From the sequence record MK250019.1: a stretch of 64,000 bases of DNA; one strand, 5' to 3'. The translations under genes were made by a program, and so were the position numbers. The notes beneath the pieces are model-generated. The model did no database searches. It was not told where the DNA came from and worked only from the letters and a program-made list of their open reading frames with translations. Positions 1 to 64,000 of the stretch are shown here, one piece after another (the first letter of the stretch is position 1; every line of letters begins with the position of its first letter).

Positions 1-524
1 CAAATTTTTTCTTCTTCTGTTAGATTTTTCCTGGACCAAATAATTGTTTGTGGAAATTTGGTCATTGATATTGTATTGATTCTTGTAGATGCTTCTTCTG
101 GATCAGGAAAACCATCTTCAGAAACTTCTGTTTCAATATCGCACCACCATGTTGGCGGAATATTCATTTCAAATAATGGGTCAACTGCTTTTCCGAATGA
201 ATTTAGAATTTCATTTATACGAAGTTCTGGAAGTTTATCTACAGGATTTCTTCTAACCCATTTATTATCATATGATTTCCATTGATGCATAACAGGAGTT
301 CCATCTGGATTGAACTTATATTGTTTTGTTGCAAAATCATATTCTTGAAATGGTTTATCTGCATTTGCTTTATTTGTATATTTCCATTCGAACATTGATT
401 CTTTAGGAACAGGATATTGTAAAAATTTAACATCTCCTTTTTTATCTACATATGAAACAAGTAATTTCTTAGTAGGTGTTCCATCTGGTAATATAAAATC
501 TATCTATTCTTTATTAATAATCAT
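1..524 (-). CDS. Family B DNA polymerase (T4 gp43-like), N-terminal/exonuclease part; runs off the window
   Basis: ATG at 524 reads MIINKE(TAG)IDFILPDG...PTWWCDIETEVSEDGFPDPEEASTRINTISMT, open to base 1. DIET is the ExoI motif. One TAG, at codon 7. Confidence 0.75.
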
Positions 525-579
525 ACTTATATTAATGATATATTTTGCTAATAATTATAGTAAGTTAATCAGTATAAGT

Positions 580-1188
580 TTAGATTACTTTACTGATTAA
601 CTTAAGTTTTAATGCTTCATCTGCTGTTATTACCCAGTCTTTTTTCTTATCATAAATATCATCAAGATCTGCTTTTGTAATTGCTGTTTCTTTCATGAAT
701 AAATCAAATATCATATCATTTAATCGTTTTGCTTCTTTAACAGAATCTTCAAGTTCTGCGACTTTACCAACAGCAAGAGATGAAACCGTATGAATCATAA
801 ATGTTGTATTTTTATATGCAAATCGTTGTTCATATGGAACTGAGAGAAGAATAAATGTCCCAGCAGATAAGCATGCACCAACTGCATATATATTAACTTT
901 ACAATGGTTATTAAGATTTCTTAACATATCATGTATAGCCCAACCATCATAACATGCGCCACCAAAAGTATTAAGATATACATTTACATCAGGCGGAATA
1001 ATTTTTTCCTTTAACTTTTGATTAAATGTATCTTCTAATATTTTGGTATTTTCTTTTATTATTTTATTATCTTTTATTATTAAGTTATTACAAAATTTAA
1101 CAGTATCAAATGATGTATCATTATTTATATCATCATTAATATAAAATACTCTGTCAGATAAATTGAATGTTTGTAATTCGTTTGTCAT
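580..1188 (-). CDS. clpP: ClpP-family protease proteolytic subunit
   Basis: YLNTFGG..YDGWAIHD, CLSAG (Ser), FMIH (His), DWVITADEA; no TAG. Confidence 0.9.
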   Translation of the reverse strand: MTNELQTFNLSDRVFYINDDINNDTSFDTVKFCNNLIIKDNKIIKENTKILEDTFNQKLKEKIIPPDVNVYLNTFGGACYDGWAIHDMLRNLNNHCKVNIYAVGACLSAGTFILLSVPYEQRFAYKNTTFMIHTVSSLAVGKVAELEDSVKEAKRLNDMIFDLFMKETAITKADLDDIYDKKKDWVITADEALKLKLISKVI

Positions 1189-1254
1189 CTAATTTATTAT
1201 TATAATTTAACTTTAAATGTTATATAACAGAAATTAACTTTTGTTTGAAATAAA

Positions 1255-1286
1255 AAAGGATATTACATTGTTGTGTAATATCCTTT
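1255..1286 (-). terminator. Intrinsic terminator hairpin
   Basis: aaaggatattaca/tgtaatatccttt stem with a T-run on the minus strand, downstream of the 1301-1906 gene. Confidence 0.7.
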
Positions 1287-1300
1287 AATATATTAATTTT

Positions 1301-1906
1301 TTATCTTCTACCACCAAAATGTCCTGTTCCTCTATTATTTGATGGGAAATGTCCTTGTGTTACTCTCGTTGAACTTCTTCTGGAACCAAAACCATTAGGT
1401 CTCCTATTAGATGGTTGACTATTAAAATTTGGTCTTCGATCCATTGGTGGACGTTGCTGATTTCCAAATGATGGTCTATAATTTGGTTTACCATAATTAA
1501 ATGGTGGTCGACTATCATGTGGTTTTCCATAATTTGGATTTCTATATGGTCTCATTGGTGGACGTTTAAATTCATAATCACGTGGACCAGGTCTCATATA
1601 ATGTCTATAACCCGGATTATAATGATATACATATCCATGAGGTCTGCAATAATGAGATGGATAGAAATACCAATAATTATTATATCTATATGGATAATAA
1701 TATATACCTCTATATAAATAGTAACTTAAAACATTATCAATATAATATGGTGTTCCATATCTAACAACTGTTGAAAATGTAACAGATGGTGTTGTATATG
1801 TATCATCATATTCATATGGTGATTGTGCAGATGCATATGTAGTTGAACAAGATGCAAATGTAATTACAGTAATTAGCAGAATCAAAAAATATTTAATCTT
1901 ATTCAT
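1301..1906 (-). CDS. Putative lipoprotein with Tyr-rich core and disordered Arg/Gly/Pro-rich tail
   Basis: MNKIKYFLILLITVITFASC lipobox; TAG-free. Confidence 0.7.
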   Translation of the reverse strand: MNKIKYFLILLITVITFASCSTTYASAQSPYEYDDTYTTPSVTFSTVVRYGTPYYIDNVLSYYLYRGIYYYPYRYNNYWYFYPSHYCRPHGYVYHYNPGYRHYMRPGPRDYEFKRPPMRPYRNPNYGKPHDSRPPFNYGKPNYRPSFGNQQRPPMDRRPNFNSQPSNRRPNGFGSRRSSTRVTQGHFPSNNRGTGHFGGRR

Positions 1907-2003
1907 ATCTTTAAAATTTTTAATATTTATATATTAGTATATGTAAAAATGCTATTGGTAAATTCATATTTGTTAATATGAAATACCATATATTTTTATA
2001 TTA

Positions 2004-2013
2004 CAAAGATACA
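2004..2013 (-). promoter_or_regulatory. Bacteroidota-type -7 promoter box TGTATCTTTG
   Basis: Contains TAnnTTTG; one of 8 identical intergenic copies. Confidence 0.7.
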
Positions 2014-2035
2014 TNNNNNNNNNNNNNNNNNNNNN

Positions 2036-2769
2036 TTAAAGTGTAAAATATTGATCATCATTAGTTTTACCAAATGGTAATTTATATGTTCCTTGTAATT
2101 TGCAATTTTGACCAGTAAAATAAAATATTCTTATATTATATCCATAATACCAAGGTTCTCCATCATAATATTTTATTTCATTATTTTCAGCTGCAATAAA
2201 TAATCCACTCATATATATGTGATCTGGATATGCATCAGATGACTTACTATACACACATGTCATTGTACATAAAGGATATATAGAAGACGTAATTTTAATA
2301 GCACTCCAAAAAGATGGCGAATTTTTTAAAGTACCATTAGTATCAATAGATGGATATGCGCCATTACTACCTATGTTTCTTATAAATACTTTATATGTGT
2401 AAGTTATAGATGTGCTTTCTTTTTTTGTAATATATTAAATAGTGGTGTACCATTATAACTAAATGTAATAGTTCTGGATGTATCTGTTTTTGATATATTT
2501 ATATATATACTTCTAACTGTTGTTGTATCTTCCCCTTCTGCATCATCTAATATAGAGGCACTACAGTCAGAGTAATTAGAATCTAATGAAAAACTATTAT
2601 TACCTAATGTTCCTGTAAAATTTCCATCATCTGTTTGTAAGCCAAAAAAAATTTGTGGTGATGTTGTTCCTGTAGCAGTATCAAATAATTGTGTTTTTAA
2701 TATACCTTTTGCCCCTCTACTAGCAGAAACTGTTATAGTATTGTTTGTATATTTCTAAAATTTAGACAT
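2036..2769 (-). CDS. Ser/Thr-rich beta-type protein (BACON-like end to the first domain), split by a -1 shift at A AAA AAG
   Basis: ATG 2769 with TAG at codon 5; the zero frame stops at TAA 2404; the -1 frame is open from 2420 to TAA 2036. Confidence 0.55.
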
Positions 2770-2908
2770 AAAATTATAATTTATTTTTATATCTACATCT
2801 AATTATGAAATACAATAAGTTATTATACATATCTAATAAAAGAATTTAAATTATAAAAATAAATGGTTAGATTCTTTATTTCGTTTAAGAATCTAACCAT
2901 TTTCTTAT

Positions 2909-3952
2909 TTATGCCTGATAAGAATACTTGTCAAACATTGAATCAATATTAGAGGGATGTACAGCATTAATGCCGATTTCATCGCATTTTCTTAATGTAT
3001 CATGAAAATCATCTATAAGACATACCTCTTTAAGATCCCACTTCATCTTATGAGCAAGCTGCTCAATAAAGACGTGCTTGAAATTTTTATTTCCAACGAA
3101 CATTCGGTTCTCAACAGGAATTTCAGGAAAATATTTATCAAGCCATTCATTCTTCTCCTTCCACGCAATTGAATTGGCACATGCAGTAACAATATATACA
3201 TTATTCATGTCATAATGTTCCTTTACAAAATCAATAACATGTTTCACTGGTTTCAGATTTTTAAATAGTTCGCTACTTACAAAATCGGAATTACCATGAA
3301 TGTCAAGTTTTGCTTTGCCATAACAGGCTAATGTACCATCCATGTCAAGAAGTAAATACTTATTAGTAAAATAATCAACGCGTATGAATTCATCTACTAA
3401 TGGAATATATTTATTCTTACATGCTTCAATACGTAAGTTTTTCTTATAAATATCTTCAACTGGAACTTTACGAGTTCGACCTTGAAGTCTCTTTATACAA
3501 ACTTCTACTGGAGTATCGAAGAATACACAAGTAATCTTATCTACATTATGTTCTCTTAAATAATCTATAATACTAAGATTATAATGATTATTAATTCCAC
3601 CACCATCAAGAATAATATTAACGTTTAGATTTTTTGATTTTGCAATTTCAAAAATCATTCGTCTTGCTAATTGAACAGAATCCTCATGAACAACTTCAGG
3701 ATGTTCATCAGTATATCCTTCTAACATAGGTTTAATTTCATCGGCAGAAATAATCCATGTAGAATTATCAATTAAATTATTCTCTAATGCCTCATTAATG
3801 TCTTCAAATGAATAATCATCAAATGGATGTGTTGTTGACAATAGAGTTGACAACATATCACATAAATGACCTGCATCTGAATAATTATTTGAAATAAACG
3901 TAGACTTGCCAGAACATGGCAACCCTACGAAATACATAAACTTACTGATCAT
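2909..3952 (-). CDS. Polynucleotide kinase/phosphatase-like protein (AAA_33 kinase plus HAD domain; PseT architecture)
   Basis: Walker A GLPCSGKS; HAD motif LLDMDGTL; LIDD. Confidence 0.8.
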   Translation of the reverse strand: MISKFMYFVGLPCSGKSTFISNNYSDAGHLCDMLSTLLSTTHPFDDYSFEDINEALENNLIDNSTWIISADEIKPMLEGYTDEHPEVVHEDSVQLARRMIFEIAKSKNLNVNIILDGGGINNHYNLSIIDYLREHNVDKITCVFFDTPVEVCIKRLQGRTRKVPVEDIYKKNLRIEACKNKYIPLVDEFIRVDYFTNKYLLLDMDGTLACYGKAKLDIHGNSDFVSSELFKNLKPVKHVIDFVKEHYDMNNVYIVTACANSIAWKEKNEWLDKYFPEIPVENRMFVGNKNFKHVFIEQLAHKMKWDLKEVCLIDDFHDTLRKCDEIGINAVHPSNIDSMFDKYSYQA

Positions 3953-3958
3953 AACCTA

Positions 3959-4894
3959 TTATAAATTAAATTGATCTTTAATTCTATCCCATTTTCTATG
4001 TAATATATCTGTACATTGTATAGCATAATTATATAACTTAATAACATCATTTTTTCTAGAAAAATATGCTTGTATACAATTATGATTATCTATACGTAAA
4101 TGAAAATTAATATTATAATACTAATTAATAAGATTAAATAATTCAATATATAAAGATTTCCAACTTATATGATTACTTATTGATATTGATATACTATTTC
4201 TCGATTTAGAAATACATCCATCACCATCTAGAAATCCTATTAAAAAATATATTAAATATACTTTATCATAGAATATTGAAATATCTGGAGGATTATATGT
4301 TTTCTACTTATTTATGAGATTAAAAGTTTTTAACCATTTTTCACAAAATGATTTATCTCCTATACGTATATAACAATTCATATATTTCCCAAAAGTAGAA
4401 TTTGCTTCATGTTCTCTAACATTTGTATTTAATTTATCTGCTAATAACTATAAATTATGTTTATCTTTATTAGAAAGAGATATAATAAATTCATTTCTTG
4501 CAGATATACAACCGTCAGCCATAAAAAATCCCCACCAATAATAGACTTCTTTATTATTTAAATTATTCATAAAATTTAAATTACCATGTCTACGACGATT
4601 TATATTATGTGAAAATTTCATTCGTTCACACGCTTGAAACTAAATAGCATTATAACTAAGATTTGGAAATGCATCTAATAATTCCTATTTAGATGCATTA
4701 TACCATAAATCTCTTAATTTTTCATTATTTTCATTAGTCCACTTAAAATTACAATGTATTTGTAATTCATGAGCTTTCTTTTTAATTGCACTTTTTGTTC
4801 TATTTGGTAATAATTTAATACATTCAGTTAATCCTGATATAGGATAATACTACTTTAATATATTAATTTCATTATCAGTCCAAAAATTATACAT
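3959..4894 (-). mobile_element. Free-standing double-motif LAGLIDADG homing endonuclease (311 aa, TAG=Gln)
   Basis: WGFFMADGCIS and IGFLDGDGCIS motifs; 936 nt open apart from at least 5 TAG codons. Confidence 0.85.
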
Positions 4895-4912
4895 AGAAAA
4901 TTAATATTAATT

Positions 4913-6493
4913 TTAGATTGTGCCATCAAGAAGTTTATGAACTGCATCTTGACGTGTTTTACGAATTTCTGCAAGTGTAAACTCTTTTACAAGCTTACCG
5001 TCTTCAAACACCGTCTTCAATTCATTCTTATCTGATGCTTCATCTTCAATAGAAACTCGATCAATAGGTTTATAATTACCATTTTCATCCTTTACAACCA
5101 TAATAAGACCACGATGTGATTTCTTTGGTGTACCAGTAACAGTCTTTGGATCTTTAAAAATTTCAATAGATTTCCCATTTACAGAGCACCATGTTGCCTT
5201 ACATGCAAATGCTAATTGATCTCTAGTATTCATTTGAAAAGAAAATGATCCAATTCCCAAAATCAAATTAGTAGCAGCAAACATCTTATCTTCAAGTTGT
5301 GCATAAATCATTCTTTGACGTTTCATATTGATAGAATCACCATAAAGAAGTCCAATATGTGTATCAAGTACTTTATATCCCTTCTTATTAAATGTTCCAC
5401 CAAATATATTCCAAAGAAATTCATATGAACCCATCTTTACAAATTGATCATTTGCTTCTGAATCACCACAAATAATCTTTACAGGATCACCACTATCAGG
5501 ACGGATAACTACTCGACCATTTCGACTCATAATCTGTTCCTTATACTTAGGTACGATCTTTGTAATAAAATACCAATAATCATAGCCGTCTGCTACAATA
5601 GAAATAATACCATCAGGAAATTCATCAAGCATTCTCTTAAAATAAATTTCATCATCAGGAATACCAGAATCATTTGTTGCATTTGAACATTCCACTGAAT
5701 GTTCTGTTGCTGGTACTGTAGCTGCAATTAATTCTTTCTTAGGGTCTGCTTTATAATAGTACTCAATCATTTTAATTGCAGGTACCGATTCAGAACCACA
5801 AAATGATGTAAGATGTGCCATGCCTGAAGTGATTGTAGTTTCAAGAGAACTCATACCTCTCATTGAAAAATCATGACACAAAAAATCAAGGTTAGACAAA
5901 TCATTAGGATTATAAAAACCTGTTTTCATTGCATGTCTAACAAGTTCACGTCTATAAACATCTGAAATTGTAGCGGATGTCATTGGTTGCCACAAAATAT
6001 TTGAAAGAATAGACTCCAAATAATTAGTAAGCCAAGCAAAATCAGGATGTGTGTTTGTGATTGTCAAAACAGGACATCCGATTGGACAATATGAACCTTC
6101 AGGAAGTGCCTTAATTCTAATAGGGAGATAACCAAGCTTATGCAAAGCAATAATATGATCTACTCCTACTTTCTTTGCAACTGCTTCACCAAGAAATGAT
6201 GTAGTTAAATCAGTATATGTTTTTCTAACAGTATCTTCATCAAGGTTAAAGAAGAAATTATTAAACGTATTAATAAGATACTTCTTGATAAAATACTGAA
6301 TACCAAATACAACTACACCTTCATTTGCCTCTGGGAGGTACTTATTTCCTCGTGGTGTAAAATTACTAAAAAGTTGTGTCATTCCCTTAGGATACATACA
6401 GTGATGACCAAGCTTGTAGCCATCAGTCATAAGCATTGCATTGAGAAGTATGTCTTCTACCATTACATGCTGAGAATCTTTTACGTTTGTCAT
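4913..6493 (-). CDS. nadV: Nicotinamide phosphoribosyltransferase (NAMPT)
   Basis: TDGYKLGH, HDFSMRG, PATEHSV, VIRPDSGDP, LLYGDSI. Confidence 0.95.
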   Translation of the reverse strand: MTNVKDSQHVMVEDILLNAMLMTDGYKLGHHCMYPKGMTQLFSNFTPRGNKYLPEANEGVVVFGIQYFIKKYLINTFNNFFFNLDEDTVRKTYTDLTTSFLGEAVAKKVGVDHIIALHKLGYLPIRIKALPEGSYCPIGCPVLTITNTHPDFAWLTNYLESILSNILWQPMTSATISDVYRRELVRHAMKTGFYNPNDLSNLDFLCHDFSMRGMSSLETTITSGMAHLTSFCGSESVPAIKMIEYYYKADPKKELIAATVPATEHSVECSNATNDSGIPDDEIYFKRMLDEFPDGIISIVADGYDYWYFITKIVPKYKEQIMSRNGRVVIRPDSGDPVKIICGDSEANDQFVKMGSYEFLWNIFGGTFNKKGYKVLDTHIGLLYGDSINMKRQRMIYAQLEDKMFAATNLILGIGSFSFQMNTRDQLAFACKATWCSVNGKSIEIFKDPKTVTGTPKKSHRGLIMVVKDENGNYKPIDRVSIEDEASDKNELKTVFEDGKLVKEFTLAEIRKTRQDAVHKLLDGTI

Positions 6494-6696
6494 AAAATTA
6501 ATTTATTTGTTTTTATTATTTGATTACAATAATAATCTGTTTGTTTGATTAACTGTAATCGTTATTTATATATTATGTTAACTTTAAAGTCTATATTTTT
6601 CATTAAAAAATAACATCCTATTTTCACAAACAAGATGTTATTATTTGATTTAATTTTTTATATGTTTAATTATAAAAATAAAAAGGATCTTTTTAA

Positions 6697-7242
6697 TTAA
6701 GCAACTTCACGTACTTCCCAATCACTGATTTCTACATCATACTTTTCTTTGTTAATTGAAATAGATTTGATGTTCTTAAGCGACAATGTACGATATTCAA
6801 TAACTGCAGTACTTGCCTTTTTCTTTGGCATAAATCTTTCCATATATGCTTTGTCAACTACAGAAATTGGTTCATCATTAAGAATAATGTTATTCTTGCA
6901 GTAGTTGTTAGGAATGTAAATCAAACATACATTACCTGTACTGATATACTGCATGATGACATTCTTAACAATATGACGTCTATTTGTATCAGTTGCCTTA
7001 TAATCTTCTCCAAGAATTTTACTCATTGTTTTCTCATAATCCTGTCCAAAATGGAAAGTTACAGAGAAACTTGTACGAGGCTGAAAGTCATCCTTGATTC
7101 TTTCCTTTGGAAGACCATCGGTGTTGAACTTATTCAACTTAATATCTGATTCACCATAAACGGTTACATATTTACCATTACACTTAGCGTTTGCCATAAT
7201 GTTGATGAACTCGTCTACTGATGTGATAATATTTGTATTCAT
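6697..7242 (-). CDS. Hypothetical protein
   Basis: 181-aa ORF behind a TGTATCTTTG box. Confidence 0.75.
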   Translation of the reverse strand: MNTNIITSVDEFINIMANAKCNGKYVTVYGESDIKLNKFNTDGLPKERIKDDFQPRTSFSVTFHFGQDYEKTMSKILGEDYKATDTNRRHIVKNVIMQYISTGNVCLIYIPNNYCKNNIILNDEPISVVDKAYMERFMPKKKASTAVIEYRTLSLKNIKSISINKEKYDVEISDWEVREVA

Positions 7243-7282
7243 AATTTTTATTTTTTAATTGTTTATTATTTCATTAACAATA

Positions 7283-7292
7283 CAAAGATACA
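7283..7292 (-). promoter_or_regulatory. TGTATCTTTG -7 box
   Basis: About 40 nt upstream of the ATG at 7242. Confidence 0.75.
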
Positions 7293-7337
7293 CATTTTAT
7301 TCCAAATAAAAAAATATATAAAGATAAAAACTATATT

Positions 7338-7484
7338 TTATTTAAAATTATCTCTGATGAACTTATCTATCACATCTTTTACAGAATTACATTTAAATTG
7401 TGTTTCAACATAACTACCAGTCCAATCTGTATGAACTTTGAAGTTATCTAAAAACCATTTAGATATTTTTTCTTTATTCATCAT
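7338..7484 (-). CDS. Small hypothetical protein (48 aa)
   Basis: MMNKEKISKWFLDNF...; ATGA overlap with the upstream gene. Confidence 0.55.
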   Translation of the reverse strand: MMNKEKISKWFLDNFKVHTDWTGSYVETQFKCNSVKDVIDKFIRDNFK

Positions 7485-7735
7485 TTTTGATTTTTTAAGT
7501 CATCAACCAATCGTTCTGTTTCTTTTAATAGAAAACGCAATACTATAAATAATTCACAAAGGATAAAAATAAACATAATCCATAATATAGTATTATTATC
7601 ATGTTTTTCCATTAATATAAAAAACATAATTATATCTATAGATGTAAACGGAAGAATTAAATATATTATCCAATTTATTATATGGCGCCAAATTCGTTCT
7701 TCTATATAATTATTTTGTTTTATATTATTATTCAT
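7481..7735 (-). CDS. Small membrane protein
   Basis: Two hydrophobic segments. Confidence 0.65.
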   Translation of the reverse strand: MNNNIKQNNYIEERIWRHIINWIIYLILPFTSIDIIMFFILMEKHDNNTILWIMFIFILCELFIVLRFLLKETERLVDDLKNQK

Positions 7736-7740
7736 ATTAC

Positions 7741-8118
7741 TTATTGTTTAATTTCTCTTTCTAAAATATTCTTTAATACCCATAATAACATATTATATGC
7801 AGTTTCTAACATATTATCATCTGCCGTAGTTTCTGCATGATAAATATCATCATTTTTAATATATTGTAATTGAATACATACAGGAGTAATAACAAGGAAA
7901 TAATCTAATGTTATAATATCATCAATACGTTTATAAATATCTTCTAACGTATATGTATAAAAACCTAATTTACATTTGATAATAGTATCAATATACTTTT
8001 CATTTTTATTTAAATTATATTGTCCCTTACCCATATAAACAAGGGAAGCATCTGAAACATCAAGACCTGCATTAATAAGAGTATCCATCTGTTTCTTTGT
8101 TAAAGCTATTTTGTTCAT
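7741..8118 (-). CDS. Hypothetical protein
   Basis: 125-aa ORF, first gene after a promoter box. Confidence 0.7.
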   Translation of the reverse strand: MNKIALTKKQMDTLINAGLDVSDASLVYMGKGQYNLNKNEKYIDTIIKCKLGFYTYTLEDIYKRIDDIITLDYFLVITPVCIQLQYIKNDDIYHAETTADDNMLETAYNMLLWVLKNILEREIKQ

Positions 8119-8144
8119 AATTATTTCGTTTTTATATTACTATA

Positions 8145-8154
8145 CAAAGATACA
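8145..8154 (-). promoter_or_regulatory. TGTATCTTTG -7 box
   Basis: 27 nt upstream of the ATG at 8118. Confidence 0.75.
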
Positions 8155-8223
8155 TATTTTATTCTAAATAAAAAAGAGAGATACTAAAATATAAAGTATC
8201 TCTCTTAAAATTATTATTAATTA

Positions 8224-9240
8224 TTACATGATATATTGTAAAAGCATTCTTGTTTCTTCATCTTGCCCGAGTTTTTTATTAGCCTCTCTCAAAATCTAAT
8301 TAACTCGTGTTTCTGTCATATTGTTTTCTTCTGCAATTTGCCAGGTATTTTTCTCTGGACGACCATTAATAGCGTAGCATGCACAAACAATTTCACCATT
8401 TCTTTTACCCATAACTCTCTTGATATTATCTTCAAGTTCTCTTGTTATATCTTCATTTTCAAGGTTACTTCCAGGCTCATTGAAAACATTATTTGTTGTC
8501 ATATCACCTAATGTTACTTTAGAATCTCCATCATCTCCAACAGATTGATCTAAACTATTTGCACGAGCATTTGCTTTCATCGTCTATACAAATGAATCAT
8601 AAGTTAAATTAGGGTGTTTCTTAACTAATACATCATAAATATCATCAATATCAGGTTCATAACCATTCTTATTAAATAAACGTTCTTTTACACGAGCAGC
8701 TTCACGAGCAATACTACCCATATTACGAGGAACTGCCATATGACCACCTACTTCATCAACTGCCATCATAATCTCTCGACGAATATACCAAATAGCATAT
8801 GATACAAATTTTACATCTTTTTCTGGTGTACTTGGATCATATGTTTCAGCTGCTTTCATAAGTCCAATATTACCATATTGAATTAAATCTTCTTTAGGAA
8901 TATTAAGATTTTTATACTTATTAACAACAGTAACAACAAACGGAAGATTTGCAGAAACTAATTTATTTTTTGCTGCCTCTACCTATCTCTTATTTGACGA
9001 ATGCTGAATAATATCTGCAAGTTTGCATTCATCTTCATGTGTTAATCTTTGTTTCTTATTAATTGCTTTTAAATATGCTACAAATGATTTTGCTGTATTT
9101 TCATCCTATGTAATAGTAAAATCATCATGTAAATCCATATGCATTCCATTATTATCTTCATTAAGAGTATTTCGTAATGAACGAGAAATACCTTCCATAA
9201 GGCTATTATACAATGCTTTCTTTTTATTAATTACTCTCAT
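8224..9240 (-). CDS. RNA polymerase sigma-70 family factor (338 aa, 4 TAG=Gln)
   Basis: Region 1.2 YLKAINKKQRLTHEDE; region 2 LVSANLPFVVTVV..DLIQYGNIGLMKAAETYD..KFVSYAIWYIRREI; region 4 HTH TWQIAEENNMTETRVN(Q)I. TAGs at 9106, 8983, 8584, 8296. Confidence 0.9.
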
Positions 9241-9331
9241 ATTTTATTTAATAAATTAATTTCAATAATTTATTATATTTATCAATATATAAAAATAGAG
9301 AATAGTTATCCCAACTATTCTCTATTATAAT

Positions 9332-9892
9332 TTAGTTATCCTGTACAATATTTAATATATGTTTAATCTTTTCTATATCATTATCTGTTATCCCTGTATA
9401 ATTATCAATGTGCACAAAATTATTCATTTGTTTGTCTAACATATCTTTATCATCATCTACAATACAATACTCTATATTTAAATTATCACTATTAAAAAAT
9501 TTTATATCATATAATGCAATATTATATGTTTGTGCACTTTTATCTAATACAATCGTTAAAAAATCATCTATTTCTTTTCCACGTGGTATATTATCTAAAT
9601 TTATATAATTTGGTGTTATTCCGACCATATATTTGTTTAAGGGTTTTAAATCTTTATATCGTTCAAATTCATGTTTTGTTGCTTCTAATGTAAATATTCT
9701 CCAAGATGATGATATAACTAATCTTACATTATACTTTTCACAAAGTTCTTTTATTTTAAAAACTGCTTTTTTATCGATAAAAATATCTCCTCCATTTTTT
9801 ATATATTCTTTTCCTTTATCATTTTCTGTACACCATATTGCATATTCTTCGGAATTTAAAACACCATCTATATCTAAAAATAAAAGTTTCAT
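9332..9892 (-). CDS. HAD-family protein (Swiss-Army-knife RNA-repair type)
   Basis: LFLDIDGVLNS, VISSSWR, YCIVDDD. Confidence 0.8.
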   Translation of the reverse strand: MKLLFLDIDGVLNSEEYAIWCTENDKGKEYIKNGGDIFIDKKAVFKIKELCEKYNVRLVISSSWRIFTLEATKHEFERYKDLKPLNKYMVGITPNYINLDNIPRGKEIDDFLTIVLDKSAQTYNIALYDIKFFNSDNLNIEYCIVDDDKDMLDKQMNNFVHIDNYTGITDNDIEKIKHILNIVQDN

Positions 9893-9916
9893 AATTTACA
9901 ATATATCTTATTTCAT

Positions 9917-10243
9917 TTAATCATCATCAAAATTATCATATATAGAAATTTTATTCTTTTTTCGTTCTTTCTGCTTTTCAATACACGGGAAACAGTATTC
10001 ACCAATACCTTTTATATATTTTTCATTTGTATATGTTGGTTCACCTTTAAAATTAAAATTTCGTTGTTCACCGTATGCAATATGTTTCTTCTTTTTCCAT
10101 TTAACAACTTTATCATGTTGTACTTCAATATCTCGAAGCTCTTTATATTTATTTTTTATTTTATATTTTTTATCGCCTTCTATAACAAAACTAGATGAAC
10201 CTTTTTTACTAATTTTATGTGACTGATGATAACTTCTAGACAT
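9917..10243 (-). CDS. Basic hypothetical protein
   Basis: 108-aa ORF within an operon. Confidence 0.65.
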   Translation of the reverse strand: MSRSYHQSHKISKKGSSSFVIEGDKKYKIKNKYKELRDIEVQHDKVVKWKKKKHIAYGEQRNFNFKGEPTYTNEKYIKGIGEYCFPCIEKQKERKKNKISIYDNFDDD

Positions 10244-10541
10244 CTTTTATATTATATATTTTATTTTTAAAATGTTTTAAAAAATCTTGATATTGCTCAT
10301 AATTTAATTCAATAAAATCATATTTTAATTTAAAATCAGTATTATTATTTGATAAACCATAATAAGAATCTGGTTGTTTATACAAAATCTGTTTATTGTA
10401 ATAAATTTTATATGTATCGTACATACGATTTGAATAACCAGTAGGCTTATATATTTCGACAGAAATAATACTACTTATCGGTATAATTTTACCATCTGAT
10501 GTACTAATATAATCATATTTTTTCTTTAATTTTATTGACAT
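10236..10541 (-). CDS. Hypothetical protein; ends at TAG, or 7 aa later at TAA 10215
   Basis: 101-aa ORF overlapping the next start. Confidence 0.65.
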   Translation of the reverse strand: MSIKLKKKYDYISTSDGKIIPISSIISVEIYKPTGYSNRMYDTYKIYYNKQILYKQPDSYYGLSNNNTDFKLKYDFIELNYEQYQDFLKHFKNKIYNIKDV

Positions 10542-10551
10542 ATTTTTTTAA

Positions 10552-10953
10552 TTAATATTCATCATCTATTTCATCACATAAATCTAAAAATTCCTCCTGT
10601 ATTGCATTATCCAAAATTTGAAATTCTCTGCGTTCGTTATATTCGTCTTCTGATTTAATCGCATCTGCCCAATCTGCATCAATATCATATACTTTTCTTG
10701 TATCTGTTGACATAACACGAATCATATTATGAATTTCTTTTTGCTTTCTGAATCCATAATCAGAAATATATCGTTCTACAAGAATTTCTTTTTTAAATAT
10801 AGGAATAATACAAATGAGTTTCGTATTCATTTCATCTTTCTCACATGAATGAATACCAGGAATCAACAATACAGACTTACCTGTTTCTACATTTATATTA
10901 TATGATGTATTACTGCGAAGAAATACAAGATCACCAATTTTAAATTCTGCCAT
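10552..10953 (-). CDS. Hypothetical protein
   Basis: 133-aa ORF after a promoter box. Confidence 0.7.
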   Translation of the reverse strand: MAEFKIGDLVFLRSNTSYNINVETGKSVLLIPGIHSCEKDEMNTKLICIIPIFKKEILVERYISDYGFRKQKEIHNMIRVMSTDTRKVYDIDADWADAIKSEDEYNERREFQILDNAIQEEFLDLCDEIDDEY

Positions 10954-10993
10954 AATTTTAATATCTTATTAATATTGTTTATTATTTACAATA

Positions 10994-11003
10994 CAAAGAT
11001 ACA
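10994..11003 (-). promoter_or_regulatory. TGTATCTTTG -7 box
   Basis: About 40 nt upstream of the ATG at 10953. Confidence 0.75.
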
Positions 11004-11107
11004 CATATTATTTGAATTAAAAAAATAAAAAAAGAAAAATCTTAATATATTATTTCTATAATAAGAATATATATATTAAGATTTAACGTTTTAAGCCTAT
11101 GAAATAG

Positions 11108-11208
11108 TAGATGTAGGGAGACTTGAACTCCCAAATTCCATACCTAGAATACCATGAAATAAACTCAAAATATTATTGAGTTGCGTTTACCCATTTCGCC
11201 ATACATCT
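11108..11208 (-). tRNA. Class II (Leu/Ser-like) tRNA-like gene with an abnormal 9-nt anticodon loop and 30-nt variable arm
   Basis: Acceptor AGATGTA/TACATCT; D arm GCGAAATGGGTAAACGC; T arm GGGAG-TTCAAGT-CTCCC; anticodon stem ACTCA/TGAGT around ATAATATTT. Confidence 0.65.
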
Positions 11209-11420
11209 ATAAAAAGGTAGTTTCTTATCCGAATGCAGTCTAACTACCAAACCTTGAGTATCACATTTCGTACGTTTCCCAGATATTGTGACATCTGCTT
11301 ACTATATTACTATAATAAGTTAATCCTTGAATCACTTAAACCTAATTTAATAGGGATACATGTCAATCCATGATTAAAAAGTCTTTAGCTTAACAATATT
11401 AAAAAATATCGCAAGGATTG

Positions 11421-11492
11421 CAGCCCTAATAAGATTCGAACTTATAACATCACAATTAAATATTATGTGCTCTACCATTGAGCTATAGGGCC
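11421..11492 (-). tRNA. tRNA-Lys(TTT)-like gene with A instead of U at position 33
   Basis: GGCCCTA/TAGGGCT; GCTC-AATGGTA-GAGC; CATAA-TATTTAA-TTGTG; ATAAG-TTCGAAT-CTTAT. Confidence 0.7.
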
Positions 11493-11579
11493 AAGGTCTT
11501 ATTTTAAATTTCCACGCAATAAGACCTTAGATTTTTGTAGATATGTGTTCATAGTACTTAAACTAATGCTTGTAAATAT

Positions 11580-11671
11580 ACTGACGTGTTAACCACTTCA
11601 CCAATCGCCCATATATATTGTTTTTTGCTTTAATTGAGGGCAATACGGGAATCGAACCCGTGTTGGTCAGT
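11580..11671 (-). tRNA. Candidate circularly permuted tRNA gene (3' half 11671-11637, 26-nt linker, 5' half 11610-11580)
   Basis: The halves complement each other in the acceptor (GGGCGAT/ATTGCCC) and anticodon (TCAGT/ACTGA) stems; canonical D and T arms. Confidence 0.7.
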
Positions 11672-11871
11672 AAAATTCATGATGTATCACGAATGAACTA
11701 TGACAATCTAACATTTACTGTAATACTAAAGCTCTTGACTCAATGCTAATGCTAAAATCTAGGATTTTGTTTATGCTAAATGTAATCAAGCTAATGCTTT
11801 AGTCAATTTACATTATTTATATATCAAACAATATACAAAGTCTATTTTTATTCTTAAAATAATTTCACTTA

Positions 11872-11879
11872 AATAAATA
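11872..11879 (+). promoter_or_regulatory. T4-late-like promoter AATAAATA
   Basis: About 30 nt upstream of the ATG at 11908. Confidence 0.45.
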
Positions 11880-11907
11880 TCATAAATGAAATAGTTATCG
11901 TAACTAA

Positions 11908-13125
11908 ATGAAAAAGAATAATTATCTATATGAAGAAATGATACAGGATATTTCTGTTATCGTTAAACATCGAATAAATGAAGCATATGATAATCAACTT
12001 CTTGAAGAATATGGTGCAAAAGATATATTTAATGATGTAATGAAAGAAGCTACAAAAGATGGAAAAATCTTTTATACACATCTTAAAAAATTTATTATTT
12101 ATGTTATCAAAAAACTTCAAGAAACAAATCAATATAAGCAAGCAGAAAAAATGATGAATGCATATGTTCAGAAAATATAGAAATATATAAATGAACATAA
12201 AAAGATTACACCTCGTCGTATGTTAAAAATTACAGTTACTGTATTAGCAATATATGGCGGTGTATCAATGGTATAGGATTGTAAATCACTAATAAAATCA
12301 CTACAAAATAATGTAGAAACATATGAGCAAACAGCAGAAGATATTCCAGATTTACAATAGGAAAATATTACTGTTGATGAACCAGAAAATTTTGTAGTCA
12401 ATGTAAAGGATGAAGCAAAATAGACATTAAGTGTTAAACATGTTTCATAGGAAGATATTAATAATTCTCCTGCAAATAAATTCGAACATGATAAGAATTT
12501 CAATTTTAAATCAAGTAACAGTGCACGTGAATTTATTAAAAAACATGAAATGCTTCTACTTTATCCTTATTATGCAAATGAAGCTGAAGAAAAACAAGGT
12601 AAAGTAACTATAGGTTATGGACATGTTGTATTAGAAACTGATGGTGCATTATATCAGCAAATACAACAATTAAAAAAGAAAGGTCTTATAAAGCAGTCAT
12701 TTACTCGTGATAAGAAAACAGGAAAACTTATATTAAATCCTAAACATTGTAAACCAATTATTACAAAAGTGCAAGCAAATAAATTATTCTTAAAAGATAT
12801 TAAGATAGCAGAAGATAGAGCATATAAAGCATTGCAAGATATGCCTACTGATGATGATAATGTTAAGTGCTATATGTTATATAATCAAAAAATAAGAGAT
12901 GGATTAACATCACTATGTTATAATGCTGGTAATCTTAAACATGATAAGTATTCATTTATAACAAAAGGACTTGCAAAATGTAGATATGATTATAAAAACC
13001 AGAAAATTAATCCAGGTGATTATAATGTATCATTCAGTTATTTTAAAAATATTAAAGATAATCCTAATAGAAGAAATGAAGAATATAAGTTATTCTTTAT
13101 GAATGCAAATAAATCAATGTCATAA
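11908..13125 (+). CDS. Lysozyme (GH24-like) fusion with N-terminal leader and hydrophobic segment (405 aa, 5 TAG)
   Basis: C-terminal REFIKKHE...TIGYGH...LTSLCYNAG...RRNEEYKLF; 1218 nt in frame. Confidence 0.8.
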
Positions 13126-13146
13126 AAATAAAAAAATATTAATATA

Positions 13147-14430
13147 ATGAAGAAATTATTTGAAGCAAAACAAAAACCATTAGTTGTTTATAATCCTGCT
13201 GATATATTTATGAAATATAATATGAAACCAGGAGATTATGTTTCTATTGCATATATATCAGACGTTTTACAAGGTGAATCAAGCCATCCTATTGCAAGAA
13301 GTGGTTCTCAAAAACAATGTTATAATATTAATGATGAAACAGATGCATAGTTAATGGAATATATTGACAACCTTCCTAATAATAGAATTAAACAATTATT
13401 AACAGAATTTAGAGAATCTAAGAAATATTAGGATTTTTTAAATGGTACCAGTAAATTAAAAACATGTAAATTAAATTTAACGACAGAACATATTATTAAA
13501 GTAAGTCATCTTACATGTAACTGGAAAGATTCAAAAGCATTGGCAAAATTCTATGATAAGTAGCGAGATGCTATTTGGAAACTCCGTCAAGATTATGGAT
13601 TTGAAGATGGTTTTGATGATAATTATGATAGAGATGAAGATGATGTAAACTGGAGAGATTCACATGATGGTAGAAATATAATGCCTCGTACAAAAAAGAA
13701 TTATAACGGTAATGTATATAAAGATGCTACTATCCTTCCTGGCATTTATGCAAGTCTTTCAGATCCTGATAAAGTTGCATTTAGATTCGCATATAATCAA
13801 AGATCTAGTCATAAAGATTCTGATTATTATTATGTAAATGGTGATGGAACATTATTTCCTTTAAATAAAGCATTCGTTACATTCTTAACATATGCATATA
13901 AGAAAAATAAAGAAGATGAAATTTATCCTACATAGGAAGAAAGAGAATTTGTTGCTAAACTTAAACAAATTACTGATGAAACTCCAAGTACAGCAGAAAT
14001 GACTCTTAGTTGTAATTAGATTTTATTTATGAAGTCAACTGCACGCACATCAAAGAACGCAAGAATTTCTCAAAATATTCCATTTGTATGGATTAATACA
14101 AAAGCAGTTGTCAATAAATATGATTTTATTAATCCAACTGAGTTAAATAACATTATTAAAAATCTTGTGTATTCACTTGATGATACTGATGTTAATGGTA
14201 CAATTGAAAATATCAATGTTAAAGGTAAATCAATAAGTGATCTTCTTAATATAGATATGTCTGGTAAAGCAACTGCTGATCCTGCAACTATTAGACAACG
14301 TTTAGGAATTACAGAAGCATTACATATGTTAGCATATAAATTTACACAAACAAAAAAGAAACGTGCATTATATGAATCAATTATGAAAAATGTTTCTAAA
14401 ACAATAAAAAGAAAATTACAATTAATCTAA
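13147..14430 (+). CDS. Hypothetical protein, probably virion-associated (427 aa, TAG=Gln)
   Basis: Three ORF-track fragments in one frame joined only by TAG codons. Confidence 0.75.
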
Positions 14431-14436
14431 AATAAT

Positions 14437-14470
14437 AAAGAGATTGAATAATCAAATATTCAATCTCTTT
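14437..14470. terminator. Bidirectional terminator between convergent genes
   Basis: 14-bp stem aaagagattgaata/tattcaatctcttt. Confidence 0.75.
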
Positions 14471-14487
14471 TCTTTTATATTAAAAAA

Positions 14488-15741
14488 TTAAAATCTAATA
14501 AATGAAACTACTTTTGCAGAAACATTAGGATCTGCAATCTTAAATACCTTATCAGGATTAACCTATAACATGATATTTGCATCACCTTTATCTGCAACAG
14601 AAGATGTCCAATATCTACCGGTACCGATAATATCCATTACTTTATTAAGTTCTGGTAATGTAGGAAGATATGCACGTTCAAAAATTTGTGATTTTACTTC
14701 ATTAACTTGTTCACTATTCAAACCATTTAATTGTAATTTCTTTATAGCCATTTGCTTTGCAAGTTTAGCAGCATTATTACCATTGTCTTCAAGAATACTT
14801 GTATAAAAATTTCCTTTAATTTCCTCTTGATAATAATAATTAGATCCTGGTGTAATCTCTAATTTCTATTTAGCACCAACTAGCTTTTTCTTAAAATAAT
14901 ATGAATCATATACATTATTATTTCCTGGATTACCCAATGTTGATTCCTATGAATCCAATATCATAAATACTGGTTTCTTATCTAATGACTAATAACTAGA
15001 AATAACACATTTAGCAAATGATCCCTATGCATCATTACTTAAAACTAAACCATCTACTTCATCCCATTTAATAAACATACCTTCATTTGCTTTTTTCAAA
15101 GAATTACCTACTGTTTTAAAATATGGTTTTAAATCTGCATATTTTTCACCAAATGGTTCATCTTCATCAATTTCATCCTCTATATCTTCATCATCTGAAT
15201 CTGATGTATCTACATCATCATAATCAGGATAATCTGCCTATGTAGTTTCTTCAGGTTCATCAACCTTTTTACTTACACTATCATCAAAGCCATGCGAAAC
15301 TATAGGTTTATCCTAAATATCTGGTTCATCTTCTATTGTATTATCATCTGTTTGCACATCATCATAATCAGGATAATCAGGTGTCTATACAGGTTCATCC
15401 TAAGAAATATTACCATCAAATTCACCACCATTTTCAACATATAATGTCTGAATATCTGCTATATTACCGCCTGCATCTATATATGCATTACCTATATTCT
15501 TATATGCTTTTAATTTATTAATATCTGCATTATTATGTGGACATCCAACCTTCATAGTAAGCAAACCAGCAACATATTTCTATAAAAGAACCTCTTTTGT
15601 ATCTTTCTTCATTACCTTTGCATCTTCACCTAATGTTGAACGCAAACGACTTGACATTGAACTCATTGAAGCCCAAATTTTTGGATCAATAGTTCTCTAT
15701 ACACGGGCTTCATTTAATATATCATTTATAAATGTTCTCAT
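14488..15741 (-). CDS. Hypothetical acidic protein with duplicated DYPDYDDV (417 aa, TAG=Gln)
   Basis: 1254 nt, ATG..TAA, interrupted only by TAG. Confidence 0.7.
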
Positions 15742-15870
15742 TTAAAATAAATCAATAATTATTTTATATATTTATTTTATTATAATTATTTATTATAACA
15801 TTATCATTTACCATAAAATTAAAGAGTATAACTTTTAAATTATACTCTTTATTCTTTATTTTGTTTTTAA

Positions 15871-16500
15871 TTATAAAATTGTTGTCCATGCTTCAAATAC
15901 TGCATCATCATATTCTTCATAAGGAATAGTAATATATCCATGATCTGCCCATGATGTTCCCCAGGAATTTCTAATAATAAAACCTTGCTTATTAAATCCA
16001 ATTACTAATGTACAATGCCCTCCTGCATAATTAGATCCTTTTCTCCAAAAATATGGATCGTTATCAGTATAAACTGGAAACCCCGCAGCTACCGGGCCAA
16101 ACATAATTAATGCACGTTTTAAAACTTCTCCTGATGGAACTAAAGCATATGAATTAATTTTTTCTCCGTTTAAACCATTAGTTTTAAGATATTTTAATGC
16201 TTCTTTTATAGACATGCCTTCCTATGGTTTATTTGAACGAGAATTATATAATGTATTAATAGAAAAATTATTACATTTACCATCAGTTCCTACTTTACTG
16301 TTATGAAGATAGTCAAGTACACCAGTTAATGATTGACATACACAAGTCTATGTATTACCCTAATCACGAACAGGAGGCATAACATCTCTTAAAGAAAATT
16401 CATCAGGTAATGGTATTTTTGAATCAACATTTACTATTTGTTCTGTACCATCTAATTTAGACGGAATGCAACCATAAAAATGTTTCTACTTATTATCCAT
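15871..16500 (-). CDS. Papain-like (C1) cysteine peptidase (209 aa, TAG=Gln)
   Basis: PVRD(TAG)GNT(TAG)TCV; GGHCTLVIGF; IIRNSWGTSW. Confidence 0.9.
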
Positions 16501-16546
16501 ATGTCATTAAATATATTTTATATATTTATTTTCTATATAATAAAAG

Positions 16547-16578
16547 AAAGAGTTAGATATTCGAATATCTAACTCTTT
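16547..16578 (-). terminator. Terminator downstream of the portal gene
   Basis: Perfect palindrome aaagagttagatat-tcga-atatctaactcttt. Confidence 0.7.
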
Positions 16579-16588
16579 TATATTTTTA

Positions 16589-18484
16589 TTAAGAGAAATC
16601 ACCACCGGTATCACCTCCACCAGTATCTGCAATTTCAGAACCACCAGATCCCATACCAGTATCACCACCAGAGAATGCTTCATCACCGCCAGAGAAGTCT
16701 CCTCCTCCACCGAAGTCACCTCCACCAGTATCACCTCCAGCGCCGAATGAATCATCAAATCCTGAACCTCCAGAATCACCACCGAAATCCATTTCGCCTG
16801 GTGCACCGTTACCTTGCTGCTCACCAACTTGCTTACCTATTTCTTGATGTTGTTTAATTGTTTTGGCTTGCTCTAATCGTTCAATAATTTCGCCTTGCTT
16901 ATATTTTTCATTAAGTGCAAAATCTTCATCAGACATACCTAGAAATTTCTCAATAAGGAATTTCATACTAAAGAATGGTTTATTTTCACCTAATTGAATT
17001 TGTGCTAAAGTACCTATAATTTCAGCACCCTATTTTAATGCTGTTCTTTCTTTTGCTTTAACAAATAAGTTTTCCTCATTGAATACAATACCTATACATT
17101 GTTTAAGCAATTCAGAATTAGCTAATTCTGGCATCATTAAACATATTTGCACCCATAAAGGTTTTAACAAAATTTCACGATACATAACGCGAATACGACT
17201 AATAAATCTACTAAATGCATATTCCTCTCGTGTTATACTTGCATCATCTCCACCTAATGGATGTGCGCCATCAGCAGCAGGATCAATCATAAATCTATTT
17301 GCTGGAACTTTTGTTTCTAATATAAAACGTCTCCAGAAATATTTCAATGGTGTAATATCACTTAAGTCATAACCTTCTGTAGGTATTTCTTCTATTGTCA
17401 TCGAATTACCATCACGAATTGGGAAAAAATGAGTTTTAGAAAATGAAAAACGTGGTTGACCATTTACAACCATTTCACCAGATATTTCATCGACTGTTGT
17501 TTCTTCATTCCAATCTGCTTTTACTTCATTAACCTTTGCACGAGCTTTGTCCTATGAAATATTACCTACAGGAATACCCACTTTAACACGTTTCTGTGAA
17601 TTCATAATATTCCAAACCATTCTTGATGTTTCAAGTTGTGTTAACATTGTATATGATCTGATTAATCCTTCTAGATAAGAAACTCGTGAATTTTCGCCAT
17701 ACATACCTGTTGACCATGATATATATACAATATTCGAATCTGGTATTTTTCTTTCCAACTATGCATCACCTCTATATTGATACCATACTTTTACTTCTTT
17801 TCCTGTTTCTGGATCTATTTCAATATCAGGTTCAAGAGTTGCTGCATCCAATTCTCTCATGCCTATAATACGTGTAGGTTTCATAAGATTATCAACAACA
17901 ATTTCAAATGCCAAATATCCTTCAACTAAGAATTTTTTAAAATAATTCCATGCATCATTTGATTTATCCCATCCATATGTAGAATATATAATCTTAAATG
18001 CTTTTTGACAATTTTTAATTAAATCATCTGCAGTTTCACCATTTGCACCTTTATAATTAGTGTTAAACTTTAATTTCAGAAGATTTAAATCTAACTATGC
18101 AAAATAATTGTTTTCATCTAATATTATAGTTTCATCTGAAATAGTATCAAGAACAAAAGAAATTGTTTGTTGTGAAGCGAACTATCTTAACTATTCACGT
18201 CTCTATTGATATGATAAATCATAATATGCATAAGATTGTTTTGTATTTTTAGTAATATCAACATACTATGAAAAAGAATTTTGATCCTAATTTAAACCAT
18301 CGTTAAATGGATATAATGAATCACCTGTATAATTATTTGTTTGAGCGGAACCTAAAGCTAATGATGTTTTAAGAATACTCTATGATGAATTTAAACTGAG
18401 AGAAGACAGATTAATAAGTGTATTGATTTTATTATGATCTGCTTTTCCTGGATTAAACTTTCTTGCTATATATTTTGTAGGCAT
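16589..18484 (-). CDS. T4 gp20-like portal protein (631 aa, TAG=Gln) with Gly/Asp-rich tail
   Basis: RVSYLEGLIRSYTML, KRVKVGIPVGNIS(Q)DKA, FFPIRDG..IEEIP, LKYFWRRFILETKVPANRF, ITREEYAFSRFISRIR follow the gp20 pattern; 1896 nt in frame. Confidence 0.85.
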
Positions 18485-18605
18485 TATTATGCTTTTATTT
18501 AGTTTTTATATTTATTATATATAAAAATAGGTAATATGTTTATGAAAAATACATATTACCTATCAAACAAAATTAAACAATTAAATATATATATTATGAA
18601 AAATG

Positions 18606-18997
18606 TGGAGACATCCGGAGTCGAACCGGAGTATTACTAACTTGTCAATAATAAACTATCTACGTGCGTATTTCTTAATTAGTTTTCATCATACATTCTT
18701 AGGAGTTAAACAGTTTAATGTCTTAATCACTCTTATTGGACAAAAAGTATAGTGAGTTTTATTTAACAGAGAAAACACTCACCGAACTCCGTGGCGATGC
18801 TCAACTTACCTTGTAAGGAGCAAATGCTTCAATGGGTTTATATTACCAATCCTACCGGATTAAGCTGCCATACGAAAATCAATTTCGTCGTCATTTAAAT
18901 TTATTTGCTAAATTTCTTTGTATTACTACAAAAGGCTTTTAACTTTCCTACACGATTTATTATCACATAATTAATAAGCAAAACCAAAAATGTCCCC
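18606..18997 (-). ncRNA. ssrA: tmRNA (one-piece), tag about (A)DDEIDFRMAA*
   Basis: GGGGACA/TGTCTCC acceptor with G3.U70; T arm CCGG-TTCGACT-CCGG; internal GAC GAC GAA ATT GAT TTT CGT ATG GCA GCT TAA. Confidence 0.9.
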
Positions 18998-19041
18998 TAA
19001 ATATTAATTACATATTTTATATATGTAATTAATTAAAAAGT

Positions 19042-19353
19042 TTACTTTTTCTTTAACTTTTTACCTGTTTTATAATAACGCTGTAACTTATTATTTAATA
19101 CAGTATTTATCTCATTAAGTCTATGATTTTCACTAATTATACTATTATATTTTTTATATAAGGTGTTATATGATATATTAAAATCTTTAATCGTTTTATC
19201 ATATGCATGAGTTAAATCTTCGTGTATTCTAATCATGTCATCTTTGTTTTTTATTATTGATTTAAATATATCTTCTTTTTCCTTTATACTATTTGGCATA
19301 AGAATAGCACTTAATATATTTGTAAAATAATCAGATAATTTCATAATTAACAT
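19042..19353 (-). CDS. Hypothetical coiled-coil protein
   Basis: 103-aa ORF. Confidence 0.65.
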   Translation of the reverse strand: MLIMKLSDYFTNILSAILMPNSIKEKEDIFKSIIKNKDDMIRIHEDLTHAYDKTIKDFNISYNTLYKKYNSIISENHRLNEINTVLNNKLQRYYKTGKKLKKK

Positions 19354-19363
19354 TCTTATTATA

Positions 19364-20167
19364 TTAAACGAATATAGTTAATTCCATATTTTGTGACATT
19401 AAATTTCCAAATACATTCATAGGAAGTGTTTTTGAAAATGTATCATTAACATACAAATCAATATAATTTGCATAACATGATGACTTATTCAATTTATTTT
19501 TTCCTTTCTCTAGAACTGTAATTCTACCATACACAATATCACCTTCTTTAACATCACTTAAATAATTTGTTTTGATATGAATTCGTTTAACAATATATTT
19601 CGGTGTTGCTAAATAAATATCTCCATTGTTTGGAGCATTATCAATTGCATCCCATTTTGCCTTTCTTCTTGCTGCATTTTTTTGTTGTCTCTTATTGTAT
19701 TCAGCAATAGCATCTTCTTCGGTTTCAAAACAACGATTTCTTACATTAGTATGTGGTACATCACACACAGAAAGAAGATAATATCCCTCTCTAATTTTAT
19801 AATTATCATCTGCTTCTCTTACAAAACATACAGACCATTTATCTGCAGAAGAATATCTTATAATTTCTGAAGCACCTCTAACTGCAGGTGAAATTTCTTT
19901 ATTAAGCTTTACAAATACAATACGTCTACTATCTTTTGATATAGGATCTACTGTATATAATGATTTACATTCATTATCTAATACTTCTTTCTTGATAAGA
20001 AATCCATAAATAGTTCTACTAAAACTAAAATAGTATGATGATCTCCCACTTTCTTCATAATTACCAAGATATAAATCTGTATTATCAATATAATATTCAT
20101 CAGGAATATTTGATAATGATTTATTATGGTCATATGAATTTATAAATGTATATGATTTTGCTTTCAT
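19364..20167 (-). CDS. Hypothetical protein
   Basis: 267-aa TAG-free ORF after a promoter box. Confidence 0.75.
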   Translation of the reverse strand: MKAKSYTFINSYDHNKSLSNIPDEYYIDNTDLYLGNYEESGRSSYYFSFSRTIYGFLIKKEVLDNECKSLYTVDPISKDSRRIVFVKLNKEISPAVRGASEIIRYSSADKWSVCFVREADDNYKIREGYYLLSVCDVPHTNVRNRCFETEEDAIAEYNKRQQKNAARRKAKWDAIDNAPNNGDIYLATPKYIVKRIHIKTNYLSDVKEGDIVYGRITVLEKGKNKLNKSSCYANYIDLYVNDTFSKTLPMNVFGNLMSQNMELTIFV

Positions 20168-20199
20168 AATTTCTATTTTTCTTTCATTAATTTATATCT

Positions 20200-20209
20200 C
20201 AAAGATACA
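20200..20209 (-). promoter_or_regulatory. TGTATCTTTG -7 box
   Basis: 33 nt upstream of the ATG at 20167. Confidence 0.75.
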
Positions 20210-20276
20210 TAAAAGTTTTTAAAATAAAAAATGGAGACTATATGAATAATCTCCATTTAATGTATAATATCATTTT

Positions 20277-20495
20277 TTAACAATCTTCTACATTTGTAAT
20301 AGATACCTTATTTAATTCATCTTGCCAATTAATAACAAACTGTAAATTAAATAAATTATCTTCTACTAATTTCATATTATTAAGTCTCTTAACTTCATTA
20401 TATAATGTAATTGCTTCTTTTACATTATTCTCCATTCTAATTGCTAAATCTGCAATTTCTGTGTATTCTTGCTTTAATATATCTTCTTTAATCAT
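20277..20495 (-). CDS. Hypothetical protein
   Basis: 72-aa ORF. Confidence 0.6.
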   Translation of the reverse strand: MIKEDILKQEYTEIADLAIRMENNVKEAITLYNEVKRLNNMKLVEDNLFNLQFVINWQDELNKVSITNVEDC

Positions 20496-20546
20496 TTAAA
20501 TTCTCTCACAATTTTTTTGATCGAAAAAGACAAAATATTATGTTGT

Positions 20547-20828
20547 TTAATTATCAGAGATATAATGTTTAAACCCATTCTGTAATTTTGTTAACATATG
20601 TTTAATCTTAACATCTCTAATTTCTGAATTTTTAATTACATTATATTGTCCTATTATAAGATCAATATAATTAGCAACAGCTTTAGCATCTAATTTATCA
20701 ATAACTGAATATAGATTTATCTCTGGTGTTTTTACTTTACTTTCATATAACTCACATTCTGTTTTATTAGTAAAAACTTTTCCATCATCTGCATAATATT
20801 CTGTCTTTATAATTGTCTTCTGTTTCAT
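20547..20828 (-). CDS. Hypothetical protein
   Basis: 93-aa ORF; YYADDGKVFTNKTECELYE. Confidence 0.7.
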   Translation of the reverse strand: MKQKTIIKTEYYADDGKVFTNKTECELYESKVKTPEINLYSVIDKLDAKAVANYIDLIIGQYNVIKNSEIRDVKIKHMLTKLQNGFKHYISDN

Positions 20829-20866
20829 AATTGTAAAAAATTAAAAATATTACTAATGTCATGTCG

Positions 20867-20938
20867 TTGGGGATCCGAGACTCGAACTCGGCCTAAGAGT
20901 TTTAGAGACTCCTGTACTGACCACTATACTAATCCCCA
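20867..20938 (-). tRNA. Amber-suppressor tRNA, anticodon CUA, Gln-type body
   Basis: TGGGGAT/ATCCCCA (U1-A72, G2-C71, G3-C70); GGAGT-CT CTA AA-ACTCT; CCGAG-TTCGAGT-CTCGG. Confidence 0.95.
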
Positions 20939-20968
20939 ATACTATATTTTAATTTACATAACTATTAA

Positions 20969-21739
20969 TTATTCTATATAATCGCTTAATTTCTATTTGT
21001 AATGATAATATGTTGATTTACATACATTATATTTAGTTAAAAAATCTGATTCTGATATATTATTTACAATATCATTCTTCATATCTACTGTTAATTTACT
21101 GCAACCATTAGAATTAAATAACTATATCTTCTCATTATATTTAGATATTTTCTACATTAATTCTTGTTTATCACGTGATAATATATATCGTTTTTTAACT
21201 AAAAGATTACTGACACTACCTCTTGTAAAATTAACATTCATATCACGTTTTAATTGTTGTAATGATGTAGATGAAACAATATTCTTTGTATTTACATCAT
21301 AACAATATATTGTATGCCTTCCATCATTCTATTTTTCATATGATTTTTTCTAAACTATTAATTTCTATTCATCTGTGAATTTATATCCATCAATACCACC
21401 ATCACCACCTTTTGTTTGATTATAACCAGTAGCTCCATAACTATTATATTTACGAATATACTATTTTTCTAATAGATCTAATTGTTGTTTTATATCAGAC
21501 GTGATATAATTATCAAATGTTTTTAATATATATAATGAAAAGGAATCTATACCATATTTCTTAAATGCTTTATATATTGGCGCATTATATCTATTATTAA
21601 CAGAATTATTAATATGATGTAATAATCTTTTATGTAGATTTATACTCTAACCAATATAACACTTTTTATTTATATCATTCTAAATCATATAAATACCCGG
21701 ACACTATGGTATATTATTTATAATATCATCTTTACTCAT
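20969..21739 (-). mobile_element. GIY-YIG (Seg-like) homing endonuclease (256 aa, many TAG)
   Basis: GIYMI(TAG)NDINKKCYIG(TAG)S and GYNQTKGGDGG; 771 nt in frame. Confidence 0.9.
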
Positions 21740-21771
21740 AATAATTTTTAATATTTAATAACCATATTTTG

Positions 21772-21845
21772 TAGCCCCACTCAGATTCGAACTGAGTCAG
21801 CGAAAGTTAGAGTTTCGAATACTTAAACCATTACATCATAGGGCA
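21772..21845 (-). tRNA. Second amber-suppressor tRNA, anticodon CUA, Gln-type body
   Basis: TGCCCTA/TGGGGCT (1:72 mismatch); CGAAA-CT CTA AC-TTTCG; CTCAG-TTCGAAT-CTGAG. Confidence 0.93.
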
Positions 21846-21860
21846 ATAAAAATATAAAAA

Positions 21861-22211
21861 TTAAATATAATCTTTTCGTCCTGTTCCCGTTTCAGGATTC
21901 CATTTATAATATTCTTTTGGTAAAGTACCTTTACATGTATCAATTAATTTATAATCAGAAATATCAAATCCAAATTTTTGTATATATGTAATATCTGGTT
22001 TATTTATACCCCATAAATAATAACCTTTTGAATTTTGAAATACATAATAAGTCCAAGTATTATCTATTTCTTCTTCGACTTTTACTTTCTTTTCTGTTTC
22101 ATCAAATTCACGTAAAATTTCAATGTCATTTTCTGTAATCTTCATTCTCTTTAATTTCTTCGGAAGATTATTTGTATAACATTTTTGACCTTTATATAAA
22201 AATTCAATCAT
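21861..22211 (-). CDS. Hypothetical protein
   Basis: 116-aa ORF. Confidence 0.7.
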   Translation of the reverse strand: MIEFLYKGQKCYTNNLPKKLKRMKITENDIEILREFDETEKKVKVEEEIDNTWTYYVFQNSKGYYLWGINKPDITYIQKFGFDISDYKLIDTCKGTLPKEYYKWNPETGTGRKDYI

Positions 22212-22363
22212 TTAATATTCATATATATTTTATGAAAAAATGCGTTAAAAGTTTTAAATATTCTTAATTATTTTTAAATATTTTTAACTAAGTAATATAA
22301 AATATTTTTTGCATTTAACATATATTATAACATGAAATATTAATAATGTCTAAAATATTTTTA

Positions 22364-22840
22364 TTATTTTATTTTTTTAATTAACTTTTCTGATTTATCA
22401 TATAGAGATTCTGTTTCACTAATCATTTTCATATATTTAGATTTAAATTCATCTGTAGATAATTCAATTATAGTAAGATTAAGAAACTCATTTAAATTAT
22501 ATGATAATTGTTTATGTGCATCAAATTCAAACCATATATCATCAAGATATGATGAATCATTATATTTAAAAGACAATCCATTTAAATATACTCTTGTATC
22601 ATGCTTATCACACGTTACAAATTGTTCATATACATGAATATAAACAGCATTATTATATGAACGTTCTTTTGATATACGAACATATTTACCTCTCAAATCT
22701 CGTTGGGAAATAAGTAATTCATTTTTTAATGTTTTATATTCATATGCTTTTTCATATGTTTCATTCTCTAATTTCTGAAGATATTCTATATTTCCTGTTA
22801 TATCTGGTTTATGTAGAATATTTTGTAATTGTTTATTCAT
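22364..22840 (-). CDS. Hypothetical protein
   Basis: 158-aa ORF overlapping the upstream stop. Confidence 0.7.
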   Translation of the reverse strand: MNKQLQNILHKPDITGNIEYLQKLENETYEKAYEYKTLKNELLISQRDLRGKYVRISKERSYNNAVYIHVYEQFVTCDKHDTRVYLNGLSFKYNDSSYLDDIWFEFDAHKQLSYNLNEFLNLTIIELSTDEFKSKYMKMISETESLYDKSEKLIKKIK

Positions 22841-23924
22841 ACTTAATTATTTCATATAAATTTCTATTGTTATAGTTATTAATAAAATTGTCACAATCTT
22901 TCTGTGTAATATTATTAATTGGTATAAATATATCATTTTTGCGATATATTAATTGCATTGATTCTGGTATTCCTAAACTTTTCTCTAATGCTTTCTTCTT
23001 TTTTTGTTCTTTAATATATAAGTCTAATTCTTTTTCTGTTTTGATATTTTTCATGGGAAAAGGATAACGACATAATTTTTTTTCTTCTTCTAAATAATCG
23101 TCACCATTATATATTTCAAAATTATCCGCTTTAGACCATATTCTGATATTTGATTTATTAAACGGTAATAGCTTATTATCAATACAATAATCAATAAATG
23201 TTTTAATATTAGCTGGATAATATAATTCAGGTAATTTATATCTTTTATATCTATTATCTTTATTATCATTTAAACAATATAAACGTTTAGTTTTTTGAAG
23301 TTCAACTATTGTATTTCCCTTTAATAAATCTTTATTAATCTTTAATATAGGAATTGACATAAAAATAACTTGGTCATCTTCCCAGGCAACATTATATCCG
23401 TTTTGTTTTTCTAATTCTTCATCAGCTTCATTAGAATTCATAACATATGAATGTTCCTTCCATAATATTCTGGATTGCCTACAATATACTTGAAATACAC
23501 CAAAATCTAATTTAATAATTCTGAATGTATATGGACCATTATTAGGTCTATTTGCTATTTCTTTATTATATTGTTTTATTACTTGTATATATTCCTTATA
23601 TTTTAAAGAATTAATTGTATTTTGTATCGCAAAATATCCTATATTAACTTTGCTTAATTGTGGACAATCTTTAACGAATTTTTGTATATCGAATAAACGG
23701 TCCAAATCCCATGAATAACTATTATCTTTCCACTCAGCTTCAAAATTATTTTGTTTTAAGTTATCATATATATCTTTACGAATATCATTTTTAAATTTTG
23801 TACAATAATCTTTAATTGTATGACAACTCCAATATTTTTTAATTGTGGTAATTTGTTTTTGAGATGGATGCTTTTTTATCACCCATCTCAACCATTCATT
23901 TATATCTATAATTTTATTATCCAT
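22833..23924 (-). CDS. Hypothetical protein
   Basis: 363-aa TAG-free ORF. Confidence 0.75.
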   Translation of the reverse strand: MDNKIIDINEWLRWVIKKHPSQKQITTIKKYWSCHTIKDYCTKFKNDIRKDIYDNLKQNNFEAEWKDNSYSWDLDRLFDIQKFVKDCPQLSKVNIGYFAIQNTINSLKYKEYIQVIKQYNKEIANRPNNGPYTFRIIKLDFGVFQVYCRQSRILWKEHSYVMNSNEADEELEKQNGYNVAWEDDQVIFMSIPILKINKDLLKGNTIVELQKTKRLYCLNDNKDNRYKRYKLPELYYPANIKTFIDYCIDNKLLPFNKSNIRIWSKADNFEIYNGDDYLEEEKKLCRYPFPMKNIKTEKELDLYIKEQKKKKALEKSLGIPESMQLIYRKNDIFIPINNITQKDCDNFINNYNNRNLYEIIKYE

Positions 23925-23928
23925 ATAA

Positions 23929-25644
23929 TCAATTCAAACCTGTTACTTTTCCATCTACAAAATCAATATGCTTAGCTGCTGGTTCTTTAGGTAATCCTGG
24001 CATACGCATCATATTTCCTGCAATAACAACAAAAAATTCTGCACCATTATTAATCTTTATTTCATCTATATTAAATATTGTATTATTATTTACAGATGGA
24101 ATAACCTTAGGATTATCAGAGAATGAATATTGTGTTTTTGCCATGCAAATAGGATATTCATAAATTTCATTAATAAATTCATCTTCATGATTTTCATATG
24201 TTCTATCAAATCTTGAAATAAATTTTAATGCATCTTTTGAATATCTTATATTATCTGGATTAATACCATATACATTTTTACATAGATCCGCAATTTTTTC
24301 CTTCATACTATCTAATGTATGATATGCAAAAATAGGTAACATTGGTTTCCTATTATTGTCTACAATATCAACAACCTCTTTTGCAAGATCAATAGCACCA
24401 TCACTGCCATTTAAATAACTTGTATTCTTAATACATTTTACATTTCTACATGTACAGAAATTCTCAAGAATACGCTGTTCATTATTTGTATCAGTATCAA
24501 ATACATTATTTGTTACAACAATTCTTACACCAAATTTCTTAATATTTGTAATATGTTGTTCAAGATTCTTTAATCCAATTTCAAGTGATTTAATATCTTC
24601 TTTAGATAGATCTGTACATCCACCTTGATTTTTCAATCCTGGAATTGTCGCAACTAATACTACAACATCTGGACATAAACCATTCTTTCTACATTTAATA
24701 TCTATAAATTTCTCTGCACCAAGATCTGAACCAAATCCTGCTTCAGTAACCACATAATCACATAATGATAAACCCATACGTGTCGCAATAACAGAATTAC
24801 AACCATGAGCAATATTAGCAAATGGTCCACCATGAACAATAACAGGATTATTATCCAAACTTTGAACAAGATTTGGTTTAATTGCATCTGATAGTAAAGC
24901 AACAATAGAACCTGTTATACCTAATTCACTGCAGAACATAAAACTACCATCTATACGTTCTGCAATAATAATCTTATTGATACGTCTGCGAAGATCATCA
25001 ATATCACGTGCCATACAGAAAACTGCCATTAATTCAGAAGCGGGTGTAATATCAAATCCTGTTTGAATTAATTTACCATATTTCTGTGTTGTATATATTG
25101 TTCGAAGAGAACGATCATTAATATCTAAACAACGTCTAAATGTAATATTTTTAATTTTTGATTCTTCTTCTAGATTCTGATAAAAATAATTATCAATAGC
25201 AGCTGCAATCATATTATTTGCAGTTGTTATAGCATGAAAATCTCCTGTAAAATGTAAATTAATTTTATCCATAGGAACAATCTGTGAATAACCACCACCA
25301 CATGCACCTCCTTTCATTCCGAAACAAGGTCCTAATGATGGTTCGCGTAACACCGCGATTGAATTTTTCTTGAGTTTTCGAAGTGCATCATTCAATCCAA
25401 TACTTACAGTTGTTTTACCAATACCAGATTTAGTAGGACTAATAGAAGTAACAAGAATAAGATGTTTATCTGTATAACTTGTATACGGTTTCATTAATTC
25501 CAAAGGAATCTTTCCCATATACTTTCCATACATTTCAATATTTCCATTTGATGGTATATTACCTGTAGGAAATAATTTATTAAAAACACAATCAATACTT
25601 TGCATAGATGCTTCTTGAGCAATCTGAATATCTGATTTCATCAT
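23929..25644 (-). CDS. fhs: Formate--tetrahydrofolate ligase
   Basis: MKSDIQIAQ, GIGKTT, REPSLGPCFGMKGGACGGG, INLHFTGDFHAIT, HGGPFANIAHG, MRMPGLP. Confidence 0.97.
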   Translation of the reverse strand: MMKSDIQIAQEASMQSIDCVFNKLFPTGNIPSNGNIEMYGKYMGKIPLELMKPYTSYTDKHLILVTSISPTKSGIGKTTVSIGLNDALRKLKKNSIAVLREPSLGPCFGMKGGACGGGYSQIVPMDKINLHFTGDFHAITTANNMIAAAIDNYFYQNLEEESKIKNITFRRCLDINDRSLRTIYTTQKYGKLIQTGFDITPASELMAVFCMARDIDDLRRRINKIIIAERIDGSFMFCSELGITGSIVALLSDAIKPNLVQSLDNNPVIVHGGPFANIAHGCNSVIATRMGLSLCDYVVTEAGFGSDLGAEKFIDIKCRKNGLCPDVVVLVATIPGLKNQGGCTDLSKEDIKSLEIGLKNLEQHITNIKKFGVRIVVTNNVFDTDTNNEQRILENFCTCRNVKCIKNTSYLNGSDGAIDLAKEVVDIVDNNRKPMLPIFAYHTLDSMKEKIADLCKNVYGINPDNIRYSKDALKFISRFDRTYENHEDEFINEIYEYPICMAKTQYSFSDNPKVIPSVNNNTIFNIDEIKINNGAEFFVVIAGNMMRMPGLPKEPAAKHIDFVDGKVTGLN

Positions 25645-25806
25645 AAATTTTTTTTATTATAAATTCAACTTACTTTTTATACAATAAATTATATAAAAAG
25701 TTATATAAAAATTATAGGAGAATAACAAACGAATGTTATTCTCCTATGTTTATTATATTAAATTATGTTTGTATCTGAATTTAAACGTATTCACATAGTT
25801 ATTTAA

Positions 25807-26313
25807 TTAATCGTTAAAACATTTACAATTTATTGTCCTCCATTCAGTATCACCTGATAATTCTCCTGTTTTAAACTTTTCATAAAATGGACAAATTCCT
25901 TTACCATTATATTCATGTCCTTCTGATGTTAAATCACCTGGAAAATTATCACAATTACAACAGAAATCTTCAAATCTGTATGGATTATCTTTATTTTCCA
26001 TATATTCATCAAGTTCTTCTTGATCTTCTTTTGAAAGTTTCCTGTCATTTAATCGTTTTTTATGTTCTTCTTTAATATCAAAACGTTTATTATCTGTCAT
26101 TACAGTTCCTGTATTTTTTATCAATACACCAAATCTGTCTTTTGTAAAATTCTGCCATGATTCAGCAGGGTTTTCACGTATAGATTTTATTGTTCTTGAC
26201 TTCTTCTGCTTAATAGGAGAAATGTAATTCCATAATACATGTGAATTCCAGAGTTTCTTTAATCGTGAAATCCACTTTTTCTTCTGACGATAACGTCGCT
26301 CTGCTCTATCCAT
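25807..26313 (-). CDS. Hypothetical protein with C-terminal Cys cluster
   Basis: FCCNCDNF..ICPF..CKCF. Confidence 0.7.
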   Translation of the reverse strand: MDRAERRYRQKKKWISRLKKLWNSHVLWNYISPIKQKKSRTIKSIRENPAESWQNFTKDRFGVLIKNTGTVMTDNKRFDIKEEHKKRLNDRKLSKEDQEELDEYMENKDNPYRFEDFCCNCDNFPGDLTSEGHEYNGKGICPFYEKFKTGELSGDTEWRTINCKCFND

Positions 26314-26477
26314 ATTCTTTTGATATAAAAATTTTAAATCATATACATGTCAGTAACATATATATTAATCCCAAAATTACAAACATAATTATTACCTATA
26401 TAATGGAAATTATGTGAATACGTATATCTTTATTCATTCAATAAAATAAATTTTATATATTATACTTAAAAAGTATA

Positions 26478-26999
26478 TTAATGTCTTAATGTTCTTTCAG
26501 AAAGTAAAACATCAAGCTTATTATTCATATCTAAAATTTGATTTTTCAAATCTCCAATACACTATATCTGCTCTTTGTTTTCTATCAAAAATTGCTGAAT
26601 TTTTTTAAGTTTTTCATCGAAAATTATCTAATTTTTCTCAATTTTTTCAATGTTTTCTTTATCCTATTGTTTTTCTGCAATAAATTTAACAATCTCTATT
26701 AATGCATCATTATCTAATATATTAAATGACATTGTTTTTATTTCTTTGTCATTATAATCTACATATTTTACATCTATATGATTAATATAATTTTTGCTAT
26801 ATGATAACATACTACCAGATGCACCACCTGCTATTAAATTAATATCCAATATACGAGATGATATTATTTCACCATTTGAAACAATAACACCTGATTTTGT
26901 TATAGGATCTTCACCAAAGCAGAATAAATTACTTTTATATGCACCAATACGTTTAAGTACATTCTTTACATTTCCTTTTGCGAATATAATATCACTCAT
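26478..26999 (-). CDS. Hypothetical protein (173 aa) with a coiled-coil C-terminus reached by TAG readthrough
   Basis: The track ORF ends at TAG 26664; the frame stays open for 62 more codons to TAA 26478. Confidence 0.65.
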
Positions 27000-27024
27000 T
27001 ATTAAAGTAACTATTTCTTTATTC

Positions 27025-27047
27025 TATTTATTGATTTTTAATAAATA
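27025..27047. promoter_or_regulatory. Back-to-back divergent AATAAATA late-type promoters
   Basis: Minus copy 27025-27032 and plus copy 27040-27047, between divergent TAG-containing genes. Confidence 0.5.
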
Positions 27048-27073
27048 TATAAAGTTTATTTTAATTAAAGAAG

Positions 27074-27520
27074 ATGAACAATAATCAATACGAAATACTA
27101 CCAACTGCAAAATCTAATATTAATGCATATAACCGTTATCCATTTACATGTTATGAAGAAGCAGTTCAGAATATTATGTAGAAAAATTTAAAACCTGGAG
27201 AATAGGCTGTTGCATATTATTTTGATGAAAATTCTATTATAGGTATAAGTGCAATAACTGCATTTGGAAATTTAAAAAAAGCAGGAAATATTATTTTTAA
27301 AAGTGGTCAGGATCTCGATAGAGATCTAGAGCATTTGCATAAAGATGTTGTTATGCACAAAAAGGTAATTAATAATATGGTTGATACTATTAATCATGCA
27401 AATAAAAACTGGTCATAGATTGAAGGTAGAATTAAAAAAATAGAATAGAAATTTGATAAAGAACATGATACATTACATGTACAAGTAATCGATTTAGATA
27501 ATTATGATTTAGATGTTTAA
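27074..27520 (+). CDS. Hypothetical protein (148 aa, 4 TAG)
   Basis: MNNNQYEILP...DLDV*; absent from the ORF track. Confidence 0.7.
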
Positions 27521-27523
27521 AAT

Positions 27524-27568
27524 AATAAAGGATTATAACTCAATAAAAATGAATTATAATCCTTTATT
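27524..27568. terminator. Bidirectional terminator
   Basis: ataaaggattataa/ttataatcctttat between convergent genes. Confidence 0.7.
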
Positions 27569-27576
27569 TGTTTCTT

Positions 27577-27759
27577 TTAAAATAAAGACGCAATCTTTCC
27601 TTTAATGTGATTTTTAACATCACTAATAATTGTAATTTTCTTCGTATCCTTCTTTTTCTCAGGAACGAAATTAAATTGTGGAGTCACATCAAAATCCAAA
27701 CCTTTTGAAGGACATCCAGGACAAATCTTTACCCGTCGCGGTGCCATTTTTTTTACCAT
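27577..27759 (-). CDS. Small hypothetical protein with CxxC
   Basis: KICPGCPSK. Confidence 0.5.
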   Translation of the reverse strand: MVKKMAPRRVKICPGCPSKGLDFDVTPQFNFVPEKKKDTKKITIISDVKNHIKGKIASLF

Positions 27760-27792
27760 TAGTTTCCTCTAAAAATTTAATTATTAAAATAT

Positions 27793-28164
27793 TTATTTTT
27801 CTTTTGTAAGATCCTTCAAGTTGAAGATCTTAGTCTTTAATGGTTCAACTTCTTTACCATCTATTACTTCATACATAGAAAATACATATTTATCAGTAAA
27901 ACCTTGACATTTCCCCAATACAATACCTCTAAATATTCTTTCAGAAGGTTTATGAAAAACTTTCATTTTTATTTTTTCATTATCTAATAATCTAGATTGT
28001 CTATCTAAAAATGATTGAGTTAATACATAATCATCTTCAACTTCATTTGATGTGTCATCTTCATTTTCATTTGATATATCTTCAGTATCATCTTCATTTT
28101 CTACATCCTGAAGATACATCATTTCTTCTAAATCTATATTAGCTTCGTCGTACATGTTAAACAT
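27793..28164 (-). CDS. Hypothetical protein with acidic N-terminus
   Basis: 123-aa ORF. Confidence 0.7.
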   Translation of the reverse strand: MFNMYDEANIDLEEMMYLQDVENEDDTEDISNENEDDTSNEVEDDYVLTQSFLDRQSRLLDNEKIKMKVFHKPSERIFRGIVLGKCQGFTDKYVFSMYEVIDGKEVEPLKTKIFNLKDLTKEK

Positions 28165-28225
28165 AGTTGTTAGATTATTTTATAAATTTAATTTGTTTAT
28201 TTATACAACAATCTAAAATTAATTT

Positions 28226-29038
28226 TTAATAGTAGTCAGATAACTTAATTTGTGATTCATATACATTATCATTTTTATAATCAATTCTATCATTTTTATC
28301 ATTTCTTATATCTGATAAAATTTCTTTCTTATCTGCTTGAATAACCAAAGGAATTGTAGAAATGTAAGAATTAATTATTTTATCATTTATCGGTGCTTTA
28401 TATAATGGTCCATCTGCAACCCAGAAAAACTTATCCATAAATGCAATATAATATTGCATACCTTTCCTAGATAATGCATACATTGAAGCATTCCATAATG
28501 CAACATCTTTATGAGCTGTCCAATATATATTATCATCATATTTTTCTAATATATTTTTTGCACGTGGATCTGTAGTAAATCCTCCAAATTGAAGTATATC
28601 ATAATCTACAGGTATATTATGAATAAAAGTTAAAAAAGTCTCATTATTTTTTAAAAATTTTATATCATCTTCCATTACTAATATATTAGAAAATCCTCTA
28701 TCATAACATTCTTTTACAATTGCATAATGATTTCTTGCACAATCATATTCATTTGCTTTTGTAAATCTACCTTTCCCTGATTCATTAAATGCAGATGCTA
28801 TTAAACTATTATAAGGAAATTTTGTCGTATAATGATAACGTAACCATGTACTTTCATTAATATTATCAAAATTCATTTCCTTAAATTGTGTTTCCATATT
28901 ATTTCTGCGATCTTTTCGATCACTTAAGTTTAATACATAACATATATCAAACTTTTCTTTTAATACATCTTGTAATTTTTCCATAATAATAAAAAACTCT
29001 AATAGATAAATGTTGAAAATATCTATTAGAGCATACAT
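28226..29038 (-). CDS. Glycosyltransferase family 25-like (start may be the Met at 28984)
   Basis: YVLNLSDRKDRR, NILVMEDD, NASMYALS. Confidence 0.8.
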   Translation of the reverse strand: MYALIDIFNIYLLEFFIIMEKLQDVLKEKFDICYVLNLSDRKDRRNNMETQFKEMNFDNINESTWLRYHYTTKFPYNSLIASAFNESGKGRFTKANEYDCARNHYAIVKECYDRGFSNILVMEDDIKFLKNNETFLTFIHNIPVDYDILQFGGFTTDPRAKNILEKYDDNIYWTAHKDVALWNASMYALSRKGMQYYIAFMDKFFWVADGPLYKAPINDKIINSYISTIPLVIQADKKEILSDIRNDKNDRIDYKNDNVYESQIKLSDYY

Positions 29039-29039
29039 T

Positions 29040-29585
29040 TTACATTTTTAATATATCTTGCATATTAACTGGTTCTGTATTGGTATTTTTAGGTTTTCTT
29101 ACTATTTGTTTCACTTGTGGTTGTTCAAAATAAATACCACTCTTATTATATTTACCTTTATCATATGCTCGTTCAATAGCTTTACGAACTCTACGCTTTG
29201 TTTTACCATCCATCATATAATGATGCTGCTGATAATAAAGTTCACCTTGCTGATACATCATAGATTCAATAAACTGCTTTCTCTGCTCATGCTTTTGCTT
29301 TGTTTTTTCTCTTATATCTGATTCTGATTTTACTTTTGCAATAGCTGCTTGTGTAATAAGAGTATTCATACCAGATTCTTCATTTAACGTCTCTACTTGC
29401 TTATCTAAATTATTATCAATAGGTGTACCTGGAATTACTGTATTACCATCATCATATGCATATGATCTTTCAATTCTATCTTGTACTTTATCTTTAGATA
29501 ACAACATTTTATTTAATGTTTCATTATCAATAACTGAACCATTCTCAGTAATATAATTATTTAATGTGTTACTATATGCGGGCAT
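29040..29585 (-). CDS. Hypothetical protein
   Basis: 181-aa ORF. Confidence 0.7.
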   Translation of the reverse strand: MPAYSNTLNNYITENGSVIDNETLNKMLLSKDKVQDRIERSYAYDDGNTVIPGTPIDNNLDKQVETLNEESGMNTLITQAAIAKVKSESDIREKTKQKHEQRKQFIESMMYQQGELYYQQHHYMMDGKTKRRVRKAIERAYDKGKYNKSGIYFEQPQVKQIVRKPKNTNTEPVNMQDILKM

Positions 29586-29609
29586 AATTTATTAATTGTA
29601 TTTTTTAAT

Positions 29610-29996
29610 TTAAAATGAATGTATATTATTATCAAGACTTGTCATTTCAGATGCTTTAAATTTACCATAAATCTTATTCCATCCTTTTGATAAACCGTTA
29701 CATAACATACTGGTATAATATGCAAATGGATTACTAAATCGTTCTGGATCAAAGCTTCGCCAATACATTGCAACATCCAACATTGCTGTCTGTATACAAT
29801 CTTCCTTATCCTCTTGACATTTATAATGTTTCTTTTTTGCTAAATTTTCAGCAATTAACTAAAGCATGACAACAGCATTATATGTAAGTTCATCTCTCTA
29901 TTTTGAAAGAACTATTTCTTTCATTAACTCTTTATTCTACACATATGGTTTTCCACCTTTAGTTTTAATACCTTCTACTTTACTAAAATCTTCCAT
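29610..29996 (-). CDS. T4 gp55-like late-transcription sigma factor (128 aa, TAG at codons 20, 33, 46)
   Basis: PYV(Q)NKELMKEI, ML(Q)LIAENLAKK and SFDPERFSNPFAYYTSMLCNG parallel gp55 YVNNKEL, MLIAEGLSKR and [21 protein letters not shown]. Confidence 0.8.
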
Positions 29997-30060
29997 GGTT
30001 TTTAAATAAAAATAGCTATTTCTTATTTTACTAAGAAATAGCTAAAAAGTTTTAATAAAT

Positions 30061-31146
30061 TTATTTATTAATTGCTTCCAAATGTTCCTTTTCATTAGGT
30101 GTTAAATTATCAGGAATCAAATAATGTACGCATACAAAATAATCTCCTCTTTGATTCATATCAGGTCGTTTAAGACCTTCACCAGATAATCGCATAACTG
30201 TACCTTCTTTAATACAACTCTGTAACTTTATTGTTTTTGATACACCAGAAGGTATATTAACTGTATATGAACAACCAAGTAATAGTTTATAATAAGGTAC
30301 ATGAATATGCTCTATTACATTCAAACCATCAACTTGATATTTGTTTGTATCAAATTTATAATCAGCTATAGCAATAAAATTACCATTCTGCCCAACTGAT
30401 TTCTTTGATTCTGATCCTTTACCACTATATACTTTATATTCACCATTCTGAATGCCTGTATTAAATTCAATTTCAATCTTTACTTCTTGCTTTTCAAATC
30501 CAGAACCACCACAATGATTACATTTATTTTCTACATAGAAACCTGTTCCATGACATAATGGACAAATTTCTTCTTGAATTGAAAATGTTCCTCTTCCTAT
30601 AAGAGACTGGTGAATAATTTTTCCTGCACCATGACACTTTGGACATGTTTTCTGCCCAGTTCCACCGGCACCATGACATGACGGACAACGTACATCTCTC
30701 TTATATTTAACAACCTTCTTAATACCATTAAATATATCTTCAATAGTAACAGGAATTTTCATTTGAATATCTCTGCCTGGTTGAACTTGATTTCTCTGTT
30801 GTTTAGCACCTCCAAAACCGCTAAATCCTCCAAATGGATTAAATCCTCCAAATGGGTCAAAACCCGATCCACCAAATGGATCAAAACCTGAACCACCAAA
30901 TGGATTTTGCTGACCATTTTCATCACCATATGTATCATAATTCTGTTTCTTCTGTGGATCACTCAATACTTCATATGCATGATTCACATCCTTAAATTTC
31001 TCTTCAGCTTCTTTTACTTCAGATGGTGATTTACCTTTCTGCATATCAGGATGATATTTCTTTGAAAGTTTTCTATATGCTGTCTTTAAGTCTTTCTCAT
31101 TACAATCTCTAGAAACACCTAAAATTTCGTATAAGTCTTTTGCCAT
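30061..31146 (-). CDS. dnaJ: Chaperone DnaJ
   Basis: J domain with HPD, G/F repeats, four CxxCxGxG zinc-finger motifs. Confidence 0.97.
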   Translation of the reverse strand: MAKDLYEILGVSRDCNEKDLKTAYRKLSKKYHPDMQKGKSPSEVKEAEEKFKDVNHAYEVLSDPQKKQNYDTYGDENGQQNPFGGSGFDPFGGSGFDPFGGFNPFGGFSGFGGAKQQRNQVQPGRDIQMKIPVTIEDIFNGIKKVVKYKRDVRCPSCHGAGGTGQKTCPKCHGAGKIIHQSLIGRGTFSIQEEICPLCHGTGFYVENKCNHCGGSGFEKQEVKIEIEFNTGIQNGEYKVYSGKGSESKKSVGQNGNFIAIADYKFDTNKYQVDGLNVIEHIHVPYYKLLLGCSYTVNIPSGVSKTIKLQSCIKEGTVMRLSGEGLKRPDMNQRGDYFVCVHYLIPDNLTPNEKEHLEAINK

Positions 31147-31341
31147 ATTTAATAACTATATAATAACATTTAAAATAAAAAGGGAACAGAATACAATCCT
31201 CTTGTATACGTTCCCTTCTTCAAATACTTTTACTCACTTTTTATAGTTTTCATTTATTCTAAATTAAAATATTGTATTCTATTATTTTATAGAATTTTTA
31301 GAAGTTAGTCTATAAATTTATAGACTAACTTTTATATCTTT

Positions 31342-33312
31342 TTAGACCTCTTCGTATTCTGCTTCCTGAACGTTATCATCTGTCTTTGAATTCTCAGATG
31401 TTGAATTATTTGCAGTTGCATCACCAAAACCTGCATTTGCAAACATATCGTTAGGGTTTTGTGCAGAATTTTCCTGAGGTTGAGAACCACCAGCATTCTT
31501 ATACATTTCCTCAACAATTGGCTTAAATACTGTCTCAAGTTCTACACGTGCAGATTCTGCTGCAACAGCATCCTTCTTAGAAACTGCATCAAGTACTGCA
31601 CTAATCTTTGTCTTCAATGTATCTTTCTTATCAGAAGGAATTGATGAACCTGTCTTCTCATCATCCATATACTTCTGAACCTGAGTTGCATACTGCTCTG
31701 CACCATTCAACTTATCAACTTCATCCTTCTTCTTCTTATCTGCTTCTGCAAACTTCTCTGCATCTGCCTTAATACGTGCAATCTCTTCATCTGAAAGTGC
31801 ATTAGGAGACTGAATTGTTACCTTCTGCTCTTTATTTGTACCCTTATCTGTTGCTGTTACTTCAAGAATACCATCTGCATTAATATCAAATGTTACTTCA
31901 ATCTGAGGAACACCCTTTGGTGCAGGTGCAATACCCTCCAAATTAAAATTACCAATTACCTTATTATCTGCAGACATTGGACGCTCACCCTGAAGAACCT
32001 TAATTGTTACTGCAGGCTGATTATCTACTGCTGTAGTAAATACCTGTGACTTACGTGTAGGAATAGTTGTATTTGCATCAATCAACTTTGCCATCTCACA
32101 ACCATTTACCTCAATACCCAATGAAATTGGTGTTACATCAAGAAGAAGAACTGAATCTTCTGTTGCATTACCAGCAAGTGTATTTGCCTGAATTGCAGCA
32201 CCAAGGGCAACAGCCTCATCAAAATTACAAGTCTTATTCAATGGCTTGTTAAATGACTTCTCCAATGCAGACTGAACTGAAGGAATACGAGAAGAACCAC
32301 CAACCAAAAGAATCTCACTAATCTGATCTTCTGTAATACCAGCCTTCTCTACTGCACGATGCGCAATATCAACAACCTTATTTGTCAAATCTTCAGTAAG
32401 TCTCTCAAATGTTGCACGATTAAGTGTCTTCATCAACATCTGTGGAACACCATCAGCAACAGTAATATAAGGAAGATTAATCTCTGTCTGAGTAGCAGTA
32501 GACAACTCACACTTTGCTTTCTCTGCTGCTTCTACAAGACGAGCATATGCCATCTTATCCTTACTCAAATCAATACCTGTATCGTTCTTAAACTCATCAA
32601 TAAGCCACTGAACAATAGCATTATCATAATTCTGTCCTCCAAGGAATACATCACCATCTGATGCAAGAACCTCAATCATACCATCAGAAATCTCTACAAT
32701 GGATACATCTTCTGTACCACAACCAAGGTCATTTACAAGAACAATCTTGTCACCATTTTTTGTATCAATATTAGAAGAAAGAACTGCTGCAGTAGGTTCA
32801 TTAATAATACGAAGTACATTCAAACCTGCCAACTGTCCAGCTACCTTAGTAGCATTACGCTGAATATCATTAAACCAAGCAGGAACAGTAATTACAGCAT
32901 CTTTACAATCATCTGTTCCATAATATCCCTTTGCAACTTCATACATATTCTTAAGAATCATAGATGAAATTTGCTCAGGTGAATATGTTTTATCGTCAAT
33001 CTTTAGACGAGGATTTCCATTTTCATCGACAACATCATATGTTACCATCTTCAACATTTTCTGTACATCTGTATCATCCCATTTTGCACCCATAAAACGT
33101 TTTACAAATGAAATGGTATTTTTTGGATTCATTACCATACCACGCTTTGCAGCTGCACCAATTTTTGTTTCATCACCTTTAATGTACACTACTGATGGCG
33201 TTGTCTTATAACCATCTGCATTTTCAATTACTTTAGCTTTGTTTGCCTCGATGATGGCTACCGCACTGTTTCCAGTACCTAGGTCCAAACCAATAACTTT
33301 CTTGTTGCTCAT
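31342..33312 (-). CDS. dnaK: Chaperone DnaK/Hsp70
   Basis: GLDLGTGNS, AVITVPAWFND, INEPTAA, LLVGGSSRIP, DINADGIL. Confidence 0.97.
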   Translation of the reverse strand: MSNKKVIGLDLGTGNSAVAIIEANKAKVIENADGYKTTPSVVYIKGDETKIGAAAKRGMVMNPKNTISFVKRFMGAKWDDTDVQKMLKMVTYDVVDENGNPRLKIDDKTYSPEQISSMILKNMYEVAKGYYGTDDCKDAVITVPAWFNDIQRNATKVAGQLAGLNVLRIINEPTAAVLSSNIDTKNGDKIVLVNDLGCGTEDVSIVEISDGMIEVLASDGDVFLGGQNYDNAIVQWLIDEFKNDTGIDLSKDKMAYARLVEAAEKAKCELSTATQTEINLPYITVADGVPQMLMKTLNRATFERLTEDLTNKVVDIAHRAVEKAGITEDQISEILLVGGSSRIPSVQSALEKSFNKPLNKTCNFDEAVALGAAIQANTLAGNATEDSVLLLDVTPISLGIEVNGCEMAKLIDANTTIPTRKSQVFTTAVDNQPAVTIKVLQGERPMSADNKVIGNFNLEGIAPAPKGVPQIEVTFDINADGILEVTATDKGTNKEQKVTIQSPNALSDEEIARIKADAEKFAEADKKKKDEVDKLNGAEQYATQVQKYMDDEKTGSSIPSDKKDTLKTKISAVLDAVSKKDAVAAESARVELETVFKPIVEEMYKNAGGSQPQENSAQNPNDMFANAGFGDATANNSTSENSKTDDNVQEAEYEEV

Positions 33313-33429
33313 AATTTTATTATGTATTTAATTTTTGTTGCTCAATAACTTCATATGTTAAACATACGGAGTTATTGTATAAATTTATTATTTAATTATT
33401 TTATATTCTATCTATTTATAGAGAAAAAA

Positions 33430-34437
33430 TTATAAATTGTCTATTTTTCTAATAATTTTTTCTAATTTTATTTTCATATCATTTATATTAATAGGAAATA
33501 TTTCATAATAATTTAATTTATTATTAATAGCAATATTTCTTTTATTAACATCTCTATATCTCCAATTATATGCTGCATTTTTATAATAGTCTGATTTATT
33601 CATCCATTTATTAAATAAATTTATATCATCTAAATCGTTTTCATTAAATGGATGTTTTCCATGTGTCCAACTTGCATTAATTTCTATATATGTATTTTTA
33701 TCTTCAATATAAAAATCACAATTAAATGGATATTCTTCAGATTTATATTGTCTTATTACTTTATTATAATGTTCAATTAATATATTATATGCAATATCTT
33801 CATATTTAGATGTATTAAATGTATTATTACGTTCTTTTGTTTTATTTGATTTATTTTTAATATCATCTAATTGAAATACATTGTTTATATTAGAACCATA
33901 TTTATTATGTAATGTTTTTAAGACTTTATCTTTATTTAAAAATGCATATTCATAACCTGTTTTAGTTTTAATTGTATTACGAATTTTATCTCTTATTTCT
34001 TTTCGTTGTAAATTATAATTAACATTATAATTTTTTTGATTAGATAATTTACAATTAGATATTGATTTTTCTTTAATTAAGTCATTTTTCATAGGATTAT
34101 CAACTCCATACTTTTTTAAACAAGTATCCTTTTGTTTTCTTAATGTAATTTGTTTTCCTTTATCAGAATATTTACAATTATTAGAACAAAATGTTTTATA
34201 TCCTAATGAAAATCTTTCTAACTTTATTTCTTTATGACATATAGGACATAAAGGTCTATTGCTTAAATGATAAAGAATCATATAGAGACATTCTGATAAC
34301 TTTATATTTTCGATATGTTTAAATTTATCTTTTATATAAAGTTGATCTTCTGTATCTATATGATTCCAATATTGACAATTATTTTTAATAGAATTATTTT
34401 CTATATATTTTGATATTATCTAATTATCTTTATTCAT
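33430..34437 (-). mobile_element. Putative homing endonuclease: Zn-ribbon, KYGV repeat, C-terminal PD-(D/E)xK-like domain (335 aa; TAG at codon 6)
   Basis: CPICHKE..TFCSNNC, CLKKYGVDNP, YPFNCDFYIEDKNTYIEINASWTHG; start extended to the ATG at 34437. Confidence 0.7.
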
Positions 34438-35303
34438 TTCAATAATTTAGGTTTATTCCTTGCATTTCTTAAATTCATATCCATATAGCCTCCCATTGCC
34501 CAACGTCCTCTTGGTTCCATTTCTTCTAAAACTTCCATACGTCTTACACATATCGATTTCCAAAAATCTGTTGCTTCTTGTACTCTACTTCTCTTTCTAT
34601 CTTTAAATGACGTTCCTTCATAATCGGTCCAATATCTTTGTGGAGCATCAGTATTTTCGATACCTTCTTTTCTATTATTCACTTTTAATGCATTATTAGG
34701 AATAAATGAAAAAGCTTTATTACCGATACGTGACATAAAATTAGAAGCAGAACCTGGTTTCAATTTACTTTCATCACCTTTTTTATGATAACCAGGATAT
34801 GTAGCATCATTTGTTCCTATAAGATAACCATATGTTTTATCTTTTGGTTTATAATAAATTGAATCTTGATTAAAATATTCAGCTAAAGATAAAAGATTAT
34901 TTAAGAAATTAGGATCATTAAATCTATTTACAACAAAAAAACTTTCCTCTGATGACTCATTATTCATTCCTTCTGGATATATTCCTTTTACGGTAGTTAC
35001 ACCATACTTTAAGTTTAATAATTCTGCTTTTAATAATTTATTTTTTTCTCGATTTTCTTCATGAGTAAATATTTTTTTGTCCACCCAATTATCATTTGGT
35101 CCATAATAAGTTTTATCTGGATTTGCAATGTCAATTAACTTATATCTAAATGCAGTAATAAATGCACAATCACATTTATTTAACCATAACATCATACGGT
35201 TAAGTGATTTTTCATTTAACTCATTATTATATATTGCTATATTATTGAAATTATCAACTTCTTCTAATAATTTCTTTTTTATTGCATCATCAAAGTTATT
35301 CAT
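34434..35303 (-). CDS. Hypothetical protein
   Basis: 289-aa ORF; TATAAATA at 35322-35329 upstream. Confidence 0.8.
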   Translation of the reverse strand: MNNFDDAIKKKLLEEVDNFNNIAIYNNELNEKSLNRMMLWLNKCDCAFITAFRYKLIDIANPDKTYYGPNDNWVDKKIFTHEENREKNKLLKAELLNLKYGVTTVKGIYPEGMNNESSEESFFVVNRFNDPNFLNNLLSLAEYFNQDSIYYKPKDKTYGYLIGTNDATYPGYHKKGDESKLKPGSASNFMSRIGNKAFSFIPNNALKVNNRKEGIENTDAPQRYWTDYEGTSFKDRKRSRVQEATDFWKSICVRRMEVLEEMEPRGRWAMGGYMDMNLRNARNKPKLLK

Positions 35304-35316
35304 AATAAAATATTTT

Positions 35317-35811
35317 TTAATTATTTATATCCTCCCTAATAGAATGAAGTGTATTCAATATTTTTTTCTGCTTTCTTGTAAGTGCTTTCTTATTTCGTTT
35401 GAAAAAAATAATATAAAGAATATAACATCCTGGATCTCCATTTGGAAAATGAGTATCATTTCTATTTCCATTATACATAGAATATGTTGTTAAAATATCA
35501 TAATCAACAAAATCATTTGGATTAAGATATGCACCAGGTACTTTATACCAATAATTAAACATTTTTCTAATAACAGATTTTTTCACACGTCCAATACGTA
35601 ATTGCATATACAAGTCTGTATGAAAATGCATGAGATGCGTTTGTACATCTCTCTTATCATATTCATCTGGAATTCTATGTTCACGTTTTTGAATAGATTT
35701 CAATCTATTCTTTTTATACCAATTAATGTAAGGTATACATTTACTTTCCCAAAACTTATATTTATCAGACCATGCATTTCTTGCATGAACAACACCACTT
35801 CTATATTTCAT
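35317..35811 (-). CDS. Hypothetical protein
   Basis: 164-aa ORF. Confidence 0.7.
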   Translation of the reverse strand: MKYRSGVVHARNAWSDKYKFWESKCIPYINWYKKNRLKSIQKREHRIPDEYDKRDVQTHLMHFHTDLYMQLRIGRVKKSVIRKMFNYWYKVPGAYLNPNDFVDYDILTTYSMYNGNRNDTHFPNGDPGCYILYIIFFKRNKKALTRKQKKILNTLHSIREDINN

Positions 35812-35813
35812 AG

Positions 35814-36362
35814 TTAAATATACTTTTTATCTGTTTCACAAAAAATAGGTTTACAATCTTTAATGCCAACCCATTGAACAAATTCACCGAAAAGATTATA
35901 TGCCTTTACTCTTGAACATGGTTTATTCAATAAAAGTATATAATATATCTTTCCTTTATGTTTAATCATTTTTAATTCTGAACTATTATCTTCTGATGAA
36001 ATAGTAAGAGACATTTCATCTTGAAGATTTCTCATAATATTTTTACTATCATGAATAATAGCTTTATGATTTGGTAACATACTTATTAATGCTGTATATT
36101 CATCAATCGATTTATCTTCATTGATTTTAGTTGCAACATATTCTTTGCCATTATGTTTCCACTTTTCTGTTTTATTTGCAAATTGAGTATTTACAATCAT
36201 ACATGCATTTTTATAAGATATGTATTTATACCCATTTATATCTTTCTCCATAACACGACGATCTTCACCATCATTCCATGGAGAAAGTTTAAGATAATGA
36301 GATGGCATAACCTTATATACAACCTCATTACAATCCTGTATATATTGTTTTTGATCGTCCAT
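35814..36362 (-). CDS. Hypothetical protein
   Basis: 182-aa ORF. Confidence 0.7.
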   Translation of the reverse strand: MDDQKQYIQDCNEVVYKVMPSHYLKLSPWNDGEDRRVMEKDINGYKYISYKNACMIVNTQFANKTEKWKHNGKEYVATKINEDKSIDEYTALISMLPNHKAIIHDSKNIMRNLQDEMSLTISSEDNSSELKMIKHKGKIYYILLLNKPCSRVKAYNLFGEFVQWVGIKDCKPIFCETDKKYI

Positions 36363-36415
36363 ATATTAATAATTTTATTTTCTACAACTATTTATATATA
36401 GAAAAATCAAAAAGT

Positions 36416-36835
36416 TTACTTCAACATATCTAAATAAAACAGTTTTTCTTCATCACTTGGACATTCCAAAATATGAAGTTCAAACACAGGAGTTATTTTA
36501 ATCAATTTCTGACTATATGTTTGCCAATGACTATATGATATATTGTTAAACTGTTTAAATGAACCTATGAAATCTTTTATACAAATATTTTCATTAATTA
36601 AATCTGCAATAACATGAAATTCATCTTGTCCATTTAACAAATGAATATTACCAATATTATCTTTATATGCATTAATTTGAAATGTATCTCTGCACATAAT
36701 TCGCAAAAACATTTTATTAATAAGTTTTTGCTTATCTATATTTTCATTAATGGGCTCTTCAAACTGTAAGACTTCTGAAGCTTTTAAGTTTTTAAGCTCA
36801 TTATATGAAACTGTTTTTATATCAATATAAACCAT
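36416..36835 (-). CDS. Hypothetical protein
   Basis: 139-aa ORF. Confidence 0.7.
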   Translation of the reverse strand: MVYIDIKTVSYNELKNLKASEVLQFEEPINENIDKQKLINKMFLRIMCRDTFQINAYKDNIGNIHLLNGQDEFHVIADLINENICIKDFIGSFKQFNNISYSHWQTYSQKLIKITPVFELHILECPSDEEKLFYLDMLK

Positions 36836-36840
36836 AATTC

Positions 36841-37056
36841 TTAAAATATTTTAAAATCTTTATTTTCATATAAATTTGAAATAGGCTTAAACAATCTCAA
36901 TACAATTAAACCTACTGCAACAACAAGAATTCCCCATAGTGAACCACTTGCAACCATAACAAAACCTTGATAAATTGCATAAAATGGTAAACAAATGATA
37001 CCTAATACTGTCAAAAACAATACAAATGCAAAGATATACTTAAATAATGTTGTCAT
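36841..37056 (-). CDS. Small two-TM membrane protein
   Basis: Two hydrophobic helices; first gene after a promoter box. Confidence 0.7.
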   Translation of the reverse strand: MTTLFKYIFAFVLFLTVLGIICLPFYAIYQGFVMVASGSLWGILVVAVGLIVLRLFKPISNLYENKDFKIF

Positions 37057-37096
37057 AATTTTATATTTTTTAATTGTTTATACTTTATTTATATTA

Positions 37097-37106
37097 CAAA
37101 GATACA
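37097..37106 (-). promoter_or_regulatory. TGTATCTTTG -7 box
   Basis: About 40 nt upstream of the ATG at 37056. Confidence 0.75.
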
Positions 37107-37164
37107 TATTTTATTTCAAATAAAAAAATCAGTTACCTAAAAAAATAGATAACTGATTTAATAT

Positions 37165-38550
37165 TTAATAATACTTATCTCTTGAAATTTCATATGTATT
37201 TTCACTTTCATTAAAATCACATACAGAGTTATTATCTACATCAAATATAACCTGACGTGTTAATTCAGTAACAACATATGGAGCATCAGAAGGCCAACGA
37301 TATTTAAGATGTTTTGATGTCTTTGTATATGTACATATAAGTTTCCTATTATTTAAATTAATATTAATTTTATCAACATCTTTCTGATCACAAAAATAAT
37401 GTGATTGATTATGTTTACCAATAATATATAATTTTTGATTTTTATTATATTCTGAACATTCTCTAATGATAGTTCTATATGCATAAGTTGCATCTGCCAT
37501 CTTAGTTTTTGTTAAATCTATAATCTTATTATAATAGTTTTTATTGATATATTCAAGAATATCATAATCAAGATAACCTGTCCATGGAGTTATCGCTATA
37601 TTATCAATCATCTTATCGATTTCATCATTTGTAAAAATTTCAGAAATTAATAAATCAACATATTCGCCATCGGATTCATAAGTTTTACTGAGTTTCACAA
37701 TTTCTTCATTAAGATCTGCTTTCTTAACAGATTTAATATATGATTTATAACATGAATATGCAACATCTTTTAAATCATTATTAATATCAATATGAATTAT
37801 AGGCACATTTATCTGCTTTAAAACAGTTTTTAATTCTTCTTTATATATTTTATAAAACTCTTCTTTATATGAACATGTAAGTTCTCTCATATAATCATAT
37901 ATTGATTTATCTCCAATAATATCAGATAATAATAATTTTAATGTACCATCTTTATCAATTCGCTTACTCTCACTTTTAGGATATATCTCTAATTTTCCAT
38001 AAGTTGTAATAAAATGTTCTTTTTTATATTTCTTTAAAATAAAACCATTAAATGAAAAATAATAAGCATTTTCTTTACAATCACAATAAGGCATCCAATA
38101 ACGTTGTTCTAATGTTATATGTATAGTAAACAACTTTTTTCTTGATTTATCACATTGCTCTTTAAACTTAAACATTGCTCTAGAATATGCAAGTCTTTCA
38201 TATCCTAAAAGTGATTTATAATTATAAGTACCATTATAAGAATCATCTAACCCTTCAAATTCATTGTATAAATTAAATGTATCTGCATGTAGTGGTAAAC
38301 CTGTTATCTTAATATTAAAGAAATTATATTCATTTTCTTTATATGAAGTATTTGTAAGTTTTGAGTATGTCAAAAGTTTACTTAAGAAAAACGATTTATA
38401 AAAATTTTGACATTCATTTATAAGAGCTTGTGCTTTATAATATTCTTCAACAAAATGACTTAAGTCTGAATAATTATTATAATCTGTCTTATGAAGTTCT
38501 ACTAATGATTTTTCTTTATCATTAATATCAAATTTATCTATATTATTCAT
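37165..38550 (-). CDS. Hypothetical protein
   Basis: 461-aa TAG-free ORF. Confidence 0.8.
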   Translation of the reverse strand: MNNIDKFDINDKEKSLVELHKTDYNNYSDLSHFVEEYYKAQALINECQNFYKSFFLSKLLTYSKLTNTSYKENEYNFFNIKITGLPLHADTFNLYNEFEGLDDSYNGTYNYKSLLGYERLAYSRAMFKFKEQCDKSRKKLFTIHITLEQRYWMPYCDCKENAYYFSFNGFILKKYKKEHFITTYGKLEIYPKSESKRIDKDGTLKLLLSDIIGDKSIYDYMRELTCSYKEEFYKIYKEELKTVLKQINVPIIHIDINNDLKDVAYSCYKSYIKSVKKADLNEEIVKLSKTYESDGEYVDLLISEIFTNDEIDKMIDNIAITPWTGYLDYDILEYINKNYYNKIIDLTKTKMADATYAYRTIIRECSEYNKNQKLYIIGKHNQSHYFCDQKDVDKININLNNRKLICTYTKTSKHLKYRWPSDAPYVVTELTRQVIFDVDNNSVCDFNESENTYEISRDKYY

Positions 38551-38562
38551 TAAATTATTATT

Positions 38563-39030
38563 TTATAGTTCATACATCATATACTTATTATTGTAATAAT
38601 ATTCTTCATGGTAATACATTCCATTACTAAATTCCCAAATTTGTTCTTTTGCTAAATTATTATCCGAAACAATATCATTCCAAACTTCAACACACATATC
38701 GCATGTACTTTCTAACTTACAACTTGGATTACGTTTTAAAAATTCTTCTGGTGAAGACTGTACAAAATTAGTTAAAACAAAATCACCTTTACCAATATTT
38801 AATTCACTAAAATATCCAATTCCATTATATCTTATTGTGAATCCCCATTCACCAGATACTTTATAATAAAAAGCTTCATGATTATTTGGATTTACATATT
38901 TAAGAATATAAATATCATCAAAATTTCTATCTCTACATATTTTCTTTAAATATATAGGAAACCATGGTAATATAATGTCAAAATGACTACTATATTTAGT
39001 TTTAATATCTGCTGTTTTTATTAATCCCAT
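38563..39030 (-). CDS. Hypothetical protein
   Basis: 155-aa ORF. Confidence 0.7.
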   Translation of the reverse strand: MGLIKTADIKTKYSSHFDIILPWFPIYLKKICRDRNFDDIYILKYVNPNNHEAFYYKVSGEWGFTIRYNGIGYFSELNIGKGDFVLTNFVQSSPEEFLKRNPSCKLESTCDMCVEVWNDIVSDNNLAKEQIWEFSNGMYYHEEYYYNNKYMMYEL

Positions 39031-39032
39031 AA

Positions 39033-39530
39033 TTAAATATCATAATTCATAAATTTATTTGTCTTTTTAGTATTATTTGCTTTAGTATCTATTATTGCTT
39101 TACCGAATTTATTACAATATGAAATTTCTAATGGTTCAAATATATTATATGTGTCATCAAAAGGTTTCCAAATAGAATTAAATTTATTACTATATCTAGA
39201 ATTAAATTTATTACTATATGTAGAAAAAGATCTAACAACAATAATATCACTTAAAAATGTATTATCTCTCAAATAATTAAATATTTCTTCTTTGATTTTT
39301 TTATATGTATTAGTATCTTCATCACAAATAGTATATGTTAATATATTACGAATAAACCCAGTATTTCCTACTAATTCGTGTACAATATATTCTGCAAATT
39401 GCTCTGCATATTCATCTTCATTTGTATAACGAAATATAAATATTTTTATTGTATCATCATCATTATTCCAATAATAAAAAACTTTATATATAGTTGATAT
39501 ATTATTAATTAAATTCTCATTAAATATCAT
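39033..39530 (-). CDS. Hypothetical protein with a tandem YSNKFNS duplication
   Basis: 165-aa ORF. Confidence 0.7.
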   Translation of the reverse strand: MIFNENLINNISTIYKVFYYWNNDDDTIKIFIFRYTNEDEYAEQFAEYIVHELVGNTGFIRNILTYTICDEDTNTYKKIKEEIFNYLRDNTFLSDIIVVRSFSTYSNKFNSRYSNKFNSIWKPFDDTYNIFEPLEISYCNKFGKAIIDTKANNTKKTNKFMNYDI

Positions 39531-39533
39531 ATA

Positions 39534-39932
39534 TTAAATTTCATATTTTGTATATGTTTTATCTACATTTGAATAAACAGATTTCGCAGATAAATTCATG
39601 ACTTCCAAAATATTATTATATTCTGCTTCAGTTATAAAAAATTTATTTCCAGATTTCAAAATAACCGTATAATTTAATTCTTCATCTTCACCATATTTCC
39701 TCATATCATTATTCATTTCAAGCGGTACTGCTAATGAAGATGATATAATATTTTGACAACTGTCTTTTAAACGTTTATCAAGACAAAGTCTTTTTACTGC
39801 ATCACCTATATTTTCACCACATGCTTCTGCCGTGTCGTATTCCAATAATTCATAAGGCCAAACAGGACCAAACATTTCAATCTGTGAGATATTAAGTACA
39901 ATACCATTATCTAATTTAATAAAACTATTCAT
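39534..39932 (-). CDS. Hypothetical protein
   Basis: 132-aa ORF. Confidence 0.7.
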   Translation of the reverse strand: MNSFIKLDNGIVLNISQIEMFGPVWPYELLEYDTAEACGENIGDAVKRLCLDKRLKDSCQNIISSSLAVPLEMNNDMRKYGEDEELNYTVILKSGNKFFITEAEYNNILEVMNLSAKSVYSNVDKTYTKYEI

Positions 39933-39947
39933 CTGCTTATCATAAAA

Positions 39948-40262
39948 TTAATCACGTTGTCCATGATATACTTCAGTACTAGGTGGTTTTGGTAAATATG
40001 TAAGTTTATATGTATATCTATAAAATGCATCACCAAAAACTTTCATAACCATCATATTTCTACAATAATCATGATATTCTTTTGAGTTAATATCCGGTCT
40101 AGGAAATTCAGTATTCATTTTATCTCTAATAAAGTCATAACATTTATTAGCCAAATTATCATAATCATATTTAGGAATATCATATCCACCAAACAATCTA
40201 TCTCTCGTTACTTTATCTTTATTTTCTTCAATAAAAGATTTCAAAAAATCATCATATGTCAT
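39948..40262 (-). CDS. Hypothetical protein
   Basis: 104-aa ORF. Confidence 0.7.
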   Translation of the reverse strand: MTYDDFLKSFIEENKDKVTRDRLFGGYDIPKYDYDNLANKCYDFIRDKMNTEFPRPDINSKEYHDYCRNMMVMKVFGDAFYRYTYKLTYLPKPPSTEVYHGQRD

Positions 40263-40337
40263 AATAACTAAAAATAAAAAGGTTACCTACCCTAATGTAG
40301 GTAAGTAACCTTGTAGTAATATTAATAAATTAACTTA

Positions 40338-40811
40338 TTAATTTCCTTCTGTCATATCAACAGGCTCATCAACAGTATCATCCAAATCAATGTCAAGATC
40401 ATCAATCTCAGACATCTCAAGAGCGAAACGGTCATCGTCATTAAAGTTCTTCAAGAACTTATCCATTACAAGCTTATACTTCGCAAGATCCTTCTTATCA
40501 TGAATCTCCTCAACTCGAAGCTTAAAATCATTATCCCATGTATCAATGGTAAATCCCAAAAACTTACGAGCTGAACAATTCTTCAAATCATCTGGACGAA
40601 CACCATACTGCTCAATTCTTGCTGTAATATTTGCATCACCATCATGTACGGATGCACCTGCACGAACAACATCGTCAATATTCATATTCTGTACCAAACC
40701 AAAAGGCTCACATGCTCGATTAGTCTTATACTCATACTTCTTACCCTCAAGCTGCTTTACCTTCTTTGCTGCAATCTTATACTTAGCAACAATCTCTTTA
40801 CGTGTAATCAT
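40338..40811 (-). CDS. Hypothetical protein
   Basis: 157-aa ORF with AAG/GAG-rich codon usage. Confidence 0.8.
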   Translation of the reverse strand: MITRKEIVAKYKIAAKKVKQLEGKKYEYKTNRACEPFGLVQNMNIDDVVRAGASVHDGDANITARIEQYGVRPDDLKNCSARKFLGFTIDTWDNDFKLRVEEIHDKKDLAKYKLVMDKFLKNFNDDDRFALEMSEIDDLDIDLDDTVDEPVDMTEGN

Positions 40812-40893
40812 AATTTATTATTAATTTAAATTAAACTTAATTTGTTATTCTTATTTGTATATAATTAAAAATTAATATTGTCTATATTTTATA

Positions 40894-41526
40894 TTAAAAA
40901 TCTTTTTTAAAAGTATCTACTTTTTTATGTTCACTATTAATATAATTTAATTCAGATATATATGAATCATAAAGAATTTCGCCAAACTTATCTTTCTTAA
41001 ATTCTTTTTCATAATTATCATCAGTAAATTCAATTTTTACTTTCTTTACACCCTTTCTAAATTTATTAATTATTTCAGGAGTAACATGCCAATAATTAAT
41101 ATTACGAGAAACATCTATAGAATTTGAATTATATGTAGATGTAATCCTATTCTTCCATACTGTTGATGTTATAGTAGGTTTAGCATATTGTATTGTAGTT
41201 TCTGTATATTCTGATGTAACTGAATGCAATTCTATAACTTCGTCATCCATTAATTTTACAAGCATTCTTGCATTATTAAATACACCTAATGGATATGAGG
41301 AATTCACATTTGTTATAACACAAAAACTTGTATCATTTGGTGAAATCCATGTTTGCAAACCAATATTTAAAATTTTACTATCAGTAAATTTACGTACACA
41401 TGTGCCTAATGCTTCTATTGTTCTCACAGAATCTACCTGTTTATCAACAACAATTTTACGTGTTTGAGCATTTACATTCGTAATAGTTGCAATCAACATT
41501 ACAAAAATTAACAAATACTTTTTCAT
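40894..41526 (-). CDS. Secreted protein (signal peptide)
   Basis: MKKYLLIFVMLIATITNVNA-Q cleavage pattern. Confidence 0.75.
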   Translation of the reverse strand: MKKYLLIFVMLIATITNVNAQTRKIVVDKQVDSVRTIEALGTCVRKFTDSKILNIGLQTWISPNDTSFCVITNVNSSYPLGVFNNARMLVKLMDDEVIELHSVTSEYTETTIQYAKPTITSTVWKNRITSTYNSNSIDVSRNINYWHVTPEIINKFRKGVKKVKIEFTDDNYEKEFKKDKFGEILYDSYISELNYINSEHKKVDTFKKDF

Positions 41527-41566
41527 ATCTTTATATTTTTAATTGTTTATTATTTTATTAACAATA

Positions 41567-41576
41567 CAAAGATACA
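41567..41576 (-). promoter_or_regulatory. TGTATCTTTG -7 box
   Basis: About 40 nt upstream of the ATG at 41526. Confidence 0.75.
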
Positions 41577-41612
41577 CATTATTCTTTAAATAAAAAAATA
41601 ATAGCCAAATAA

Positions 41613-42851
41613 TTATTGTTTATTAATCCATTCTTTTACTTCATTAATATTCCAAAATTCTATATAATTCAAATTATTCTACTATGATATATTCCTTTTT
41701 TTCAAATCTAATATAGTCCATGTATAAATAATATTATCATATTGTGACTTCTTACCATTTTTATGTGCATTAGAATTTTCTGCTTTTTCTTTTAAGTTAT
41801 TCAGCTCATTTAAATCATATTCATTATTTTCATTAAATGGATGATAATGATGATAATGAGATCCGTTATATTCAATATATAAATCTAATGATGGTATATA
41901 AAAATCACAATTAAATGGATACAATTCTGATTTATATTGTCTAATACAATCTGAATATTTTTCTTTTAATAAATCAAAACATACATCTTCTTGATATGAT
42001 ATATTAAATGAATTATTTAATAATTTTGTATTATAAATTTTTTTCTATATTTCATTACTACTTAATATAGATGAAATTAAATTTTTATAGTATTGTGTCT
42101 ANNNNNNNNNNNNNNNNNNNNNCTTTTCTAAACATGTATTTTTTATTTTATCTTTTACATATTTAAGTTGACCAATATTTACGATACTATTAATATCATC
42201 TTCATTAGAAGCATATTTTTTAATACATGTATCTAATGACTAATTTCGAAATTTTTGAACTTTAAATACAGAATCAACACCATACTTTTCTAAACATGCT
42301 TTATGAGTTTTTTCTATTTTTTCAGGAATCTAACCTGTATACTCAACACCATATTTTTGTAAACATGTTTCTTTTGATTTTTGTTTAAATATTTCAGATT
42401 TTAAAGGGGATGTTACTCCATATCTTTGTAAACATGTTTCTCTTGCTTTAATTCTATTAGAATAATGTTCATCTCCATATTTTAATAAACATGTTTCTCT
42501 TATTTTATTATTAATCTATTGCTTTTTATCTACATCACTATATATGTCTTTTAATACTTTTTTAACTGTTATACCATCTAACATATTTGCATGTTCTTTA
42601 CAACATGTTTTATTAAATAATTGATTCTTTTTACCATTCAAAAATTTAACAGGTTTTCCACAAATAACACATACAGGGCGAACCTCTATATTATACTGTA
42701 TTCTCTTAATTGTTTCTCTTAATGACTATGAATCAGTATAGCGATTATCTAAATATTCCTTATACTCCTCAGAAATATTAGTTAATCGCTATACATTTAC
42801 ATGTCCATTAGATTTAATAAAATAATCTAATATAATCTAATCTGTTACCAT
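41613..42851 (-). mobile_element. Putative homing endonuclease, paralog of 33430-34437, with tandem CLxKYGV repeats; spans an N gap; TAG=Gln
   Basis: MVTD(TAG)IILDY..., CVICGKP, repeated TCLQ(R/K)YGV, YPFNCDFYIPSLDLYIEYNGSHYH. Confidence 0.7.
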
Positions 42852-42853
42852 AC

Positions 42854-43699
42854 TTAATAATTTTCATTTTTAGGTTGATCAACCTTATCATATGTTCCAT
42901 ATGTATTAAAATATTTCTGGAAATCACATGTCTTTACTTTGAAAATAATTCGCTCACCTCTACGTGACTGTAATCCAATAGGTGTACGAAGAACAAGTCC
43001 CTCTGCAAGATGTGGTTCCTCTGCAACCTTTGAATTAAATCCCTTCTTCACAAATTCAATTGCCTCATCTACAGTAAATGTACCCATAAATGGAACAATA
43101 TCGACACCGAGCTTCTTAAAAATTTCATCTCGATTCTCACGAAGCAAATACATATCATCTACCTTCACATCAAATCCAATAAATGAATTATCTTTTCTAT
43201 AGTATCCACCTGATTGAATTCCTGCACCAAATCCTTCACCATACAATGTATATCTCTTTGGAATTTTCGTTTCATCAAGTTCATATACATTGAATTGCGT
43301 ATTAAGTACGGACCATGTTTTTTCTTGCATTAGTTCATCTGTCACATACATTTCTTTAGAAAGACCCAATGCATTCAATACCTTATCTTCTGTCAATTCA
43401 GTTGTAAGATATGCATACAGCATCTTTGGGATCTGTGCATTATCAGTCTTTCCCTTATATGCAACATTCCACTTAATACCGATATTATTACCAATATCTG
43501 ATGTGATAAATTCACGGGTTACTTCAATTCGAGTGTTAGTTCCGTCTACCTTCTCCTCTGCATCAAACTTGCAATCCCGCAACCATTCCAACTCAGGTAC
43601 TGCAAATTCATCATAAGGCATGATTACATTATTTGCATCTCTCTTAAAGATTGTGTTAATCTTCTGATAAGTATTCTCACTTCTTTTCTGTTTACCCAT
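42854..43699 (-). CDS. RNA ligase (Rnl2-like nucleotidyltransferase)
   Basis: Motif I EKVDGTN; LYGEGFG; FIGFDV; EGLVLR; IFKVK. Confidence 0.88.
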   Translation of the reverse strand: MGKQKRSENTYQKINTIFKRDANNVIMPYDEFAVPELEWLRDCKFDAEEKVDGTNTRIEVTREFITSDIGNNIGIKWNVAYKGKTDNAQIPKMLYAYLTTELTEDKVLNALGLSKEMYVTDELMQEKTWSVLNTQFNVYELDETKIPKRYTLYGEGFGAGIQSGGYYRKDNSFIGFDVKVDDMYLLRENRDEIFKKLGVDIVPFMGTFTVDEAIEFVKKGFNSKVAEEPHLAEGLVLRTPIGLQSRRGERIIFKVKTCDFQKYFNTYGTYDKVDQPKNENY

Positions 43700-43755
43700 A
43701 ATTTAATATTTAATATGATTTATAATGTTTATAACTTATATTTGATAAAAAGTCT

Positions 43756-43929
43756 TTATACTGTTAATTTTTCAATTTGTTTATCAGCAGATCTCGCAAG
43801 AGATTTAAATCTACCGATATAATATTTTATGACTTTATCAACGTATTCAATGTTTGTTGTTTCTTGATAATCGTTCCAGAAATTATCACATAAATCTTTC
43901 GCTTTTTCTGAATAAGTTTTCTTTTTCAT
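43756..43929 (-). CDS. Small hypothetical protein (57 aa)
   Basis: MKKKTYSEKAKDLCDNFW... Confidence 0.55.
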   Translation of the reverse strand: MKKKTYSEKAKDLCDNFWNDYQETTNIEYVDKVIKYYIGRFKSLARSADKQIEKLTV

Positions 43930-43936
43930 TTTTATA

Positions 43937-44113
43937 TCATTTTACCTAAAATAATTCATATGGTACAATTTCATTCTCTTTAATTTCAATAGCATCACAT
44001 GTATGAACATACTCACCATGTTTTTCCATAAGTGAACGTGCTTCTACATCATCAATAGCATTCACCAAGAAAAGACCTCTATCCGTTTTTACTTTATATA
44101 ATGTAATATCCAT
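43937..44113 (-). CDS. Small hypothetical protein; TAG three codons before TGA
   Basis: MDITLYKVKTDRGLFLV...; first gene after a promoter box. Confidence 0.55.
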
Positions 44114-44155
44114 AATTTTATTATTTTAATTTACTTCAATATTTTATTAACATCA

Positions 44156-44165
44156 CAAAGATACA
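44156..44165 (-). promoter_or_regulatory. TGTATCTTTG -7 box
   Basis: 43 nt upstream of the ATG at 44113. Confidence 0.75.
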
Positions 44166-44230
44166 TAAAATATTTGAATGAAAAAAATATTTTCAATAAA
44201 TATACAAACAATTATTTAGTTTAATTAGAA

Positions 44231-44968
44231 ATGTTATTAAATAATCTTGATCAAAATTTTGTTATTGCATTAGATTTCAATTGGTTTTATCCTGATGTTA
44301 CTGAAAAATGGATGCCAATATTAAATAGAATGTATTTACCATACATGACATTAGAAGATTTCTTCAATGCATAGATTGCATCTATAAATTTTCCAGGATT
44401 AAATTCAGGTACAGTAATATAGCAAGGAAGAGAATATAAAATTCAGAAAAGACCTGGAAAGTAGGAAGATATGTTATTGGAAAAGACATTAACATTAACT
44501 GTTAAAACAGCAGAAAGTTATATAAGTTATTTTGTAGCAAGACATCAATATGATTTATATTTAAGATTAGGATAGTTAACACCTTTATACCTTCCTAATA
44601 TATCTGTTTCTTTATTGGATGATGGCGGTTTTGAAACAGTTACATACTGTTATTAGCAATTAACACCGACAAGTATAGGTGATTTATCTATGTCATATGC
44701 AGCTCGTATGGGTTCGTTTAATACATTTACATGGTCTTTTGTATATAACTATTATGATGTATATATTAGAAATGGTAATGGTGAAAGAGAATTAATATCT
44801 AAAGAATATGATCCTTATAAAGATGGAAATAGTGAATTTCTTGATTTGGATGATTCTAAATATTCATCAAAAATACATCCAGGTATTTCATCTAAGGTAA
44901 ATATTAATAAATTACAGTCTTTATCGAGAAGAGTTCCTGGTTAGATAGGGGTTAATCTAAAAAAATAA
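44231..44968 (+). CDS. Tail-tube-like (gp19-fold) protein (245 aa, TAG=Gln)
   Basis: INFPGL, TLTLTV, PTSIGDLSMSY...TFTWSFVYNYY; AATAAATA at 44195-44202. Confidence 0.6.
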
Positions 44969-44980
44969 TTTAATAATAAT

Positions 44981-45211
44981 ATGTGTGATTGCGTAGTTTA
45001 TAATACACCTATGAATACAATAGGTGTAGGAGATCCTGTTCCATTTGGTGTAAATTCATATGGTTCAGGTGATAGATTTGATACGACTCCTGGTAGTAAA
45101 TCAAAAAATAAAAATAAGAAAATATATTCTAAACCTCCAGTTTAGCATGGATTTAACGGAATTAAACAAATGCCGTTAATTGTTATGAGTAGTAAAAATA
45201 AAAAGAGATAA
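44981..45211 (+). CDS. Small hypothetical protein (76 aa, 1 TAG)
   Basis: MCDCVVYNTPMNTIGVGDPVP... Confidence 0.55.
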
Positions 45212-45234
45212 GAATATGGAATTCTTATCTCTTT
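45202..45234. terminator. Bidirectional terminator
   Basis: aaagagataagaat/attcttatctcttt between convergent genes. Confidence 0.7.
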
Positions 45235-45240
45235 CTTTTA

Positions 45241-46719
45241 TTATATATTAAATTTAAAATTATCTATTTTATCTGTTATATTTGTTATATTACAACCATT
45301 TTTTTCTAAAAGTTCTTTTGCAGATTGATATACTTTACTGTAATCTTGTTCTACAAAAGTACGTAAACTTGTGAATCTGAATTTTAAACTATCAATTTCC
45401 TATGCTATTACTTCATGAGAAACACCCGATTTATTTTTTCTATCAATATATTTCTAATATTGTTCTATTACTGAAATTGATAAATCTATGCATCGTTGTA
45501 CTTTTAAATTTAATATTATTAAACAATCTGCAATTGATTTAAATGAAAATACAAGTTGATCATAATGTCCTCTACCGTATGGTCTACGTTCTCGAGTAGT
45601 AAATAATAAAGATGTATCACTACCATATGTTTGTCTTATCATACTTGCATAAATACCATCACAATTTACTTGATTCCAATAACTTACTAGTTTAAATTCA
45701 TCAAATTTTTTATTTGTTAATATATCATTATCTAAATCCTGTAATTCCATATTAACATCAAAACATATATCCATAAAGTTATTAACGTTTTTTATAACTT
45801 TTGAATCTAAACTTTCCTGCTTCCTGACTTTTAATATTTGTCTATAACGTTCTATATTTTTCTTATTTAAATTAGTCTATGAAAGTACGAAATCTCTATA
45901 TTCACGTCGATTATTTAATTTATTTGTTATGTCAATATTATCCATATATTTTGGATCAACAACATAAACTTTTGTTATAGCTGTTATTTTCTGTAATGAC
46001 TTTATATTATCAGCGCCTAATTCTTTTTTTATATCAGAAGAAGATGTCAAAACATCATATACAGGAATCTTTGTAAATGCTTTATTTACAAAATCTTCAA
46101 CTTTCTTTGAATCTGTTGCAAAATAAGTTATATCTGTTTTTTCATTATAATTTTTATTTGGTTCCAACCAAGAATTATAAGGATTTGCAGATGTAATATA
46201 TAATATAATTTTATTATCTATTGTTACTGCTCTTAATTGATCTTCATAATCTACCCAAAACTATATACCGCTTTTATATATTTTTTTCTTTGCTTCTTCT
46301 GGTGTTATTGTTAATAACTGTGTATCTGTAATATCTGATATACCTAAATTATGATCAGCTTTTGCTTTAAGCATACGATTAATAATACCAATAATAGTAT
46401 TATCTATATATGAACCATCCCATTGTTTAGTTTTCTATTTTTTCGTATATGTACATTTAATAACAGACTATCTTCCTTCAACTGTATCACACATTTCCTA
46501 TGTTAATTTACCTTTAGATGCTAGTCTATCATATTTCATAACAACATAAAAAAAATCTGCTCCTTCATTTCGTTTCATATATCCTTCATCTCTACATGGA
46601 CTTAATGTTAAATTAGATCTGTCAAATTTATGTAGTAAAGATGAAAGTGTTACTGAATTTAATGATTCATTTATATGTTTTAATTTTTTTGCTATATATA
46701 AAACTTCACTTAATAACAT
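45241..46719 (-). CDS. Hypothetical protein (492 aa, TAG=Gln)
   Basis: Three track fragments in one frame; AATAAATA at 46749-46756. Confidence 0.65.
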
Positions 46720-46790
46720 AATTTATAAAAATTGAATTATCATTTAATTATTTATTTAACTAAATGATAATTCAAACATATATATTAATT

Positions 46791-48386
46791 TTATGAAAAA
46801 TTAACTTTTTGTTCATATACAGGGAAATGTTGTTCCATATATATTTTCTTTCGTTCTTGTCCATGTCTCCAGAGATAATTATCTTTATAACGTTTATTAG
46901 GATCTGCTGAATATCTTATATCATCGACAAAATCAAATATAACAACTTTATCTTTTCCAGGATACAAACGAATTCCTCTACCACATATTTGTCGTACAAG
47001 ACGCTCTGATTTTGCTGTATCAACCAAAAATATAGACCATAGATTCTTAATATCAATACCTTCACCAAATGTATTAATAGATGCAACTATTACTGTATTA
47101 CCAGATGTATCTTCTTCCATGCATTGTTTATAATAATCCCTTGTTTTATTTGGTGTATTTCCGTCTGTATAATAAACGTCTTTAGATGAATTATCTTTTA
47201 TATAATCATATACTTTTTTACCGTATCCATATTTAATATCACCGAATAAAACTAATGCATTTTTCTTTGTATTAATTACCTGATCGCAAATATATTTCAA
47301 TCTTGTATATGATTCATTAACAGTTTTTCTTTCTATCTTAAGAACTTTGCTTCCTGCTGTTATATCCATCGGATTTTTATTTGCTCGATATATATACATT
47401 GTTTCTTTAGTCTGCTGATCTGCCCATTTAAGATATTGAATTACTGCATATATAGGTGTTCCTCTTTTCTCTGTATTAATCAATTGATCTGCTGTTAATT
47501 TATAAACAACGGGACCTACTACAGATTGTATATAAAGATTTTCATACATTGTTTCTTTTGGAAATGTACCTGTTACACCAATTGAATATTTTAAATTAGA
47601 CATATTATATAAAATATTCTTTATTGAAGCTGCATTTCCAAGATGGTGACACTCATCGCATATACACCCACCAAATCTATCAAAGAATTCTTTTTTACGC
47701 TTACATAAACTTTGGAAAGTTCCAAATAATATATTGCATGATTCTACTTTAGCTTTCTGCTTCTTTGTTAAACCAGAGCGAAGAATACCAATTTCCCAAT
47801 TATGATTATGTTTCTTTAAATAAGATTCATAACGTTCATACTGAACTGCTGATTGATTTGCCAAATCAACAGATGGTACAATATATAGAATATTATCTAT
47901 ACCCTGTGTATCTATGAGATATTTGAATATCATGAATGATATTAAAGTCTTTCCACCTGATGTTGAAATCTCACCACAACACTTTTTATATTTCAATAAT
48001 GTATACGCTGCCTTTACTTGATAATCATATGGTTTAAATTCTTTTCCTTCTTCATTTTCTGCACCTTCAAAAATATCATCTATATAACTCTTAAAATCTT
48101 CAAACTTTAATTTAAACTAATTTAAAAAATTCTGTGCAGCTGGAGTCATTTCCATTGCTATATTGAACTTTTTAGCAACCTTAATAATTTCCAACCACAA
48201 ATTAGTAGAGATCATATTATACTTATTCATAAATTCTCTATCTGTAATTTGTATGTCGGTAATCTTCTTTAACATCCATGCATTAGGTATTTCCCTTGTA
48301 AAAGCTCTACGTATAACATTCAATTCAAATATATAATCTGAACTAATAACAAAATAATTGTTATCAAATGTTATATCAACTTTCAT
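46791..48386 (-). CDS. uvsW: UvsW-like SF2 helicase (531 aa, single TAG at codon 90)
   Basis: PYDYQ, STSGGKT, DECH, GVTGT, QICGRGIR; TATAAATA at 48417-48424. Confidence 0.85.
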
Positions 48387-48451
48387 TTACTTATATGTTA
48401 TATTTTTACTACTTAATATTTATATAGCATAATTATATAATAGTCTTATTT

Positions 48452-48522
48452 AAAAGTCTATTATTTTTAATAAAATTAAGTAAAAATTATGTTAAAAATA
48501 AATTAAAATAATATAGACTTTT
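48452..48522. repeat. Imperfect inverted repeat in the AT-rich divergent intergenic region
   Basis: aaaagtctattatttttaat / attaaaataatatagactttt. Confidence 0.55.
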
Positions 48523-49039
48523 TTCACAAAAGTAAGTAAAATAATTACTGGTAATTTGAGAATGATAGAATATATAGATTTTTGATTAGTGAAATTTTGA
48601 TTAGTTAATATTATTTAGAATTTGTATAAATTAACATAAAAATAATATTGATTATCAATCAGTTATAAATTATTTTTTAACATTTATTAAAAATATTTAG
48701 AAAAATGTAGACTTTTTCTTAAAACNNNNNNNNNNNNNNNNNNNNNNNNNNNNNNNTTGAGATAGATATTATACATAATATGTAAAAAAATTAAATATAT
48801 TTTTTAATAATTTAATAAGGTAAGCCTTTCGGAAATGTAAATATATTTTGAATATGGTATAGAAATATTTTTTATTTTTATATCATATTTTTATTTTATA
48901 GTATATAAAACATTATTAATAATTATTAGTAAAATATATGATAAAGTTTTATATTTACTTATTATAATTACTTTAATTTGATATGTTATATTTTTACTAA
49001 ATAAATAAGTAAATGAAAATCTTTATTTGATAAAAAGAT

Positions 49040-50020
49040 ATGAATAATGGTTTAAAAGAATAGTTACATGATATATCTATTCGAACAATGATCGGATAGC
49101 TTCCAAAAATTATTAATGATAATAATACAAAGATTTGTGATTATATTGATAAGATATATGATTCATCAAATGTATGTATAACTGTTAATATTGATAATGT
49201 ATCAGATAATAAATCATATGTTAAATCTAATTTAGGTTAGTTTAAAAAACTTATTGTAGAAGATTTTGAAACAAAAAATATAAAAAGTTTAGAACAAGTT
49301 ATTAGATCAGGTGGTTCTAATAATGAAGGTATAAATCATGATGCATTAAACGGTCGTTATCTTTATAATGATGGTGGATTATTGAAAACAGTTCCATATG
49401 ATAAAATATCTCCTGATATGAATAAGTATGCACATAATTCTGGTGCTATAGGTGTTACATTAGGAAATGGTACTGTTTAGTCATTAGCAGATACATTAGA
49501 ATAGATTATTAATAGTGTCGATAGTTTAAAGAAACAATTTAGTTAGAGTTATTCAGAAGATGAAGGATATATTGGATTATATGGTGCAATTAATAATATA
49601 AATAATCAGTCAGTAAATAATTCAAATTCATTCACTTTTGATTAGAGTTTATTATTTGCTACTAAATTATAGTTAAAAAGAATGAATTTACCATAGTATC
49701 AATATAATGATATTACTCAGGGTTTTATTTATACATATTATGATTATGCAAATACTGTTACTATAAATGATGAGAATACTTCATCTATAAAAGGAATTCC
49801 TGGTTCTATTGTTAAATTAAGATTTAATGATACTAAATCAAAAGGGTTTTATAGAGTTATATTATCAAGAGAAGAAAAGAAATTTTTACGAATATCAAAA
49901 GATGAATTAAATAGAATTACATTAAAGTGTATTAGTAATGATGAACAATTTGGAGCATCATGGGATGTATTGGATTATTCTGTTCGTTCTGCTGATGATA
50001 TTATGATTGAAAGAAAATAA
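49040..50020 (+). CDS. Putative structural protein (326 aa, about 9 TAG)
   Basis: 981 nt ATG..TAA; absent from the ORF track; AATAAATA at 49000-49007. Confidence 0.75.
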
Positions 50021-50040
50021 AATTATTAGTTTAAGAAATT

Positions 50041-51912
50041 ATGATTAGAACTCCTTTATTAAGACCATTAAGAGATAATGGTGCTACTTTATATGTTTTT
50101 CCATCTGCTAATGAAGATATTGGTTTAAATTTAAACAGCAGAGCAACAGGTGTTGCAATGTCACATTATGCATTACTTAATTTACCTGTAATGTTTGGTA
50201 ATACAGATCCAAAATCAGAATCTATAGCTATTGCAACTGATTTATAGAATTATATGATGAATCTTGAATGTACATTATTAAATCAAGATTCATATAATTA
50301 TCAGGAATATCATACTGTTTCGGAACGAGCATTTTTTCATTGGCTAAAAAGTTTCGGAACAAGACATATTAAAGATTCTAAACTCAATTTAGACCGAACA
50401 CAAAATAGTAATGATGTTTACTATAAAGAGACAGATAATACAAATAGAGTAGTATAGTGCTTTGGTGCAATAGATGCAGGTAATTCATTAAGTACAGAAT
50501 TTGGTATGTTTAACGAAACATATGTGAATATACCTACAAGTTATGGAAATGGACCTGTATTTTTTAAATAGGTTTAGGATACATCAGAAACAAATTATAT
50601 ATATGGTAAAACATATAATACTGGTGATTCAGAGCATTTACAGGGAAGAAAGAATAATGTAGATACATTAAAAATATTATCAGATGTAAAACCAAAATAT
50701 GATAGTGGTACTTCATATACATTGAATGATGCATATGAGATTGTAAAAGATATTAATGAAATATAGTCTGCATGTAGAGCATTTACTAATGATAAAAATA
50801 TTCAAATTAATTCATATGATGATGTGAATATCGATTAGAAAACACAGTTCAGTGGAAAATACTGCGATATTACATCAAATCCATGTGAATTCGGTTTTAA
50901 TGCAATACTTTTATATTATAGTGTTTATGATTAGAATGATACAACTAAAACTGCATATGCTATAAATTTGTTTGGTATTGTATTTTTAGATTCACCATCA
51001 AGTGTATAGAATGGATAGGCAAAAATACCGTCTTTAATTAAGAAAAAATCATTTGGCGGTGCAAATAAAGCAAATTTCTTTGGTAACAGTTATTCATTCC
51101 GTGTTAATATAAAAACATTATCTGTATATGACAATACAGATGCAATGATTTAGGATAATACAACAATGTCTTCTATTAACAGTGTTGATTTTTCTGATGT
51201 TGTTAGCAATCTTAATAGAGCTATTGATGTAATGAATACAAATGTACAATCAACAATGGCTATACAAGATGCGTATATGACAACACTTAAGTTGACTGAT
51301 GAAAATAAGTAGAAATTATAGGAATTAGAAGCTAAATTAGATGGTTATTTAAATGGTTCAAAAACATCTGGTATAGTTTCATAGAATATACGAACAAAGA
51401 TTATTCAACCTATTACAGATACATCAATAGATTCAAGTGTTAGTGATGGTAATAATATAATTAAAATTCAACTTAATAAGCAATTAACTGATTTTATTAA
51501 CACTGAAGAATATCAAGGTTCAACTTATACACCACCTATTAAAATATTAAATGATGAATATACTTATAATGTACCTACTGTATATAAACCTATTTTTAAT
51601 GTAAGTACACAAGCTGATACTGCATTAGGAGAATGGTCTTCAGATACAGGAGATATAAATGACATTATAAATGGAATAGACGTTAATTATTATACATATA
51701 ACAATAATGTATATCCAAGTATAGAATTACCACAATATGTATTGCAGGGATTTGGATTTGATAAGTTAGTATACAGAACTGGTGATCCAAATAATGATAA
51801 TGAAAAGGATACTACATTTTTGAATTATGAATCATTGATACCATTAATGATAAAATATATTCAAGATTTAAATAAGAGGATAAAAAACTTAGAAAGTAAA
51901 AATAACGGATAA
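50041..51912 (+). CDS. Tail/baseplate protein with a C-terminal intramolecular-chaperone (S74-like) segment (623 aa, TAG=Gln)
   Basis: 1872 nt in frame; C-terminus NGIDVNYYTY...LNYESLIPLMIKYIQDLNKRIKNLE. Confidence 0.65.
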
Positions 51913-51920
51913 TATTTAAA

Positions 51921-54179
51921 ATGAGTACAAATAATAATATAAACAGTTTTGCAGAAAATATGCGAAAAACGATTGCATAGCAAACTAATGAACTTTCATT
52001 ATTATCCGCTATGCAAAGATCATTAACAACAAATGATACTTTCGTTACTTATGAATATCAAGATACATAGGGAACAAATTCAAGATATTAGTTACCAAGT
52101 TATGCGTCTATTGTTAATCGATTAAAATCTGTTGAAGAATCTCTTAATACAATTTCAACTGGTAAAGGTACAATTAACCTTAATGACGGTTCAAGAAGAA
52201 CAATTAAATTAAGTTCAATACCAAAAACACCAGATTAGATAAATGGTTTACAGGACCCATCAACATTTAAATTAGATACAAATTGGTTTTTTGAAGATTT
52301 AATGTTTCCTGGTTTAACAGTTGATATTGACTTAACAGGTTAGATTGATGATGATGCTGATAGAGTTAAAGTTGTTAGAGTCATTCTTAATTCTAATGAT
52401 GATGCGGCAACAACATTATGGAATAATCAAATATCTACAACAACATATGATTATCTTTCATTAAAATCATTATTAGCAAACAGTAATATTTCTTATTCAG
52501 AAGATGAAGAAATTGTATAGTTACCTTTAGTAAGAAATACAAAATCTGGAACATTTCAGATTATACAAGATCCAGATATTATTAACGGAAATGTATGGTA
52601 TACATTAGACAGTATAACATATTCTACTATTTCAAGTGAAGGTATTGATTAGGGAAAGAATAATATATTATCTATTGGTGATTAGTTATCATACAGTGAT
52701 TCTATTTTTGAAATTATTGCAATTAATTAGAACTCAAGTAAAGTCAGATTAAAACGAATTGTAGGTGCTGCTTTACCAGGTGTTTATGCAACTCTTAACT
52801 ATTATGAAGATCCGTTTAGAAGTAAAATAATTTCAGTAAGAGTAGGTGCAAATGAATATGATATTATATATGTAAAAGGAATTTCTGAAGCATATAACTT
52901 ATAGGCAAATACATGGTCAACACCGGTAAGAGTAGATACAAATAATCTTTTATATGAAGATAGTAACGGTAATGTTACATCAACGTCATTAACAGAATAT
53001 TACAGTAATTATGTAGTTGACTGGGGTGCAAAGATGATAGATGAAGCTAAGGAAAGAACTGTTACTGCATGGAGTGGACAAAAACCAAATGCACCAACAT
53101 TATCTGAATCAGATATGAGAGTCGTTCAGGTTAATACACAGATTAATGCAGCAATTGATACAACAACGATTAAGAATACTGCTGCACTTATAGCAGATGA
53201 TAAGACAAAGATAGATAACCTTAAATCAGCCATAGCGGACCTCAAATCTGAATTATAGAATATTACTAACATCAGTGATTATAATGCGAAACAGGAGCAA
53301 ATAAACACGCAAACATTAGAGTTATAGAATGCTCAGTCAAGTTATTCAAGTAATGTTTCTGCTTTTTAGTCAGAAGTAAGATCTAATGGTGCTTTATTGA
53401 CTGATCCGAAATATAGAATCAGAGGGTTCTTCTCTGTACCTGTATAGAAAACACGTATTGGAAATTCAGGATTATAGGAAGAAATTATAGGTTTTGATAT
53501 TGCTTACCGTTATGTGAAAGAAGATAATACACCAGTATTATTAAATACATTCACTTATAATGATTAGAATACAGGATCAAGTGTTACAGGTACTTTTTCT
53601 GATTGGAATATTTCATAGTCTTAGATGAAAACAAAAGTAAATGACGGTAATGGATATAAGTGGGTAGTAGAAAATGTTGCAGATTCTACAGAAGTAAATA
53701 TTAATCAGATTGATATACCTATACAGAAAGGTGAACGTGTAGAAATAAAAGTAAGATCTATATCAGAAGCAGGTTATCCATCAAATCCTTTAAGATCTGA
53801 TTGGTCTAATTCTATTATTATATCATTTCCTGATAATCTTTCATCAACTAATGAAATTGCAGATTTAATTAAAGATGTTAATGATGACGCATTAACTATT
53901 GCTATTAATAATACATTAAGTTCATCTGGTGTAACATCACATTTAGACGATACAATACCAAACAGTAATTCTGTCAATGGTTTGTATTTTAAGCATATTG
54001 CAAAGAATATCGCATATGAAAATACAGATGAATCAACAGGAACAAAAATTATTACTTCTATATCATTATAGGATAAAGTAGATTCTATTGATAAAGAATT
54101 TGATAATGTAGGATATTTGGGTGATATTGCAAGTATTAATTATATTAATTATGATATTAGTGTATCAGAAGATAAATAA
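51921..54179 (+). CDS. Putative baseplate/tail structural protein (752 aa, TAG=Gln)
   Basis: 2259 nt ATG..TAA; track fragments in the same frame. Confidence 0.7.
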
Positions 54180-54281
54180 TATAAAAATAATATAAAATTA
54201 AAGAGATATTACATAATTCAAAAAGTAATATCTCTTTTTTAGTTTAATAAATAATGAAACGAATTTGATTTAAGGATACAA

Positions 54282-57200
54282 ATGGCAAAAGAAAAGAAAT
54301 ATTTATTTAAATTAACACCTAATAAAAAAGATGTTGTTATTAATACATCTGTTTTATTGAATGGTTATGAAGATGTTGAATATCCTATTCCTATTATGGA
54401 TACGGAAAAATTGGGATATGTATATGATCCGACAACATTTAAGTTTAAAGATAAAGAACATGTAAAGGTAGATTATCCATATCCTGTACGTATGGAAATG
54501 GAGGTAAATTTTGGAAATTTACCTTTTTATGGTTGTAATAATGCATATAGTACAGATAAAATAAGATATAATGAAATAAAACCATCAAAATCAAACGGTG
54601 CTGCAGAGTATTCGAGTGATCCAGATTACTATAATAATTATTTTTAGTAGAATACATCATATGATGAAGGTGTATTTATAAATGCAAGAGATAGTAGAGA
54701 TAATGATTATAATTATACATTAGCTAATTATAAAATAACTGTTAGAATTTATTGGAGTGATAATAAATCACATATAAACGAAAATTATATACCTAATGGA
54801 ACAGTAGAATCAAAAGAAAACGGATGGAGAAAGCAAGTAAGTAATACAAATACTTACCCTTTCGTTCTTAGACTTGTACCGGAATTATATAATATCGAAA
54901 ACTCTGAAAATATAGTTGATAAAAATAACTCTAAAGAATTATTATTACCAAACTTAGAACAAAATAGTGATAAAGGTGGTCATGATAAAAATCATAAGAA
55001 TATATTTAATGTACCAGATAATTTTACAATGGAAGAAAGAAATATTGTAAAATTTAAAATAGATGCAACATTTACAGATCCTAAATCATTAATGTCAGTT
55101 AGTGCATATAAAGAAGTAATTGTAAAACAAGATGCATATATAGGATATAAGACAAAATATACATATGTTAAATTTATTGATTATAAACCTGTTGATATTT
55201 GGTCTCCTACTGTATATGCTAGTTATAATAAAGATAGAAATATTACATATAAAATAGATAAAGACACAAAATAGGATTATTATGCATTTTATGTTAACGG
55301 TTCATTGAATATTAAAAATTATATTGAAAATAAATCTAAATATTTTCCTGATGGAATATATTTTAATGGTGCATTAGATGTAAGTAAAAATAAGAATCGT
55401 TTTACGATAGATAAATTTGTATTAAAGAACTATTGTATAAATGCATTGGAAGATTCATCTGTTATAAATGGAAAGATATTAAATTCATCAGATAAAGACG
55501 CATTTGAAAAGAGATATAATTTATGTTATTCTATAGCTAAACAGTTAGGTGATTTTTATGATTCAAGTGTTAAGCCTTCAACTAATATATTAAAACAAAA
55601 AAATAGTAAAGGATTAATATTTGATTCTATTTCAAAACCAGGTTTATAGGTGTTTAACGGTTATTATAGTACTCCATATTCATTTTCATAGATAAATTCA
55701 ACTGATACTTCAGCATATGGCACTAAATTTGATATAACTTTAACTGAAAATGAAGTTGTATATAATTCTTCATATAGAGCTGTATATCAAAAATATTATA
55801 TTAATAATAAAAATTATTATCCAATAAATGCATCATTTATAAAAAATGATAAAGGGAAAAAAATTCCTGTATTAGATACATTAAATGGAAAATATACATA
55901 TATTAACAGTTCACTTGATTATGATATTAGTGCTATATATTCTAGAAATATAGATATATCTGTTTTAGATGGTTCAAATTTAATTTATAACTATAAAGTT
56001 ATTCAAGATGAAGAAGGACATAGTATAGAAACAAAATACTGTATTAATTCATTGTTAAATAATGATACAAGTGTACAAATTCCTAGATATGGTGTATATC
56101 CTGTATTTTCTGGATATATTGGATTTGATACATCTGTATATGATTATTAGAATAAAGATGAAGTTGAATTTGAATATCGTGATGGTTCAACTGATATTAT
56201 TTATGATTTAATGTATAGAAAAAATGGATTATTAACTATTAATAAAAAATCTAATTTTATTACAGGTAAAATTGATATTAATATCAATAAAGATAAATTC
56301 ACAGAAACTGTAGTTCTTCCAAATAATCCATTTACTGATATTGTTACAAATATAAATGGTACAATAATAAACAATAATAGACTTAATAATTTATTGGGTA
56401 ATACAAAATATAATGATTATTTATATGCAGCATCAAATATAAGTAATACATATAAATATGAGATTAAAATCAATAATAATGATGTTAGTAATTATTTACG
56501 TATTAATGGTGTTAAATAGAGTGATTTAACTAATGGTACATTATTATCTAATGTTGAGCCAGGCATATTTACATTAAGTTTAGATGATGATTATCCAAAG
56601 GAAACATCTGATAGTATAAATTTAACAATTAAGCATAAAGATGGTGATGAAATAACAGGAGAAATTTTAATTACAAATGATGAAAATGAAAAACATCTTA
56701 CAAATTATGATAATAAAGGATATGAACTTAATACAGAACATCATTCATCTATGTTATTACGAGCAAATCCAAAATTATCAGGTAATATTAAATTAGTAGT
56801 TGATACTGATTATAAATTATATCTTGATACATTTAAAGCAAATCCTGCATTAAATAATAAGAATTTTAGGAAATATCCTATTTCATCAGAAGGTAATTAT
56901 CCAAGAGATATAAAGAAAGTATTTAAAAATATTCCTATAAAGAATTTATTTGGACTTCCAGAAAATTCACTTAAAGCACATAAGGTTTATAATGATTATA
57001 AAGATCAATATGAAACTATGTATGAATATGGTGCTGAAACAAATACAGATAGCCTTTATTCAGAAAACATGAAAATACTTGCACCTCTTCATATAGGAAA
57101 TGATATACCAGAATTCTTTGCAATATTTAGATATGATGATGTCTTTAATGAAGAAACATATTCAGGAAAAGATATTAATGATATAGAGAAATTCAAAACA

Positions 57201-60200
57201 TTAATTAAAGATTCTAAAGTTATTAAAACATATGATTTAAGAACAATAACATCAATTGGTCAATATCTCAATAACTATAAGAATATGTTATCTAATTATG
57301 GTCAATGTTATTTACAGTTTATAGAATAGGATTATAATTAGAATTCACCTTATTACAGACAAGGTAACAATATATGGAAAGGAATTTCAGTAGAACGCGG
57401 TATTCTTGTAAATCAGTCAGAAACAACATATTTCGGTTCTAAAATATTAAATTCTGATATTCCTAATAAACAGGAAATGTTTAATAATTATATTATTGCT
57501 GGATTTGAACGACATAATCTTATATATTCTAATATTATAAATCTTGAATTTATGTTTAATGATGATGACATGAAAGAATACTCAATGCATCGTTATTTCG
57601 GATTATATTTAACTGCGAATGATTTTATTAATTATGGCTATATTGTTTCATCTAAAAACAATACAGGAAATACAGTATTGACAAAATATGATGAACAAGG
57701 AAACATATATAAAGGTGATGAAAATATATTCAATACAATTTTTAACAAAAATTATTATGATAGATTATTCTTTGCAATAACCAATAATAATGTAGGTAGA
57801 GTATAGACAAAAATAGATTTATAGGAGTTCTTTAAGAATTATGTTACTAATACACCTGATTCTAATTTAATAAGTTTAGATTCAACAGAAATTAATATTG
57901 ATAAGGAAAATGATAAAAGTTTTATGGTATTACATTTCCATAAACCTATTGAATGCGGTGAACATATTAAATTCATAGCATTAGATTATCCTATTGTTAA
58001 TAAATCATTTACTAATATTGCTAATACTTATGAAACAAATTAGTTAACGACAGAACATATTGTTTATGAACTTATTGCATCAAATGATGAGCGTTTATTA
58101 GAAACTGATTATAACATTAATCCATATATTGGAAAACAAAAATGTAGATATTCTGAAAATACATATTTCTATAGAATATCTTTCTATTCACAAGATACAG
58201 AATATAATGATATAACAGCGTCATTAGATGTATAGATAAACCGTATTATCAAATGTATTGAAAAATTCAACACTGATATTATTAGAGTTCAATCATATAA
58301 TGACAATAGTATTTCTATAATATCATTATATGACAGTATGTATGTATAGCATATATTACCACCAAAGTTTGATGATTTTTCATATGATTATACGGCATAT
58401 ACAGGAATTAATGGTATTATTTATACTACAAATAAAGAATATACTGATAGTCTTGATTTCTTACCACATAAAGAAATTAAACATATTGAAAATAATTCAT
58501 TAGCGCATGATGATGAAAATGATTGGATAACATATGTTGATAATAAAGATATTAAGTGTTGGCATTGTTATGTAGAGAGTGAAGATATTAACAATATAAA
58601 AGATGATACCATTTCATATTTTAATAATAATATGACATATGAAATGCATGCATTGACAAATCAATCAGATTTCTTTGATAATTATTATTGTGCATTTTCA
58701 AATTATTCATTTGAAACATTAGGCTGGAGATATAATAATATAGTTAAATTCGAACCAACAAAAAAATTAAATTATACATATCAAGTCAATACAGATATAG
58801 CAGATTTAATTAATAAAGTTAAATATCCTTTAGTTTATAATGTAAATGGTATTTATGATACAGTAAATACATTTAATATTATAAATGGTTATTTAAGAAA
58901 TAATATATTCGAAACAGATCTTTATAAAAACTATACTATAAATGATCAACAGCAAATAATTGATACTGTATAGAATGTATGTGTTATTACAAACCCATAT
59001 GATGTTGATACATGTATGATTTCTACTATAAATGAATCTTTATTGGTTACAAATAAAATACATTTATATAAACCTACAGCAGTTTCTATTTCTATTATGG
59101 GTATTACTAATATCAAGGATATTGATACAACAATAGATTTAAGCAGAACATTACATAATGAAGATAATCTTATTATCAATATACCTGCAGGAACTTCTGT
59201 TGCAACAGATGAAAGTGATTATAGAATACAGTACGGTATTATGTATGAAGTTATAAATGGTAGATTGAAATTTAATAAAGGTAACGCTCAAAAAGGAACA
59301 AAATTTTTAATAACTCCTAAAAATATCTATATTAGTTCAACAACCAATCAAATGACTAAAACTACACCTTATATTTCATTTGTAGATAATACAGTATTAA
59401 AGATAGTTGATAAGTAGAAATATTAGACATATAATTATGATACAGAAATTCCAGAATTAAAATCAACTAATTATTTTTCAAATCCATCTAATACAAATAA
59501 TAGTGAATTATTATGGCCTATTGTTCCATTAACACAATGTTTATGGAAATCAAACGGTCAATATTATGATAATAATAACATATTGGATGTTAATACATTA
59601 AATGAAAAATATGAAGTAAAAGGTAATTTCTGTGAAAATATTTATACAGCATCAGATTATGATACAAATCAATATGTAACTAATAAGATAGATAATATAT
59701 TATATATCAATAATGAATCGACAACATATAAAGAAAGTATATTAAATGGTTCAGTATAGCATTCTATTAAAAAATTATTAATTGATAATACAAATATAGA
59801 CACTACTTCAGTATATTATAATTCAAATATAAAGAGTCTTGAATTTATATTTTCTGGAATTAAATTTAATATTAAGTTAAATACAAAAATCGTTAATAGT
59901 TATATTCATCTTGAAGATTATTCAGATTTTGAAGCATTCGTATTAACTGATTATGATTTAACAAAATCTAATGAACTTTATATATCATTAAAAGAGAAAT
60001 TTATATTATTAATAAACCATTAGTTCTATATTGATTATCAACATGAAGGTGCAAATAATATAAAGAATTTAACAGATGATGAATATTAGAGTTATGCTGA
60101 TTATGCTGTATTAAATTCACCATATGATATTGATTTCAAAACAGTATCATCAACGAATAACAGTATATTATCACATAAGAGAAATAATTTCCATAAAAAA

Positions 60201-61781
60201 TTATTAAGTATTATTGATAGACATAATATGTGGAATTCATTATTTGTATAGTATGATATTCCTAATGTTAATATTAAAGATTTAAATAAGTCACAATTTA
60301 TAACATATGCATTAGAAGATACTATCGATTGTGATGAATATGTTTCAGTTAATAATGTATATGACAGAGGTTTATTATATAATGGTAATTCTGGTTTTAT
60401 TGTTAATACTCCAACTAATATATCTTCATTAAATATTATTTCATCTGATAGTTATTCTTATGTTATAACAAAAGCTGATGGTGATTATAATCATACAGCA
60501 AAACAAATATTAGAACGTGTTATTGATTTAACTACATTAAAAGAAAATTCTACAGCACAATTATTAAATATATCTAATGTATTGTATCCAAAGAAAATTT
60601 CATTGAATGAAACAAAATTAGCAGCAACTATAAATAAAACTTATTATAATCCAACATAGTTAAAATTATCTAATATTCTTAATAGTAATCAATTTATTAT
60701 GACATATAAAGACACTTCTACTGGTCTTTTAAAAAGAACTAAATTGATGACAGGTAATAATCTTGTACAATTCAAAAAATATATCAGTAAATTGATAACT
60801 ACAGAATCAGCAAAAGATAAATTAACACGATATGTAAATTCATTTACAAATGATGTTGATGTATATATTATTCCTGGTAATTCTGAAGTAAAACATATAT
60901 AGAATACAGAGGAATATAATCCGTTAATATTTACATTATCGATACCTAATCAGATTAAGTTTAATTATGGTTGGTTTACTCCTAATACAAATAATATGTT
61001 TGATTTCTATGTAGATGATGAATTGAAAGATATTCTTAATGTTGATTTATTGTAGTCAAATACAAAATTGAAATCAATTAACAGAATTAAGAATTATACA
61101 GGTAATAAAGTATTTGAGGATACAAAATTACAGAAGTTAAATAAGAATTATTATTTAATAAATGAAAGATCATTATTAAGTGCTACATGGGATAATAATT
61201 ATTATAGAAAATATACTTCAGAAAATGAGTATACAAGTATTGATGGACATAAAACCGGTATTGATGATAAGTCATTCTTTGGTTCTCATTGTATGGTAAT
61301 TCATAATGAATATATATTGCTTAATACATGGTCATACCAAACAGCAAATGATATTTTAACTGTTAATTTCTCAGATGCTTCATTTAACATGTCAGATAAT
61401 AATTAGAGAACTACAACGATAACTATTAATATATCTTCTGCGATATTTAATCATTTCATAAATAATAATCAGTTTAATGAAAACTGGATATATTTTAAAG
61501 ATTCACAATATACAGGTTAGAAGAATTATATTAATAATACCTTATCTGTTTATTACAATTATAAATCAAAAATAGAAGTTGAATTATTCTCAAAAGATAC
61601 TGAACCAAATTCAGTTATAAATATAGTAACAGAAAAACCAGATAATTTAAGTACATATAATAAGTATGAAAATTATTCAACTAAATTTGAAACAAAAGAG
61701 AATTTAAATACATTAACTATTGTACTGAATGAAACAACTGGTAAGAATATATATCCAACTGTTAAAATTTATAAACGATAA
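54282..61781 (+). CDS. Giant putative virion (tail/baseplate) protein, 2,499 aa, more than 20 TAG
   Basis: Ten track fragments in one frame; I read the gaps and found only TAG, no TAA or TGA; AATAAATA at 54246-54253. Confidence 0.8.
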
Positions 61782-61786
61782 AAAGT

Positions 61787-62914
61787 ATGCAGATTTCTTA
61801 GAGATTTCATAATGATACATATGCACCTGGTATTGCCACATATGGTATACAAGGTAAAGACGGTGAACAAGGTACACCAGGTACGAGTTTATTCTTCAGT
61901 GAATACTCGTTACCTGATGAATACCATGATTTTACTAAAAAAATTACATCTAGAATGTTACCAGTAAAAAATGAGTAGATATAGTTAAAAAGAAAATTTG
62001 TAAATGGTGATTAGTTTGTAGATCCAACTGGAAAAGTATATCTTTTAATGGATATAAATCAATTAATAAGAGATATAAATAATGGAACTGATCAATTATG
62101 GACTAATGAAAAATTAAAATATATAGGAAAATTTAATTCTACAAATAATTCTGATATATTTAGTGATACAAATAATTCTGGAACACTTAGATCACATAAG
62201 TTTATTATATCTGATGATAGCAAAACAGCAACTGGTAGCGGATTATTAACAGTTTCTCATACAACTAAAGATACAGATAATGATATTAATTTTATTAATT
62301 TAGAATCATTATATAGTGGTCAACATGATATGAATTTGGATATTAAATTTAGCAAAAAATATAATGGATTCATGATAAGTTCAAAATATCCAATTTATTT
62401 AAATGCTAATGTATATACTAAATTTAATGATTCAAATAATTCAAATAATGAATATTCACCTGTTTATACAACTGCTGATAATAAATCAAAAACTATTACA
62501 GATTATATAGCAGCAACAAAAGATTTAAGATGTGATATAGATGCATCTATATATAGTTATACAAAGAAAGATACATCTATAATTTATTATGGCGTTATTT
62601 ATAAAATATCATTTGGACGAAAAGATGATACTAACTCAAAATAGTGGGGAGATTTCGTAAATACATATGATAATGGAAATACTATAATACATTTTCAAAA
62701 TAAAGAACATTCTGATTTTACAACAGTAATTCCAACAATATAGAATTATAATTTTAGATAGGATTATGATTATGTAAAATTAAATGATTTAATTAATAAA
62801 GTACAATATAATGATTTACCAAATGTCACAATATCAGTAATTAATGGTATAGAAGCATATGTCACTATTAATGATAAAGGTATTTCAGGAATAAGAAAAA
62901 GAACAACTAATTAA
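61787..62914 (+). CDS. Putative tail protein with a short collagen-like N-terminus (375 aa, TAG=Gln)
   Basis: GIATYGIQGKDGEQGTPGTSLFF; 1128 nt in frame. Confidence 0.7.
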
Positions 62915-62916
62915 AA

Positions 62917-64000
62917 ATGAGTTATACATATAAACATGGATTACCTGGAATTGGTGTAACCGGTTAGCAGGGAAAACAAGGTAAATCTGGAAATTCTATA
63001 TATTTTGGTACATTTGATTCTTTTTTTAAATATATTGATACAAGTACATTAAGTTCTATTGATTATGATGATAAAGATTATGATATAACATATGCTAAAG
63101 ATGAATATCGATTAGATCCAAAATATAATGAAGGTGATTTACTTTATATATTAAATAGCAGTATAAAAGATTCTTCTATTGATTGTGTAATAGAAATTAC
63201 AGAAGATTTGACAACATGTACATCTACATAGTTAGCAAATAAAATAACATATAAAAAACCATTTACTGTAAATAAAAACAAATTCAATAGATTGAATATT
63301 GTTGGTGCAGGTATGGATTCAGCAACTAAACATGGAATGTTTATTGCTAATGAATTATATAATAATTATCCGATAAATGTTAAATATGTAATAGACAATA
63401 ATAATAAAAAGCCAGAGAAGATAACAGATTTAACAGATCAAAATATTGATGTTGCAGATGAACCTTTTATTATTCCCGAAAGATATTCAGATGCAAAAGA
63501 ATCATATATATATCTTAATAATGGAAAAGAAATTAATAAGTATAAGTATGAATTAAATACAGGTAAAAAGGTATTATTAAATTTAAATTATAATTCACGA
63601 TTATTTGAAATACAATCATATTTAAATTCTAATATGTGTATAAACACTTATAATGTTAATTTATATATTGATAATTTACATATTAGAAATAATAATAAAG
63701 GTAATATTGAAGCATTAAATACATTATATAATAATGATTTGGTTTTAAATTCATATGGAAATTGTTATACATTAACTGAAGATAATTATGATTCCAGTAC
63801 ATAGTCTTTTATTATGAATGTAGATAACTTCTTTAATAATATAGATGTTTCTAAAGATGATTATGTATATGGTTATATTCATATGTATTATAATTATAAT
63901 GATATGAATAATAAAAATTCTGGGGTTCGCGCACGTTATTATTCTAATTATATAAAAGGCACATTTACAGATACATCATTATCTAAAGTAAGAGTACCAA
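62917..64000 (+). CDS. Putative tail protein with a paralogous N-terminus; runs off the window (TAG=Gln)
   Basis: GLPGIGVTG(Q)QGKQGKSGNSIYF; in frame with track ORF 63292. Confidence 0.7.

What the first reader, a model, noticed from the sequence alone, without database searches (positions are those of the whole stretch)
29610..29996. Late sigma factor (gp55-like) hidden behind three amber codons
Seen: a 128-aa gene missing from the ORF track, with TAG at codons 20, 33 and 46 and blocks matching T4 gp55 (YVxNKEL; LIAExLxK; FDxxxxxNPxAY). Established: gp55 directs host RNA polymerase to TATAAATA late promoters. Inference: the late programme has a master switch at the translation level. No late sigma is made until UAG is suppressed, so the code switch lies upstream of late transcription rather than only protecting individual lysis or structural genes.
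Basis: partly seen in the sequence, partly recalled or inferred. Interest (0 to 1): 0.85.

Follow-up and report, generated by a model that had tools for sequence, protein, structure and literature searches.

The report
Amber-gated late sigma factor in Lak megaphage
A giant gut phage (Lak-A2, host Prevotella) encodes a T4 gp55-type late sigma factor whose gene holds three UAG codons, so it needs the phage's own UAG-reading tRNA to be made, and the genes it probably switches on carry a T4-like late promoter and are themselves rich in UAG.

Summary
On the minus strand, 29996..29610 encodes a 128-aa protein with TAG at codons 20, 33 and 46 and a TAA stop. The window is Prevotella phage Lak-A2, a megaphage already known to read TAG as Gln. 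The protein belongs to the gp55 late-sigma family (PHROG 234 E 5e-11; the best structural match is T4 gp55 in its RNA polymerase complex, Z 12.8). Nine Lak-like lineages all keep in-frame TAGs in this gene, while the neighbouring DnaK and DnaJ genes have none. TAG positions drift and swap with CAA/CAG, so they behave as synonymous Gln codons.

New here: genome-wide, TAG-containing genes are preceded by ATAAATA (T4 late box TATAAATA) 20-45 nt before the ATG. TAG-free genes are preceded by a TAnnTTTG box, which I recall as the Bacteroidetes -7 box (Fisher p 1e-17).

Unshown are timing, selection for the TAGs rather than tolerance of them, and which promoter drives the sigma gene itself. It is a new variant of a known kind.

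The parts
29610..29996 (-). gp55-family late sigma factor gene, 128 codons plus TAA stop. It has a sigma region-2-like domain (about residues 18-110) and a conserved C-terminal tail ...TSLDNNIHSF.
29937..29939 (-). In-frame TAG, codon 20. It sits next to N21, the equivalent of T4 gp55 pocket residue N13. This column is Q, S, K, N or D in relatives.
29898..29900 (-). In-frame TAG, codon 33 (variable column: Q, E, K, G or A in relatives).
29859..29861 (-). In-frame TAG, codon 46 (variable column: TAG, CAA/CAG, H, W, Y, I or E in relatives).
30003..30044 (-). 13-bp hairpin (dG -15.9) followed by a T-run, ending 17 nt before the ATG. It looks like a terminator for DnaJ. The stem is kept in Lak-B through compensatory changes.
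30062..30068 (-). ATAAATA box 72 nt upstream of the ATG. This is not the canonical 20-45 nt distance, it overlaps the DnaJ stop codon, and its role is unresolved.
20866..20938 (-). Suppressor tRNA(CUA) 'supA'. Its acceptor and D arms resemble the phage's own tRNA-Gln(CUG).
21771..21845 (-). Second tRNA(CUA) 'supB', called by ARAGORN only, with a U-U mismatch at the top of the acceptor stem. It lies 15 nt after a TAG-free gene.
30061..33312 (-). DnaK (31342-33312) and DnaJ (30061-31146) directly upstream. They are TAG-free here and in every orthologous locus that holds them.
29040..29585 (-). Conserved 140-187 aa gene directly downstream of the sigma gene in most lineages. It is TAG-free and of unknown function.
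8224..9240 (-). rpoD-like phage sigma factor, 338 aa, with 4 in-frame TAGs and the ATAAATA box 42 nt upstream.
18509..18515 (-). Example of a canonical late box: ATAAATA 31 nt before the portal gene (16589-18484, 10 TAG). Others in the window precede the tail tube, peptidase, endolysin-like and 2499-aa genes.

Best explanation
The gene encodes the single gp55-family late sigma factor of Prevotella megaphage Lak-A2. It is a sigma region-2-only protein that should bind host RNA polymerase core and direct it to ATAAATA late promoters (T4: TATAAATA). Its mRNA holds three UAG codons that the standard-code host reads as stops, so the full protein is made only when the phage tRNA-Gln-like suppressor tRNA(CUA) decodes UAG as Gln. 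The late promoters precede genes that are themselves rich in UAG. Late proteins therefore depend on the code switch twice: once for the sigma that transcribes them and once for their own translation. That is a coherent feed-forward, AND-type arrangement. With n UAG codons the yield scales roughly as the n-th power of suppression efficiency, so three codons give a steep threshold.

Shown: the gene, its TAGs, its family and fold, TAG = Gln, the single suppressor locus, and the coupling between promoter class and code class.

Inferred: binding to Prevotella RNA polymerase, recognition of ATAAATA by this protein, the temporal order, and that the TAGs act as a timer rather than being merely tolerated.
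For: Identity: PHROG 234 'late sigma transcription factor' E 4.9e-11, and it is the only such match in the 541-kb genome. T4 gp55 7d7c_F is the only PDB sequence hit. It is also the top fold hit: Foldseek prob 1.00, TM 0.65, rmsd 1.6 over 96 columns; VIA Z 12.8 against 9.5 for the next sigma. tblastn finds annotated gp55 genes in cyanomyoviruses, phiM12 and Xoo-sp13. Of the seven T4 promoter-pocket residues (PMC7892883), five are identical and one is conservative in the alignment (N21, L52, K55, F82, Y93, T95).

TAG = Gln: TAG swaps with CAA/CAG in the same columns across orthologues. supA resembles the phage tRNA-Gln(CUG). The literature agrees (PMC6784885, PMC8346664).

Gene-specific TAG status: LakA2/A1/C1/B plus seven wider lineages all carry 1-5 TAGs. 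Across the seven wider lineages plus Lak-A2, TAGs are 25 of 41 Gln-type codons. Adjacent DnaJ and DnaK have 0 of 9-25 each.

Late programme: ATAAATA lies 20-45 nt upstream of 61 of 133 genes with 3 or more TAGs, against 28 of 364 TAG-free genes. The reverse complement scores 1 of 133, and shuffles give mean 11, maximum 22. TAnnTTTG precedes 54 of 364 TAG-free genes against 2 of 133. Late-only versus early-only genes: 82/25 against 5/51, p 1.3e-17. The result holds after start correction (p 1e-15) and in divergent loci (6/15 against 2/39).

The code-switch parts lie in TAG-free surroundings: RF gene 287218-288354 and the tRNAs.
Against: There are no time-resolved data. Devoto et al. saw expression of TAG and non-TAG regions in all samples. 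TAG positions are not conserved beyond close relatives, so selection for the TAGs is not shown. Retention of all three between Lak-A and Lak-B is not significant given about 23% synonymous codon change. The promoter of the sigma gene is unresolved. Lak-A2 has no box at the canonical distance, while Lak-B, L014/15 and L018 have the late box at 30-37 nt. The promoter class of the suppressor tRNA operon is also unclear. No gp33 or gp45 homologue was found. The protein lacks the helix-loop-helix part of T4 gp55. Crisci et al. found no tRNA(CUA) in 13 of 51 Lak genomes. Abundant late proteins (major capsid protein, prohead protease) almost lack TAG, so TAG content is not simply 'late'.
Confidence: 0.6

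Rival explanations
1. Neutral tolerance. The protein is the late sigma, but its TAGs have no regulatory role. The suppressor tRNA is available from the first minutes, being encoded at the end of a TAG-free operon. TAG is then just another Gln codon that drifts in by CAG-to-TAG changes under AT pressure in any gene not needed before suppression. Timing is set by transcription alone.
For: TAG positions move and swap with CAA/CAG. They sit in variable columns. Non-late genes such as homing endonucleases, the SbcC-like gene and UvsW also carry TAG. TAG-rich genes have few CAG codons. The literature derives the TAGs from CAG by synonymous change.
Against: TAG status is sharply bimodal: 127 genes with 5 or more Gln-type codons have none, and the rest centre on 30-60%. 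It follows promoter class. The sigma gene keeps TAG in every lineage although it is embedded among strictly TAG-free genes, and it is at the 92nd-93rd percentile for TAG density. Even if unselected, three TAGs still make synthesis conditional on suppression.
Confidence: 0.28
2. Throttle rather than timer. UAG decoding stays inefficient throughout infection. The TAGs then keep a regulatory protein at a low level, while abundant proteins avoid TAG.
For: The major capsid protein (one TAG, at codon 11 of my ORF) and the prohead protease (no TAG, late box) nearly lack TAG, while many low-copy or large structural genes are rich in it.
Against: Genes with 19-26 TAGs could not be made unless suppression becomes nearly complete. 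A phage RF gene, which the literature calls RF2, points to a real change of termination.
Confidence: 0.08
3. The ATAAATA promoters are read by another factor, such as the rpoD-like or ECF-like phage sigma or a modified host sigma, and the gp55-like protein has a different or narrower role.
For: The genome has three sigma-like genes. No gp33 or gp45 partners were found. The protein is 57 residues shorter than T4 gp55.
Against: The box equals the T4 late consensus at 7 of 8 positions. Pocket residues that hold the flipped A-12, A-9 and A-8 in T4 are mostly conserved. Related huge phages have the same short form.
Confidence: 0.03
4. A dead gene or chance frame: the TAGs are real stops and only a 19-aa peptide is made.
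For: Under table 11 the frame is broken three times.
Against: The frame is open for TAA/TGA with P about 2e-4. There are 30 synonymous against 2 non-synonymous changes versus Lak-B. It is conserved at 65-98% identity in many contigs. The fold is confident (pLDDT 87.5). The genome as a whole reads TAG as sense.
Confidence: 0.01

Closest known systems
Bacteriophage T4 gp55 (late sigma; PDB 7d7c/7d7d; PHROG 234)
   Same: It has a sigma region-2-like domain with the same fold. Most promoter-pocket residues are shared. It is a single small protein without regions 3 and 4. The cognate box is ATAAATA against TATAAATA. The C-terminus begins SLD, like the T4 sliding-clamp-binding motif SLDFLY.
   Different: It is 128 aa against 185 aa and has no helix-loop-helix segment. 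No gp33 or gp45 homologues were detected. The host is a Bacteroidota. The gene contains three UAG codons. From my own knowledge, laboratory amber mutants of T4 gene 55 replicate DNA but make no late proteins in non-suppressing hosts. The Lak gene is a natural counterpart whose suppressor is carried by the phage.
gp55 homologues of T4-like cyanophages and of other huge phages (LR756500, LR745206, LR756501)
   Same: The huge-phage homologues are the same short form (123-127 aa) with the same C-terminal tail. From my own knowledge, cyanomyovirus late promoters are written NATAAATA, which fits the Lak box AATAAATA.
   Different: Those genes have no in-frame TAG. The amber codons are specific to the TAG-recoded Lak clade.
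Stop-codon recoding as a regulator of late and lysis genes (Borges et al., preprint 10.1101/2021.08.26.457843; Devoto et al. PMC6784885)
   Same: A standard-code host, a phage suppressor tRNA and release factor encoded in standard code, and recoded structural and lysis genes.
   Different: That model is purely post-transcriptional and names lysis and structural genes. The texts I searched mention no sigma factor among the recoded genes, and no link between promoter class and code class. Table S7A of Devoto et al. gives no function for this gene.
Phage sigma cascades (Bacillus phage SPO1 gp28, then gp33/34)
   Same: Successive phage sigma factors redirect the host polymerase. Lak-A2 has a TAG-free ECF-like sigma plus two TAG-containing sigmas.
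   Different: In SPO1 each step is transcriptional (my own knowledge). Here one step would also need a change of genetic code.

Membership tests
gp55 late sigma family (PHROG 234) | Significant match to the family profile | tested here: met
   PHROG 234 E 4.9e-11 over residues 16-100. A six-frame search of the genome gives E 1.4e-9 with 3 TAGs inside the match. T4 gp55 itself scores 2.9e-69 on the same profile. Pfam Sigma70_r2 reaches only 19.9 bits, below its cut-off of 24.
gp55 late sigma family (PHROG 234) | Sigma region-2-like helical fold as in T4 gp55 bound to RNA polymerase | tested here: met
   AF2 model pLDDT 87.5. 7d7c_F is the top hit by Foldseek (prob 1.00, TM 0.65/0.61, rmsd 1.6 over 96 columns) and by VIA (Z 12.8, 109 aligned, rmsd 6.1, with the next hit at 9.5).
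gp55 late sigma family (PHROG 234) | Promoter-pocket residues N13, L54, R57, F86, H95, Y97, T99 (PMC7892883) | tested here: met
   By the HMMER alignment they map to N21, L52, K55, F82, F91, Y93 and T95. Five are identical, R-to-K is conservative, and H-to-F is changed. Y93 is invariant, and L52, F82, F91 and T95 are nearly invariant in orthologues. This rests on a sequence alignment, not on a superposition.
gp55 late sigma family (PHROG 234) | Acidic helix-3 residues E70, D74, E77 that bind the beta-prime clamp helices | tested here: inconclusive
   The alignment puts D66, T70 and L73 there. An invariant acidic cluster (E62, D63, D66) lies on the same helix but in a different register.
gp55 late sigma family (PHROG 234) | Cognate TATAAATA-type -10 box upstream of late genes, with no -35 element | tested here: met
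   ATAAATA peaks 30-39 nt before the ATG of TAG-rich structural genes (61/133 against 28/364, controls). That this protein reads the box is inferred.
gp55 late sigma family (PHROG 234) | Full T4 architecture: region-2 domain, helix-loop-helix motif and C-terminal clamp-binding motif | tested here: not met
   At 128 aa there is no room for the helix-loop-helix segment. The conserved tail TSLDNNIHSF only partly resembles SLDFLY. The short form is shared with other huge phages.
T4-type late transcription system (gp55 + gp33 + gp45 clamp) | Co-activator gp33 and sliding clamp gp45 encoded by the phage | tested here: not met
   There is no match to PHROG 254 (gp33), PHROG 223 or PF02916 (gp45) in the whole record, and none by phmmer with the T4 proteins. 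A gp44-like clamp loader is present, so a divergent clamp may exist.
T4-type late transcription system (gp55 + gp33 + gp45 clamp) | Binding to host RNA polymerase core and promoter-specific initiation | not testable with these tools
   This needs biochemistry.
TAG-to-Gln recoded phage (code 15) with stage-specific code use | In-frame TAG read as Gln | tested here: met
   TAG alternates with CAA/CAG in aligned columns of this gene. The window's long genes open only with TAG as sense. Published for Lak.
TAG-to-Gln recoded phage (code 15) with stage-specific code use | Phage-encoded suppressor tRNA(CUA) and release factor in standard-code surroundings | tested here: met
   The genome has two tRNA(CUA) genes, both in the window. 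supA is tRNA-Gln-like. The RF gene is TAG-free among genes with the early box.
TAG-to-Gln recoded phage (code 15) with stage-specific code use | Suppression starts after early genes and before recoded genes are needed | not testable with these tools
   Only contigs of RNA libraries were available. They contain the gene with its TAGs intact but carry no timing information.

The most novel reading that the evidence does not exclude
In Lak megaphages the change of genetic code is wired upstream of the transcriptional late switch. Early host-type promoters (TAnnTTTG) express TAG-free genes and the suppressor tRNA and release factor. Only then can the triple-amber gp55-like sigma be translated. It then opens ATAAATA promoters in front of genes that themselves need UAG decoding. 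This would be a two-layer coherent feed-forward loop in which the number of amber codons sets the threshold. It would also be a natural counterpart of the classical T4 amber-55 mutant, with the suppressor carried by the phage.
Probability: 0.35. Interest if true: 0.8.

Novelty: new variant of a known kind. Interest (0 to 1): 0.62.

Why it matters
Stop-codon recoding in gut phages has been proposed as a post-transcriptional brake on lysis and structural genes. If the late sigma factor itself sits behind amber codons, and late promoters mark the recoded genes, then code switching and transcriptional switching are one coupled circuit. That yields concrete, testable predictions: the order in which tRNA(CUA), sigma protein and late mRNAs appear, and the effect of replacing TAG with CAA. 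It also gives a practical annotation rule for these mostly unannotated 540-kb genomes, because the promoter box predicts the code class. Finally, it shows that gp55-type late transcription extends to megaphages of Bacteroidota.

Tried and rejected
1. The 161-aa reading from ATG 30095 was rejected.

2. Pseudogene or chance frame was rejected.

3. gp33 and gp45 searches with PHROG 254, PHROG 223, PF02916 and phmmer with T4 proteins found nothing. PHROG scans of the two genes upstream of the clamp loader were also uninformative.

4. A search for a third (middle) promoter motif among genes lacking both boxes found nothing convincing.

5. A C-terminal motif scan for other proteins ending like the sigma tail found no meaningful second case.

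7. RNA evidence was limited to Logan contigs. Three metatranscriptome runs hold the gene with its TAGs unchanged, and their contigs end within about 15 nt of the ATG and hairpin. Contigs cannot show transcript ends, and DNA carry-over is possible.

8. My first reading, that replication genes carry one TAG each, was corrected. Most single TAGs lie in the first 10% of my over-extended ORFs.

9. The fold of the conserved downstream gene came out at low confidence (pLDDT 64.6), so I ran no fold search on it.

10. The generic sigma-70 promoter scan was at chance level in this AT-rich DNA.

Full report
**Source of the window.** The window is identical to Prevotella phage Lak-A2 (MK250019.1, 541,299 bp, circular, unannotated record), positions 124,001-188,000. 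Lak megaphages are already known to read TAG as glutamine while their Prevotella hosts use the standard code (Devoto et al. 2019, PMC6784885; Crisci et al. 2021, PMC8346664; Borges et al. preprint). For genome-wide statistics I fetched the record in 50-kb pieces. The window has three runs of N (2015-2035, 42102-42122, 48726-48756). I re-masked those positions in my working copy before any analysis and never read or used their letters. None lies near the finding.

**The observation.** On the minus strand an ATG at 29996 opens a 128-codon frame ending in TAA at 29612-29610. It has TAG at codons 20, 33 and 46. No ORF of 80 aa or more is listed there under table 11. TAA plus TGA make up 6.5% of codons over all frames, so a 128-codon stretch free of them has P about 2e-4, and 1 of 20,000 shuffles stayed open. 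Against Lak-B1 (89% nucleotide identity) the gene shows 30 synonymous and 2 non-synonymous codon differences, with all three TAGs retained. The frame is therefore under purifying selection as read through the TAGs. A 161-aa version starting at 30095, used by some public gene calls, is unlikely. It overlaps DnaJ, crosses a conserved hairpin, and loses its frame in Lak-B because of two 1-nt indels.

**What the protein is.**
- It matches PHROG 234 'late sigma transcription factor' (E 4.9e-11), the family to which T4 gp55 belongs. It is the only such match in the whole genome.
- The only PDB sequence hit is T4 gp55, 7d7c chain F.
- An AlphaFold model (pLDDT 87.5) has 7d7c_F as its best structural match. 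Foldseek gives prob 1.00, TM 0.65, rmsd 1.6 Å over 96 columns. VIA gives Z 12.8, with the next hits, region 2 of cellular sigmas, at 9.5 or less.
- tblastn finds annotated gp55 genes of T4-like cyanophages, Sinorhizobium phiM12-like phages and others.
- Shi et al. (PMC7892883) identified T4 residues that form the pockets for the flipped bases of the late box. In the alignment N13, L54, F86, Y97 and T99 are identical in Lak (N21, L52, F82, Y93, T95). R57 is K55 and H95 is F91.
- The Lak protein is 57 residues shorter than T4 gp55 and lacks its helix-loop-helix segment.
- Its last residues, TSLDNNIHSF, are almost invariant among orthologues. They begin like the T4 clamp-binding motifs: gp55 SLDFLY, gp43 SLDFLFG, gp33 TLDFLL.
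- Other huge phages (LR756500, LR745206, LR756501) have the same short form with a similar tail and no TAG.
- I found no gp33 or gp45 homologue, although a gp44-like clamp loader is present.

**The TAG codons.**
- All three are kept in Lak-A1, A2, C1, B1 and B7 and in seven IMG/VR contigs.
- Seven more divergent lineages (65-83% identity, loci L012-L020) all carry in-frame TAGs, 1 to 5 each, but in shifting columns. Column 20 is TAG, CAA/CAG or Ser. Column 46 is TAG, Gln, His, Trp or Tyr. The Gln in 'CIQTAM' is CAG in Lak-A2 but TAG in most of the wider loci.
- TAG therefore behaves as a synonymous Gln codon placed at variable positions.
- supA (20866-20938) shares its acceptor and D arms with the phage tRNA-Gln(CUG). 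It and supB (21771-21845, less canonical and not confirmed by Rfam) are the only tRNA(CUA) genes in the genome.
- What is conserved is the gene's class. In every lineage the sigma gene has TAG. Across the seven wider lineages plus Lak-A2, TAGs are 25 of 41 Gln-type codons. The adjacent DnaJ and DnaK have none among 9-25 Gln codons each.
- In Lak-A2 its TAG density is at the 92nd percentile of genes of 100 aa or more.

**Two promoter classes that follow the two code classes.**
- Using a simple ORF caller with TAG as sense (588 genes, 224 with TAG; TAG share per gene is bimodal), I compared upstream regions.
- Genes with three or more TAGs are preceded by ATAAATA, with its 5' end peaking 30-39 nt before the ATG: 61 of 133 against 28 of 364 TAG-free genes. 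The reverse complement scores 1 of 133, and composition-matched shuffles give mean 11, maximum 22. This matches the T4 late box TATAAATA at 7 of 8 positions.
- TAG-free genes carry a different, highly conserved element...TGTATCTTTGTA..., in 43 near-identical copies. Its core TAnnTTTG equals what I recall as the Bacteroidetes sigma-A -7 box (my own knowledge, not looked up here). It occurs in 54 of 364 TAG-free genes against 2 of 133.
- Genes with only the late box: 82 with TAG, 25 without. Genes with only the early box: 5 with TAG, 51 without (Fisher p 1.3e-17).
- TAG makes up 33% of Gln-type codons in late-box genes and 2.7% in early-box genes.
- The result survives a start-codon correction (p 1e-15) and recurs in the divergent loci (6/15 against 2/39).
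- In the window the late box precedes the portal, tail-tube, peptidase, endolysin-like and 2499-aa genes.
- I found no mention of this coupling, or of a recoded sigma, in the papers searched. Table S7A of Devoto et al. gives no function for this gene.

- That no full-length late sigma can be made without UAG decoding follows directly from the sequence and the host's standard code.
- T4-like replication genes are TAG-free (gp44-like, ligase, DinG, TOP2, a candidate primase) or have one TAG within the first 18 codons of my ORFs, probably upstream of the true start (gp43-, gp32-, gp47-like). The RF gene and an ECF-like sigma are also TAG-free. Ligase, DinG, TOP2 and the primase candidate were assigned only by length match to Table S7A and were not verified by profile search.
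- This places the sigma on the recoded side of a divide that replication genes mostly do not cross. It fits a code switch lying between replication and late transcription.

**What remains open.**
- No timing data exist.
- The TAG sites drift.
- TAG also occurs in homing endonucleases, including one wedged between the two suppressor tRNAs, in an SbcC-like gene (19 TAGs), in UvsW (1 internal TAG) and in an rpoD-like sigma that itself has a late box.
- The major capsid protein and prohead protease nearly lack TAG.
- The sigma gene's own promoter is unresolved. In Lak-A2 the nearest ATAAATA is 72 nt upstream, ahead of a conserved hairpin and T-run. In Lak-B, L014/15 and L018 the late box sits 30-37 nt upstream, which suggests positive autoregulation.
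- RNA-library contigs from three studies contain the gene with its TAGs intact and break near its ATG. They cannot prove transcript ends.

**Verdict.** The gene is a new, short, amber-containing member of the gp55 family. The proposed mechanism is plausible and is now backed by an independent genome-wide signal, but it is not demonstrated. I rate it a new variant of a known kind, with interest 0.62.

Noticed in passing
genome-wide; in the window e.g. upstream of 40894-41526, 19364-20167, 10552-10953, 6697-7242 (minus strand): A roughly 45-nt early-promoter-like element (T-run, ATTTG, A-rich spacer, TGTATCTTTGTA) occurs in 43 near-identical copies. It lies 25-62 nt before TAG-free genes only.
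   Followed up: partly
window 20969-21739 (-): A GIY-YIG homing endonuclease gene with 10 in-frame TAGs sits exactly between the two suppressor tRNA(CUA) genes. Two more TAG-rich homing endonucleases lie at 3959-4894 and 41613-42851.
   Followed up: partly
window 18605-18997 (-): A phage-encoded tmRNA (Rfam RF00023, 58 bits; tag peptide DDEIDFRMAA) lies just downstream of the suppressor tRNA region and upstream of the portal gene.
   Followed up: no
window 8224-9240 (-): An rpoD-like phage sigma factor (PHROG 351, E 2e-43) carries 4 in-frame TAGs and has the late box 42 nt upstream. A third, ECF-like sigma (record 219155-220105) is TAG-free.
   Followed up: partly
window 29040-29585 (-) and orthologues in L012, L016-L020: A conserved 140-187 aa gene follows the sigma gene in most lineages. 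It is TAG-free, has a basic HHYMMDGKTKR motif, and has no family match. Its fold is low-confidence and mostly one long helix. It might be a partner of the sigma.
   Followed up: partly
loci L015, L019, L020 (orthologous DnaK regions): In several Lak-like lineages the HSP70/DnaK gene is called in two pieces, separated by a 356-361 aa gene. That gene is rich in TAG (5-8) in L019 and L020. This suggests a mobile insertion. In Lak-A2 DnaK is intact, with a homing endonuclease just upstream at 33430-34437.
   Followed up: no
window 30061-33312: DnaK and DnaJ are richer in G+C (about 30-33%) and prefer CAG over CAA, unlike the rest of the genome. This fits acquisition from a host. Hairpin plus T-run structures precede DnaJ and follow DnaK.
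   Followed up: no
record MK250019.1 211337-211409 (outside the window): A tRNA with anticodon UUA (ochre-suppressor-like) is present. Crisci et al. report this in all Lak genomes, without evidence that TAA is recoded.
   Followed up: no
genome-wide (my ORF calls): Of 66 ORFs with a single TAG, 25 have it in the first tenth and 12 in the last tenth. The former are probably over-extended starts. The latter could be genuine TAG stops of genes translated under the standard code.
   Followed up: partly
record 511840-513825 and 109754-111508 (outside the window): The ORFs assigned by length match to Table S7A as major capsid protein (one TAG, at codon 11) and prohead protease (no TAG, late box) almost avoid TAG, although they should be late. 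TAG may be avoided in the most abundant proteins.
   Followed up: no
window 2015-2035, 42102-42122, 48726-48756: Three runs of N. I left them unread and re-masked them in my working copy of the public record. The gene 41613-42851 was searched only upstream of its N run.
   Followed up: no
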